Shown: positions 1-64,000 of the stretch, one piece after another | Layout of the letters: every line of letters starts with the position of its first letter | How positions within the stretch are numbered: the stretch's first letter is position 1 | From: Thalia democratica | Lineage: Eukaryota | Assembly: GCA_965202585.1 (NCBI GenBank) | Contig: OZ241832.1 | Coordinates: 48,670,001 to 48,734,000 of the forward strand | DNA: 64,000 bases | Direction of reading: 5' to 3' | The notes under the pieces: generated by a model | Database searches by the model: none | The model's input: the letters and a program-made list of their open reading frames with translations, nothing else | Told to the model about the DNA's origin: nothing | Made by a program: the position numbers and the translations under genes

Positions 1-89
1 ATAAACAAGTGCAATTTTAGAACATTCTGACTTTTGTATACAATTTACTTATTAAAATAAATTTTAAATCAATGTAAATAAATTTGCAG

Positions 90-2723
90 ATAAATCAGAA
101 AGCAAGAAGAAAACTACTATCCCAAAAAAACCTGTTGAACAAAAAGTTCTAACAACGTAAGTTTTTCTGCTATTTTTTGTAGTTAGAAACTCATGTTTTT
201 TAAATTTATGTCATTAAACAACCAGAAAAAAAACGCTGGTGCTTTACATATAAATGCAAAATTTTCAAGTTTCTAATTTGTAGAAACTAATTTGAGGCTC
301 AACAAAGGGGTTGCTTGTTGGTAATAGCGGATATAAAGGGTACAGAAACATACAAATAGTATAAATTCAGATTATTATTTTTTTATTTACGAGCTAGAAA
401 CACAAAGATAAATGATCTACAAAACTACTAACAATAATTATACACAAGTAAACAGTAAAATAATAAGTTTAGACTTAAGAACTAACGGACTAAATTTTAA
501 AAATAAAGGTTCTGGAGTAAATTTTTAAGCTCACAACGCACCACTTGACTGCCAAATGCCATTTCTTTCAAAACGTTGTCTATTTTGTATAGAAGGCAAA
601 GAACATTTCTCTTTTTACGTGCAAATAATTTATAATTCTAACCACAACGTAAATATGTTTATGAAACTTTGACGCAAATATAAACGTAGACGAAACATAA
701 TATTTAATTCCGTCTAAAATAAAATGCGGTTCTTTATTACATATTTCTGCTGTTAAATTTGGTTTCTAATTTTCTTTTCAATTTGTATAACTAGAACTAA
801 TTATTTGCTGCTACTGTAATATGAACTATATAACCAAACTGGTAGAGTAAATAAAGTATTTTTATGATGTCAAAGTTTTTCAGCTAATAAATTTAGTTTA
901 GTAACTAAAATAATTTTTTACTAAAATTAAAAAAAAAAGCTATTGTTCGATGAAATTTTACTCATTCAAACACTTCAAACTTTCAAAACACTTCAAACAC
1001 GCGTTTCCAGCCAAGAAGAGTTCCAGGCGAACGCGGACAGCTTCAACGGAGCGGTGAGGAACAACTACTCGTGGTCGCAGAACTACGACGAGGTCGACGT
1101 CAAAGTCAACCTTCCACCGAGGATCAGGAAATCCAAGCAGGTGAAAGTTGACATCCGGAAGAAGCACTTGCTGGTGGAAATAGAGGGAGAAGGTGCTTCC
1201 CCTAGTGTAAAGTTGATCGATTGCGATCTGCAGCACGAGATCAGGCACAACGGCGACTCTACCACATGGTGCATGGATGCGGGAAAAAGTTTGGATGTCA
1301 GTTTGAATTTTGATTGTTAAAATGGTTTTTTATTGATTTAAGAAATTTAAAATATTTCTATCAAGTCTTTGTGAAACGCGCTTACGCAGTAAATCAAAGA
1401 AAATGACCGAGTCCGAAAAAGCATCATTTTTTCACTGGACAGATTATCGTTGAATTAAAGCTTTGAGTTGGATTTTTTTACACTGAAAGCTGTTTCACAG
1501 ATTTCGCTGGAAAAGCTGAAGAACACGTGGTGGACGGCGCTGCTGACAGATGAGCAGGAGATCGACGTCAAGAAGATCCAGGCCGAGAGGAAGATGGAGT
1601 CGATGCCGGAGGAGGAGCAGCGGGTGGTGAGCAAGCTGCAGTTCGACGAGCACCAGAAGCGCTTGGGGCTTCCCCAGAGTCACGAAGTTGTCAGTTTCGT
1701 TTTTTATTGGCAGTTTTCAATCTCAGTTTTTGAAAGTAAAAATGTCAAAAAAAATTTGGGTCTTGAGGTTTGTTTTTTAGTAGCAGACAAAAAAGCTTAA
1801 AAGAATCAAAAATCCTTTACGTCTCATGTCCCGAGTCTTAAGAAATTGTTAGTTATGTTTTTATCTTAGTTATTTTAATAACATTCAACGGGGCGTATAG
1901 TTTGTGTTAGCTCTTGGCTGATCAATGAATTTGCTTGTAAGTTATTTCCGTAAACGGTTTTTTCAGTTGGTAGATTTGTATAAATAATAGCAAACTAAAA
2001 GGACTGTAAATACTACTCAATTAAGATTTATTTTTAGCAATTACAAACAATAATTTTTACAACAATGAAAAATGGTTTTTACTACTATATAAAAAAAAAC
2101 TAAATTTAAGTATTTCTTTTGGTAAAGTGTGCTTTAAAAAATAAAAAAGTTAAAAAAATGTTGTTATTCAATGTTTTCATTTGGTTAACAATTATTATGT
2201 CAGTTGTATGAAAGCAAGAAAATTTTGTTCGACTTGGATTAAAAAACGTAGTAAAAAATATATTTTGAGCTTCTGTCAGCAAAGAAGTGAGAAAAGTAAA
2301 AATAAAAACTAAGTTTACTGTAATTATCAAAAAATTGGTATATATCAAAAAGCAATTAGAAAAATCTTTTGCCCATATTAACTACCAATTAAAATTAAAA
2401 GTTGGCAGTCTTGCATTTAGTAAGTAGTTGTACAGTAGCCTTTAACCAAAAAAAAAAGGTAAAAATTGTAGCATTTCAAATAAACTTTAAACAGTTTTGC
2501 ATTAAAATAATGGCATCCCTCCTTTGTTTAAAATTAACTTGTATTTGAAATTTATTTTAGTCTTAAGTGTATATTTTTCTATTAAACATGAATAACTAAT
2601 TGATCGCAACAGAAAGTGCACGAGATGCTCAAAAAAGGCTGGAACGCGGAAGGGTCTCCGTTCAAAGGCACCGAGTTCGACCCTAAAAATTTCAACATTT
2701 CCAAAAACGCCGTTGACATGTAA
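90..2723 (+). CDS. NUDCD3: NudC domain-containing protein 3 (5'-partial). Exons 90-156 (tentative), 1011-1296, 1501-1689, 2613-2723
   Basis: The spliced translation contains the CS/p23 domain (NYSWSQNYDEVDVKV...WCMDAGKSLD/ISLEK..WWTALL). It also has the NudCD3-type C-terminus (LQFDEHQKRLGLPQSHE-KVHEMLKKGWNAEGSPFKGTEFDP). GT-AG junctions keep frame (phases 2,0,0) and the stop is TAA at 2721-2723. The first exon is supported only by phase and splice sites. Confidence 0.92.
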
Positions 2724-3759
2724 AACTTAGTTTGATGTGAGTTGTGTTTTCGTTTTAAGCAATGTATCTGCTGTAAAATAGTACCGTATTTTATTTGAAG
2801 TACTGTTACTACCATAAAAAGTATTTTAGGTAACATACATATACTTGATAAACTTTATTTTTATTATTATTTTTGTGTACTTAAAGCCATTAATTTGCCT
2901 TGATTATCACTATTAAGTTATGCATCTACAGAAATTTTCTATAGATACTTTTTTTTAAATATACTAACCTGTTGATAAATATAGTATTGCATTATAAGTT
3001 TTTATAAATATGTTTTCAAAGTTGCACATTTATTTTATCTGTTTTTACTTATCACATGAGATTTCTATTTTTGAAATGAAATATCTGATCTAGTAAATTA
3101 TGAAATTAATTTATTTAGTTATTATTGAAAAAAAAATACTTGTTTCAAAATTGAAATTACATTTAATTATTAAATGTTAATCTATCATTTTAAAGTAAAG
3201 TGATTTAGAAATGTTTTCATTAGTAAAATTCTATTTAAAATAAACTATAAAGTGTTCAACTTTAGGCCTGATTTTTTTCTTTATTTAACTTTGGATTCTC
3301 TAATAAAAAGTTTGCAGCTTAGTTTAGTGGTTTTAGTAGTTTTAGAAATAGTACTTGAAGTAATATGCCTATAAATAAATTGTTAGTCAACCAAATTTTC
3401 TACTAGAAAATTTGTGCAATTAAACTTTAAATAATATGGCGTTCAATATTTTATAGTAAAATTTCAATATCTAGTTAAAAATTAGTGTGTCGTCTTAACT
3501 TAGTTACACACGCTCGCATTTTGAATAATAAATACTATAGAAGTTTGAGCAGAGCTTGTTTTCCGATTAGGCTCTCAAAAACTTATGACATCTTAATTTA
3601 TTTATATCTGCTCAACCATTACTTTAGATATAAAGCTGTTTTCATCACTCAAAAAAACAAGCTTTTACATCAATTGCTTCATTATTATAAAAGCTATTTA
3701 TTTTTATTAAACAGAAAGAGTTTTTTATTAACTTTAATTTTCTTGTTTTTTTTTTGATT

Positions 3760-4113
3760 GATAATTTTATTAGTTTTTTTTAATCACTTTTACCCATAAC
3801 CCTTACCCTCGATCGATAACTGTATTTTTTTTATTTTTTATTAGTATATATTTTTTTTTGTCAACCTTTTTTAATACTTTTTTTTGTTATTTATATTTAC
3901 TGTCACTGTTACCCCTAACCCTTACCCTCGGTCGGTAACTTTTTTTTTTATTAATTTATTATTTAATTTATTATTTTCTTTTATTTTTACTTTTGTTTTC
4001 ATTTTACTAATTTATTTTTTTACTCTCGTGCAAAAATGACCCTTCGTGTAAAAATGTCTTTGTGCAAATCAGTCTTCGTGCAAAAGTGTCTCTTCGTGCA
4101 TATTTGACCAGTT
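3760..4113 (-). mobile_element. Partial inverted copy of the MITE at 6337-6811
   Basis: Has the same two TAACCCTTACCCTC motifs and the same TCGTGCAAAA subterminal array, in opposite orientation. The end TCTTCGTGCATATTTGACCAGTT matches the reverse complement of the 6337 left terminus. Confidence 0.75.
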
Positions 4114-4296
4114 GATGTCATATTTATATAAGTTAGCATATAGCATTTAAAAGTAAGTTTTTATTTATTACTAGTAGTCCAAAACAAATTAAGTAACCCT
4201 CAATATCTTTGTGGTTGTACATTTTTTTGTGTTTGATATCACTAAGATCTGTGTTTATTTTGCTTTACTTCTGATCTTTAATATGTTAGTTAGTAT

Positions 4297-4625
4297 AACA
4301 CAGGCTGGCTTAGGCTGCCTTTTTTTTCTGAAAAGAATTGCTAGATTCATCAAATGTGATTTTAAAATGTTCCACTCGAAATAAAGTACTATAAAGTGTT
4401 TTTAACTATTTAAAAATTTAATTTGTTGCCTAAATATTTCTAAAAATTAAAAAAAGTTTTAATTAAGTTCCATTTAGTTTTATTATGATTCTTAGCATTT
4501 TAGTAAAACACAGGCTGACTCAGGCTACTATTTTTTGATTAAAAGAATGCTAAGCTTCATAAAATATAATAAAAAATATATAAATCCAAAATAAAGTACT
4601 ATTAAGTGTTTTTAGTAATTTATAA
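4297..4625. repeat. Diverged tandem duplication, period about 210 bp
   Basis: AACACAGGCTG(G/A)CT(T/C)AGGCT...AAAAGAAT...AAATAAAGTACTAT(A/T)AAGTGTTTTTA occurs starting at 4297 and again at 4507. Confidence 0.75.
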
Positions 4626-6336
4626 ATTGGAACTAATTGCAAACATTAATCACAAATGTTTAAAAATTAAATTAAATTAGGCAGAAAGTTTTAAATAGAA
4701 TAAATTGTAATTTATAAAGCTAGGACTCACAGCTAAGAATAAATGTTGTTTTGGATAGAAACTTTTTTTTATACAGTTATAGTATATTTCAAGTTTTTTA
4801 ATAAAATGTTTTGATAAATTGAGATATTAATCTTAAGAAGACTTTAGGGAAGGGTATAATATGAGTTTAGAAAAGTTTACCAATGCTTTTAATCTTGGGT
4901 TTTGTTGATATTTTAGTATTATTACAAAAGTTTTTTGCAATTTATACAATCTATACTCTTTTCAAACCCGTTTTAACTTGAAGTTTTATAGTGAGGAGTA
5001 AAGATAAAAAACTTTATATTCATAAATAACTAGATTTTCTAAAGTTTTAGCCAGTTCAAAGTTTTACTGAGATATACCTAACATTTTAAAGGTTTGTTCT
5101 TTTAATTTATTTGTTTGATATAAATTTTCTTCTGTTTTTTAAGCTCACTTTAAAGCTTTAAAACTTTAGTTAAGCTTACCGAACTTCTAGCGTCTCTTTT
5201 CGCTTCAGAAACTGACAGCGGTTGATGGTATTCGATAATTTTTAATTATAAAACAAAGTATAAACAAATAAAAAAAAGTATAAATATTTTTATACTCTTC
5301 TCAACGATATCAGGTTAAATTACTAGATACCGAGGTAAAGACAAAAAAAAGTTTTTTAATAAAATTTGTAAAATTTCCAAGATTTTTATCAGTTGAACTT
5401 TTTGTCTTTGTATTGGTAAAGGTAGTGATGAAATAAGAATATTTCAGTCAATGTGTTGATATAAATTAAAGCTGTGTACCTTTATCTCACCCTAAATTAC
5501 TATTGTTTAAATAAAACACAAGCTTCCCATTCAATAATGACGACTATAAAAAACACGAAAAAAAACTTATTGTAAATTTGGATTAAATTTTCTAAGTACT
5601 ATCAATTGTCTTTTATAATTCACAAGTTGAAGTTAATTAGAAATATTAATCATTGAAATGTTTGAATTGAAACTGTATTTGAGCAGTAACCATTAAACAA
5701 ATTATTTGTAGGTTAAAGAACAAGGATTAACAGCTTAAAGTAATAACTGATTAAGAATTGAATTTTTTTTTTAAGAATTAAAATATTTATGTTAAGGTTT
5801 TATAAAGTGTATAAGTTAAGTTAATAAGTTTTTTAACCCTTAGTATAACTAATATACTTAATATTACATAGTTTATTTTTTATATACTTTTTCTCAACCT
5901 ATTTAAGTTTAAAGAATATAAATAGGTTATGTTTTCAGAAACAACCAACAGTTGACCTTTTCCCTGAGTATTTCTAGAAATTTGATAAGATTAAAGTTTT
6001 TTGCCAGAAGATATATCTGACTGTCTCTGTTTTTTAGCTGATATTTGAATCTATATGTTTTATCCAAATACTCATAATTAATTTAAGATTTTTTTTGCTT
6101 TAAAGACTAGCAGCACCAAATAAAATTTTATTGTGTTTGTAGTTATTCAATAACTGGAACAAATTACAAAGTTTAATTAGAAAAATTGTGAAAACGAAGC
6201 TGTACATTAGCAGAGATACTTTTTATAAACTTTTTTAACTTAGAAAGCTAGGAATAACAGCTTAGTTTTAAAAACTGATTTTGAGTAAAAAAGTCAAGTA
6301 TAGTTCAAGTCAGTGGCGACGCGTAGTACTTTTAAT

Positions 6337-6811
6337 GGGAACGGGTCAAAATTGCACGAAGACAAAATTGCACCAAGGGTCAATTTTGCACGGAGGGTCA
6401 TTTTTGTACGAGAGTAAAAAGAAAACAGAAAAAAAATATATATAAAAAACTGATAGATAAATTGATAAAAAAAAAAAGGAAAAAAAAAGTTACTGACTTT
6501 GGGTAAGGGTTAGGGGTAACATTAATAGTAAAAATAAAAAGATAACTCACAAAAATTACTATTAAAAAACAAGAAAAATAAATTAATTAAAAAGAAAAAA
6601 AGGTGCCTTGAGGGTAAGGGTTAGGGGTAACAGTGATAGTAAAACAAATAAAAAAACTAAATTAATTTAAAAAATAAAATTAAAATAAATAAAAAGTTCA
6701 ACCCGTGCAAAAATTTTCCCTCGTGAAAAAGTGTCTTTGTGCAAAAGTGATCCTTCGTGCAAAAGTATCTTCGTGCAATTTTGTCTACTTTTTCAAATTT
6801 GACACCTACCC
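6337..6811 (+). mobile_element. MITE, probably ISL2EU/Harbinger-type (GGG...CCC termini, AT target duplication)
   Basis: Imperfect TIRs GGGAACGGGTCAAAATT / AAATTTGACACCTACCC flanked by AT on both sides. Inverted subterminal arrays of TGCACGA/TCGTGCA. Two internal GGGTAAGGGTTAGGGG motifs. No ORF. Confidence 0.65.
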
Positions 6812-8287
6812 ATTTTTAATAGGTTTTTTTTTAAAGCTCCAGCTTAAAACTTTTGTCTTAAACTGTATGAAGATCTTATTCTAAGTAATATAATTAAATT
6901 AATTTTATTATATAGAAAATAATGAAGATAATGTTCCAGAAAATACTTATTATTTTTTTAACATAACCTGTTTTTTACAACTATAGCTACTTAAAATTTT
7001 TATGTTAATTTCTGTAGTTGCACAAATATAAACTTACCAACCTAAAATTAATATTTGATAAGTTACAAGAAACGAAATACCTACAATAATAAATTTACAA
7101 ATAAAGCAAAAATATGGCCCTAACAGGTTAAAACTTCAATTCTAGAAATAATTATTTCTTAAGGCAAAGCAGTAGCATAGACCCTTTATGACCAAAAAAT
7201 TTATGTTATAAATGAGAAAAATATAATTGCTATTGTTATCAATGATTCATTTTTATTAGATGATGTAGCTTAGAAAAAGATAATCAACAGGTTTTTCAAA
7301 TTAATAAAAACTAGTGCTTGATATGTTTAAAGCAACCAATAAAGTTAATAAAATCATTAACTTCTCAAGAAAATTGCTCGACTTTAATTTTTCTTGTTTT
7401 AAATATTTGCTCAAACAAGGTTCAAAAACCCTTATATGTTCAAATTTTTTGTGATAAATAACTACATAAATTAAAAAAAAATTAATCCTTAAAAACTAAG
7501 AGTCATAGAGATTATTTCAAACAAAAACAAGAGAAAAATACTAGGAGACTAATTTGCTTCAAAAATATATAAACTTTCAACTCTACTGGTAGGTAAATTA
7601 ACGCTTTCTGATTAGTTCACTTTTAAGTTTTTTAAGAAGCTACTCAAAAAATTTAAGTTTTTTAAGACTTAAATTAGATTTTATTCACTGCTTTGCTATT
7701 TTATTAATTTTTTTTTGTTACTTAATCGTTATAAAATTCTTATTTATCTTTTTATGAAAACTAGTTTATTCTTGAATCACTATATAGAGAGGTTTAGCTT
7801 GATGATTTGTTAACAAAATTTTAGTATTTTTTGACGTAAAAAATTAGTTACGATTGTTTTAATACCATGGTGCACTAACCTCCCTGAGCTCCTTTTGTTC
7901 TTAGTTCTTACGGAGTTTAGTGTTTCAATTTTTATGGAGTTTATGCATATTGCTTTATGCGCGCCGGGACACGATGCTTTATGCGCGCCGGATAAACTTA
8001 CTTTTTAAATAATGAATATACATAGTCGAATATATAAGTTTTAGCAGAAAAACTAACTGCTTAAAAGATAAAGCCGATACATTCTATACTTTTTTAGGAG
8101 GAACGCCTGCTCTAGTGTCCTTCAAAACGCGTCGTCCCTGGTTAAAGTCTTTAATAAGTTGTTTAGATAATTTTGAGTTTATAACTCGCTCAAGATGAGT
8201 TTAGTAACACAAACACTATATATAGCTTCTATTTTCAGTTTTATTACAGGCTAATTGGGTTATATAGTTGTTTTTGTACACTACCAA

Positions 8288-8370
8288 CCCAGTTGAAGTG
8301 TGTTGATTCGTTAACACACAGAAACATATGTTGGTACAATAAAGGAAGATTACTGTACAATTTGTTTTTA
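8288..8370 (+). repeat. Short interspersed repeat (core GTTGAAGTGTGTTGA...AACAC.CAGA.ACATATGT), copy 1
   Basis: Same core at about 35385-35512 and about 48755-48917. Confidence 0.7.
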
Positions 8371-9843
8371 TTTGTTTTTGTACACTCTATTATTTAAAAA
8401 GTATTTTAGTGCAATATTTTGCAGTATATTTCAACTTCTAGTTTGTTTCTATTTTTATGCAATAGATGCTATTAAGAAAATCTGTTAAACAAAAAAATAA
8501 TTATTTTGTACAAAATAACCCAATATAATAAAGTTTGTTTATAACTTAATAAAATTATTTAGGTGTTTTTTAGTTACATAGAGAACGTAAAGAAGGTTTT
8601 TAAATTTCTAAAAGTATTCTAGTTAAACAACAAATACTCTGTATTTTCATTTTACTTATTTACTGAAAGAGTATTGTACTACATATATTTTTCTATTTAA
8701 AAGTAAATATTTGTTAAACATACAACAATTTTTTATAGATTTTTTTTTGTCTAACCAAGTATAGTTCTTACCAGTCAAATTTACTTTAGAATTATGAGAT
8801 TAATGATATTAAGTTTAATTAAAGTAATTTATATTAATTAAAACAATTAACGTACAACAAAAGAATGGAAGAAAATTAAATTTTGTAAAACGTAGAAAAA
8901 ACTGTCAGAATAACTAATACTTTTAAGTATTCATAAAAAATAATTGAGTGAGCAGGTCAAGTTTACCTTAAAAGCAACGGTCTTTTAACATCAGTATATT
9001 TTTGTTAAAACTATTTAATAAAAAACTTTAGAAAGAGATAAACAAACAAATTCAAATAAACTTTTTTTTTGTTGTTGTTCAATAAACAAAAAAATCTACA
9101 CTTATTACATATTAACAGTTTAGAATAACACTTAATGTCATTTTTTAAATTTTCTGCGCCTAATACTATCTAATTTCGACTTATAAAAATAATAAAGAAC
9201 ACATACACCACCAGACTAAGTCATTAATTTAATTGTATAATCTATGAATTTTCAAAAAATTGACAACTTTATTCCTTTTTATGATTAAGGCAGCTATAAA
9301 TAATATTGTTATTCAAAACTTGAAAGTTGTCGTATTTTTTCAAGTCTAACAATTTAGTTATTGTATTGTTAAAAATTAACAACTTTTCTAATATTTTATT
9401 TTTTCTTTATCGGAAGATTTTTGTAAGACCGAGTGATTGTGCTGAATTGCAGCTTAAAAGTTTTTCATACCTTGGATATTAGTTGATTTTATTTATTTTA
9501 GCATCTCATAACAATTTTTTCAACTAAAAACAAACTAGACAAGAAAAACTTTTTAACATTGTCTATTCAGTTGGTGTTTTAATGTTTCACTGTTTTGTTA
9601 CACTTCAGTTTCAAATATTTTAAAGAAATCAAAAAGAAACACTGGTTTCCTTTAACGTTAAAAAAAAGTTGTATGTATATATAAGTTACGTGTCATAACG
9701 CTGTTTAAAAGTTGTTCGAACTAATTAAAAATATTCTGTAATTTGTTAGTTTCTTAATAATGAACAACTAAATATATTAGCTTATTTATTGGTTGATTAT
9801 TCATTTCTTCTATTCTATTTTACACAACTATTGTTTTATCTTC

Positions 9844-11957
9844 TTAAAAAATCTGTAAACAGCTGAAAGCAGCCAATGCGAGCATAACCAATACTTTGAA
9901 ACTCTTTAACTCGGAACCCGCGGCGCTGAAAAATTTGGTACAGTGGGTGCCGTTGCCCTGGTAACCCTCCGAGCACTCGCACAGGTGGGCCTGCTCGGTG
10001 CTGTACTTGACGCAGGTGGCGTCGTCGTGGCAAAACTGCCCCTGGGCCTCGCAAGCCTGGTTGCCCACGCATGAATTGGGCAAGCGGCAGTTGACGGTCC
10101 TTGTCAATGAGTCCTGACAGACGGCTCCTTCGCACGTTCGCATGTCCTCCCTCTTTCCCACCCCGCACTCGCCCTTGCACTCTCCCAAGACCCAGTCGCT
10201 GTAGTCGGGGTTGGCTGAAATTAAATTTAGTTTTTAAATCATTGTCGAAAGAATTTATATAAGGCAAGTTATGTGAGGCTAAATCTAAAATAATCATTTT
10301 AGATAGAGATTCAATTTGAAAAGGATTTTTTATTTAAATACTGACGAGGTTTTTGACCGAAACTAAGTTTGTATAATAAAGTCTTAAAAGAATATAAATA
10401 TAATGCTTTTACTTTAAGTATTTAAACTAAAAAAGCATTAACAAATTAAAATTCTAAGGTTTGAAACCTGTAAATTTAGTGTATTTGTAACGAAAAAAGT
10501 AATACCTATAAGTTATTAATATACTGTACCATTAATATATATAAAAACTGTTAAACACACTGTCTTATATTATTCAAACAAAATACATGTTTCAATTAAA
10601 TAAAGTTTTAGTCAAGTTACTTATATTCTCACTTATTCATAACCAGATAAAACTTCTAACCTACAACTTAATTTTTGAAAGTTATTTGTACCGGAGTTTA
10701 TATGAACTTAAAAAAAAAATTTAAGAGTCAAATAAACTAATCAAAGTATCAAAACCACTTTAAACATATTTCAAATGTGCTCAAAAATTTTTATCATGGA
10801 GAAACATTTAGAACTTTTTAATAAAAAAAATACAAACATTCGTCGTCATACAGCAGCTGGCACTCCTTCCCGTCTCCAGCGTACTCCGGCAGGCACTTGC
10901 ACTCGTAATCGCCACCCAGGTCGCCGGGCAGGCATACGGCGTTCGGCGAGCACTTCAAGTCCCTGCACACGTCCTCGAAGTTCGGGCAAGCCGGCATCGT
11001 GCACTTGGACACCCGGTTCAGCACCACATCCGGTTCGTCGCAGTACGTTTCCAGCACGCACGTCCTCCTGTCCAGCCGCGTCCCCTCGCCGCAACTGACG
11101 CTGCAGTCGCCCGTGACCCACTCGCCGTACCGCATCGTGTCCTTGATCCACCCGACGTACCACGACACCCGCGCGTACACCTCCGGATGCACGAAGCTGT
11201 CGCAGTCGGCCTTAACCCAGCTGGTCACCCCCCTGAGCACAGTCTCGTTCCTGGCGTTGTCGAAGCACGCCAAGGGGCCGCCCGAGTCGCCTTTGCACAC
11301 GGTGATGTACGAGGAGGGCTTGAAGGCGCACACCTGCAGGTCCGTGTGTATTGCAGGTCCCCAAATCTTCTTGCACCTCGTCTCCCCGTAGATGTTCGTC
11401 TCCGCCTTCTGTAGCACTTCCGGGTCTTCCCTCTCGTCCGTTCCGATCTTCGTGTCGCCGAACCCGGCGATGTCGCAAAACTCGTAATCGAAAACCCTGT
11501 CTCTCTTGCTCCTCGGGAGAGCAATTGGCCTCGCTATCTTGTAGAAGAACAAGCTGGTCTTCAGCTTCACCAAGGCGATATCGTTGGGCAGGAAAACGCT
11601 AGTGATCTTCTTATCCTCGGTGTATCCCGGATGCACGAACTTTGCCACGGCGCCCACCCGCTGCTGGTACTTGAGCTTTTGCTGGTCGAGGAAGCCCACG
11701 TGCGCCCAGGTGTTCTTTGGCTCGTGATGCTGGACGCAGTGCGCCGCCGTCAGGATCCAGTGGTGGGCGAGGATGTTGCCGCCGCACCTCTCCGACCCGA
11801 AAAAGAGTATACCGCCCGGAATCACCATCGACATCAACGCATAATAGGGGAATTCCCCAGTCTTGGCATCCGACCCGCTGATGACCCGGTCCCGGATTGG
11901 CTCGCTGGTTGTGGCGGCGGTGAAGGTTAAGATTAAAATACAGAACAACTTGATCAT
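9844..11957 (-). CDS. S1A (trypsin-fold) serine protease with signal peptide, TSP1-EGF-TSP1-EGF and a C-terminal GPI-signal-like tail, 496 aa. Exons 11957-10838 and 10214-9844
   Basis: Catalytic motifs LTAAHC, NDIALVKL and GDSGGP are present, with activation site R|VISG and the four canonical intradomain Cys pairs. Two W..G.C...CG.G.R...R.C TSP1 repeats and two 6-Cys EGF repeats follow. A phase-1 GT-AG intron joins the exons in frame, and the protein ends in a hydrophobic tail. Confidence 0.93.
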
Positions 11958-13365
11958 GTGCTTTGGCTTGTAACGAAACTTTCTTACTTGAATAGTTCAA
12001 ATAATTGAGTTCATGTTAAAAAGTAGACTTATTTTAGGATTGTGACGTTTTAATTAAAAAATCTATTTTTAACTAGCGTAATTAGGCATTTTCGTAAATT
12101 TAAAAATTTACTAAAAAACTGATCAAACGTACACACTTGTTTGTATAGGAAAAACGACTGAAATATATCAACAAAGTCATGCTATAAATACTTTCGATCA
12201 TCACAAGTTTTGTTGACCTTTAACGTTTTAATCATGCTTATTGAAGCTATATACATATTTATATATTTATGTTTTATTAGATAGTAGTCATTTTGTAACT
12301 GAAGTAACTTTAAAACGCATGCACATTTTTATAAACAAACTAATGACAAAAAAGCTTAACTTTTGTAAAGTCTATAAATTTTAAAATTCTAAAGCTATTT
12401 ACTATTATCAAAATACAAACGAGCATTCGGTACTATTATCAAAACAAAACCTGTTTGTAGAAGGTTACTGAAGTTTTGATGTTGGCTAAATAGAAATTTT
12501 GTTTAAGTTAAGGCCGCTAAATGCGTACTAGCTTATTAGCTTTGATCAGGGCTTAGATCCCAAAGTGGGCTATATGGCTCCTTTAAAGGCTTTTTTAGCA
12601 ACGCAGAGTGTAAACATTATATATTCAAACAACCACAAAATATAACTTACTTAAAATTTTAACTTTTTACTCTCCTAAAGTATTTTTATAGCATTTTATA
12701 AAACCTAAAATTCTACGATCAAAATTGATTTTCTGCTAACTATGCCTAATAGCAATCTTTTTTAGAAACGTTTTAAAAGCAAAGATGTGCGCTAAAACTA
12801 CTTTATTTTCTCCGTAATTATTTTATTTAAGTCAAATTTATCCCCGACAAAATCATTTAAACACCAAGTTCAAAGAAATTAGACTAAAATTTGAACTAAG
12901 CTTAACTGCTGATTTTAAAACTTTCAATTAATCTTTTGAGGCATAAACATAATTACTCAAAATATTATTTCCACAAAATCCTAAACTTAATCAAAAAAAT
13001 ATTTTTTAACGCATGTATCTTAATAAACTACGTTAAAACTTTTCTTTTGTGAACGACTAACATGTTTTTTATATTATATGGTTTGCGAGGTAAATTTACA
13101 GAATTCTTTTGAGGGAGACTTTAACTGCATTAACAGAATAATAACAAAAGCTTTAAGAAACTGGATGTTTTCAAAACTTTATAATAGATTTTGAAGTTAT
13201 AGAAGTGTTTGTAATTTATAGTAATGAATTACATAATGTTTAATTACAAGTAAATAAATTTTAATAAATCGTGTACTACCTGGGTCATATAATAAAATGC
13301 ATTACTAAAATAAGACTTGAAATAAGTTCATTTGCTTAATGCAAGCTAATGCTAAACAGCTGCAG

Positions 13366-14005
13366 TTGAGTTGTTAACGGATGAACACAATTATAAATAC
13401 AAAGAAGGCATTTTATTCAAAGAGGAAGACGAAAAACTTATAATTGGCAAGTTCAACTTGAGCCCACTGTTCAGACGCAACGTCGAAAAGCGGAGGCCGG
13501 AGTACAAAGTTGAGAGGTTTGCCAACGACATCGACGTCAAAATGTCCCTGGCCTTCTGTGGACCGCTTCGGCATAGACAAAATTCTCAAGCGCGGTTTCG
13601 GCGAGAGCACCTTCGACATGTTCGCTCTGCTGGACTACGAAGGGCAAGTTTCGGAGCTGAAGTGAATCTTCGAAGCCATCTTGGACAGGATCCACGTTGG
13701 GGTGTCCGAGAGGCCGACTTTTTCACCAAAATTAGACCTGACCCTGGGCAGCCCGTGGCGAGATCGTTGAACCGTGGGAAAAGCCAGTGAAATAAATTAT
13801 CTACGCAAGCATCACGGCGATGCACACCGCGAATGACGACTTTGTGTTGGTGCAGGAAATGGGAGAAGATGAATTCGGTTACGGTTCGTCAGTCAACTTG
13901 GCCAAGGCCACAGTCGCGTTCCCGCCAATTTGCGAAAGTGAAATTTGGACCATAGAATGGGTACACGCAATGAAATTAGAATCCGTTGAATATCAGTACG
14001 AATGA
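13366..14005 (+). pseudogene. Disrupted GC-rich coding exon of an unidentified protein (about 210 codons)
   Basis: Coding-like codon usage follows a CAG acceptor at 13363-13365. Continuous reading needs two single-base frameshifts (about 13550 and about 13756) and passes two in-frame stops (TGA about 13663, TAA about 13792). A possible first exon at 13062-13089 (ATG...G|GTAAAT) has a compatible phase. Confidence 0.6.
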
Positions 14006-14176
14006 AAAAACAAGACGTTTTTTTACCAATATATTTAGAAATAAATAAGTTATGCTGAGGAATTAAAAAGTAAAACAAGTCTTTAGTTATGTCAGTTTTG
14101 GAAGTTCTTGTACGTGTTTCAAAATAGACTTTTCTAACATTAACTTAACTAAACTTATACGTATGTTTATATAAAG

Positions 14177-14760
14177 AAGTTCTACATCGGCTTATGCTCC
14201 AATCAATTCAGATTTCGGTATGCTAACCATAAAAAATCCTTTAAAGGTGGTGTATACGAAAATTAAATTGTGCTTTCGAAGTATGTTTGCGGCCTTAAGC
14301 GAAAAAACATTGATTTCAAATTAACTTGGGAGGTGATAAAAATAGCACAGCCAATAGCAGATGGTAACAACCCTGTTTGTAGGCTGTGCTTAAAAGAATC
14401 AACAGCCGTTATGTATGCGTTAAAAAAGGAAGGTTGTTTAAATAAGAGGAGTGAATTCATATCGTCTTGTCGACATATGAAAAAGCTCCTCTTAAAATAC
14501 AATAAATTTTGAAGTATTTTATAGTCAATTAACTGTTGGTTTTTGTTAATTTTAGTTGTTTGATTAGTTAGATGGTAGATCGATTTTTGTACTGAATATT
14601 TGTAATGTACAATGTTCAATTCTTACGTCATATTGTTTTTGTTTTTTTCGTAAACTTTTGCATCTTTGTTTACCAAAGTGCTTTTTATTTTAAATTTGAA
14701 TTGGCTGAAGATTCGAGACAATTATTTTTGTCTTTATGAAACATATGTTCCAGCATTTTT
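14177..14760 (+). mobile_element. 3' fragment of a Penelope-like retroelement (GIY-YIG endonuclease end plus pLTR region)
   Basis: Translation FYIGLCSNQFRFRYANHKKSF...LSKYVCGLKRKNIDFKLTW...CRLCLKE...LNKRSEFISSCRH matches the PLE GIY-YIG C-terminal pattern (YIG, NH..SF, CxLCxxE, LNKRSE, CRH). One in-frame stop. Confidence 0.85.
14701..14753 (+). ncRNA. Type I minimal hammerhead-ribozyme-like motif in the PLE 3' region
   Basis: TTGG / CTGAAGA (14705-11) / stem II AGACAA..TTGTCT / GAAA (14738-41) / palindromic stem III ACATATGT / H17=U (14749) / CCAG, which pairs with the 5' TTGG. Confidence 0.6.
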
Positions 14761-16668
14761 AAAATCGTCATTTCAATAAATTATTTAAAAGCCCTACAAG
14801 TGGGCTCAGTAGAAAGTGTTCAAGTTTGAACATTAACCTTATTTTATATATTTATATATATATATATGTAATTTTGTGGATAAAAATAGAGCTCCAAATT
14901 CTTAAGACCAAGCATGGTCTCGCAAGTAAAATAAAAAGTATTATTGGACAAAAAATACAACTTATGTTCGCGTTTAGTCTGAAAAAAAGAATTTTCAAAG
15001 TATCTATCAACATTTTTGAATAAATACAATACTAAAGATTGAAAAAAAACAACTAAGTTTAGTTGAAAGTAAAGTTTTAAGTATAAAAAAATTAAAATTA
15101 AAACTACTTAAAAAAAATCTAACTTAATTATAAGAATAAGGAGTCAAGCATTTTAAAAACAACACAATTTTTTTTTCAATTAGTAAAATTATTCTACTAC
15201 TAATAAACTTAAAATAACAACTTAGTTTACTTTAACAAATCTACATATTAAATTACCACCGAGAAAAAAAAAACTTGTTGTTAGTGTTTTTACAAATTGT
15301 AATCATGTAGTCTCATCAAAATTTAAAAATTATTTATAGTTATAGAAATTGCAAAAGTCTTAAATAAAAATGTAAAAACTTATGTTTAATTGCTCTTTAT
15401 TAGCATGTACTTTGTTATTTGGTTCAAAAAAGATTGATGTGTAGTAGTTTAGCTTTTTACTTCACATTTTGTACAAGAATTTATTTTTTTCTTAAGCAAC
15501 ACACTTTATAGTTTAAAAAAAAAACAGTTAAAGTTTAGTAGTTTCAGAATTAATAACATTTTGTTAAATCAAAAAATTGATTTTAAATGGTTGAAAACAG
15601 TCTAAACTTAACTATGAAGATTACTTAACTTAAGAAGTCTAACATTAAATTAAATTAATTAAAGCAAGTAATCTTTATCCTAGACATTAAAGCAAATGTT
15701 ACAAATAGACTGCAAACATGTTTGAAATAAAATATTTAAAATACAGATATTAGCTTAATATAGAAAATCACTTCAAGTTTTACTGAAAGTAAAAGTAGCT
15801 TCTAGTTATTTGTTAAGAACTTTACGAAGAAAACAAATTACAATTAAAGCAAAATTTTTAGTGATAATCACTTTTCAAAATTGTTAATAGTATTTAGTAT
15901 TGATAAATAATAAATCTTTATTAAATTAAAGCAATTTGTTAAAACTCGGTCCGCGACCACTTAATTTATTTGAAATTTACACTAAACTTTAACAGATCCT
16001 TAATGAAAGTCATAACATAAATAATTTGAGGTCTGAAAGTTACACCAGGTATTTTAGGGTCAGTAATAAGTTTAAATTAGAAATAGGATTTTATCGGTAT
16101 TTATTCATATTTTCTTACTATTTCTTGTAGATTTAGCCCGCTGATTTAAAACGTTGCTTACCTCTGATTAAAAGAATTTTCTTTGCCTTAGTTTTTAAAA
16201 GTATAAAGAAGTTTAAATTTATCATATTCAAAATATAAAAGAAACGCAAGAAGATTATCTATTTTCCATTTATCAATGTTTTTAATCAAGCTATAACAAA
16301 AGAACTAAGTTTGATATTTATCTAAGTTGTACCATTTTTTTTGTTTCATTCAGAATGATTTGTTTGATATTTAAAATAATTATTTTGTATTTATACTTAT
16401 ATAATGCTTTTAAAACAATTTAATTAAGCTTATTTCTACTCTCAAAAAGCCATTTTTTAATGTTTGTAAGTAGTTTTTGTACATAGTTTAATTTTAAAGT
16501 TATATAAAATTAATAGTCATTAGTTTACAAAGCTCAAGAAAATAAAGTTATAAAAATTTTATTATTTTCAGTTTACTGAACTGATTTTAATTGTATTTCA
16601 ATATGCAAAAGAACTCTGTGTGTATCAAAACTTAATGCTTAATAAGTTCAAAGTACTCAAGTTTTAAG

Positions 16669-16776
16669 TAGTGATCTTTTGCATCCCAAATCCCGATTCG
16701 GCTGGATCCGACTATTTTTTTCTTAGATCCGGACGGATTTTATTTTTGAAATGGATCCGGTTCTGGTAGATCGCTA
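16669..16776. mobile_element. 108-bp hAT-type MITE remnant
   Basis: TIRs TAGTGATCT / AGATCGCTA, 8-bp target duplication GTTTTAAG / GTTGTAAG (1 mismatch), internal GATCCG subterminal repeats. Confidence 0.7.
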
Positions 16777-17129
16777 GTTGTAAGGCTACCTATGATTTTC
16801 TAGTTGTGCTGTACTTCGACCATTGTGTTAAAGTTAAAAAAAGTTTTTTTTTCTGTAACATTTCCAATGACTTATTTAAACTTTGTAAAAGCCACTACAG
16901 GTGGCGATTCTGAAAAGGTCAGGGAGAAGCAAAACAATAAGCCATAACATCTTTATGGCCTCTATATTTTAGGACTTAAATTTTCACTTAAAATGGAATT
17001 AATTTCCCATTTAATAGTATGACTTCAACCATCTTTTAGTTTTTTTTAATTTTTTTAATAATTTTTTAAAAGTTTTTTTTATAAGTCCTTTTAAACTCGT
17101 TTCATCTTTTTAAAGAAAACTTTCACTTG

Positions 17130-17390
17130 TTCTTTGTCACCCGTTTGAATCACCAGCAGCATCAGTGTTCACTGAAGTGGTCGGGTCAAGATTTGTGAAC
17201 TCGCTCGTTTCTTCATCGTTTTCTGATACACTCGATGGTTAATGCTTGGTTTTCTAACAGCTCTTTAGTAGTTTCTTTCATCAGTTGTTTCAAAATATTC
17301 TTCAATAACGCACTGCTTTTTATGGTCGTGTTTTCCTTTTGGACGGTTTTCGAACAGCTAAATTGTGCTTGTGCTACTTATTGGAGAAGA
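17130..17390 (-). other. Possible decayed coding fragment (retroelement ORF1-like coiled coil?)
   Basis: Elevated GC and a coiled-coil-like stretch SSALLKNILKQLMKETTKELLENQ in broken frames. No diagnostic motif. Confidence 0.25.
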
Positions 17391-18500
17391 AAAATGGCAA
17401 CAGCTTAATGTGGTAAACTGCAATAATACAAATTTTTATTAAGTATTATAAAGTAAATAAAAATCTATTAATGAATCATTTTTAAAACCTTTTATGAAGT
17501 ACAGGTTCTTGTTAAAGAAAGTAGTATGGTAGTCTAAATGTTTTAAGTGTCATTATAAAAAAGTTTAGACTGGTTTGTCATACTTCTATACAAGAACTTT
17601 TGAAGTTTTAGTAGTAAAAACAGTTTAGAGAATTAAAGCTTTTAACTGTTTTAAAAAATTATAATAATTAATATTTAATTTCTGTTTGATACCTATTATT
17701 AAGTTTTTAAACGTAAAATACTTGTATTAAGTGCTAGTAGTTATAATATCTACCACTTAAGATAACTAAATATAACTCAAACTGTTACAGACTATAAATT
17801 CATTGAAAACTTTATAGTCAGAAAATTATTAACATGCAAACTTTTTTTTAAATATAATAAAATCAAAAAGTTATTTTATTAAGTATATATACAGTTAGCT
17901 AAACTTAAACAAAAAAATAACGTTGACACAATGTAATAAGTTAAATTGTTAAATAGTAAGTTTTAATACAAAAAGTTTATTTTTAAACGTATGTACACAT
18001 TTTCTTGTACTAAATTATTTTGTTTGTAATTTAAATGCTAATTCGTACTTTGTACATTTTTAAACTTTATACACTGTAGTTAGGGCGCATAGTTTTTTTT
18101 TCAGAAATTGTTAAAAGTTCACATGACTTAATTTCTATTTTGGATTAGTTTTTAGTTAAAACTGTTTAGCTCATGTAAGTTTATTAATAAATTAAATAAG
18201 GTGTTTTATTCAGTATCTTGTTTTTTTTTTGCGAATATTTTTTATAATTTTTTATTTCTTTAAGTTTAATTATGACTATTAAGTTGTTTTTATTTTTTTT
18301 TTGGTCATCATAACTTTAACTTAAGTTTAGTGTACGACTCGACGAAAAAGAGGTTTTTTAGTATACCTGTATAAGTATTTACCTAGTTTTAATTATGTTT
18401 TGTGTTACAGATTTTATCATTCTTGTAATTAGTTTGTGAATAAACTCAACCAAGAAAGGTATATTTATTAATAATAAAGTCTAGCTAAATTGAATCAACA

Positions 18501-19148
18501 ATGCCTGTGATTAAATGCCCTCTTGAGAGTTGCACATATGAAACAACAGACGTCGATGCTTCTGTATTTGCCTCTTTGCTTATCATTCACAACAATTTTC
18601 ACATTTATGCAAATTCTTCAAAACCAAAGCCTTCAAAGATGGACCGTCCTCGAATAGGGACAGACTGCAATGAAGAGGGTTGGAATATATTTGTACAAAA
18701 GTGGACTATTTTTAAAGATAGCATGGAGATGACAGAGGTAGAAAAAGGCCGTCAACTGTACCAGTGCTGTGAGGAAGATCTAGGCGATGCTATTCTGAAG
18801 GGACATGAAGATGTAGTAAATTTAAGTGAGCAAGAGCTTTTAAGGATGATCAAGCAGCTTGCAGTTGTTCCTGTTTCAGTTGTTGTACGACGATCAGACT
18901 TTCTCAGTGCAAGACAGGATTTGACTGAAAACACTAGATCATTTTCTGCACGTTTGAACGGAAAAGCCAGTACATGCTCGTACACATGTAAATGCCCAAA
19001 GGATGGCTGTAATCAAATGATAGATTTTACAGACATAATCCTAAATGATGTCATGGTAACAGGTTTAGCTGATGAGGATATCCGTAAAGAAGTGCTAGGA
19101 TGGAAAAATCTAGATGAGAAAAATGTCAATGAGACAATCGGTTATTGA
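18501..19148 (+). pseudogene. Gag-like ORF of the LTR element (frameshifted at its end)
   Basis: MPVIKCP..C.Y.T.D...ASLL.IH, followed by RQD..E..RSFSARLNGKA..C and GLADEDIRKEVLG, resembles invertebrate gypsy gag. The ORF ends prematurely at ETIGY*, with I-E-G-K-E continuing in another frame. Confidence 0.75.
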
Positions 19149-19849
19149 AGGAAAAGAGATGGCGGTGATGCAATGTCAAAACCCGCTGTTACAGCCTCAG
19201 TTTTCTCATACAAATCCTCAAAGAAAACCACATGAAAACCAAGTGGTAAAATAACTTGTGGCATATGTAATAAATAAACTGATAAATTTGTTTGGAGCAG
19301 TAAAAATATCAGGTATGTTGAGTGATCTGCCTGTAAACAATGCTGGATAAAGTCCTGTAAAAAAGATTATCAAAGTCACCAAAGTTATGCTGATGAGTCA
19401 AATGCACTTCTAGTTAGTGTATTGTATACACCAAATGTATACAAATCCTTACAGAAAACCACACAAAAACCAAGTGGTAAAATAACTTGTGGCATATGTA
19501 ATAAATCAACTGATAAATTTGTTTGGGGCAGTAAAAATATGATGTATATTGAGTGTTCTGCCTGTAAACAATGCTGGATAAAGTCCCGTAAAAAAGTTTA
19601 TCAAAGTCACCAAAATAATGCTGATGAGTCAAAAGCACTTCTGCTTGGTGGATTATCTACACAAAGTTCTGATAGCTTTTGCATCCGAGGTCGTAGGAAA
19701 AATATGTTCGAGCGTAAAAATGTAAAGAAGAAAAAGGAGGTACAGGGACAGAAAAATGTATTTCTACACACTGGATGGCGACAAAGACCGCACATATCCC
19801 AAAGCAAACCTCACCTACCTCCAAATGATAAGATGTCATTACCTTACGT

Positions 19850-20160
19850 CAGAAAGAGTGTTATGACTTACAATAACCAACAGATCTCAAAAGTGTGGCG
19901 TGACGTTTGGAATAAAAAGGAAGAATCTCTCAGTATTCGTTTTGTTAAGTCTCTGGAAAATATAAGTGAGAAAACAAAATCATTGCCACCACTGAATTGT
20001 GGTGATCATGTCGTGATACTAAATCAAACATGTAACTTTCCTAGCAAGTGGGGAAAAGTGGAGTGGTGGTGGAAGTGAAGGACTGCCATCAATGTGTTGT
20101 CAAGGTTGATAAATCAGGTTGCTAAACTGTTCAAAATAGTAAGTTTTATAAGAAGATTTA
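19850..20160 (+). pseudogene. Integrase C-terminal tail remnant of the LTR element
   Basis: W....EESL..R....L...SEKTKSLPPLNCGDHVVILNQT...PSKW.K, then V.KVD.SG in shifted frames. No protease, RT, RNase H or integrase core found upstream. Confidence 0.7.
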
Positions 20161-22382
20161 TCCCTCCAGTTTGTTAATCTCTAAGTAGTATCCCTTATCT
20201 GAGAAAAGCAAACATACCACGGTAAAAGTTTGTCTTTTCTGGTAAAGTTGAGAAAAAAGATGTCAAGAAAAGTTTTAATGTTCTATGTTATTACAGAAGG
20301 AAGATTCTTTTTTAATAAGCATTGTGTAATTTCCCTCTGTACTAACGGCTTTCTTAAACATTGATGTTGAGCTGGAATGGCTCGGATTTGCTTTGATCAA
20401 TATTTTCTTGACTTATGTTTTCTACAGAAAAGCAAACATACCGCCAAAGTTTATTTGCGTACAAAAATGTGTCCGGGATGAGACTTTATAATGCTTTTCA
20501 AAAGTTTCGTGACACCGATGTTGCTGACATTCATTTATTGTCAAGTTGGAATGTTCACTGTAAATTAATGTTTTATAGTCTAATGAATGAGTTTCAGTCC
20601 AATGGTGACGTCATAAAGTTTTTTGTTGACTTTGCAGCAGACTTGTCTAACAGCCATTTGTTCAAAGTGATCTTGGATGAGGACGCAGAGATTGACTTTC
20701 AAAAATTCGAATAGTTGGTTGGTTTCGAGTATTTGTAAAATAAATGTAGCAGTATTTCGTCAGTGTTTAATGCTATCAGTAGTGCACCTTCTACCTTGTT
20801 TGAAGTCGAAAATATGATAAAGATATTTTTCAACAAATTAAGTGAAGTTTCAAGATAGTTAGATAAATGACGTGTGGTTTCATTCTTCAAAGCTGAAAAG
20901 TTCAAATCGTGAAGCAATTAAGTTTTTAAATGCTTGTATTCAGCGTCTGAGTGAAGAAAAGTAAAGATTAAGTCCCAATTTTTTTGTTACAGTTTGTTTT
21001 TTTAAGTTGTAGTTACTAAGTTAATCGTAATTTTTTAAATGTTTTTGTCTTTTTGAGTTTAATTTCGTTGAATTTTAGACCTGAAAAGTGTGTTTAAGTT
21101 GTAACAATTTGTTTTAAAATTATTTTGTTTCGCTAGGTAAATTTATCGTTTTATCTCCTTTGTAGATAAAATCTGGGGGGAGATGTATAAGTATTTACCT
21201 AGTTTTAATTATGTTTTGTGTTACAGACTTTATCATTCTTGTAATTAGTTTGTGAATAAACTCAACCAAGAAAGATATATTTATTTATCTTTAGACCAGG
21301 TCCTTAGACCAAAACTTTTTTAAGTAACTTGATTTTTTGCTTTGTAATCAGAAAACTATATGTTTAATATATGTCTTTATCAGATTTTTTCAACCATAAT
21401 TGGTTGTGATATCTAAACGGTTAGAATTAAAGTGATTAATTATTTATCAAAATAAGGAAAAAAAGGGTTAGTATAAGTATTTAATTAAAGCATTTCTTCC
21501 AAAAAAACTCTCAAGTTTCAAAAATGGTTCTGTTGAAATCACTAACTGATACCTTTAAGCTAATACAGCTTGACAAAATATCTACATTTTTAATGTTTAG
21601 CTTTTGTTTTTGACAGAAAATATCTAACAAAAAACAGTACAGTTCTATTAATTTGTATAGCAAATAAAATTTATTTAACTAAACTTCTTTTTGATTAAAG
21701 AAACATGTAAAAATACTTAATTGTATTTCTTAAAAATCTCGTTTTTTTTTGCCTAAAGAATATTTTCTACTGTTATAGTTTTATTTATTGAAAAAAAATT
21801 TGCGTCAAACTTTTTGTCTTCAATGTATTTTTTAAATAAAATGAAGGACTGTGAGTTTAAGCATTGTTATAGTTTATCAGTAACTTTGTGCTTGTATGTA
21901 GATTTAAAGCATATTTATTGTAAACACTTGACCTTTCTGCTATCCTTTGTTGATAGTTATTTTTTAGAGAAAAAATATAGTTTGCTACATGAATGTTTAC
22001 AAATGAATAAATATACTACTTCGAAAAACCAACAGGTGTCTTTTAATATGGACGTATTTAATTAATTAATTTTTAGCATGCATTCTTATGAGATATTGTT
22101 AAAAATGATATGTGAAAATTAAAAACTCTTTGTATTTGACAGCTTATAAACAAAAGTAAGTTAATATTAATTTATTTGGTACTTGATTGTACATGTTATA
22201 ACGAAATACCGTGTAAACTAAACCTGAGTTTTGGTTAGTTACCCATAGACAAACTGTTATTTACCAGTTAAGTTACTTTTGATCACAATTAAAAACAGTT
22301 TCTTACAAAGGTTTTCATTAAGAAAGTTTTAAATAAGTCTTTGGTTAATAGTCCTGGTTAAGACATTAAAAGGTTTCCAAAT

Positions 22383-22449
22383 GGTGTGCGACTCGATATC
22401 CGAAAGACTTTTTTATGCACCAGGTCTTAGGACCAAACATTTTGAGCGC
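22383..22449 (+). repeat. Short interspersed repeat GGTGTRYRACTCGA...CACCAGGTCC..GACCAAA..TTTGAGC
   Basis: Related copies at about 42853-42918, about 43505-43560 and about 55969-56018. A further copy is split by the LTR element (18330-18367 plus 21293-21320). Confidence 0.7.
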
Positions 22450-23727
22450 TTTTATTTGTCATTCAATAAACAATAACTAATATGTTTATTGTAAAAGTAG
22501 TTCTACTTTTACTAATGGTCCGAAGCAAAACATTTTTTAAGCAATGTATATTCGGTCGATTTTTAAGAAACTAAAACTATGGCTAAATATAGTACAGAGA
22601 GACTTTTAGTCTTGTGTTTTTTCACACACATCTTACTTAAACATTTCTGTTAAAGCTTAAACTGCAAAAAAATCTATAGAAAATTAGATATATATACAGA
22701 TTATGGTAGACTAATCTTTGAATCAGACTTTTTAAAATGCATCACACAATAAGTATAGCTTTCAAAAGCGGTTTAATAATTTTTCATGTGAAAAAAGTTT
22801 TTAGTTAAATGTTTGTGCATATGAAAGAAATTGTTCTAGATGAAAAAAATTATATTATAATATAAATACCTAAAACAGTTGAATTTTTTTTTAAACTTTC
22901 AAAGCTATAAGAAGCCTACAGAAACTTAAATACTTACTATTAGCTATTTATGAGTCACTTAGTATTTAGACCGTAGTATTCATAACGTCATGTAAGCACC
23001 ACAGTTAAAACGATTTTAGTAATACTACAAGTCGGTCATACTTATTGAATCGAGCCAAAATTGTAATTACGTTCAGCTTTAGAAAAACTTTTATTAATTC
23101 ATTTTAATGTTTTAAACATCTTTATATGAAAAGATAAATTATCTAATTGGCTTGCATAAGACTAAAAACTCTGTAAAAAGTAATTTTAGTTTACTAAGCT
23201 TAACCTCTATTAAAAGCATTTAAAAGATAATTTTTGATGTCAGTGAAGTAGTGTGGAAGGATTAAAATGTATTTTTTTCTTGATTTTTTAAGAAAGTAAA
23301 ATCATAAAAGAATTATAATTAAAATATAAATTAAGTAAGCCTTTGTTCAAGAGACAAAGTAAAACATTTCTAATCAAATTTGAAAAAAGTTAAAACTATT
23401 GGGAGCAGTTTAAAAAAGTTTTTAAACCTATAAAAAAAAAACGTTTAAAATCAAAGGTTCAGAGAACAAAATTAAATTTACTAATGCTATTTCTATAGGT
23501 TTGCAAAAAAAAATACTTATACACTTTAGAGTTTTTCAGATATATTTATATAAATTAAAAGCTAATTTTTATTTGATTAGTGGTCTTTGTATTTAGATTT
23601 TGTAAATTTATTTTTTAGAGAAGTTTGTGACATCTATATTTGTGAAAAAAAATTATAATAAGTAAATAGTTATTGAAAATCAGAAAGAATTTTTTTTGAG
23701 AGTAGAACTCTTTTTATATCATTAAAA

Positions 23728-24462
23728 TATATACCATTTACAACTTGTTATTAACAGATTACTCTTTTTTTTTATATTCTATTTTACAAAGCTTTCAAAA
23801 CTATACTAGTTTCATTCTCAAGTATAAAATGTTAAATGAAATTTGAAAAAAAATTTGGTTAGTAAACAACTTAAAAAATTACTTTAAATTATGACGTATG
23901 AATAAATTCGAGTAACTACAAAATTTGGGATTTAGCAAGTAAAGGTATGTTTATTAATAATTTTGCTTTCTCATTTAATGCTATTTGCGTATTTAACTTA
24001 GGTCGCTCTTCCTCAATCAATATTGATTTCAGGCTGTAGAGTTCGCTTTGTTTACATCTTGTATTTGATTCTATGCTTTTTAATTGCACACCCAGTTAAA
24101 ACTTTAAAGTTTTGAAACGATGTAAACAAAGCGAACTCTACAGCCTGGAATCAATATTGATTGAGGAAGAGCGACCTAAGTTAAATACGCAAATAACATT
24201 AAATGGAAAAGCAAAATTACTAAAAAATTATTAATAAACATACCTTTACTTGCTAAATCTCTAAATTTTGTATTTACTTGAATTTATTCATACGTCATAA
24301 TTTAAAGTAATTTTTTAAGCTGTTTACTAACTAATTTTTTTTTAAATTTCATTTAACATTTACCACTTGAGAATGAAACTAGTATAGTTTTGAAAAGCTT
24401 TGTAAAATAAAGTATAAAACAAAATGAGTAATCTGTTAATAATAAGTTGCAAATGGTATATA
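23728..24462. repeat. Large fold-back (about 330-340 bp inverted arms, about 60 bp spacer); MITE/foldback element or hairpin locus
   Basis: About 23728-24059 is the reverse complement of about 24119-24462, with scattered substitutions and small indels. Termini are TATATACCATTT / AAATGGTATATA. Confidence 0.9.
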
Positions 24463-25897
24463 AGTACGTTCAAAAACCTTCCTATGTTAGTATTTAAAAA
24501 GCTATATAGTTTTTGAGTTTATACTTAAACAGTAATTCTTTAGTAGTTTCAGAAATACAAATACCTATAAAGAAATAAAGTTTTCAGTCAAATACTAGAG
24601 ACAAGTTTTAAAAACCTATAAAAAAGTTGATAAAAAAATAATTTCACTTTTCTTGCTTATTATAAGTAAACATAATACAATATAATAAACACGACTATTG
24701 TCATTACAACCTCTCTACACATTTAAAAAATGTATTTTGTGCATTTAATTTTGTCTAGCTTAAATTGTTGATTTGTATACTTATATAAAGTTTAAAAATA
24801 AAGTTTGTTGTTTACTATAACTTAGTAGTTTTGAGCATAATCGATAAGAAAAATATTTAACAACTCATATATATATATTCTTTTAAGTATTTCTACATTT
24901 TTAAACTGTTTTATAAGTTCTTCAACTCAAATCAATTTTTTTATTTAACTGATAAACTTGAAACTTTTTGGAATTTTTTTTTGTGTTACAAAACATATAA
25001 AATAATTAAGCCATTTTATAGTTTAGGGCTAAATATTTGTACAGTTTTAAAATACTAACGGCATAATCTACAAATAACCTTACAAGCACGAATTTCGTGC
25101 CTGAAACTGTAAAAACTTAAATATATTCTTTTAGAAAAATTCATTAATCACAACTCTAAACAACTATTGCTTAAAGGTATTAAGCGTGTATATGTTTTTT
25201 GCTGTTTAAAAAGTGTAGCATTTTAATTATTTAAAATTAGCAGCTTTATTCTATTAGTAAAGGGTGCTTCTAAATATTTTTGTATTTAAAATAAATTTGG
25301 TCCATTTCACAGAAGCTTTTGCCAAAATAAACTTGTACTTATAAAAATAAATGCATAAAAATTTTTTGTACTTACTAAGTACATTTTTTTTTTCATTAAA
25401 ATATAGTTTAAGATTTGACGAATGTATCTAAACACAGTTGACAAAAGATAGACAAAAGTTGACTAAAATTTTTGACATATCCTGTACTAAGTTATAGTTA
25501 CATTACAGTTTGAACAAAAAAATTTAAAGCTTAAAGTTATACATTTGAAGCTTAAAGTTAATCATACATACTTTTTACTCTAAATGTTTATACCGATTTC
25601 TTAAAATATGTTAGAGTTTAAATGTAAATATTGTACTAGTAACTAGTTATTTTATTGTATTGTCTAGCACTGTTAACAAAAGGTCTTTTTGAAAATCAGC
25701 TCCTTTGACCATTTTTTAAAACGTCTATTTCTTTATCGTGTTCAATAAAATACTAAATATGATACAAAAATTACCTTTACTTGAACTTTATACTGAAAGA
25801 CACATCAAACAATAAAAATGTATGTATATTAACATGCATTTGGTGTATTATAAAAATGACATTTGTTTTAAAACTAACAAGATTATTAAAAAAAATA

Positions 25898-27502
25898 ATG
25901 GAAGAGGATAAGAAATACTATCAAATCACATTAATTGGTGAAAATTGTGAAAGTAGAAGAAGTCTGATGAGAAAGTTCATTGGAAGCAATGTTGGTAAAA
26001 TCTTAAACTTCATTACTTTTTTGTTGTTTATTAAAGCCACTTTAAAATATAGTTCAGGATAATAAGAAGTCGTAAACACTATATTTCAAGAAGTTTTACA
26101 GCCAATCAGAGTAAACTAGTATACAAAAAAAATACTTTTATCAACCACTAAACTGTTGTTTCAGTCTAGCTAACTTTATTCCTTTGAAAACAACAACTTA
26201 GCTCCCAACTTTTAAAAACAAAAGAATATACTAACTCAAACATGAACCAGTTTAAAACAACTTATATTGTCAATTTTAGCCGCAGACGATAAACCTGTTC
26301 GACCAGTTCTGCTACACGGAGCAGCCGACCAGGTACGGAAAGCTGCACCTCAAGTACCTCGTCCAGGACAGGAAGAAGCAGTTGGAGCAGGTGCAATCCA
26401 CAAAGTACCTGCAAGACACCCACATTCACCTGGCCTGCTTCGATTTGAACAACCGCAATTCGTTCGACACCGTTCGCGAAATAAGGTTCGTGCTTGTCAG
26501 AAGTTCGCTTGACTTAGCTGTTCACTCAAGCGTGTTCTACTTTGTTTTAAAGAATATCAAAATATAAAAGTTTAGTATTCTTCTAAAACAGTAAGAAAAA
26601 GCTGTGAAAACGAAATCTTTTCTTTTTTTATCGTGTGGACTTGATCAAAAAAATTTTAGTTTATTTAATCTTAAAGTTGTGTTAACATTTAACCTGATTA
26701 TAATTTCGCAGGAGGAAGCTGTTCCGAATGAACTTCGACCATGAGATGAAGGACCGCATGCGGCAGAACTTCATCATCGTCGGGATCAGGAGCGAGCCGT
26801 CAGCTTCAACAAGCTCCGCGCAAGAAGACCAAGATCCCAACGATTTTTTTTCCGACTCCAGCTCGCTGGCTTCTTCCAGCTACGAAACCGCCGCTTCGCA
26901 CTGCACTTGCAGCTCGGAAGGCAGACCCTGCTGGAGGGTCCAACAGCAGCAGGAGCTGCAGGACGAACGGAAGGAAGATGAGGAAGAGGAGGATAAGGAG
27001 ACGGAGGAGCTGAGGAAGAAGCAGGAAGAGGAGAACAACAAGATCACCAAGCAGGACGTAAAGATCATCAAGAGGAAGTGGAAGAGCGTTTACTACGAGG
27101 TCAACCTGGAGGACACCAACTGCTTGGGCACAAAAAAAGTAGGTTGAGTTCGATACGTTTAATTTTCAAACGTTTTCAAAAGAGAAATTCAATGTAATAA
27201 ACTAGATAGATTTTTTAATTATACATTCTTTTAAGAAATTGACCAACAAAACTCACTTTTTTTATTCTAGCTTGAGTAGCCAACAGCTTGTCACAAAGCC
27301 TTACAACACGCTAACATTTAATTTTCTTCGGATATAAGTTTACAAAAATGCTTCAAGTCTTGCTTCATCATACCTTTTATAAACTTTACAGCTCTACGCG
27401 GACATGATAGGAAGGCTGGTCTACTTGACCCAGAGCCCGTTCCAGTACTTGTGCTCCTCAATCTTGCCAGGCTGCACCGCTTTGCCGGATTTCAACTCTT
27501 AA
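25898..27502 (+). CDS. Rho-fold small-GTPase-like protein lacking G1/G3/G4 motifs (putative pseudo-GTPase), about 278 aa. Exons 25898-25990, 26280-26485, 26712-27138, 27392-27502
   Basis: Four exons splice in frame (phases 0,2,0) to a TAA stop. The order of segments follows Rho: QITLIG, T.NLFDQF, Y.QDTHIHLACFDLNNRNSFDTV, FIIVG, YYEV, LYADMIGRL. The Rho assignment comes from remembered alignments, not a search. Confidence 0.75.
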
Positions 27503-28107
27503 GTGACTTTAAAATGAAGAGCTCAAAGTTAACAGATGTTTTCCGTCCTTTTTTATTTTTCCTCTCAGCTTGTTTAAACAAATTCAAACTATGAGAGAAA
27601 CATACCATGAAGTCAACATTTGATACTACATTTTACTTATTTTAACTTAATATCAGTTATCATTTAAATGTTATTTTCAGTTTCTTAAAAAAACTTCTAA
27701 TTACTGATAGTATCTTTTTTAGTTTTTTTGTTAGTTAAACTAAATTTTCAATAAGTAAAAATTTCAATTTAGTATGTTTTTTAAATGTAACAATTTACGA
27801 CTTTCTTTATAAGTTCAGTTTATAAAAAGTATTTCGTCAGTTAATTTAAAAAGACATTGATATTAGAGTGGGTAATTTTTATATAAAAGTTAACAAAAGT
27901 TACTAAATCATAAAAAAAAAACTTTAAATAAGTTTCAAACACAGTGTTGATCATAAGAGCACAACATTTTTTATAAACATGAAACATATAAATACAGTAT
28001 ATGGTAAAAATTTTAAAAATAAAAAAATATGGTAAATACTTTCATTGGCCAGTAAACAAAATATCACTCTACAATTATAAAGATAACAAAAGATATTTAA
28101 AATAATA

Positions 28108-29289
28108 CTATTCCAGTTTAAAAATCCGTTTACTAACTTCGTTTTTGTCTCTTATAATAGAAAAAGTTTTATAAACGTTTTCACTGAATTTATTTTCTTC
28201 AGAAAAAATGCTTTTATCAATTTTAGATTTTGGGCTTCCTTTGGACGTTAACCAGTTTTTGCTGCAAATTTGAAGTTTATGTTAACATCACCAGCTTAGT
28301 TTTTATAAAAATTCAAAATCCTCAAAGTAAAATTTTTTTGTCACAAAAAAAAATTACTGAGAAAGTTTATTCTAATTTTAATTATACTTAAAATAACAAA
28401 CGTACATTTTTATCACGGCTTCACTTTTGCATTCAACTTGGCCCTGGACAGTTCCGTGTGGCGTGTTGAGAACCCAACCTGTTGCTCCGTTCCTATCACA
28501 CATCTCCTTCGTTCTCTGTTGTGAAGTTGCATTGATTACAAGAACTGTTAATTGAAAAAAAAAGTTTAATGACTTTAAAGAACTGATCAAGTCAATTGAA
28601 TATCTTCAACATATATCTTAAACAAGTTGAAAAACTAGGGAAACAAGTTTAACTGTTAATAAATTGCTTTTTTTTAAATACCTTTTATACACTTCTACTT
28701 AGCTTGAGTTTTTTAAAACGCTTTAAAACTTTTTAGGATTGGTAACAACTTTATCATTAGCCTCAAAAACATGTAGAAATATTACCAAGCGTTAACAATA
28801 AGTACTAGTTTTCGAATTAAATTAAAAACAGTTTGTTAAGTTAGAGAGATGTAATATTTACAGTTATGATACAAATAGCTCCATTTCGTAGCGGCGTGAA
28901 AGTGAGTTAGATAGCATTATAATGTTTATTGTGCAATGATGAAAAATAAAAACTAATATAATTTTCAATCTTATTTCTATTCACTAAAAAAAACTATTTC
29001 TTGGACTTCAATGCTCTGTTCTATAGACAAAATTACAAAGTGAAAAAATTAATAAAACAATACACCAATGAGAAATTTTTTTTTTTGATTGTTAGTACAA
29101 TAAAAAAACAACAAGTTATTTTTTTTTTATCGTTTAAAATAAATTTAAGTACAACATTGTGTAGATATTTAAAGTTGAGTTAAAAAAATTATTAAAAATG
29201 ATATCATCAAAAACAACCTTTCTGAAAAAAACTCCTTGAACTTTTCCATAGACTTCAAACTTAAAACGAACCCATTCATTTTCAGCCAT
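28108..29289 (-). CDS. ACYP: Acylphosphatase, 111 aa. Exons 29289-29218, 28515-28406, 28261-28108
   Basis: Motifs FEVYGKVQGVFFRK (catalytic Arg), GWVLNTPHGTVQGQ (catalytic Asn) and WL...GSPKSKID. The junctions are in frame (phases 0 and 2). Confidence 0.93.
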
Positions 29290-29784
29290 TTAGAATTTTA
29301 TTAGAATAAATTAAAGTAAGTTCTGTATATAAAACTCGAAGGTAGCAAAACTAGGAACACAGTATTTTTGAATTCGTTAAAAGTAGTAATAACTAAAAAA
29401 AATAGCAAAAATTTAAGTTAAACTTATAAACAAGAAAATTAAATATTCTAGAGCAGTATTTTTTGAATTGTTTGACAATAGTTGTAACAAAAAATCAACA
29501 AATTAAAAATAAAAGATTGAATAATGAAAAAAAATTAAATACTATACTTTGAACTAATGAAAAATATTTGATTTACTTTGATAAACAACATAAAAATTAA
29601 AAAAACAAACTAAGCATATTTTAAGTTATTTTTATTATTATTGATAAAACATCATAGAAGAATATTTAAACAAAAATAAATCTTAAAATGAGTTTTATAC
29701 TTGTGAACTAGTTTATCAAAGAAACTGAATTACTCTAAAAACTTTATACTTAAGATCTGTAACAGTATTGTTAATGCCTTTTTT

Positions 29785-30117
29785 TAGGGTTGCCACAGGT
29801 TTTTTGAAAAAATTTCTCTAGATTTTCTGAATTTTTTTCCAGATTTTCAAAAGAACAAGTTTTTTAGTCCATTTTCATTTAAAAAATTTATTTTAAGGCA
29901 AAAAACTGAATTAAATAGTACAACAACATCTTAAAGAAACTGTAAAACTACTTTAAATGTGTTGTTAATTAAAAATTACTTCTAATGATTGATTTTGTAG
30001 TATTTAATTGAAATTTTATTACTTTACATGTAAAAGTAGTTTAAAATTCCAAGTTTTTCAGGTTTTTTTCAAAGTTTTTGAAATTACAGGTTTTTTCAGT
30101 CTTTTTTGGCAACCCTG
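29785..30117. mobile_element. 333-bp MITE with TAGGGTTGCCA / TGGCAACCCTG termini (hAT-like)
   Basis: 11-bp TIRs with 1 mismatch and internal CAGGTTTTTT repeats. No clear TSD. Confidence 0.6.
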
Positions 30118-30644
30118 TTTTTTATAAAAACATTACATAAATATCACTATAATTTATTGTATTGTTTAATTATTACAATACTTCTTTAATTTTATAGAAC
30201 ATCAAGATTAAAAAAAAACAAGTTTTGATTGATTAAAAACATAATCAAAACTTTTACTGTAGACTTTTAAGATTAATTAGGTATTTATGTTAATTTAACT
30301 TAGTATATATAATTTATACAATACAGCAGTTTGAAAATTGTACCTTAATACATTTTAGCTATTTAAACAAAAGTTTGAATTACCATTTTCAATAACAACT
30401 CATTTAACTATAGCTTAAAAAAAGTTAATTGACAAGTTTTTATTATAACATTTAATCAAAGTATTAGAAAAAAAAACCAAGTAGTTATATAACTACTATA
30501 ACTTGAAAACCTTAAAAAAGTGTGTTTTTGCAAACTTAAATTGTTAAAATGAAGATTTGGTTAAATGTTTAAGCAACAAATTTAATTAACAAAAATAAGA
30601 ATTTTTTTAGTGTGATACAATATTAAACGTTTCACAAGATGTTA

Positions 30645-31286
30645 GTAAAACACTTTTTTCAAAATTTGATCTTATTTTATATGGTTTTCACTAAGATACA
30701 AGATGCTTTTTACAGATTATAAAAATTCAAAATAATGTTTGAGATATAGCCGGTCAAAGTTGGAGGCAACAATAGGATCCTTATGGGAGGCTCAAACTAA
30801 AACTGCAAAAATAGACTATTTCACTAAAAATATATCTTTTCCTAGGTTTTTTGAGACAACTACCTTAAAATTTCAGAAAGTGTTCCTTGATGTATTTAAA
30901 AAAATCTGTCGGAAAGAATTAAAAAAAAGATAATAATTTAACAAAAATAAACAAAAAAACAGTTTTTTTTTGTTATAAAACTTTTATTTTTAGTATTTTA
31001 AATTTTGTTTCAACAGAATTTTCTAAATATTGCAAGGGACATTTCCTTAAAATTTGAGGTAGTTATCTCAAAAAATCTAGGAGAAGATAGATTTTTAGTG
31101 ATTTCTAGTTATTTGCTGTTTTAGTTTGCGCCTCCCATAAGGAACCTATTGCTGCCTCCGACTTTGACCAGCTATATCTCAAAAGTTATTTGGATTTTTT
31201 TTAATCTGTAAAAAGCATCTTGTAGCTTAGTAAAACCTATATCAAATAAGATCAAATTTCGAAAAAAGTGTTTTACCCTTATGCCT
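30645..31286. mobile_element. About 640-bp palindromic MITE with long inverted arms, TTAA-flanked on the right (Kolobok/piggyBac-type target)
   Basis: About 30645-30920 is the inverted counterpart of about 31010-31276. The right end reads CCCTTATGCCT|TTAA. Related fragments lie at about 34940-35000, about 43365-43515 and about 45600-46050. Confidence 0.8.
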
Positions 31287-31680
31287 TTAAAAGGTTTCTA
31301 TAAAACTTTATAGTAAAAGTAAAACTATTTAATAACATGTTTTCATAAAATTTATCAAAAATGCTTTAGTTATATACTAATACTTTTACAACTCATTAAC
31401 AGTTTTAATTAACTGGTAAAACAATAAGGTAATTGTTATGTACTTTGTATAAGAATTTTTATATTGACTATATAAACAGTCCTTTAACGGAAAAACAAAT
31501 CTACAAACTTTTTTTGCTAAGATGAAGTAATTGTAATTAAAATACCCTGAATTATCGACTTATATAACTTTATTCTAGCATTTTAATAAAAAAGAGTGGT
31601 AATAACTATTTCTAATTAAATGAAAAAAAAATATATAACAAAAAGTTTTGAAAATTTTATTTAAATATAGAGCAGCATAA

Positions 31681-32421
31681 CTAATAGTTAGACCAAACAG
31701 TAAAAAATCCAAGTGCAGTCGTAATGTCTGCTGCAATAAGTCTGTATTTAATCCAAGGAATGCTGTGTTTTGCTGATATGTCTAGTGGAATTATAAAAAG
31801 TGACCAAAATATGAATAAGTACTTGAATGAATCTTTTAAACTTGAAGTATTAAACCCAATTGAAAGAGAAGTAACTAGCAACATTACTGACATAAACATT
31901 AAAAAGTATGGAACATAAACTTTAAAACCTGGATGTACTGATTTCAAATACTTATCAATGTTAGACTTTAAAAGCTTGTTAGATAACAAAGTAGCTGATA
32001 GAGATAGACATAGAACTGAGGTGAAAAAGCAACCCAACCGAAACCTAGTAGACCTTCTTCTTGCTCTGTTTTGATCCAGACGAATCGTGTGAAACAGTAT
32101 TGAAGTGGCTGGCCCGCACATTTTCAAAACCATAAGGTACCTTAAATCCTTGTTGAAACTGCTGGTTTGAAATTCAACAAGCGAGCGGAAGAACATGTAA
32201 TTTGAGGCAAAAACCCCTGATGTAGTTTGAAACCACGAGCTCATCATCATGAAGCTTCCCAAAATTACAAGCAGACCAACGTCAAAAAATATCAGCTGTT
32301 TTGGAACTTTATCTGCGATATCATACTCTGAAAGACTCATGAGAAAGGCGCATGCTTCCCATAAGCAAAATCTTGGTATGACAAACTGACTTATTTTGTT
32401 TATTATTTGTGTATAAGACAT
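31681..32421 (-). CDS. TMEM101: Transmembrane protein 101-like (divergent), 246 aa, intronless CDS
   Basis: Multi-pass hydrophobic ORF. R..W....LM..E....P..LIFFDVG..V..GSFM aligns with the remembered TMEM101 N-terminal motif, and the C-terminal LD/W..Y.LI pattern also fits. Confidence 0.75.
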   Translation of the reverse strand: MSYTQIINKISQFVIPRFCLWEACAFLMSLSEYDIADKVPKQLIFFDVGLLVILGSFMMMSSWFQTTSGVFASNYMFFRSLVEFQTSSFNKDLRYLMVLKMCGPATSILFHTIRLDQNRARRRSTRFRLGCFFTSVLCLSLSATLLSNKLLKSNIDKYLKSVHPGFKVYVPYFLMFMSVMLLVTSLSIGFNTSSLKDSFKYLFIFWSLFIIPLDISAKHSIPWIKYRLIAADITTALGFFTVWSNY

Positions 32422-32489
32422 AATGTTTGCTTATATCTGAAAAAAAAAACTTCATTTTAAATATACAAGAAAAAAGTTAAACATATTGT

Positions 32490-34125
32490 ATCTGTAAAAA
32501 TTCTTAATCACCTCTTTGATAACAACTTATTAACTAACAAACAGTTTGGTTTTGTCCCAAACCGCTCATCAACCATTCAACTGTTAACATGCTTACATTC
32601 TTGGTTAGTTCCTTATCTCAAAAATGAATTTACTAAAGTAGTTTATACCGATATTCAAAAAGCCTTTGATTCAGTATCACACAAAAGATAATTAAAAATT
32701 TGAAATCCATATGGGCTACATGAAAACTTAATTGATTGGTTTGATAACTTTTTAAATAATAGATCACAAAGAGTACTCATCAATAATACACTTTCTGACT
32801 CTTTAACAATCTACAGTGGAGTACCACAAGGTGGTGTAGTTGGTCCCCTTCTCTTTTAATTTATATCAATGATATTTGTTCAAACATTGATATTAAAAGT
32901 GAGTTAAGCTTATTTGCAGATGATGCTAAAATCTTTAGTCAGTCAAATACTTCATTACAAATATCTTTAGATAATATTTACATATGGTTAAAAACAAGAA
33001 AGCTAAACTTAAATCCTAGCAAATGTAAAATACTAACCATTAACAAAAAAAAATCTTCTCCAACTGACCTCTTAATCAATAACACCAAGTTACGAGAAGT
33101 TAAAGTTTTTAAAGGTTGGGGAATTTATATTTCCAAAGATTTAAAATGGAATGAACATATCAACTATTTATATAAGGTTGCACAAACTACATGTTATCAA
33201 ATTTTAAAAAATTTTAAAACTAATTCTGCTTCAATTCTGACAAAACTATTTAAAACATACGTTTGCCCTAAACTTGAGTTTAGTACCCAAATTTGGTCCC
33301 CCCATTTAAAAAAGGATATTATTAAAATTGAACCTGTGCAAAGGAGTTTTACCCGTCATATTTGTGGTCTTTGCAACATATCGTACACATCATATAATGA
33401 TAGAATGATTAAATTTGGCTTGGAATCACTGGAATATAGAAGATGCGAATTTGATCTATTAACTCTTAACAAAATTATCAATGGCAAGTATAAGAGTTTT
33501 TTTAACTAGTTTTTTAGTTTTTCCCAAAATAAATATCAACTAAGAGGAAATATTTTAAAAATAAAATGTAAACATGATTTTCAAAACAGTCAGTGGCAAG
33601 GCGCATTTTTTCACAGAGCAAAAGCTATGTGGAACAGACTACCTCAGGATATAGTATCTTGTGAGGGGGTTGAACAATTTCGTTTAAAGCTAAAAAGATT
33701 TGATTTAAATACAATAAATACCAGTAAAATTCACTAATTTTCCACTAGAAAAAAAAGAAAAAATATTCGTTTCCCTACACCTCCCCCTACAAACTACTAG
33801 TTTACTTATTTATTTTGTAATTATGAATTTTGTTTTGTAAGCAATGATTTTAGATGAACTTCTTTATTATGTCTACTAAGTAATTTGTACATAAGTTTGA
33901 ATTTTTTGAATTGAATTTTAAATTTAATTCATTTGTATATTATATGGTGTTTAGCTTTGTGTTTTCATTTAAATTATGTATTTATATATATATAAATAAT
34001 TTATCTTAAAGTTTTGAATATAAGTTTATCTTCTTTTTCTCTTTGTGTGTGTCCTGTTTATGTGGATCAAGTTTTGATGCCTGAGTCCAACATTGCACAA
34101 TAAACAATATAATAATGATAATAAT
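32490..34125 (+). mobile_element. 5'-truncated, decayed CR1/L2-type non-LTR retrotransposon (RT C-terminal half, 3' UTR, AAT-type tail)
   Basis: QFGF..NRS, YTDIQKAFDSVSH, SGVPQGGVVGPLLF, LFADDAKIF and ..RPKLE....W.PH.KKDI.K.E.VQR.FTR appear in broken frames. The element ends in AATAAACAATATAATAATGATAATAAT. Confidence 0.9.
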
Positions 34126-35384
34126 TTCTATTGTGAGCGTAACTAGGTTTACAAGCAAAAAATAGTTTGTAATATTTATCTTACTTAATGTTGTAGTACC
34201 ACATTGTTAAAACCTTAGTAGAAGCAAAGTTAACTTACTAGGTATAAAGAATTTTAGTATTTTAAAAATGTAAAAATCAGTATAAAACTATATATCAAAA
34301 AAACATTTCAACAAAATGTTTAAAATCAATTATTCAATCTACCATTTAAATAACCAGGTTTTTAATACCATGTATTTTTAGAAAAGTTTGTTAGATTGTA
34401 ACCTAAGCTGAAAAAAAACAAGTTTGAAATAAAATGTTGAGTATTTAAATTTTTTTGTTTAAATGGGGTTAATCTATAAATTAAGCCAGTACTTATTTAC
34501 ACCTTATTTTTTGTACCATTAAGGTCTTTCAGTATGCAATTAAAAATATTATTGTTTACTTAATCTATTCTTGTAAAACAACAAATAATCATAGTTCTGT
34601 TCTGGTGCAAAGAGTTTAAAAGTTGAAATCTTTTATTTTTAATTAATGAGCTCATAGGGAGAAATCAAAATTTTTATTTTAGAATAATTATTAATGACTC
34701 TTATTAAAAAGCTCTAAGTATAAACTACAAATAAATTTTATTGTTTATAAATCTTGAAGCCAAGGTGGGTAGTAAATTATTTTACAACTTGATTTGAGTA
34801 TAAAGACTTCCAAATGAGCTATAAATTGCTTTTTACAGCTTTTTATATTCAAACTATTTAATAGATATAGTTGGTAAAAGTCAGAGAGTACGTCATGAGA
34901 TGAGAAAACGAAAACTATGAATAAATAAAAATTACCTATCTCCTCTTACTCTTTTTGAGAAAAATACCTCAAGCTTTTAGAAAATGTTCCTTGCAATATT
35001 TACAATAGTCTGTTGTAGCAAGTTTTATTGAAAAAGATAATAAAGTCTACGAACATAATTTAAAAAAAAAGCTACTTTAAAATTAAAAAAACAAATTATT
35101 ACCAATTAAAAAGTCTGCCAAACTCTGATTTGAATCAAATAAAGCCAGTATTTTTAACTGACAAAGTAATTGAAAAATTAAAAATAACTATTAAAATGAG
35201 AAGTGAGTCTGTAGAGAAATTTATGTGATGGTGGTTTGAAAGATGATTATATATTATAATAAATAAATAATTTAGACTTAACAATTACATATAATATAAA
35301 AATTTATACTAGTCAAATTTAACATTAAGTATCTCATTAACCTTTAAAAATATATTGCAATTATTTTTATTTTAATGAACACAT

Positions 35385-35512
35385 GTATACACCTACTTTA
35401 GCCTATATTCTTTCCTTACAGTATTTGTTATTTTACAGAGCTCAGTTGAAGTGAGTTAATCCGTTAATACACAGAAACATATGTCAGTGTAATAAAAGAA
35501 GGGTACTGTATA
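35385..35512 (+). repeat. Short interspersed repeat, copy 2 (family of 8288 and 48755)
   Basis: ACACATGTATACACCTACTTTAG..TTCTTTCCTTACAGTA...GTTGAAGTG...ACATATGTCAG.GTAATAAAAGAAG..TACTGTATA. Confidence 0.7.
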
Positions 35513-38500
35513 ATATTTTATTATTTCTGAGATATAATCATTTTTGTAAACACAAAAATATGGACCATAACTTTTTTATGACCAATTTTCATCAAAAAAT
35601 TTAATTCAATAAGATTATTTCTTCTACTTAAATTCAAAAGCAATTTATTTTGAGTACAAAGAAAATATAACTTACTTAAAAGTCTATACAAAAAATAAGA
35701 AAAATTGTATAATCAACAGAAGTTATTGAAAAATTTTTTTTTTTGTTTTTTACTAAAAAATCCAATTTATTATTAAATAAATATTAAACTGAAAAACTAA
35801 AGAGTTTTTCTAAAAAGCTAAAAAAGAAAAAGACTTACATTAAAATTGCAATTTTCTGTCTCTTTAACTTAGCACTTCTTAAAGTAATCTATAGCTGTTT
35901 TCAACTTTGTACTCATATATCTCAAAAACTAGTTTGCATTCTAAATCAACAAAAATAAATTGTTTGCAAAATTTAAAAACCTAACCCTTGTATGCAGCCC
36001 TTAACATAGTAGTATTTAAAATATGGGTAATCTACTACACCTTTTAATTAATGTTAAATGCTTTTAAGTACGGCAGAACATTTTTTTTTTGGTACTAAAC
36101 AAATATGATATAAGCAAAACTTTCTGTTTATAAAAGCTTCCCTTACTACTAACTTTAAATAGTTTCATTGAATAGGGAATTTTTTGGAATTTCGAATAAA
36201 ACAACTTTTTAGCTAAAAAACATTATTAACCTTAGTTGTTGTTTATCAAACTACTTTTAAGTAATATAAATTTCAAGTAGCTTTTTTTTTTGTTTTCAGA
36301 AGTTTTTTTAATACAACTTAAATAACAACAAAATTACTTATACAAAAATTTCAGTTCTGTTGTAATAATAACTAAACTTATAGAAAAAACTACTTGCTTT
36401 TAATGGATATTTTGTATCTTTCTTTAAAGAATTTATTATACATAAAAGGCTCAAATAGCTTGACTATATAACCAAGTCAAAATTGATTTTAAATTATTTA
36501 AATGGTGATATGTGCAAAAAGTGTTTAAAAGCGTCTTTTTAAAGTTAAGATCTTTTTTAAACCTTGTCTTAGGCTTTAAAAAAAATCTAGTTAATATCTG
36601 ACATTTTTATTACTTTAAAGGTTTTCGTTCTTTTTAGAATAAAGCTAAAGTAACATGAAAACTAAACAATAGGCAAGATTTAAAAATTGAAACTAGACAA
36701 TGGGCAAGATTTAAAAATACACAAAACATACTGAAAATTGAATCGACAGGATCGAGTTTTCTTTTAGTGAGTCTGTATGATTAAGTTAGTATAAAATTGT
36801 TTTGACTTTTCGCTGTTACTGAATAATTTGCGTTAGAGCTCTAACGCTTGAGCGTCATTACCCATTACGTTTCTCAGGAACTAAAAAACTCTATAAAAAA
36901 AGGATTTTTATTGTAACCGATTGCTGATCTTGGACATGAATTGTATTTATTTTTATGTTCAGTACTTTTATTAATCATTTTAATAATTATTTTTACTTTT
37001 GATTGCACTTAAACGAATGAAAAACGTCATGAATTTACTTTTTTTTTGTCACACCGATCAAGACCTGAAATCTAACTACCCAAGTCAAAACGCTTAATCA
37101 TCTTTCAAAAGTCACATTGAGTTTTGTTTAACAGAATATACACACTTACATACTTTAAAAAAAAGGAAAACTCTAAATTAATACTTGTTTTGTATACAGA
37201 CAGCTTCAAAATTTTTGTTTATTATACATTTAAAATTATACCTTAAAAAATTGAAAATAACTAGTTTAGCCAGTTTTTATACGCGTTTATATATTTAAAA
37301 ATTACATGATCATGATAGAAATCTTGAACAAGTTATTGACTCACTTAAACGATTAGAGTAAACATTACTACTGTAAAAAGAGCTAACATAAGACTAAAAA
37401 ATTGAGTACATTTTGCACTTTTATAATAGTAAGTAATTTTATAAAATGTTATGAATTTTGGACAAATTCTGGAGTCTGATACTCTTAAAATGCAACACTT
37501 GGTATAAGTACCACTAAATTCAAGGTTGTGAAAGTATTATTTTATGAAGTTAAAAACTTTTATTTTATAAACAAAAGCAAAAAAAATATTTGCACGTATA
37601 AATTAAATTTCAAAATAAGAAAAAAAAGTATTTGGTTTCGAGAATTCATTTATGTATGTAATAAGAAATGCTAAATTTGATTTATTATTAAAACTGATAT
37701 TAGTTTTTTTTCAAGTCTCACTGATTGTAACAAAATATACTAAACTATGATAACTCCTTTAAGTTAATGATGGTAAATTAATCATATTAACTTTTCTAAC
37801 TGACATTCAATTTTTTAACAACTATTATAAAAGTGAAACCTGATTTTCTGTTTGATCATTTTTATAACTATATTATTTTGTTGTTAAAAGTTTTTTTGCA
37901 CTAAGCTTAATTGATGTCTATAAATCAAAATAACTATTATAATCTGTCTTTTAATTTTTGTTTATTTTTTGAGGTTTTTTATAATAGTTGGATTTTATGA
38001 GTGTAGATTTTTACAATGCTTCCCTTTTTAAACGTTACAATGGCACAAACTTTTCTTAACTTAATTTCTCATAATATTTTACAGTATACCTTTTTACTTC
38101 TTTGTGATAATGTACAAGTTTTAAAACAACAAATATCATAAAAAAAATTGAATTTTCTTTTACCAACGGCACATTCGACTGCGAAGTGTTAGAACTACGC
38201 CGTTTAGTGTTTTTTTTTAAATTATAACTATAATTGTTTTATAAAATATTTTACACAATATTTCATGTATTTTTGATATTAATGAAGTTTAAAATACATT
38301 GAATTTTTTAACAAAATTTTTAGCAAAATAAAACATTTTAAAGCTTTGATCATTACGTCATCGGCAAAAGTATTTTTAGTTTCAATATATCTTCGGAAAA
38401 CTTTTTTATCGATCTAAAACAAGCGTATTTTTGTCCAACCATTTTGAATGTAAAATGCCTCGAAATATGGCCTTGATACGAACATACTGAAAGTTTCTAG

Positions 38501-39202
38501 TAATTCGAGTTTAATCTTAGCCTGTAGACATATTCTCAATAACCATAGTTTTATGCGTTTGATATACAAAAAAAGTTAACTTTTGCAAATTGTAATTTAT
38601 AATGTGAAAAAAAAAACTATGGTCTAAATGTAAGTGACATTTTGTTATGATTTTATTTCAATGAAACATTAAAAAAAATTATTTTAAACAAATAGCAGTG
38701 TCAACTTTTAAGAGTATGTAATATGTATACATTTAAGGGAGCTTTTTTTTCTAAAATATTCTATAAAAAAGCTTTATAAAGATTGTAATAAATAGAAATG
38801 TTTTTTCAATACTTTAGAAAAGCTTTTTATATTTAAATAAAGTTTAGAATATTTATCCCATTTAGTTACATTGCAATTAATATTTTTTTTTTAGTTTTTT
38901 TTACTACATACTTGGATAGAATAAGTATACAAATGTTTTAGATTATAAAATATTTAGAAATACCATAACAAAGATATCAAACATGTTCCAATATACTTTG
39001 TTTTATTCGATATTACAATATTTTTTGAAATAGTGGAACAGCGTCAGTGAGAAAAATATAAATCGATTTTAAATTTTAGTAACTAATTCATACTATCAAA
39101 TAAGCATGAAATTAAGCAAAACATTTTTTAGTTAATGCAAAAATAAAACTTCTGTAAAACAAGTGAAGCAGTTAAAAAGCAAAGAATCGAACAACCAACA
39201 AA

Positions 39203-39997
39203 CTACGAAAGATCCTTCTCCACCAAATTAGCCTCCAAGTAGTGCGTATCGCCATAGCACTTGCAGTGCACGTGACCGTCCTTGTTGATCTTCAGCCACG
39301 TCACGCTGCACGGTTTCATGTCGAACCTGTTCCACGCCTCCAGCGGCAGCTGCATCAGCAAGCAGAAGAGGAAGGCTATGACGTTCTTGTGCGCGAACAA
39401 AATGCGAAGCTCGTCCGTACCGTCGCACAACGCCTCCGACCTGTGAAACTCGCTTTTGGCGAACGAAACCAGCTTCATCCCGTTCCTCAGGTACTCCTCG
39501 TTGTTTTCCAGCACGTGGAACACGTCCTTGTTGTTCGGCGAAAACTCGTACGGAACGCACTTGTTCAAGAACGCGCTGGCAACCCCGCCGCACTGCAGCC
39601 CTTTCAGCCTGCTCAGCACGGAGTCTTTGGTGCCGGAAGAAAAAACGTCTTCGGCGTGCAAGATCTTGCTTATTTTCAGCTTCTCTTTGCCGACTACTCT
39701 CGCGACGTAATCCCCGCACTGCTCAGCTCTTTTGACACCGGCCGGAGACAGGCAGTTGCTGGCTGAAGCTGCTTCGGAGTTATCGGCATCCGCCACCAGA
39801 AGGTAGTGTTTTGTACCGGCGCCGTTGTTGTTGAAGTCGTACTTGCCGTCCCAGTTCCAATTCCACTGGTCATACGCAGTGTAGCCGACGTTGCTGGTCG
39901 CAAAGCAAGTCTTAGTTCTTTCGTCGAAACAAAGTTTTTTGATAGCCAAAGGAAGCAAAACACTGCTGCATCCAGTTAATACTCTTGTAAACTTCAT
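39203..39997 (-). CDS. PGAM5: PGAM5-like protein, predicted catalytically dead (paralog 1), 264 aa, intronless
   Basis: Retains WNWNWD (WDxNWD-type motif), L.P.G...AE..G.Y, FAHKNVI and LQLP.EAW.RF...PCSVTWL.I..DG.V.C.C.GD. The RH motif reads LVADA instead of LIRHG. Confidence 0.85.
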   Translation of the reverse strand: MKFTRVLTGCSSVLLPLAIKKLCFDERTKTCFATSNVGYTAYDQWNWNWDGKYDFNNNGAGTKHYLLVADADNSEAASASNCLSPAGVKRAEQCGDYVARVVGKEKLKISKILHAEDVFSSGTKDSVLSRLKGLQCGGVASAFLNKCVPYEFSPNNKDVFHVLENNEEYLRNGMKLVSFAKSEFHRSEALCDGTDELRILFAHKNVIAFLFCLLMQLPLEAWNRFDMKPCSVTWLKINKDGHVHCKCYGDTHYLEANLVEKDLS

Positions 39998-40539
39998 TCT
40001 TTATTCACTAGCCCTTAGGAAGTCTAGAATATTATCTAGATGAGTAAACCTGAAATAACGACATGTATTTTTTATTAGGCAAGCATATTGTAATCACAGG
40101 AACTACTAAAAGATCAAAAAAAAACTATATTTTGATTACTTACTGTTTTACATAAGCACGTTAGAACTAAATAAACCATTTAAGAAATATTCGCTTACAA
40201 AACTTCCAAATTATTTTTTTTATACTGATAAAGATATATATGAAATTTGTCTGTAATAAGTTGATAAAATTTAAAATAAAAGTAAACAACAAGTCAAATT
40301 AGGAGAAAATAAAAACCTGTTTTAAATCAAATTTTAAAACTCAATTAAAATCAAATTTTTTATAAAAATTAATCAGTGGAAAGCAGAATTGATTGCCTAC
40401 TTGAATGTTTGCTGTAATAGTATTGAAAAATAAAGATAGTCAAAAGATTGAAATAATTTTATAAGTTGATTTTATAACGTGAAAGAAAACAAAACAAATC
40501 AGTATGATATGCATTAAAGTTAGCGTATATGTTTATCAC

Positions 40540-41340
40540 TTATAACACATTGTCCATGGTTTTCATTTGGCTTGGAAAGTATCCGACATCGTCAAAACAT
40601 TTACAAGTGACATACCCATCCTTATCTACTCTTAACCACGTGATGCCGCAATGATAGTGTGCAAAATTAAACCAAGCGGCACAGGGTAGTTGAAGTAAGT
40701 GAAGCAATAAATAACGATTAACAGTGGCATGAGCAAACACTAAATGCAACCTTTCTTCATTATGATCAGGTCGTTTAAATATTTGTGAAGCAGCGTGATT
40801 CAAACGTCTTCTAGAATTTATCATAACCATTTTTTTTCTCCTAGTAAATTCTTTAGCAGCTCCGCCACTTCTGTCAAGTACTCTGCTTGTGATATAAGGT
40901 TCACACTCATTCAGGCCACTGAAAGCTTCTATTCCATATTCGCTTAATGGAACACCATTAGGATCTCGTAAATGGTTTTGAAGTTGTACAAACGCAAGTT
41001 GAGCAGTTTGTACTGCTCTGTGGACATTTGATGAAACTACCGAAGTTAGCCTCAAGTCAGGGTTACGAGCAAGAAAATTATTTAGATATTTACCCACTTC
41101 TGTTGCTTGTTCCATACCTTTATCACTTAATTTATTTGGTCTTTCGTTCATATGGTACTCACCGTGACGAATTAAAAAGTAGTTATTTGCTCCAGAAAAA
41201 CCACGAAGATGGTTTTTACCATCCCAGTTACTATTCCATTCCGCAAAACAAAGTTTGTTTTTAAATGATGAACAAGCAGAATAAAGTACAACTGCTTTAG
41301 CTGAAAGAAGGTAAGTCCATGTCTTAGAAAAACATTTCAT
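40540..41340 (-). CDS. PGAM5: PGAM5-like histidine phosphatase (paralog 2), 266 aa from the ATG at 41340, intronless
   Basis: WNSNWD, LIRHGEY, HRAVQTA, LNEC, FAHATVNRY, LQLP.AAW and GITW motifs. The start was chosen by alignment with paralog 3. Confidence 0.92.
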   Translation of the reverse strand: MKCFSKTWTYLLSAKAVVLYSACSSFKNKLCFAEWNSNWDGKNHLRGFSGANNYFLIRHGEYHMNERPNKLSDKGMEQATEVGKYLNNFLARNPDLRLTSVVSSNVHRAVQTAQLAFVQLQNHLRDPNGVPLSEYGIEAFSGLNECEPYITSRVLDRSGGAAKEFTRRKKMVMINSRRRLNHAASQIFKRPDHNEERLHLVFAHATVNRYLLLHLLQLPCAAWFNFAHYHCGITWLRVDKDGYVTCKCFDDVGYFPSQMKTMDNVL

Positions 41341-41705
41341 TTTAAAAACTCTGTTTTGGTAAGTACTTAAGCTAAACAAAAGTTACCACTAATTTAATTA
41401 AAACACTAATAATTTATGTGAGACACAAAGTCTATTTTTAATTAATAAATTACAAACATTTTTATACTGGCAGTTTTGACAGATAGTTACTAAAACGATC
41501 TAAAACTAATTATATAACTAATAGCTTGCTGTAAAAGCTTGAAAAATGTCAAGAAAGTTTGCTAAAAGACTAAAACCTTATTTTACATACAAATAAAAAA
41601 GATCGAAAATCTTTGTGCTTAAGCTTTTGTTAGGTAAGATCTGACAAAACAAATCAGCACAATACATATTAAGGTATACACACACACATATATATGTTTG
41701 TCTAA

Positions 41706-42491
41706 TTATTTTATATTGCATTGGGTTTTCAAACTTAATTTTAAATGTCCGGCATCACTAAAACATTTACAAGTAACATACCCATCCTTATCTACTCTTA
41801 TCCACGTGATACCGCAATGATAGTGTTCAAAATTATTCCAAGCAGCACAGGGTAGTTGAAGTAAGTGAAGCAACAAATAACGATTAACGTTAGCATGAGC
41901 AAACACTATTTGTAGTCTTTCTTCGTTATGATCAGGTCGTTTGAATATTTGTGAAGCAGCGTTATCCAAGCACCTTTTACTAACTACCATGTTCGTTTTT
42001 TTCTTATTTAATTTTTCAGCATTCTTAAGTATATCCGGTGAAATGTAAGGAGTACACTCATTCAGACCATTAAAAGCTTGTATTTTGTAATCATTCGCTA
42101 AAACACCATTTGGATCTTGTAAATGGTTCTTAAATTGTACAAACGCAAACTGAGCAGTTTGTACTGCTCTGTGGACATTTGATGATATTACTGAAGTTAG
42201 CCTTAAGTCAGGGTTACGAGCAAGAAAAGTATTTAGGTACTTACCCACTTCTGTTGCTTGTTCCATACCTGTTTTACTTAGTGCCTGTGGTCTTTTATCT
42301 GTATGGTACTGACCGTGACGAATTAAAAAGTAGTTATTTGCTCCAGAAAAGCCACGAAGATGGTCTCTACTATCCCAGTTATTTTGCCATTCAGCAAAAC
42401 AAAGTTTGTTTTTAAATGATGAACAAGCAGAATAAAGTACAACTGCTTTAGCTGAAAGGAGGTAAGTCCATGTCTTAGAAAAACCACTCAT
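41706..42491 (-). CDS. PGAM5: PGAM5-like histidine phosphatase (paralog 3), 261 aa, intronless
   Basis: WQNNWD, LIRHGQY, HRAVQTA, LNEC and FAHANVNRY motifs. Close paralog of 40540-41340. Confidence 0.92.
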   Translation of the reverse strand: MSGFSKTWTYLLSAKAVVLYSACSSFKNKLCFAEWQNNWDSRDHLRGFSGANNYFLIRHGQYHTDKRPQALSKTGMEQATEVGKYLNTFLARNPDLRLTSVISSNVHRAVQTAQFAFVQFKNHLQDPNGVLANDYKIQAFNGLNECTPYISPDILKNAEKLNKKKTNMVVSKRCLDNAASQIFKRPDHNEERLQIVFAHANVNRYLLLHLLQLPCAAWNNFEHYHCGITWIRVDKDGYVTCKCFSDAGHLKLSLKTQCNIK

Positions 42492-44554
42492 TTTAATTCT
42501 AATTCTGTATTAGAAAAATTTTTTACTGTTCTTAAATGCTAGAAAATTCAAATAAGAAACTATACAAATACAATGAATTTAACGTTAGCTAAAGACAGGA
42601 GTTTTTAACTAAAACATGAACAAAACGAAAAACTATTATACATAAATTCTATTAGATAACACAGCTCTAGAGTATAAAAAGTTAAAAAAAACTACATATA
42701 AAAACTTAAACTTTAAATATAAATTAAGTAAAACATTAAATAAGTATTGGAAACAAATAAACTTTTACAATAATTGTTGGATTGAAAAAAAAAGACTAAA
42801 TAAGTAACATAATGTTTGCACTATGGTCTTGGGCTTGACTTTAAACTGTTCTGGTGTATGACTTGATAACCAAAAAATTTTTTGTACACCAGGTCCTTGA
42901 ACCAAATTTTTTGAGCATATTTTTTTCTTTTACAATAAATAATATACTATAAATAACCGTTTCTGATTTTGATATATGCTATGAAATGTATATTTATAGT
43001 CTGTTTATGTATATATTTAAAAAAATATTTAGAAAAAGTCTTAGTTGCAAATCTACTGTAAAAACTAACAAAACAACAAAAAGCTATTTAGCATCTACAA
43101 GGACAAAAGTTCAAAGTAGATACTGAAACTAAAAAAGATTTTGAAAAATATATATATCACATAACTACCAAACTACACATGAGAAAACATAAGATCACAA
43201 ACTACAACTTAGAATAGGAAATATTATGCAGAACCAAATCCAAACAGTACCATACTTATATAAACTCCCCAACCTTGAAAATTAAAGATACAATAAATTA
43301 ATTTAAAATATTTTTGAACAAAAGAAAGGTAAACCCTTGTTTACACAACTAAATCTTATTTAACCTAGTTTTTACTAAGCTACAAGATGCTTCTTACAGA
43401 TTTTAAAAACTGAAATGATTTTTGAGATATAGCCAGTCCAATGTTGGAGGCAACAATAGGTTCCTTACGGGAGGCGCAAACTAAAACACAAAATTAGATT
43501 ATTTCACTAAAAAAAGTTCTTTGTAAACCAGGTCCTAGGACCAAAAACTCTAAGCACCTTTTTTGTTGTTGTTTAATAAACTATATTACATTAAATATCC
43601 TATTAATATACAAAATAAATACCACGTTCCCTAAATTTTAAAGGTAATTAGTAAAGATATGAAATTAATAGTATTTTAAAGTTCTTTTTTTAAAGTTAAA
43701 TGATGCATGTAGAAGAGTTTCTTTTCAAAATTTTGTAATTTTAGACTGACATGCTTAAGTTTAGACTAAAATTTTTATAACCCTTGATAGTCGGTAACCA
43801 AATGGAATTATGACTTGATGAAATTATGGAGCCTATTAGTTTAGTTGCAAATGCATAGCCTTATAATAGGTGATTTTAGTTATTTTTTCAATTTATTTTA
43901 ATATATATGGCCTCTAAAAAATATTATCAAAATCTGAGTGTTCTGAACTTGAATTGTTATTCTACCACTACAGACATTATAAACATACTAATTTTAAAGT
44001 GCTAGGCTACAAAAATCGAATACTTATTTAGAACAAAGTTTGTATATTCATCTTAAATTTACACAAATATTCTCAAAACTATTTTAGAAATCCATAAATT
44101 TCCTATCACTTGTAATGACAAGTCCTGAGATTATGCCAATAATGTATAGATTTCAATAGAGTTAAGATTACAAAAACTAAATTCTTATTTAGAATAAATT
44201 TACAGTAAAACAGTCTTGGTCTTGTCAGAAAGTAAACTGATTATAATTTTTTTTAGAACCACATAGATTTTTAAGCATTTGTAGTGACAAATCCAGAATT
44301 TTGCCAATATTACCTTATTTTTTTTTAATTAGGCTACAAAATTTAACTTTTATTTGAAAGATATACATTATTTAATAATGTACTTTAAAGACCAGATTTT
44401 TGTTTTTCAAATTATTCATAACCTTGAAACATTTAAACTCATAAAAAATTATACTTTGCAAATATTATCAAAAAATCTGATTTAGCTTCATTTGACTGCC
44501 TGAAGCATATGAACCTCTAGTGAGCTTATCATAGATAAATAAGTAATGAATTAA

Positions 44555-45198
44555 GGTCACAGGGGGGTAAGCCATGTTTTTTACAAGTTGATATTATTGT
44601 AGAGAGTTTTTAATAAGCTTCAAGTTGCTTTCTACCACTTAAAAAATTTTGAATTATTTTTTGCGATATGACTGCACAAAGTTGGGCGCAAAATAGGATC
44701 CTTATGGAATAGGAGATCTAAAACAGCAAAAAAAATATTTTTATTAAAAATCTATCCCCTCCTACATTTTTCTAGCAATCTTCTTCAAACTTTCACAGTC
44801 TAATCTTAAACACTAAAAAAATTTAAAGTTAAAACACCCTTTTTGATAAAAAAAGACTTTTTTTTTAATTTTTGTCATCAAACTTTTATGTTTTTTATTT
44901 ATCAAAACTCATAAGTAACTTTTTTTTTATTATATAAGGAATATTTCCTAAAAATTTGAAGAAATAAGCTTAAAAAATTAAGGAGGAGATAGATTTTTTG
45001 AAAGAAAATTGACCTCAAAAAATTTGTGGTCCATACGTTAGTATGGAAACTTTTTACAAAATATAAAATATCTCAAAAGTTAAAAGATATTTTTGAATTC
45101 TATTAAAACTGGCTTGCAGTTTTTACTTAAAGCCTTCATACTAAAGCCAAAGTTAATTTTTTTAAAATAAAGTGTTGGAATCCCTCCCCCTATGGCCT
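44555..45198. mobile_element. About 640-bp MITE related to the 30645-31286 family
   Basis: Imperfect TIRs GGTCACAGGGGGG / CCCCCTATGGCC with TTAA-like flanks. Internal inverted segments at about 44740-44800 and about 44945-45000 share AATAGGATCCTTATGG and GGAGGAGATAGATTTTT motifs with the family. Confidence 0.55.
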
Positions 45199-47529
45199 TT
45201 ACTAACTGCTTAAGTCTGCTTTACTAACTGCCTAAAAAAAAGAATCTTGTAGAGGAATGTAAACAAAACTAAACAGAAGGATGACAAAATGTTTTTCACA
45301 AGGATGGCATAAAAATAAAAATGCCAGTTTAAAAATGTTTTCAGAACCAAATTATATGTCCGTTTTATTTTAATTAGACTCAAACTATACTTAGAACTTT
45401 GTTAGATAATTTATATTTAAATATTAAAACTGATCATATGGCAAAAATTTTTAATCTGCCAAACCAAGACTGCTGGCTGTATTTTGTTAACCCCTAGTCT
45501 TTTAAAAAAGTAAGTAACAGGTTGGCTACTGTTTTTTTAGATTTTTTTCCTGGTTTTAAGCAGAAGTTATATTTTTTTCCTCTTGTAGTATATAACTAAA
45601 TTTAAGAGCATAGGGGTGTAAGGCACTTTTTTAAATGTAGACTTTACTTTAAAGATCTTTAATTTAGCTAACAGTTGCTTTTTACTATTTCTTATAAAGA
45701 AAATTAGTTTTTGAGATATAAGGGGACAAAATCAGAGAAACAAAAATTAAAAATATACCTTCTTCTACAAAATTTTAACTATCTTAAGCAAAATGTCTCA
45801 GTATAAATTTAATTTAATAATAAAGAACCCTATTTATTAAAGTACTTTTTATATGTCTAGTTTTTTTTAACTTGGTCTATAATCTTTTTTCTATTGTTAC
45901 AACAGAGTTTTTTCTTGCTATGCAAAAAGTATTCCTAAAAATTTGTAATCAATAGCTTAAAAATAAAGCAGAAGATAACTTTTTTAAATTCCTAGTAAAT
46001 TGACAGTGAAAAAAAGTGCTCCATATGTTTGCACTGGAACGTTTTTAGAAAATTACTATGTCTTATTTTTTGTTTCAGTATATAAACTGACTTATAGTTT
46101 ATACTATAAGCTTTAATAAGAATAAATGTTACTTTTTGTAAAAAACAGTGCATGTCCACCTTATGTCCTAGATTTAATTTAACTTATTGGCTATACCCCA
46201 GCACAGCAAACCACCCGTGTAACTCATTAAATGTTAATTGAAGATATAATATAAACACTTTTAATTTAAATTATATTTGTTTTTATAGAATGTATATATG
46301 TTTTAGTATGTTAGTATATAAACGTTCTAAGTATACTATTAATTTATATTACTATCTACCCACGAGTACTTTATAAATGTACCTTTATAAAAGTATATTA
46401 TAATTCACCTTCTTTATTAATAAAATACTTATCTAAACACCTAAACTTATGTTTCATTGAAGAAATCTGTTTTAATTAAGTAAAAAATTTAGTTTTATCA
46501 GTATCAATTTAGATTAAGTCTGTTATCCATTAACCATTTTCATACATTACCTGGTTCTGAATTAAGATATGGATTGTCTGTTTTATAACTATTTCTATAA
46601 AGATTTATATATTTAGGTTTATTTTTAATACTGTCTTTATAATATGTAGATTATTTATTTAGTTATAATAGCTAAATGCTTGTAAGGATTTAAAAAGTTA
46701 AATTAGTACATATTTAAGTAGCTCATTTCAAAATTATCAGGTTGTTTGTAGTTGGTAAACAGATCAAAAAGGTAACTATGTTGTTATGTAAATATTACAG
46801 AAACATAATAGAACATTTACTTTTGATAGCACAGATAGAAAACCCTCTGATTTTTCTTTGTCAACTTTATTTTTTCATCGATAAATTTAATATTTTATAT
46901 ATGTACTTTAAAACTTAAAAAAACCTAGTTCAATGAAAACCAAATTAATTTAGTGTAAAGTTCAAAAAAAAGTCCTTTTAAAATAGTGAAAGTATATTTT
47001 TTTGTGTACGAAATAATCGAGCTTCTTTTATCTAAGCTTTTTTTTAAAATCTAAGTATTAATTTTTGTATCAGACTTATAAACAAAAAATAAAACTTAAT
47101 TTTCAATTCTTTTTGTTTATGTTTTCAGTTAACTTTTTTTTTTTATTAACTGCTTTTATTTTTATTTTAATACTCTATTCATATGACATTATTCTTTTAT
47201 TTTTTATTTTCATGTTTCAAATAAAAATTTTTATAACTAACGGCTGTGTGTATACAGTATTATAAAATTTAGTTCGTAATTTTTTAAATTATGCTTGAAA
47301 TACATTTTTTTAGATTAAAGTTATATATATATTTTTAATTTTGCTAAAATAAGGTTTGTTTTTGTTTAAGTTTTGTTTTGTTTTGTATCAATAGATAATT
47401 GATATTAAATAAGGTTATTTTAATACAAATTTCCTAAACTATGTATTTTTTATATTTTTTTTACAATGTATAATTTGTTTTTAAGAAAAATTTTGAAATT
47501 TAATTTTACCTCACAAAAGTTAAACTTAC

Positions 47530-47770
47530 AAAATGACACCGTGCAAAACTTTCACTCATGAAAAAATGTCAAATTTCGTAAAAAAATGGCACCTGTGAAA
47601 AAGTGACGCCATCTAGAATAAGAATTTGCACAAAACTACAAATATTAAATGCTGATCATTCGTGAAAAATTAACTCCGTGCAAAAATAATGACTTGTGTA
47701 AAACCGACTCCAATTAAAAAATTAAGCCGTGAAAAAGTGCTGCAGCACTGTGTAAAAGTGAGATGCAAAA
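47530..47770 (+). repeat. Degenerate array of CGTG(C/A)AAAA units resembling the subterminal array of the 6337 MITE
   Basis: About 8 spaced CCGTGCAAAA / TCGTGAAAAA / TGTGTAAAA units. Confidence 0.5.
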
Positions 47771-48754
47771 TTGGTTTGATGGAAACTAAACGGGCGGGAT
47801 TTGATTTGAAATAGATTTGGGTGAGAAATTTGCTCAGAAATAAGCTTTCCCAATATAAACATTCTTGTCAACAAAGTTACAATATTTTTGAATCTAATAA
47901 AATTAAGTTTAAAAAGCTTTATTAAAAGAGTAAAAAAGAGTCAAAGGGTTTAAAGGTTTAGTAGCACCATAACTAAAAGGAAAAAAATATTTTTTTTACC
48001 TTAAAATTTGGTATTTACGCTCATGATTGTGAAAATTTTGCAAAAGCTGTTTAGTGTTGCTGTTATAAAGTTAAAGTTATTTAAAAAAAGTTTATACAAA
48101 AGACTTTTGATTATTATTTATTATTAACTAGTCTGTATAATATAATTTTATAAAGTTTGTAAAAAATAATTATCACTTAGAACTATTAGAAGGCATGCTT
48201 CGTTTAAAATTTTCAAATAAACCAGTTACCAGAGTTGTTTGGCTTGTAGCCAAAAGCTATTTAAATTAGTTTAAAAAATACAAAGCTTATTATTCTCAAC
48301 AAAAGTTATTATAGAAATTTTATTAAAAAAATGTTAAATTTAGTTTTTTGTTTACATATTGTTTGACAAAAAATTTAATTTACAAAAAAAATAAAACAAT
48401 TTTACTAACAATGTTAATAACTTATTATATCTTGTATCGTCATAATACTCTAGTAATAATTTTAAGCTTAGAAAAAACAACAGTTTAATTATTTTAATTG
48501 TTGTTTGAAAAGTAAAAATGTTAAATAACCCTTTTGATAGTAGTTTAGTTACTTTATTTAGTACTTGAAACATATGAAAAAAAAATGTTTTTTTAACTTA
48601 GAACCGAGATTTGTTGAAAATTTATAAATACAAAATTTTATTAAAAGCCTTTTTTAAGATTTACAAAGAATACTAATGACTCTTTACTAGTGACATATAT
48701 TTTTGTGAGTTAAACGAGTCAAAATAAAATCTGTAGTAATTATTTTTATGTTTA

Positions 48755-48917
48755 ATGGACACATGTATATACCTACTTTAGCTTCTTTCCTTACAGTATT
48801 TTTTTAATAATAATAACAACTATACAGTATTCCGTTGAAGTGTGTTGACTCGTTTAACACCCAGAGACATATGTCAGGGTAATAAAAGAAGAATACTGTA
48901 TAGTTGTTATTATTATT
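48755..48917 (+). repeat. Short interspersed repeat, copy 3, with a perfect 27-bp inverted repeat
   Basis: 48806-48832 AATAATAATAACAACTATACAGTATTC is the exact reverse complement of 48891-48917. Confidence 0.8.
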
Positions 48918-51900
48918 AGTATGTGATATAGTTTTATTAAAATATCTTATATCTAAATGTTTCTACGTTATAAATTAGTTATGTATATAATAACAAATTG
49001 GCGAAACAAGCTTAGCATAAATTTAGTTATTTAACTTTAAAAAATTAATTATATTACTAAAACTCATCCTGACGTTAAAAGTGTGTCACTAATATTGATT
49101 ATGCAGATTAAACAATAATTATTTGATTTAAATTTTTCTTTGAACTATTCTGTTGTGTTAGTAAACTTACAAAACTATAAAACTTTTAGTGATTAGAATT
49201 GAATAAATAAGTATTTAGTAAACTTAAATTTTTTAAGAACATTAATATAAAATAACCTGATATTAATATGTATGAAAACTATCTATTTCTGAATAACAGT
49301 CATAATAAAAGGTAAAAAAAAGCTAAACAAATATAAGTTTTTAAGTGTATTAGATGATTAGAAATTATAATCTTTTAAAACTAACATTTAATTTATTGTT
49401 GTTCGAACGTTTCACTAAAAATTTTAGAGTTTTAAAATTTTCTCCTCCTAAATAATGCGCTTTTTAATCACTGCTAACACGTGCAGTAACTGTTTCTGTA
49501 AAAACCTTTTGCTTAATTAATTTGTAATGAAGCTTTAAAACGAAATTGAAATGTATTTCTAACTAAAGTTTTATAATTTAAAAGTAAACAAACAAGATAT
49601 ATAATAACAGAAAATTTATGTATTTTATTTTTTATTTATATTTAAGAAAGCTTATTAGAGCAAAAATATAAACTTTTACAACGTGTTATCTCTATAAAAT
49701 CTTTTTTAAGGTGGTGGTGATACTTTTTATTTGATCGTAATTATTAAAAAAAACCAAGATGACTACTTTTAAACTAAAAACAGTTTATAACTAAGTTAGT
49801 TTCTTTAAACACCTAAAAGTATTATACAGCTAACAAAAAAAGTTTTAGAACAGAAGTTTTGACTTTTAAATAAGATGTCATAGTCAAAAATTTAAAAGTA
49901 GTAAGTCTTGCTAAAAAAGCGAAAGCGAGCGTTTATTTTTATTGTAATCAAAGATTATAAATATTGTTTTTAGTAAATAATGACTGAAATTAGTATGATA
50001 ATAAGTTTGTAAATAGTATAACAATCGTAACGTTTTAACTAAAATATTTTATGAGATTAGGTTAAAGTAGTGATTATAAACACTAAAAATGTTTAACAAC
50101 TAATCAATCAATTTTACTGTTTATGTTATAGTTTGTAAGTGAAATCATTATTAAAAGTAATTTATATCCAATTTATTTTAATTTATTGTTTTACTATCAT
50201 TTTTGAGGTTAAAAAAATATTTTTTAGTATTTGAAATCACTATTTAATAACATATTTCTGAGATCCTTTGTAATGTTTTGAGCTTTTTACTTTCTAAAAT
50301 GTCAAAGTATTTTATATTAGCAGTAGATACATTTTGATTATAACACAGTTTTTCTTAAGGAACATTTTAATTCAAAAAACTAGACTTTTTTTAATTTTCA
50401 AGATAACTTTTAAGATAACTTTATAGTTTATTTAACTAAACTTCAAATACTTTTTTTTTTATAGTTATTTAATCAGATACAATTTTTATATTTTCATTAT
50501 TCATACTTTTTTGTAAACTGATTATTGCTAACTTAATGTTTTTAATCGTTATAGTTTACTTAAAAGCAAGTTTTTTCTGAACAATAAGTGATAAATCTAA
50601 ACTGATTTACTTTAATTGTCTTAAGTTCAGAAAATAATTAACTATTAAAAAAAACTATACATTTTTTTACGCAAAATGAAGAATACTTTATTAAAACCTA
50701 TAAAAAATATTTTATTATATTGTAGTTGAAGTAACATAAAGCGCTCGGTTATTCTTTAACATAAGCTGATTATTATAACAAAATTCAAATCGTGATATCT
50801 CATCGATAAGCAATTATTACAAGAGCATTAAGCGTATGTGAAAATATCTTTTTGGTTATCAGAGAAAGGCACGAAGAAGTTTGTTTTGAAACAAAGCTGT
50901 TTCTGGTCAGACTAGTTTTGTGTGAGCTCAATACACATTTGAAAATAATTTAGTAATGGTGTAGTAAAAAGTAATTACAAGTTAAAATGATTGATTATGG
51001 TATAAATTGTTTTGTTTGCTATATTACACAGAAATATTCACAACAGAAACAAAAATAGACAGAAAACAATTGAAAAAAGTATAAGTTTTAGTTATTTTAA
51101 GATTTTGTTGACTATATATATATCAATTATGTAAATGAAACTTCCGGTTATTTTGTAAAAACATCGATAAAAAATTATTTTTTATTGGATAATATGAAAA
51201 ACTTAATAAAATAAATTTCGATAGTAAATAAACTTAAACAGTCTCTATACTACAAAAAGTTATCAAAATATCCGTAAAAAATACAATTGAAAAGTAAAGA
51301 CATTTTAGGTTTTATGCTTATGTGTTGAATAAAACAGAATGTCAGTTTTAAATGTTGTTAGAAACCTTTAGATTTCAGAATCTTATGTTTAGTTGCTCAG
51401 CTATAAAATAGTAATAACTATTTTTAAGATGAAAAAAATCTACAACCCGATTACTTTGTTTTGTTTGAATATTTTTAAAACTTACCGTTATATTGAGTAA
51501 CCGTAAGTTTTAACTAAGTATTTTTTCTATTACCACTTTTGCGACAAATTTTTTAAGCATACCACTTAAACTTTGCAGAGTTATAACAGTATATATTAGT
51601 TGTACTTTATATTAAACTTATAAAAAACTTCGGCTTGCAGTTTTACAAAACAGTAAGCTTTAACTAAGTTAGAAACACAGCAAATATTAAAAAAATTAAC
51701 TAATCATTAAACTAATATATGTGTTATTTTTAAATACTTTTTTCTAGTAATGTAAGTATAATTTTTTTTTCAATATGTTGCAATTGTAAAACTGTATACC
51801 AATATTTAAAACCATTGTAATTGGATATTTGTTATAGGTACAAAAAAGCATTTGATATAGCGTTATAATTATTTATTTAGTTTATTTTAAACTTAAATAT

Positions 51901-52775
51901 AAAATAAAGATAAAACTTTCTTAATTTTTGCAATTTACAACTATTTAACATTTTTAATGATGTTTTTTGTATATAAGTTAAAATTTAACTAAACTACATA
52001 TTTAAATACTTCGTAAAATAACATAACAGCATGGTAAGTTTGTTCAAAATATCAAAAGCTTCGATTTATATTTTTTCTGTTGAATTATAAGTAAGTTAGA
52101 AAAAAAAAAAAGCTAATCGACAGTCAGCTAGTATATTCGATCAAAACAAAAAAAAATTCTATTATCTTTTTTTTAGATTAAACCATTTTAATATTATCTT
52201 TGTTACTTTAAAAAGTATAAAAACTGTTGTCACACATTGTACAACATAACTTTGTATCTTTTATTAAGCAGTTAGCTTTATGTTGTATTTTGCAAAAGAA
52301 AATCTAAGGTCAACCCTTTGATATTCAAAATTCTTTGAGAATTTTTTTGAAAAGGAATGTCATTACCTCGATAAAATCAAAATTTGTAGTACATAAAATA
52401 TGTTTTGTATTGATATAAAGTCATTTCTTTGTTATTTAACATTACTTAGTATAAGGATTTCAAGTCGATAAATTTACGATTTAAAGAATTTATATTAAGC
52501 GTATTAAACTGAAATTAAAATGATAACAAATAAGTATACTTTTTATTGGTAAATATTTTTCAAAGTAATTTTTTATAAAATAATTTTTTTCACAACAAAA
52601 AACACCATTTTTTTTCAATAGAAATTATTTTATCACGTCAAAACTATTTTTAAAAACTTTTAAGTTTCAGAAACAATAGCTACTTTCCTAAAACTTAGTT
52701 CTACTCTAACTAATAAATAGAATAAAATTATGTTTCACAAACATACTATGCATTTTCAGTAATCAAATCTTAGAC

Positions 52776-55700
52776 ATGAAATTTTTTTTTGCGCTAATAC
52801 TTGTTCTACTAATTGGAATCCCTAATCACTGCCTGGTTATCAACAAGGCGAGTGATGCACAAGAACAAACATTCGGAGGAGAAAATGAGTTAGCGATGTT
52901 CAAAGACCCTGACTTAGATTACGAGAATGTTACTTTGGTCGGTTTGATTAAAAGTTTGCAAACTTTCAAAGAAAGAGACGAACAACTGTATGAAGCTTTC
53001 GCGACATTGAACGACAAAGTGAAAAATTTAGAGTTGAAAAACTCTTTGCTTTTAGATCAAGTAAAAGAAAAATTAGTAGATTAATATAGAAATAAGCTCT
53101 ATTGATAAAAGCATACCACAAAATCATTAATAAAATATTAAAGTAAAAAACAGTGTTTTTTTTGAAACCACAATAAGTCATCTATTTGCTTTTAATAGCA
53201 TCAATTAAAAAAATCAAAATGAACGAATGTACATGAAAAAAAAACATTTATTGAAGAAGTTTAATTTTAAAAAATTGTCAAATAAACTTTTTTTTTTCAA
53301 AACAAAGGTGAACGAGTTGAAGGAGAAAGACAGTGATCACTACGTGAGAGTGAAGGAGCTGGGTGTGAAGGATGAGGAGCACGGATTGAGATTGGTTCAG
53401 CTGGAGATGAATGATGATTACCACATCGAACTCATGGAAGAGCTCGGCGATGAAACTGACATTTTCAAGTATGAAAATTTTATTTTAATTTTTTAAAATG
53501 TTATTAGAAAAATCACTTGTAGCAAGATAAACAAGTATTAGTTGCATAAAAAAAGTTTTTTTATCAGTATTATTTTTCAAAGTTAAATAAGAGTTAAAAA
53601 TGTATAGCATAACGATGTGCTTTCAAGTATAAATTGGTTATACGTACATTTATAAAAGCTTCGTAACAAATACACTTATAGTAAAATAACTAGCAGTAGT
53701 ATAAAAAACAGTACGAAAAAAGTTGTTTTTATAAATTACAATTGAGGTGAAACTCTTAGTGACATCTTTATAAATAAATTGTGCCTTTTTTATATAGTAT
53801 TATACTATAATAAAGTAGTTCAATACTTAGCAAAGTGTAAGTTTTAAATTTTACTCGCGCAAGTTTTCTAAACTTTCTATAGTAAACGTTCTTGTTTGTG
53901 GTCAAAGAATAAATATAGCCGATGACCAAGTAAATAGTTAAAAAGTTTTACAATTAAATAAAAATGAAAATATTTCTTGTTTTAAAGAACTTTAAAAAAG
54001 TTACAGGTTGAAATCTCGTTGATTAAAACTTCGCAAAAATAATTTTTTTTACTATATTTTTTACTAACCAGTTTGCTTCAACTCAATACATATTTACTAT
54101 AAACGTGCAAGTGAAAGTTTTTGTTGCGTAACTATCGAAAACTGATGTTTTAATCATCATTATTAAAAAAAAATAAAAAAAGTTCAGTTGAAAATATTTA
54201 TTTATAAAATAATTAAAACCTATAATGTTATAAGTACTTAAAAGTATTAAGTTTTTACTTTTTTTGTTTTTTTAAGGTTATAGACATAAAACTAGCTTAA
54301 AGTTTAATGAGATATAAAAGTAACTTATGCTTTAGAAATCATAACAACAAAATATTAAACTAGCTTTATTAAATGTATATCATTGTTTACAAAGACAATC
54401 AAAATAAAAAAAACATACTCGAACAATAGAAAGCATTGTGTTTTGTAAACAGTTTTGAATGATTTTATAACTAGTTGGTAAAAGCATTATCGTCAAGAAA
54501 CAAACTGTACAATTTTAAAGCGTATTTTGCGCCCTAAGGTCGTAAGCTTAAGTCTTAGTAGCATTAAAGTGAACTTGCACGTTTGATTTAAATGATTTTT
54601 TGAACGATAATTTTATTCTTGTCATTACAAAACTTTGTATGTACTGTACATTATTTGTAACTTAAAGAAAACACGTTAAATAGATACTGAATAGTGTAAG
54701 GTTTACACTTCTATACAAGTTGACAAAAAAACATCATGTATTTGAGTTAAACCTAGGGATATTTCTATATAAAATATAATAATATAAATATATATTTTTT
54801 TCGTTTATTTTAAAAAATATTCGATCAACTGACTTAAACTCAAGTAAATTCTTAAAAAATAATATAAACGAAAAAGTTTTTAACAATGATTGTTAACGTG
54901 TAAGTAATAAACTAATACCAGATTAATAAATTAAAAACTAAGCATGTAAACTGTTAACTTTTTTTTTAAATGTTCATGTATTAAAGTTTGTCAATATTGT
55001 CATGTGTTTTTTTTAACGTACGTTAACAGTTAAAAAAAAGTTTTGTTCTGATTTCCTCACTTGGCTTAATTTAGAAAGTAAGTGGTATAGTAATTTTCTT
55101 GTATTTGTTTAAAACAATTTTTGACGTTAAGTAATATGCTTCCTAAAACTAGAATTTTAAGGAAACTTTCAATAATGTTTATGTTTAGTATACTGTAGTA
55201 TACACTTTGATCTTATCGTGTATTTTTTATAAGATAATATATAAAAGAAGCAGAATTGTTGAACAATAGAACTAGTTTTGGTTTGTATAGTTTGTTAGAT
55301 TTTATCAATAAGATAAAACTTTAAAAAGAAACTTTTATTGTTATGCATGTTTTAGAATTAATTTAATGAATAAAAGTTATCTTTAAACATAATTTCTTCG
55401 ATATTTGAACTCTCAAAACTGTCTAAGTTTCAATAATTTAAAGTCATTTTTGTGATAAAGATAAATGTTAAAAAAGCCAAGTTTTATCATGCTGTACTTT
55501 AACTTAGGACTTTAATTATTTTAAACTTAATGAAAATCTATTTTGTTATTTTGTTAAAAGTAGTAAAGTTTTTTATATAAAAAACACTTTGTAAATTTAT
55601 GAGTACAGTAAACACTGTTTAAACTCTAATTTCAATCAATACAACCTAGTAACTTACTAAATGAAAATGTTAATATGAAAAGAGTAGGTATCAAAGTTTT

Positions 55701-58700
55701 ACTATTTTAATTTTTAAAACATTTTAAACTCTTATACCGATAAAATTATTCAGAAATCATAAGAGCTGGTAAACTTGATACTTTTATATATATATTTATG
55801 TTTGTTACTTAAGAACTTTAGTGCATAGTGTAAGTTAGTACATATAACTTTATAAAAAACTCCTTTGCCTTAAATTATCTAAATGTTATAAGAAATTAAA
55901 CATCTTAAAGGTATATTAAATATTTTTATATAAAATTAAGTGTTTTTATAAAGTACTGCTTGAGTGGTGGTGTACAACTCGATAACCAAATGGTTCATAG
56001 ACCAAGTTTTTAGAGCGCTTTTCGTTCAATAAGCAACTGGAACTGAAACGACATAAGTAACTAAATAAAAATGTAGGCTCAGCAAAACTCAGTTCATTTT
56101 GTAAAGGGCTTATGGTATTAATAATATCATTTTATATTAACGATAACTGTTTAGGTATTTAAACAGTTGTTGATATAAGTTACATAATAACTGTTTGGGA
56201 CTATACTTAAATTTGTTTGAAAATCATAGTTAGCATAGTTTTTTTGATGAAAGCAATAAAATTTTATGTTAAATAGAATAAAAAAAGATCAAAAAAAGTG
56301 CAGTAATCGATTTGAAAGAATGCAATTAAATGTTTAAAAAATTGTAAACAAATATTTTTTCAACAACTAAATACGTAAAAGACCAGCTTTACAATTAACG
56401 GGATTATGTTATGTTCATAATATAACATATTTATAGCTGATACAGTTCAATTAAACCTGAGTTTTAACAGAGTAAAAACTTTTTTAAATAGTTTAGTTTG
56501 TTGATAAAAACCTTAAAAAGTTTTTTTTTTTTTTAAAGCTGAAAATGTTATAAAAATTCAGATTAAAAATTAAGGTAACATTTTTTAAAGACAGTTATAA
56601 GTTTAGACAACGTTTTGTAAACTTTTTATTTAAGTTTATCTTTTCATAATTATGAAATTTAAGCTAATCAATCAAAATCAAAACTTATAAAAGTTTTATA
56701 ACTAGAAAATAATTTAATATATCTTCAAGATGTTTAATTAAAGTTCTTATCGTTTGCTTGAACTGCATGCGACCTCTTAATTCTGCAGTTATCGGAAATA
56801 ACCCGTATAATTTTTGTTAATAAAAAAAACATTGTGTATCAAAAACTGATGAAAAGTAAAAAGCAGACTAAACAAGTTTGTAAAATGAGGATATAAATTA
56901 TTAATCAATAACTTTCATTAAATTTATTGTTTCAAGTAATTAATATTGTCTGTACTTTAAATTTACATAATAATTAGTTACCTTTTCTTCTAAATCTTAT
57001 TCCTAAATTTTATAAAATTTTTAAGGTAAAACCTTTAAAAAAATATGAATTAATAAGTGAAATTTAGATACTTTTCTTGTATTTTTATCTTTACTTTTGT
57101 CTTGATTTTCAAGTCTATATAATAAGCAAACGTAAAACTATTTTTCAGAGAAAGAATGAATGAAATTGAAGACAAAGCAATAAACAATAGCAACACTTTA
57201 CTAGAGCTTGTGGAAGTAGATTTGAAGCATCAAAGCGATATTCATAAAATTTCCAGCAAGAATAACAAGCAAGACACAAAATTAGAAAGACTCGGAAACC
57301 GAACTTCTAAGTTTGGGACGAGGTTCAAAAAGGCGCAACTGAAAAATGCAAAGCAAGACAGTAAGCTGGAAAAGATCAAAAAAGAGTTGTCAAACTACAA
57401 ACCGAAAGTCATAAAAGAATTGCTTAGTGCTGATGAAAACCATGAGAGTGAAATAAACGACTTGAAAGTTCACTTAAACAATAGTTTGGAAGAATCTCAA
57501 ACGTTAAGGGAAACAGTATTGCTATCTGAACTAGACCTTAATAAAACTATCAAAGGGCTTAGTAATAACGACCATGATATCAATAACATGCTCGAAAGCA
57601 TTGTAAAAAATGACTCGGCACACGAGCTAAGAATACAGAACTTGGAAAATATCAGCAGGATAAGCGAGCAGCAGCTCCAACAGCTGAATGAAAACAACTC
57701 TGAAATCAGAAAAAACGTCGAAAAGCTTGAGAGCATGGACTACAACCACGAGAGTCAGATACTGGACCTCAACAGCAACGATTTCCACATAATGAACCGA
57801 ATCTACGAGCTGAAAAACGAAAGTTACGGAAAAGTTGAGCTCCTGGGTCAACTGCAAGAAACGGATCTGGTGCACGAGGACCGGATCAAGATTTTGGAAG
57901 GAAAAAGCAACGAGCAGGAAAGCAGCATTTTAGAGGCTTTTGACGCGAAAGAAGCGCTGAATGATAGAATCGAGTATTTGGAAAGGAAATCAAGTTTTGA
58001 CAAAACTAAAGATTACGATAGTGCTATGCTAAAGCTCAAACAATTGAAACCAGGTCAAATTAATAATTTTCTTTTAGTTCAACTGTTTGCCAAAATTTAA
58101 TTTTCATATGTATTATACTTTTTTAAAATTAAGACTTAAACGCTTAAAAAATTAAACAAAATTATTTACTTTAACAATATAACTTAATGTTGGTTATCTA
58201 CAGACATAAAAGCTAAAGTTACAATTAACTATTAGTTTGATTGTTTTGAAAAAATACTTAAACTTATTATAGAATCTTGTCAAGATATCAAAGCAACCAA
58301 CTCAAGCTTAAAAAATGGAGTTTATAACATTTATCCTAGAATCAATAATGCAAACGACTTTTCATTACAAGTATATTGTGAAATGTTAACGGAGGATAGA
58401 GGATGGATCGTTAGTTTATTTCTTTATATAAATAATCCATGAATTATTTTATAATTCTGAATTTTTTTAAGTTGTTTTAAGTTTAGCGACATAACAAATT
58501 GACACCATTGACTAAGCATAAAGTCTTGTGTTAGTTTTATGTTTTATTTTTAGCTAAGAAAAGTAATATTTTAAATTTGTACTAGCATAATTGGTATTAA
58601 CCAACATATAAATTAGGAACAAAGTAAATTAGGAACAAAACATAAAACAAGTAAAACTTTTAATACTTACCATAATGCAAAGTTATGTACGTAATAAAAT

Positions 58701-61700
58701 ATTTTAAAACTAATAAAATGAAAAAATAACATAACTGTTAATTTTCTTCATCTAATAAGCATTTTCGTTTTCATACATACAATTAAATGCGCTCATAACT
58801 TTTTTAGTATAAAACCAAATGAAAGCACAAAACTAGCATAAAACTTAAACAGTTAAGCTATTAGAGTTACCTTAAAAATTTTTGTTTTATTTTCAAAATA
58901 AAATATACTCTAGTTGTAATGGATAAGTAATAGGTAAAACATACCGTTTACAAGACTTGTGCAAACATAATAACAAACTAATAACAATTTTTACGTAATT
59001 AATTTCTTGCGATTTCTCACAAAAATATTAATTTAAATAGCTATTTAATTGACAAGACTAGATTTTTTCAGAAATTCATAAACAATTTTATATAGTTTAA
59101 TGTCATTTTCACAGCAATGTACAGATCATGTCCTAATTTGATATACTTTATAATCTTTTTCTTAATGTATACTTTAAATTATAGTAACTTTGATACTGAT
59201 AATACTTATTATAAATTTACTGGGTTTCATAAAGTCATTTGAGTGACTACTAATATTTTCGTTATTATACCGAAGTTTCAAACAGATGCACAAGGTAAAG
59301 AGAATTAATAATAACTGGCTTTTAGTTGAAAACGTATTGACAAAAATCGTGTTTATAATGAGTTTTTTTGATTTAATAGGTATTAATATATTTAAAAAAC
59401 CAGGTTTAGCTAAAGACAAAATAAATAAGAACAACGTGTTTACCGGTAAATTTTTCTTGTTTAAAATATTCATTCGTTAAATGCAAATTCAATTGAAAAC
59501 TTTTATTTTTAAACTTTTATTTCGTCGTAAGTTAAATTTTCAATTTTGCTTTAAATCTAATGAAATGATGAATAAATGTATGATAAAAATTTATTAATTC
59601 CAATTTATGGTCAACATTTTATTTATTTTAGAAGTTTAAGCAATTTTGTTTAAAGCAATAATTAAAATGTTTCCAATAAAAAATTATTTTTTAAATAATA
59701 ATGAAAAAGGTGATTCATCGGCACAAAGATGCATTTCCAAACTTTAATCAAAACTGGGTTTCATACCAAAACGGGTTTGGCAGCTTAAGTGAAAATTACT
59801 GGATAGGTTATTTAGAATAAATTGTTGTTTTGAGTATGATAAAGTTAGTTATATCATTTTAAATTAATAAAAACTATACTTGAAACTTCTCATTTTATTT
59901 TAACTAATTAAAAAAACTAATAATTTAAAATTTAATATAATTTAAGTATATACAAATTAAACATAAATTGTTGTACTATAAGGAAAACTTATACAATAAT
60001 TATACTTTTAAGGTTTAAAAAAATTATATATTTATATAAACTGATTTTCTAATTATACTCTTAAGGTTTAGAAAACATGCATCTTTTAACAAAAAAGAAA
60101 GACATGGTCATGAGGATTGACCTAATAGACACTGAAAATAGAAAATACTTTGCAAAATACAAGTTTGCTACTGTTGTGTTTTTTCAATAATACAAAACTA
60201 AATGTTTCTGGTTTCTCAACAAAAAAAGGTCTCCCAACAGAGTTATTGTGGTTTTTTTATTTCTCAAATGCTAAAATTATACTTTTAAGTTTCCATAAAC
60301 GCTTTATAAGTCCTAAAATGACAGTAATAGAGTATATATGTTTAATAAAGTTGATAAAATACTTATCACTATTATATTTTATTTTAAAGCTTACTTTTAG
60401 TAAACAGTTTTTGAAACTATTTTAATGTTTTAGTTAATTTTTTTTATCCAGAAAATATACCTTTTTTACAAGGTATATTAAAATTTAAATAAATTAAAAA
60501 CAAAAGTAAAGCTTTTAAAAATAAGACAACGTTGATTAGACAGAAAAGTTTTAATTTTATAGTTTATTTATTTATTCTTTTAAAAAGTATTTAATTGCGA
60601 ACCGAGTGGTTTATAATCGTATACTTTTTAAACTTTTCATACATTGAATTTTTATACAAAAAAAGTACTTTTTCTATACTTGATTGTTAAATTTTGGATA
60701 AACATTTAAAGATTAAAACGTTAAATATTTCTACGAATTTTCTTTAACTATCACCAACGCCTCGCAAGTTGAACGTCTAAGCTTTATAACTGGAATTAAT
60801 TTTTATACTAGTTTTGATAAAAGAATTTACTGAAAAACAAAAAATTAGAAATAACCTCATGTGAGTTTTTATAATTTTTGTTAACAATCATAATGCCATT
60901 ATAAAAGTATACTAACAGACTAAATAATATAAACCTTTAAAATTATATACTAGTAGTTAAATTAACTTATAAAATAGAGTGTTTTTATTATAAAGAAAAA
61001 CAAACCATAATAAAAGAGTTAAACAACAAAAAAAGTAAATATGTTGCAAATTTTATTAGAAATATTTTTTCTAATTGCCTCTTAAATTTGCTCTATAACT
61101 TGTCTGAAAGTAAAAATACTCTTAAAACAAAATTATACTAGTAAAATGTTTTTAAAGGAGATCGTTATTATAAAAGATTAATTACCTTTAATGTACGACA
61201 CAAGTTTAGTTTGAACAACATATAAATATTCCTTATGAAAATTGAAAACGTTAAAAACATTTAAAAAAAGATACGTAAAAAGATAGTTTTGTTGAAAATC
61301 CAAGTATTTTTATTAATAAAAATGTAATTTATATGATTAATATGTCTGTAATTACTTTATCATAATTTTTTTTGTACCTAATTAGTAGATAAAATTTATA
61401 ATACGTGCTATTTACAGCCATAATTTACCTGTTAGTTTTGTGACTTATCTTTTGAGTATTTGGTATTCGCAAAACAAACTAATTAAACAACAATTTTTAT
61501 CTTTTACTTGCAGTGTTTTTCACATAGGAGACGAAAAGAGTGGCTACACCTTAAATTTCGGTGAATATACGGGAACTGCAGGTTTGAAACTATTACTGAT
61601 AATTTATCTGAACTTTAGTGAATTATCATGTGATTTTGTGATAACAAAACGGGTTGTTGCTTTTATGATACTTAACTTATTTAAAACTTTCAAAAAGATT

Positions 61701-62145
61701 TAATTTTTTATCAAACTAAACAAATCAAGATTACAGCTTTTGTCTTTAAAAGGTAAAACTGAAAAAACAAAATTATTAATGTAAGACTCGATGTAAAACG
61801 TGGGCGTATAAAAAAAACATTTTATTTCAAGTATAAAACTTCATTGAAAAGTTTTACTTGGGCTAATTTTTATAACATCTGCTTTACTTATTAACAAAAA
61901 GTACGAACCCAACAGGGGATTCTCTCGGTTTCTCGAACATCCACCAGGGGCGCAGGTTCAGCACTTGGGACAGGGACAACGCGCACAGGTGCGGCATGAA
62001 TTACAAGTCGGGGTGGTGGTACCGCCACTGCTTCGCCACCAACCTCAACACCGTGCACGGCAGCTCCTTCTTCAAGTGGTTCTCTCCGCAAGATGGCAAC
62101 ATCGAGCTGCAGTACGCAAGCATGATGATCACGCCGAGAAACTGA
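52776..62145 (+). CDS. Secreted coiled-coil fibrinogen-related (angiopoietin-like architecture) protein, 659 aa. Exons 52776-53060, 53308-53468, 57149-58053, 58273-58409, 59710-59806, 60066-60162, 61514-61581, 61916-62145
   Basis: Signal peptide MKFFFALILVLLIG and a long coiled coil. FReD motifs follow: PESCQDI..GVYNIYP..VYCEM...GWI, NW..Y.NGFG.LSENYWIG.EN.HLLT, RIDL, F.IGDE..GY.L..G.Y.GTAGDSL, FSTWDRDN, GWWY..C...NLN. All 7 GT-AG junctions keep frame (1980 nt in total). Confidence 0.93.
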
Positions 62146-62162
62146 AGTTTTAGAATACGCAA

Positions 62163-62391
62163 CAGTCTTCTTTTTTGAGTACGCACTTTTAAGGTACGCA
62201 CTTTTTAGGTTCACTTTTCTTGTTCAGTACGTACTTCTAAGGAACGAACTCTTAGGTACGCACTTCCTCGAGTTCGCACTTTTGAGCTGATTATTTTGTT
62301 TTAGAATGTAATTTTCTATTTAGACTTGTAAGGGCTTTGAAAAAATCTCAAAAGTTTTTTATTAAAAGTGCGTACTCAAGAAAGGTTACTG
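62163..62391. mobile_element. About 230-bp Tc1/pogo-type MITE just downstream of the FReD stop codon
   Basis: TIRs CAGTCTTCTTTTTGAGTACGCACTTTT / AAAAGTGCGTACTCAAGAAAGGTTACTG, TA on the right flank, and internal GTACGCACTT repeats. Confidence 0.65.
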
Positions 62392-63927
62392 TAATATGTA
62401 AATGCATTGAACCGATATTTTTACAGATATTTTATTCAAAAAGTTAGTGCTGAATTTTATACTGACGTTCTACTTACTTAAACTGGAAATTAAAAACGAG
62501 TTTGTTAGTAGAAAAAATTGTATGTTTTAAAAAAAGTTCCATATTTTCCTAAAAGTGTTTCGCTTGCTTGTGCTGTGTTATATTTTCTAATTTAACTAGT
62601 TTTCTTAACTTATTTTGCTTGTGCTTAATTATTTCTGTTAAACAGTGATGATGACTGACTTAGCAAATCACTTTGCTAAAACAGTTATAGATAGAAACTT
62701 GTATTTTTAATTGTAAAACTTTCTAAAAAACAAACACTAAACTAGATAAATTTCATAAACTAATGCTTTCGTCGTTGACAGTCCACATCAGTTAATTTTT
62801 TGATCAAAGTTGTCAGCAATGTTTTTAAATTTAATACTTTTATTTAATACTATACAACGCAAAATTAAAGTTTCATATGCAAACATATTAAAACCATACC
62901 TACATTACCATATGTAAAAAAGTAAGTTTGTTACGTTTTAGAAATATATTTTATTTAACAAAGTTCATACAAATAAATTTAACCCAAACGTTTAGATTTT
63001 TTAAATTTAACCTACTAATTATTTCAAAGTAAAAAAAAATGTCTCTAAATATTTGAACATACCAATGCTTCTTTTTATTTATATTTAGTATTTTTGATTT
63101 TTACTAAACCGGTAATTATATGTATTATATATAAAATAAATTAAACTAGTTATAATTACAAATTAAATGACGTTGACGAAAAAGTAAGGTGTAGGTTTTT
63201 TCAATATTTATTTTTTCTAATGATTTTTTTTTTAATTAGTTAAGGTATAAATTGTATATATTTTTAATAATTACTAAAATACAATATTAGCATTTAAACG
63301 TCTGACCTACTCTAACAAAAAAGAAGGTAGTCTATTGTTAGATAAATTTTGAAAATAGAATAAAGCTTGCATAAAAGATTTTTAATGAAGTATCATTTTC
63401 AATTGATAGAAACAGCTTTCTAACTATTTTTTTAAATGTTTTTTGCATCTTCGTTCTGAACAAGATCTAAAAAATAACAATATTACCTCAAAAAAAGTTT
63501 ACCGTTTAACACAAGCGCTTCATCATAAGAGTAATATCATTTATTTATTATTGCAATCACTATACACTACTTTACGTGTTTATTTACATTAATGATAATA
63601 ATAAGTTAAAAGAAAATTAAATTTTATCAAATTTTAATAATTCACACAAGTTTTCTACTAACACTGTTGAGTTGAAACATTTTTTAAACACATATTTTTA
63701 CATTTTCAACATTACACGTAAGACTCGATAAATTAACTAAATATAAGCATTATTTTAGAAAATTTTTATGTTTCTAATTTTTTCGATATTTATTTTTTAA
63801 ATCTATAATAGATTTATCTATGATGTTATAGTTTTAACCGAGAAAATATTTAAAACTTAAAATTTTATATAAACACATTAGTAGCAAATTGGGCGAGGTT
63901 TAATCATTGCACTTCGGTTAAACTGAC

Positions 63928-64000
63928 CTCTGCGATTGTTCCAAATACGAACAACTCGGCCGTACAATTTCTCCCATGGGGAACATGCGTTCGCGCAGTC
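63928..64000 (-). CDS. Probable coding exon of an unidentified gene, cut by the window edge
   Basis: A GC-rich stretch open in all three minus frames ends at AG|GTCAGT, the same donor used twice in NUDCD3. The frame cannot be determined. Confidence 0.4.

Follow-up and report, generated by a model that had tools for sequence, protein, structure and literature searches.

The window, a 64,000-nt stretch of contig OZ241832.1 of Thalia democratica, is very AT-rich (GC about 24%) with higher-GC islands and carries on its + strand, at 25898-27502, a gene that is present in one copy in the 802-Mb genome. The four coding exons and the ORF of this gene are real, and splicing of 25898-25990, 26280-26485, 26712-27138 and 27392-27502 yields a protein of 278 aa. 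The structural elements named for the coding exons are those of a small-GTPase G domain, and the parts of the gene, in coordinates of the window, are as follows.

21839-21850, + strand: 3' end of a probable non-coding 5' leader exon (AAATGAAGGACT), followed by the donor GTGAGT at 21851-21856
25874-25881, + strand: CTAAC branch-point-like element and AG acceptor; the ortholog transcript L011 begins to match genomic contig L003 exactly past the conserved CTAACAAG
25898-25990, + strand: coding exon 1, residues 1-31 (beta1, P-loop remnant, alpha1); AT-rich, GC3 0.32
25991-26279, + strand: intron 1, 289 nt, GTTGGT..TTTTAG, GC 0.27
26280-26485, + strand: coding exon 2, residues 32-100 (switch I region, beta2, beta3, switch II remnant, beta4, start of alpha3); GC3 0.84
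26486-26711, + strand: intron 2, 226 nt, GT..AG, phase 2 within the Arg100 codon
26712-27138, + strand: coding exon 3, residues 100-242 (alpha3, extra helix, beta5, insert, alpha4, beta6); RNA contigs X1, X2 and X5; homologs P0001-P0004
27139-27391, + strand: intron 3, 253 nt, GTAGGT..TTACAG
27392-27502, + strand: coding exon 4, residues 243-278 (alpha5, tail) and stop TAA; RNA contigs X1, X2 and X5
27503-27608 (at least), + strand: 3' UTR; RNA contigs extend to 27593-27604, and similarity to the 3' UTR of L011 extends to 27608

Sequencing runs in which the stretch occurs are marine metatranscriptomes and DNA runs of two organisms. The RNA evidence consists of marine metatranscriptome contigs, low in depth, from three runs of two studies, which contain the GT..AG junctions 26485/26712 and 27138/27392 (X1 and X2 link exon 2 to exon 3 at the former). 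Exon 1 lies outside all RNA contigs and was therefore checked by comparison with a sister species and with ortholog transcripts. Alignment of the ortholog transcript L011 to L003, a genomic contig of the sister species, gives four blocks with boundaries homologous to those of the window exons. The joint of exons 1 and 2 is in phase 0, after codon 31, with the donor GTTGGT; it is also backed by the transcript-derived proteins P0006 and P0007, which read FIG[SK]N/[PK]Q across it (the slash marks the joint), and exon-1 ORFs from three taxa (P0008-P0010) read into the intron directly past Asn31. Against the sister-species contigs L003 and L004, nine of ten substitutions in exon 1 are synonymous in the proposed frame, and the same mostly synonymous pattern in exon 2, in its own frame, fixes the frame there. 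A stronger-looking donor for exon 1, G/GTAAAA (phase 1, 25994), was rejected, as the frame that it imposes on exon 2 contradicts both the substitution pattern and the ortholog transcripts.

Each of the two ortholog transcripts carries an in-frame stop upstream of the ATG and another stop at the end of exon 4, which indicates a stand-alone protein with no BTB domain behind it; consistently, the orthologs give no Pfam BTB match, and a stop and 3' UTR follow the ORF in the RNA contigs and in the two ortholog transcripts. The clean four-exon ORF proposed in an earlier note on this DNA is thus borne out by RNA contigs, by the blocks of L011 on L003 and by substitutions. The earlier note had also allowed for a transcript with other exons that would restore G motifs or add BTB domains; the ortholog transcripts and RNA contigs have neither.

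To this model we add a probable non-coding exon. The first 12 nt of the L011 transcript (AGATGAAGGACT) have no counterpart in the genomic contig L003 within the 578 nt that precede exon 1; the window matches this leader at 11 of 12 positions at 21839-21850, with GTGAGT immediately after. From this match, a fifth, non-coding 5' exon probably ends at 21850, about 4 kb upstream. The start of exon 1 itself is probably 25882, which leaves 16 nt ahead of the ATG. Within the piece of leader exon, an upstream ATG begins a uORF of 5 codons. An Rfam search of 22000-30000 gave no match. ORFs further upstream, at 18.5-20.7 kb, were rejected as part of the gene; they have no Pfam domain and show weak retrotransposon-gag-like features.

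Ortholog transcripts were found through a protein search with exon 3 and are full-length in two related species: L011:34-867 encodes 277 aa that are 89.5% identical to the window protein, and L010:61-900 encodes the distant ortholog P0006, of 279 aa and 62% identical. The gene is under strong purifying selection, with an overall dN/dS of 0.108 against the sister species at a dS of 0.58; the regional values are as low as 0.037 in residues 1-127 and 0.02 in the tail, and reach 0.16 in residues 208-258 and 0.26 in the insert. Comparison with P0006 gives 74% identity in the G-domain parts despite saturation of synonymous sites. No relatives outside three related marine plankton taxa were found in the searches run: an exhaustive phmmer search with exon 2 of 1.84 billion representatives gave only P0003, which belongs to the family itself, and the bacterial adhesin P0005; a profile search of 5.8 billion proteins gave family members only; and scans of metagenome contigs for related loci gave no relative. 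P0005, a cadherin-repeat adhesin, was rejected as spurious, its repeated QICYTPNPNYNGKDT motif being a chance look-alike. The suggestion of a possibly undescribed family holds in so far as no search gave a named relative, and the protein appears to be a new member of the pseudo-GTPases, so far only in these three taxa.

For fold, Pfam and profile searches, the L011 ortholog and P0006 were used in place of the window protein. PF00071 (Ras) was the sole Pfam family matched, by P0006 (E 7e-4, 19.6 bits) and by the L011 protein (E 5e-3, 16.9 bits), E-values that are suggestive of Ras homology at scores that do not reach the curated gathering cut-off of 21.6 bits; exon 2 alone gives a weak Ras match (E 0.078). 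In a search of PDB sequences with a family profile, K-Ras is the best match (E 0.02), followed by a Rab, and the alignment spans beta1 to G4. Among ESM language-model features, all top clusters are of the Ras family (score 0.94, 175 shared features), with Rab-like 3, kappaB-Ras and IFT22 among the clusters. An AF2 model of the L011 protein (m73a1b88a7ae7), which is a model of the ortholog built on an alignment of six rows, has a mean pLDDT of 65, with 70-86 in the core, and the order b1-a1-b2-b3-a2-b4-a3-(extra helix)-b5-insert-a4-b6-a5.

Foldseek matches this L011 model to at least 500 PDB chains at E <= 1e-3, with TM by target of 0.6-0.69; the best (about 5e-7) are K-, H- and N-Ras, R-Ras2, Rheb, Ypt7 and Rab9, and Rab11, Rit1, Rab9 and Rab7 come first among Swiss-Prot models. 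The best 50 of 48,161 representative chains in VIA-align, with Z of 14.3-11 over 150-167 residues, are nearly all GTPase G domains, led by the G-like domain of AGAP1 (Z 14.3) and by Rab28, Rab23, DiRas1, Rab32 and Rab27a (about 13.5), and an Atlas shape search returned Ras families only. The Foldseek check foreseen in the earlier note, run on the ortholog model, accordingly gives a Ras-like match (E 5e-7), and a Ras-superfamily small-GTPase G-domain fold is confirmed at the level of predicted structure. A first AF2 model, of P0006, was set aside as fold evidence because of its low pLDDT (mean 47.7) and weak Foldseek results (all Ras proteins, E 0.05 or worse, TM < 0.4). A phmmer search of P0003 against PDB gave only antibody heavy chains (E 0.09 or worse), which are spurious.

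The protein had been described as having a Rho fold. The AF2, Foldseek and VIA-align results sustain the topology of a Ras-superfamily G domain; they do not support assignment to the Rho subfamily, because the gaps in score lie within the tie range of the tool and Rho never leads, Rac1 (12.3), RhoA (12.1) and Rho1 (11.8) being matched in VIA-align by Ras, Rab and AGAP-like chains that score as high or higher. The protein resembles the Rho family and RhoBTB in the position of its insertion, in the same beta5-alpha4 loop, in an LxCF-type beta4 and in an FDxF/Y-like stretch of switch I; the RhoBTB echoes seen earlier in LFDQF and YYEV were not borne out by any search. In contrast to the Rho helix of roughly 13 residues, the insert of the window protein is about six times longer and mostly disordered, by a comparison of length and predicted order, and the protein is without a CAAX and without a BTB domain. 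The likeness to the canonical Ras family (K-Ras, H-Ras, R-Ras2, Rit1 and Rheb) lies in top profile and Foldseek matches, the same order of strands and helices and a similar core size, whereas the window protein differs from these in degenerate G1, G3, G4 and G5 motifs, a G2 threonine that is not family-wide, the 81-residue insert, an extra helix before beta5 and the lack of a CAAX.

The G motifs and the features of the insert lie at the following positions.

25937-25963, + strand: G1/P-loop GENCESRRS, residues 14-22; in the profile alignment to K-Ras, G15, K16 and S17 of Ras are replaced by S19, R20 and R21
26355-26378, + strand: G3 YLVQDRKK, residues 57-64; D57, G60 and Q61 of Ras are replaced by Q60, K63 and K64; orthologs read YLVQDRN/K
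26782-26796, + strand: G4 GIRSE, residues 124-128; N116, K117 and D119 of Ras are replaced by I, R and E
26797-27039, + strand: insert in the beta5-alpha4 loop, 81 residues (129-209); a Ser-rich, predicted disordered part, then an acidic charged helix
26845-26892, + strand: conserved short motif in the insert, FFSDSSSLASSSYETA, residues 145-160; the distant ortholog shares 12 of these 16 residues
27097-27111, + strand: G5 EVNLE, residues 229-233, for Ras ETSAK; past beta6 in the model and mapped by pattern

The four G motifs listed all deviate from the motifs of functional GTPases (G1 GxxxxGK[ST], G3 DxxG(Q), G4 [NT]KxD, G5 SA[KL]). The G1, G3 and G4 segments quoted in the earlier note are present in the places given for them and degenerate, and G5 can be added to their number. 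By sequence, both divergent orthologs have degenerate versions of G1, G3, G4 and G5, which in P0006 read GENGIGRRN, VQDRNT, IKNE and VNLD, respectively; since these degenerate motifs are shared with an ortholog at saturated dS, the loss is old and shared. The G2 threonine, Thr34 in the window protein and in L011, is Ile in P0006, and the profile alignment does not put Thr34 on T35 of Ras. The Arg-Arg pair of the P-loop is invariant, as are the flanks of the loop; its interior varies between orthologs (NCES versus NGIG), unlike what is expected of a phosphate-binding loop. Some vestiges run counter to an assignment to the nucleotide-free class i of pseudo-GTPases considered below: P0006 retains a glycine-rich GxxGxG loop and, in G4, a Lys; the window protein retains Thr34 and has Glu in the place of the G4 Asp; and the invariant Arg-Arg could still hold phosphate, so that atypical binding of nucleotide, or of some other phospho-ligand, is conceivable.

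A Ser-rich and then acidic insert of about 80 aa had been placed where the Rho insert helix lies, and the L011 model agrees, with 81 residues in the beta5-alpha4 loop. Its composition includes 16 Glu, 14 Ser, 8 Gln and 7 Asp, and its identity to P0006 is 38%. In the L011 model, in which numbering is one residue lower in the C-terminal half owing to a gap, the pLDDT of the insert is about 33 for residues 130-170, followed by a helix at 174-207. The conserved motif FFSDSSSLASSSYETA resembles a short linear motif embedded in a disordered loop. The HCTC..PC feature to which attention had been drawn is not conserved in the distant ortholog, which keeps only the last Cys, and it was rejected as a metal site. 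The tail has Cys263 and Cys270 (at -16 and -9), ends in CTALPDFNS without a CAAX, and keeps C-T-A-x-P and a second Cys across orthologs; the earlier description of two C-terminal Cys, no CAAX and no BTB domain was correct on each point by sequence and transcripts.

Class i pseudo-GTPases have a G-domain fold with degraded motifs, bind no nucleotide and act by protein contacts; examples are CENP-M, p190RhoGAP pG1/pG2 and AAGAB (PMC5593906 Table 2; PMC12490416). The structural side of this class, a G-domain fold with degraded motifs, is found here in the K-Ras alignment, the L011 model and the Foldseek and VIA-align results. We therefore favour, with a probability of about 0.58, the reading that the protein is a stand-alone descendant of the Ras superfamily that has kept the G-domain fold, most likely neither binds nor cycles nucleotide, and would serve as a protein-binding module, that is, a class i pseudo-GTPase; the nucleotide-free scaffold suggested in the earlier note can reasonably be inferred. 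The ancestor would have been a Ras-superfamily small GTPase. Its residues for binding phosphate, magnesium and guanine are gone from the window protein, in which the P-loop Lys-Ser is replaced by Arg-Arg, DxxGQ by QDRKK, NKxD by IRSE and SAK by NLE. The product would be a constitutive protein-binding module in which the strongly conserved surface of the G domain forms one binding face and the 81-residue insert, with its conserved Ser-rich motif and charged helix, forms a second, possibly regulated by phosphorylation. The conserved C-terminal cysteines might be acylated, and the insert and tail cysteines would be added elements for interaction or targeting.

The protein shares with the class i set (CENP-M, p190RhoGAP pG1/pG2, the AAGAB N-terminal domain and fungal dynein LIC) the G fold, the degraded motifs and an expected role in protein binding (PMC5593906, PMC12490416), and with CENP-M also the form of a small stand-alone protein. 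In contrast to these likenesses, there is no detectable sequence relation to the set, none of which is in the best 50 of the 48,161 VIA-align chains, and the Arg-Arg P-loop and long Ser-rich and acidic insert are peculiar to the window protein, for which class i status is predicted. For CENP-M in particular, no chain occurs among the PDB sequence matches or those best 50 of 48,161 VIA-align chains, which is a weak negative. The top VIA-align match, the GTP-binding-protein-like domain of AGAP1 (PDB 7eb6; Z 14.3, 156 residues, rmsd 3.4), is a G-like domain without several G motifs, in which nucleotide binding is disputed (PMC5593906). Unlike the window protein, however, the AGAP domain sits in a multidomain ArfGAP; identity is 12%, and its lead in Z of less than 1 over Rab28, Rab23 and DiRas1 amounts to a tie.

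Tunicates evolve fast, and the gene might instead be orthologous to one of the atypical small GTPases already known from chordates (Rit, RERG, DiRas, RasL12, kappaB-Ras, Rab-like or RhoH), with rapid divergence obscuring the relation. The atypical members among the matches (RERG, RhoH, Rit1, DiRas1, RasL12, Gem, RABL3 and kappaB-Ras1, with the clusters of Rab-like 3, kappaB-Ras and IFT22) speak for such a descent, and a lead is offered by intron 2, which lies in phase 2 in the codon aligned to Arg97 of Ras, presumably as in vertebrate H/K/N-RAS. However, no candidate stands out, the VIA-align Z values being tied within about 2 units, and the phmmer search with exon 2 and the profile search gave the family only, bar the spurious adhesin; we regard this descent as unlikely.

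Fairly improbable, too, is a protein that still binds nucleotide, as a pseudo-GTPase of class ii or iii like Rnd or RGK or with altered specificity, in which Arg-Arg would hold the phosphates in a non-canonical manner and the switch would be locked or slow. The invariance of Arg-Arg at the place of Lys-Ser and the GxxGxG of P0006 would be explained in this way, as would a basic and an acidic residue retained in G4 (I-R/K-x-E), the Thr34 of the window species and the extreme constraint on the G-domain core (dN/dS 0.037). On the other hand, each of G1, G3, G4 and G5 departs from consensus at its key residue, neither the Ser/Thr of G1 that binds Mg nor the Gly of DxxG is retained, Thr34 is replaced by Ile in the distant ortholog, and it is the interior of the P-loop that varies between orthologs while its flanks are invariant.

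That the gene is decaying or functionless, a pseudogene or neutral ORF whose G motifs were lost by decay, as every G motif being off consensus in at least one ortholog and the low depth of the RNA contigs might suggest, is effectively refuted by the selection analysis, since dN/dS is low (0.108 overall at dS 0.58, 0.037 in the core) and the G domain is conserved (74%) at saturated dS; in addition, three taxa have an uninterrupted ORF, and its splice sites are conserved and its transcripts spliced.

For the class i reading preferred here, comparable cases are few: among stand-alone small pseudo-GTPases, CENP-M is named, and most of the other class i examples named, such as p190RhoGAP pG1/pG2 and AAGAB, are domains of larger proteins (PMC5593906, PMC12490416). 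With key residues of G1, G3, G4 and G5 lost and the core strongly selected, the protein would illustrate cleanly how a switch fold can be put to natural use beyond nucleotide cycling, although its restriction so far to one non-model lineage of plankton limits its reach. Concrete, testable hypotheses follow from the Arg-Arg pair that is invariant in the P-loop and from the Ser-rich motif conserved in the insert. One speculative scheme, to which we attach very little probability, would have a phospho-switch in place of the GTP switch: the Ser-rich insert motif FSDSSSLASSSYETA, once phosphorylated, would dock in cis in the vestigial pocket lined by Arg-Arg, so that a kinase, rather than GEF and GAP, would toggle the shape of the Ras fold, as an invention of the pelagic-tunicate lineage.

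A minor point concerns P0003, which has a 21-residue deletion that would drop switch II and beta4. It was rejected as an isoform; a 9-nt direct repeat, TCAGTTGAA, flanks the deleted part in the full-length transcript, and the deletion is thus probably an artefact of RT or assembly.

The pseudo-GTPase gene (window 25898-27502, plus strand, four coding exons, 278 codons) changes abruptly in base composition within its own length, GC3 being 0.32 in exon 1 versus 0.78-0.84 in exons 2-4. The gene of the sister species shows the identical division between exon 1 and exons 2-4; the distant ortholog is AT-rich over its whole length (GC3 0.27). The introns that separate the exons have a GC content of just 27-29%; the GC enrichment of the gene is limited to exons, exon 1 excepted.

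Intron 2 (window 26486-26711) is a phase-2 intron that interrupts the codon of Arg100, a residue aligned with Arg97 of Ras; the vertebrate H-, K- and N-RAS genes carry a phase-2 intron in codon 97. At window 26970-27270, a single contig of RNA library X3 runs from exon 3 into intron 3 without splicing. This contig differs from the window at five positions and by one inserted base, and may represent either DNA carry-over or a retained intron of a close relative.

Upstream of the coding exons, the following features were located:

Window 21839-21856, plus strand: putative 5' non-coding exon with donor GTGAGT, approximately 4 kb upstream.
Window 23800-24388: nested foldback with inverted-repeat arms of 45-109 nt, 92-94% complementary.
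Window 25874-25881, plus strand: conserved acceptor CTAAC..AG, 16 nt before the ATG.

The 5' non-coding exon is probably spliced onto the CTAAC..AG acceptor. It contains an upstream ATG, which in the window species starts a uORF of 5 codons; in the sister species the uORF is overlapping and about 27 codons long. The foldback, whose innermost arms are 60 nt apart, has no match in Rfam and resembles a repeated element of MITE-like or foldback type; contigs of X3 RNA stack to high depth at 24098-24496.

The catalogue protein P0003, a member of the same family, lacks 21 residues comprising switch II and beta4, which correspond to codons 63-83 of L010, the full-length transcript encoding the distant ortholog. 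Because the missing stretch is bordered in L010 by a 9-nt direct repeat (TCAGTTGAA), the sequence suggests that the gap in P0003 is an artefact of template switching or assembly.

Other genes and open reading frames in the window are as follows:

Window 10818-11957, minus strand: GC-rich ORF of 379 aa with Trypsin (E 3.7e-37), TSP1 and EGF domains.
Window 18501-20714, plus strand: three ORFs, ranging in length from 99 to 218 aa.
Window 28111-28590, minus strand: adjoining spliced gene with joint 28261/28406, CT..AC (GT..AG on the minus strand).

None of the three ORFs at 18501-20714 contains a domain detected by Pfam; the first has weak retrotransposon-gag-like features, with scores of 0.79-0.88 that serve as leads only. 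One exon of the adjoining spliced gene matches Pfam Acylphosphatase with an E-value of 5.5e-4 and 20.6 bits, under the cut-off of 22.5.

Follow-up and report, generated by a model that had tools for sequence, protein, structure and literature searches.

What does a PGAM5-like gene that has lost its catalytic residues do beside two PGAM5-like genes that keep theirs? The question arises in a 64,000-nucleotide stretch of a Thalia democratica contig (OZ241832.1), referred to here as the window. PGAM5 is activated by ring assembly, and the tuning of that assembly is of interest to studies of mitochondrial quality control and cell death. A sequence-only reading of the window had described three tandem PGAM5 paralogs, one of them with an altered active site, and suggested that this copy may be maintained and may co-assemble with the active-type ones as a dominant-negative or allosteric subunit. 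It had also proposed that the expression and dN/dS of this copy be checked.

Organization of the locus

The minus strand of the window carries three head-to-tail PGAM5-like genes, P3, P2 and P1, all of them ORFs at the coordinates listed in Table 1, and Pfam His_Phos_1 (PF00300) matches each of the three. RNA contigs from two runs (X1 and X2) cover all three genes and align to each without any joint, so the genes are intronless, as the sequence-only reading had held. P2 begins with the ATG at 41340 and not with the TTG-extended ORF of 279 aa; the acceptor/poly(A) junction at 41351 is only 10 nt upstream of this ATG. Two ORFs within P1, at 39242-39766 (+) and 39228-39719 (-), were taken as by-products of its GC richness. 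One X2 contig (record 6) extends 14 nt past 39000 and marks the 3' end of the P1 mRNA, downstream of which no further gene was found.

At least 15 PGAM5-like paralogues are present in the genome, and in about half of them the active site is degenerate; active and dead types are also mixed in other tandem clusters. These paralogues and clusters, and a P2 that is apparently frameshifted in one close relative, make the original framing of a single special trio too narrow.

Table 1. Features of the P3-P2-P1 locus (window coordinates)
Feature	Coordinates	Strand	Remarks
P3 spliced-leader acceptor cAG	42505..42507	-	13 nt upstream of P3 ATG; X1 and X2 contigs
P3, active-type PGAM5-like, 261 aa	41706..42491	-	RNA contigs; GC3 0.25
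P3 3'UTR	41351..41705	-	non-templated poly(A) from 41351/41350
cAG before P2 ATG	41353-41351	-	P3 poly(A) start sits exactly on cAG
P2, active-type PGAM5-like, 266 aa from ATG at 41340	40540..41340	-	
P2 3'UTR	40051..40539	-	AATAAA 40071-40076; poly(A) at 40051/40050 on P1 acceptor AG
P1 spliced-leader acceptor cAG	40050..40052	-	leader joined at 40051 in X1 and X2
P1, catalytically dead PGAM5-like by sequence, 264 aa	39203..39997	-	GC3 0.74
WNWNWD in P1, counterpart of PGAM5 WDxNWD multimerisation motif	39848..39865	-	
ADA replacing RHG nucleophile motif in P1	39785..39793	-	
LNKC in P1, Lys for conserved Glu	39557..39568	-	start of beta3-alpha3 loop
AH in P1, second His kept	39389-39394	-	
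P1 3'UTR	38986..39202	-	AATAAA 39002-39007; mRNA contig end ~38986

The three genes form one operon

At the P3 acceptor, contigs of both runs continue into loose letters whose reverse complement is the tunicate spliced leader. The leader is joined at 42506 for P3 and at 40051 for P1, in X1 and X2 alike. Followed by GT, the leader sequence occurs 358 times in the genome, compared with no occurrence of a reversed control. Non-templated poly(A) was seen as a loose run of 20 T at 41350 (X1 and X2) and of 19 T at 40050. Polyadenylation of both P3 and P2 thus falls exactly on the acceptor AG of the next gene, and no intercistronic DNA separates the genes. The P2 acceptor is not directly visible, because the contigs break in the 5' region common to P2 and P3; it was deduced from the junction together with cDNAs of orthologues. 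P2 itself is covered by an RNA contig spanning 40050-41029. No contig in the RNA runs bridged two coding regions, and a search of cDNA records returned none for P2 itself or for the 'c' gene of another cluster (C5).

The cDNA of a P1 orthologue (L022) begins with the spliced-leader tail ATAAG and continues with the same 5'UTR, and two P3-type orthologue cDNAs (L024 and L027) have the 16-nt leader at their 5' end. Two P2 orthologue contigs from plankton metatranscriptomes (L025 and L026) run unbroken for 45-54 nt upstream through the site equivalent to the acceptor. A contig from a DNA metagenome (L040) spans all three genes and conserves the order P3-P2-P1, the spacing, the acceptors and the AATAAA signals. 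A pyrimidine-rich cAG also lies 10-25 nt before the ATG of every gene in the other clusters.

P3, P2 and P1 make up a single operon, resolved by the spliced leader as in Ciona, where intercistronic DNA is likewise absent (PMC1488885). The precursor of such an operon may yield the upstream or the downstream mRNA, and its genes can be expressed independently (PMC1488885), so that cotranscription is no guarantee of coexpression.

P1 has lost the catalytic residues and kept the assembly elements

Alignment confirmed that P2 and P3 keep the complete catalytic set (RHG, HRAVQT, LNEC and the His of FAH). P1 has ADA in place of RHG, has lost the second Arg, has Lys for the Glu and keeps the second His alone. 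The sequence-only reading had given the second Arg as changed to Phe. Its loss stands, and the identity of the replacement depends on the alignment, being F against human PGAM5 (HMMER) and S against P2 and P3 (MAFFT). ADA, LNKC and the lost Arg are invariant across 18 P1-type sequences. In PGAM5, H105, R152 and H230 coordinate phosphate, and the H105A mutant is inactive (PMC6355839). We infer that P1 no longer hydrolyses phosphate; with only the second His retained, it would be a PGAM5-like member by descent and fold and not an active phosphatase. With a phosphatase fold and replaced catalytic residues, P1 is a predicted pseudophosphatase, and it is expressed and maintained by selection.

Both the WxxNWD motif and the dimer helix and strand are kept in P1. 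The motif reads WNWNWD in P1, WNSNWD in P2 and WQNNWD in P3, none of them with the first Asp found in the human sequence. The WDPNWD motif orders the catalytic loop in trans (PMC5501728). The C-terminal dimer elements of PGAM5 are the alpha4 LQFP helix, the beta6 strand and the tail (PMC5501728); a strand motif V.CKC and an LQLP helix are common to P1 and P3. W45, W49, Q216 and P218 are among six residues invariant in 22 aligned family members. Within the P1 clade, invariance reaches 90% in the motif region and 84% in both the beta3-alpha3 loop and the C-terminal core, compared with 16% for the same loop in the P2/P3 clade. The N-terminal hydrophobic stretch comprises about 14 residues (maximum Kyte-Doolittle value over 15 residues, 1.3-1.6) and is 7 residues shorter in one orthologue (P0002). 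A mitochondrial or membrane anchor is uncertain because the stretch is so short and is truncated in that orthologue.

P1 is conserved, and its codons have been recoded

Intact P1 orthologues were found in plankton metatranscriptomes at 95, 82 and 75% identity, and the ORF is intact in all 18 variants and orthologues, i.e., in every relative found. The P1 type forms only one 50%-identity cluster among 1.84 billion representatives. For P1, dN/dS lies between 0.09 and 0.18 (two of the values being 0.086 and 0.163), compared with 0.34-0.58 for pairs of P2/P3; in the one comparison made within the same genome pair, the window against L040, the P1 value was 0.43, not below the 0.35 of P3. In most comparisons, purifying selection acts more strongly on P1 than on P2 and P3. 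In the tree P1 is sister to P2/P3 (support, 85/76), its tips being short and its stem long (2.57). P1 derives from the same tandem lineage as P2 and P3, a burst of change having removed the phosphate-binding and nucleophile residues. Purifying selection has since kept it nearly constant, as a gene that is transcribed, trans-spliced and polyadenylated. The earlier suggestion that P1 is maintained is well supported by its transcription and trans-splicing, by its intactness in all relatives found and by its mostly lower dN/dS.

In L040, P3 and P1 are intact, but P2 appears to be disrupted by two frameshifting deletions, of 2 bp and 1 bp, and also has an in-frame 12-bp deletion; these frameshifts rest on one contig, for which no second record was found. 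P1 has accumulated 10 unique changes in the L040 lineage and 3 in the window copy, a difference that is not significant in a relative-rate test.

As the sequence-only reading had noted, the unbroken 264-codon P1 ORF is GC biased. Its GC3 is 0.74, compared with 0.25-0.26 for P2 and P3, and GC1 and GC2 are equal among all three. Only third codon positions show the excess, the UTRs are AT rich, and the most distant P1 orthologue has a GC3 of 0.29. This gene-specific shift to G/C-ending codons may raise protein output relative to the operon mates. A gap of about three-fold in GC3 within one transcription unit also offers a clean case in tunicates for setting codon selection against regional mutation or conversion bias.

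Structural models of P1 and of a P3-P1 pair

Among PDB sequences, P1 matched only human PGAM5 (E 2.5e-14, whole domain) and Plasmodium falciparum PGM2 (E 3e-12). P3 matched the same two, PGM2 best (E 4e-24, full domain). Both genes side with the PGAM5-like branch of the histidine phosphatase superfamily and not with dPGM, TIGAR, STS or others. The AF2 model of P1 has a pLDDT of 74 and a pTM of 0.75, and its top 20 Foldseek matches are all human PGAM5 (E 1e-16, target TM 0.80-0.88).

A complex model of P3(30-261) with P1(38-264) scored 0.88, and the best of 3 controls scored 0.00; among solved complexes 51 of 78 attain this mark, as do 2 of 108 mismatched pairs. Model runs agreed in at least 84% of contacts, with a partner pLDDT of at least 81. 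The predicted interface consists of the C-terminal strand and helix (residues 215-228 and 242-253). This pass may reflect the solved PGAM5 homodimer, and the model does not distinguish heterodimers from homodimers. The proposed coassembly of P1 with the active copies has indirect support from the common operon, from the invariant motif and dimer residues and from the predicted heterodimer, whose pass the solved homodimer could explain.

Possible functions of P1

P1 is expressed and in most comparisons is more conserved than its neighbors, and it is therefore probably a noncatalytic partner or a scaffold. The chances appear about even that the conserved dead P1 acts through assembly with P3 and/or P2 as a noncatalytic subunit of its operon mates. 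P1 would then still fold as a PGAM5 domain with an N-terminal WxxNWD and a C-terminal helix/strand dimer interface. Pairing with P3 and/or P2, or entering their rings, it would tune activity, stability or targeting, and cotranscription would hold P1 and its partners together. The tandem arrangement could be duplication history alone, which counts against an assembly reading. A less probable but serious alternative is that P1 by itself is a homo-oligomeric, phosphatase-independent scaffold or adaptor, the operon reflecting only its origin by tandem duplication. H105A PGAM5, which still forms rings and clusters mitochondria (PMC6355839), offers a precedent for this. P1 also has its own codon regime and is usually more conserved than P2 and P3, as would fit an independent, perhaps abundant protein, and L040 suggests that P2 can be lost with P1 left intact. 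Against a solitary scaffold are the V.CKC and LQLP elements that P1 has in common with P3, a predicted P3-P1 heterodimer that passes its controls and the operon order conserved in L040; the 10 rather than 3 unique changes in P1 where P2 is broken are a weak, nonsignificant hint of coupling in the same direction.

Gain of a new catalytic or small-ligand-binding function in a remodelled pocket (D70, D72, K146 and H203) is improbable. Its replacements (ADAD, LNKC and FAHK) do not vary among orthologues, even at 75% identity, and P1 is conserved best in the loop that covers the pocket. Strict conservation after a long stem branch would also be expected of a new function. However, all known histidine-phosphatase chemistry needs an RH nucleophile and an Arg cage (PMC6355839), the pocket shifts from basic to acidic or neutral, and P1 shows no likeness to another enzyme family, its top structural matches (Foldseek) all being PGAM5. 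Almost no probability attaches to P1 being a decaying or functionless duplicate with a foreign or artefactual GC-rich sequence. It does lack the catalytic residues, and its GC content is sharply unlike that of its neighbors, but a pseudogene is refuted by the ORF intact in 18 variants and orthologues, by a dN/dS of 0.09-0.18, which is not near 1, and by an mRNA with a spliced leader and poly(A). Horizontal acquisition is ruled out by the GC excess in third positions only, the AT-rich UTRs, the distant orthologue with a GC3 of 0.29 and the position of P1 as sister to P2/P3. The noncatalytic-subunit reading could be extended to salp-type tunicates at large, in a form that we consider rather unlikely: PGAM5 rings would be modular and mixed, dead operon mates would be obligate regulatory or targeting subunits, and synonymous recoding of P1 (GC3 from 0.29 to 0.74-0.84) would set stoichiometry posttranscriptionally.

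Comparison with known systems

Literature searches turned up no relevant work on a natural pseudophosphatase of PGAM5 type or on PGAM5 in tunicates; the operon mixing active and dead copies is new, as are the selection data. P1 is a natural, strongly conserved and by its residues dead relative of PGAM5 that is cotranscribed with active-type ones, and it offers a test case for an influence of dead subunits on ring activity or specificity.

The operons of Ciona intestinalis (PMC1488885) use the same 16-nt leader and place the upstream poly(A) on the downstream acceptor AG, and relatives of the salp locus have precursor-like cDNAs as in Ciona. Unlike those operons, the present one has three cistrons that are all paralogues of one family, with 3'UTRs of 355 and 490 nt and GC3 values about three-fold apart. 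P. falciparum PGM2 (PDB 3EOZ) is PGAM5-like and on the same branch, but it is an active-type protist protein and a weaker match for P1 than for P3.

The best match of P1 in both sequence and structure is human PGAM5 (PDB 3MXO, 5MUF and 6CNI/6CNL), which has the same fold, with WxxNWD N-terminal to the domain, an LQxP helix and a C-terminal dimer strand, and whose catalytic residues recur in P2 and P3. P1 differs from it in lacking counterparts of R104/H105, R152 and the Glu, and identity is only about 25%; the salp genes moreover have no introns, form an operon within a family that numbers at least 15, and encode a short hydrophobic N-terminal segment. The engineered H105A PGAM5 (PMC6355839), which still assembles dodecamers (PDB 6CNL), combines a dead site with retained assembly elements, and P1 appears to resemble a natural counterpart of it. 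Unlike H105A, P1 has lost several pocket residues instead of one and has its own gene, which selection has fixed.

A likeness in concept is to the myotubularins, in which a conserved dead paralogue partners and regulates an active phosphatase. Active and inactive myotubularins form heteromers (MTMR2 with MTMR13 and MTMR6 with MTMR9), and STYX is another pseudophosphatase. Myotubularins and STYX belong to the Cys-based PTP-fold superfamily and are not known to be operon encoded. If P1 does act as a noncatalytic partner, the principle of active and dead partners known from myotubularins would reach the histidine phosphatase superfamily.

The PGAM5-type trio

The sequence-only reading had described three head-to-tail PGAM5-type ORFs, and these were found on the minus strand at 39203-42491, in the transcription order P3, P2, P1. 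All three match Pfam His_Phos_1. P2 and P3 share 75% identity, and either is about 31% identical to P1. As had been claimed, P2 and P3 contain RHG, the Arg of HRAVQT, LNEC and the His of FAH, and P1 has ADA for RHG and LNKC for LNEC and retains a WNWNWD motif. P1 also retains the second His. The second Arg is gone from P1; the Phe reported in its place was recovered by HMMER alignment to human PGAM5 (E 2.5e-14 over the full domain), but MAFFT puts Ser there. Human PGAM5 and Plasmodium PGM2 were the only solved structures matched by the P1 sequence; P3 matched the same two, PfPGM2 best. A Foldseek search with an AF2 model of P1 (pLDDT 74, pTM 0.75) returned human PGAM5 for all of the top 20 hits (E 1e-16, target TM 0.80 to 0.88), the H105A dodecamer 6CNL among them. 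Judging from its sequence, P1 is a PGAM5-type pseudophosphatase that is unusually packaged genetically, in an operon of paralogues.

Coordinates of the features discussed (window positions unless a contig is named)
Feature	Location	Strand	Description
P3	41706-42491	minus	ORF, 261 aa
P2	40540-41340	minus	266 aa counted from ATG; mechanical ORF listing starts earlier, at TTG, 41379
P1	39203-39997	minus	ORF, 264 aa
Protease	10818-11957	minus	Intronless 379-aa ORF, trypsin-like with TSP1 and EGF modules
P2 equivalent in L040	L040:2097-2882		Three ORF pieces
PGAM5-like cluster (L004-L006, L008)	C5:20286707-20291525	one strand	Four intronless genes; RHG, KTA, RDA, RHG; GC3 0.47, 0.30, 0.59, 0.79
PGAM5-like tandem pair (L013)	C8:65048805-65050900		SHG and SQI; SQI copy with long GKDSH-type repeat insert
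PGAM5-like tandem pair (L011, L012)	C5:47090978-47092991		RHG and NHG
Actin-family gene (L028)	C7:49743731-49744957		GC3 0.74
Actin-family gene (L029)	C5:15158867-15159787		GC3 0.92
Histone H3 array	C7:14.67-14.91 Mb
Histone H3 array	C8:46.19-46.31 Mb
Histone H3 array	C8:54.37-54.45 Mb
Histone H3 array	C10:25.64-25.96 Mb

Transcription of the trio as an operon

The window is located on a 67-Mb chromosome of a very AT-rich, 800-Mb genome. Metatranscriptome contigs of marine origin and contigs from oligo-dT RNA-seq were aligned to 39000-42700. All three genes, P1 included, are expressed and were fully covered, colinear and without joints. Contig ends at 42506 and 40051 (the latter at P1) carry nongenomic letters whose reverse complement, ...ATTCTATTTGAATA, runs into genomic AG. 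PMC1488885 names ATTCTATTTGAATA as the ascidian spliced leader (16 nt), and two orthologue cDNAs, L024 and L027, begin with it. Followed by GT, the leader occurs 358 times in the genome (reversed control, 0). These copies lie on all large contigs, with a regular ~15-kb array on C26; many of them probably represent SL RNA genes or retro-copies.

Because contigs end at 41350 and 40050 in 19 to 20 nontemplated A residues (mRNA sense), the poly(A) sites of P3 and P2 are placed on the cAG of the next gene. The P3 site is exactly on the cAG 10 nt upstream of the P2 ATG, and the P2 site is exactly on the cAG receiving the leader of P1, with AATAAA at 40071-40076. The P2 acceptor is putative, as RNA assemblies break in the 5' region common to P2 and P3. 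A poly(A) site directly on the downstream acceptor is what marks operons in Ciona, where intercistronic sequences are wholly absent (PMC1488885). Two P2 orthologue cDNAs (L025 and L026) continue unbroken upstream past the equivalent of the acceptor site, as expected for a precursor.

The gene order, spacing, acceptors and AATAAA are the same in L040, a 4.9-kb Tara metagenome contig from a relative with ~5% noncoding divergence. There, P3 and P1 are intact, and P2 is broken by 2-bp and 1-bp deletions and has an in-frame 12-bp deletion, on this one contig. A metatranscriptome (L041) also contains the P1 copy of this lineage, in which 10 changes are unique; the window P1 has 3, and the difference is not significant.

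Conservation of P1

Word-indexed searching turned up P1 orthologues with identities of 95, 82 and 75%. When 1.84 billion representatives were scanned exhaustively with HMMER, a single P1-type 50% cluster emerged, the next match being 32% identical; the ≥90% cluster of P1 has 15 members. All P1-type sequences (18/18) are intact, with ADA, LNKC and the His; their DNA comes from ~1-kb plankton metatranscriptome contigs. Nei-Gojobori dN/dS was 0.086 and 0.163 for P1 and 0.34 to 0.58 for P2/P3-type pairs. The contrast is not uniform, since comparison of the same two genomes (window and L040) gave 0.43 for P1 and 0.35 for P3, from few changes in one such pair; the stronger constraint on P1 suggested by these alignments is real on average.

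In a maximum-likelihood tree, the P1 and P2/P3 clades are sisters (support, 85/76). The P1 stem of 2.57 substitutions per site and tips of 0.02 to 0.16 form the pattern that a burst followed by constraint would leave. Within the P1 clade, invariant positions are most frequent around the motif (90%), then in the beta3-alpha3 loop and the C-terminal core (84% each). In P2/P3, no part varies more than this loop (16% invariant).

Codon usage of P1

The strongly GC-biased codons reported for P1 were borne out: GC3 is 0.74, against 0.25 to 0.26 in P2/P3; GC1 and GC2 are the same in all three, and the UTRs are AT-rich. Only third positions are enriched, and only in the body of the coding sequence, GC3 being 0.35 in the first 20 codons and up to 0.9 midgene. 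P1 orthologues have GC3 of 0.84, 0.70 and 0.29; P2/P3-type genes stay at 0.18 to 0.28 in all relatives. Against the 75% orthologue (L023:16-834), synonymous sites are beyond saturation: pS is 0.9, exceeding random expectation, because third positions have shifted directionally from A/T to G/C (GC3 0.29 to 0.74).

Two actin-family genes also have high GC3 on a background of ~0.35 GC, so some highly expressed genes may, in this small sample, favour codons ending in G or C. GC3 is only 0.31 to 0.50 in histone H3 genes (L034-L039). Alternatively, biased gene conversion centred on the P1 coding sequence may have caused the shift, from which the operon mates P2 and P3 are free. Histone H3 genes form long regular tandem arrays (periods, ~7.2 to 9.9 kb) of dozens of identical-scoring copies. 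The protease ORF is a further GC-rich single-exon gene in this AT-rich genome; no other kilobase of the window has as high a GC content as the one where it lies (58%).

The PGAM5-like family in the genome

A whole-genome search with P3 gave 17 matches, of which 15 were readable intronless paralogues. Eight or nine retain the His nucleophile, six with full RHG; the others have ADA, RDA, KTA, SQI, GPG or RNA at this site. Relatives carry orthologues of dead types (P0014 and P0017). Types also are mixed in other tandem clusters. In the C5 cluster of four, a pyrimidine-rich cAG lies 15 to 25 nt upstream of every ATG, and this may be another operon in which active and dead copies are mixed. Across 22 family sequences, only the two motif Trp residues, P149, Q216 and P218 are invariant, initiator Met aside; the catalytic residues are not.

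Assembly and the role of P1

A two-chain prediction of P3 (residues 30 to 261) with P1 (38 to 264) scored 0.88, a mark reached by 51/78 solved complexes and 2/108 mismatched pairs; the best of three controls scored 0.00. Runs shared at least 84% of contacts, partner pLDDT was at least 81, and the chains are predicted to meet at the canonical C-terminal helix and strand. Because a similar complex has already been solved, the score shows only that P1 retains a PGAM5-type interface in the model and is no guide to whether P3 or P1 itself is the preferred partner.

The earlier interpretation of P1 as a maintained subunit that joins its active neighbors is partly supported. Maintenance is backed by the intact orthologues and dN/dS. 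The favoured reading, that P1 would join its active operon mates in assembly as a noncatalytic subunit, we put at even odds. The main rival, that P1 is an autonomous scaffold, is appreciably less probable. In line with a scaffold role, PGAM5 H105A is inactive, yet it forms dodecamers and clusters mitochondria (PMC6355839). In PGAM5, phosphate is coordinated by H105, R152 and H230 (PMC6355839); that the altered P1 pocket has a new function is improbable.

Noncatalytic co-assembly can be set beside PGAM5 itself, in which the WDPNWD motif docks in grooves at subunit interfaces and orders the beta3-alpha3 loop in trans, leading to ring activation (PMC5501728). By comparison, P1 has the same assembly elements and a conserved beta3-alpha3 loop, and would lack the catalytic chemistry.
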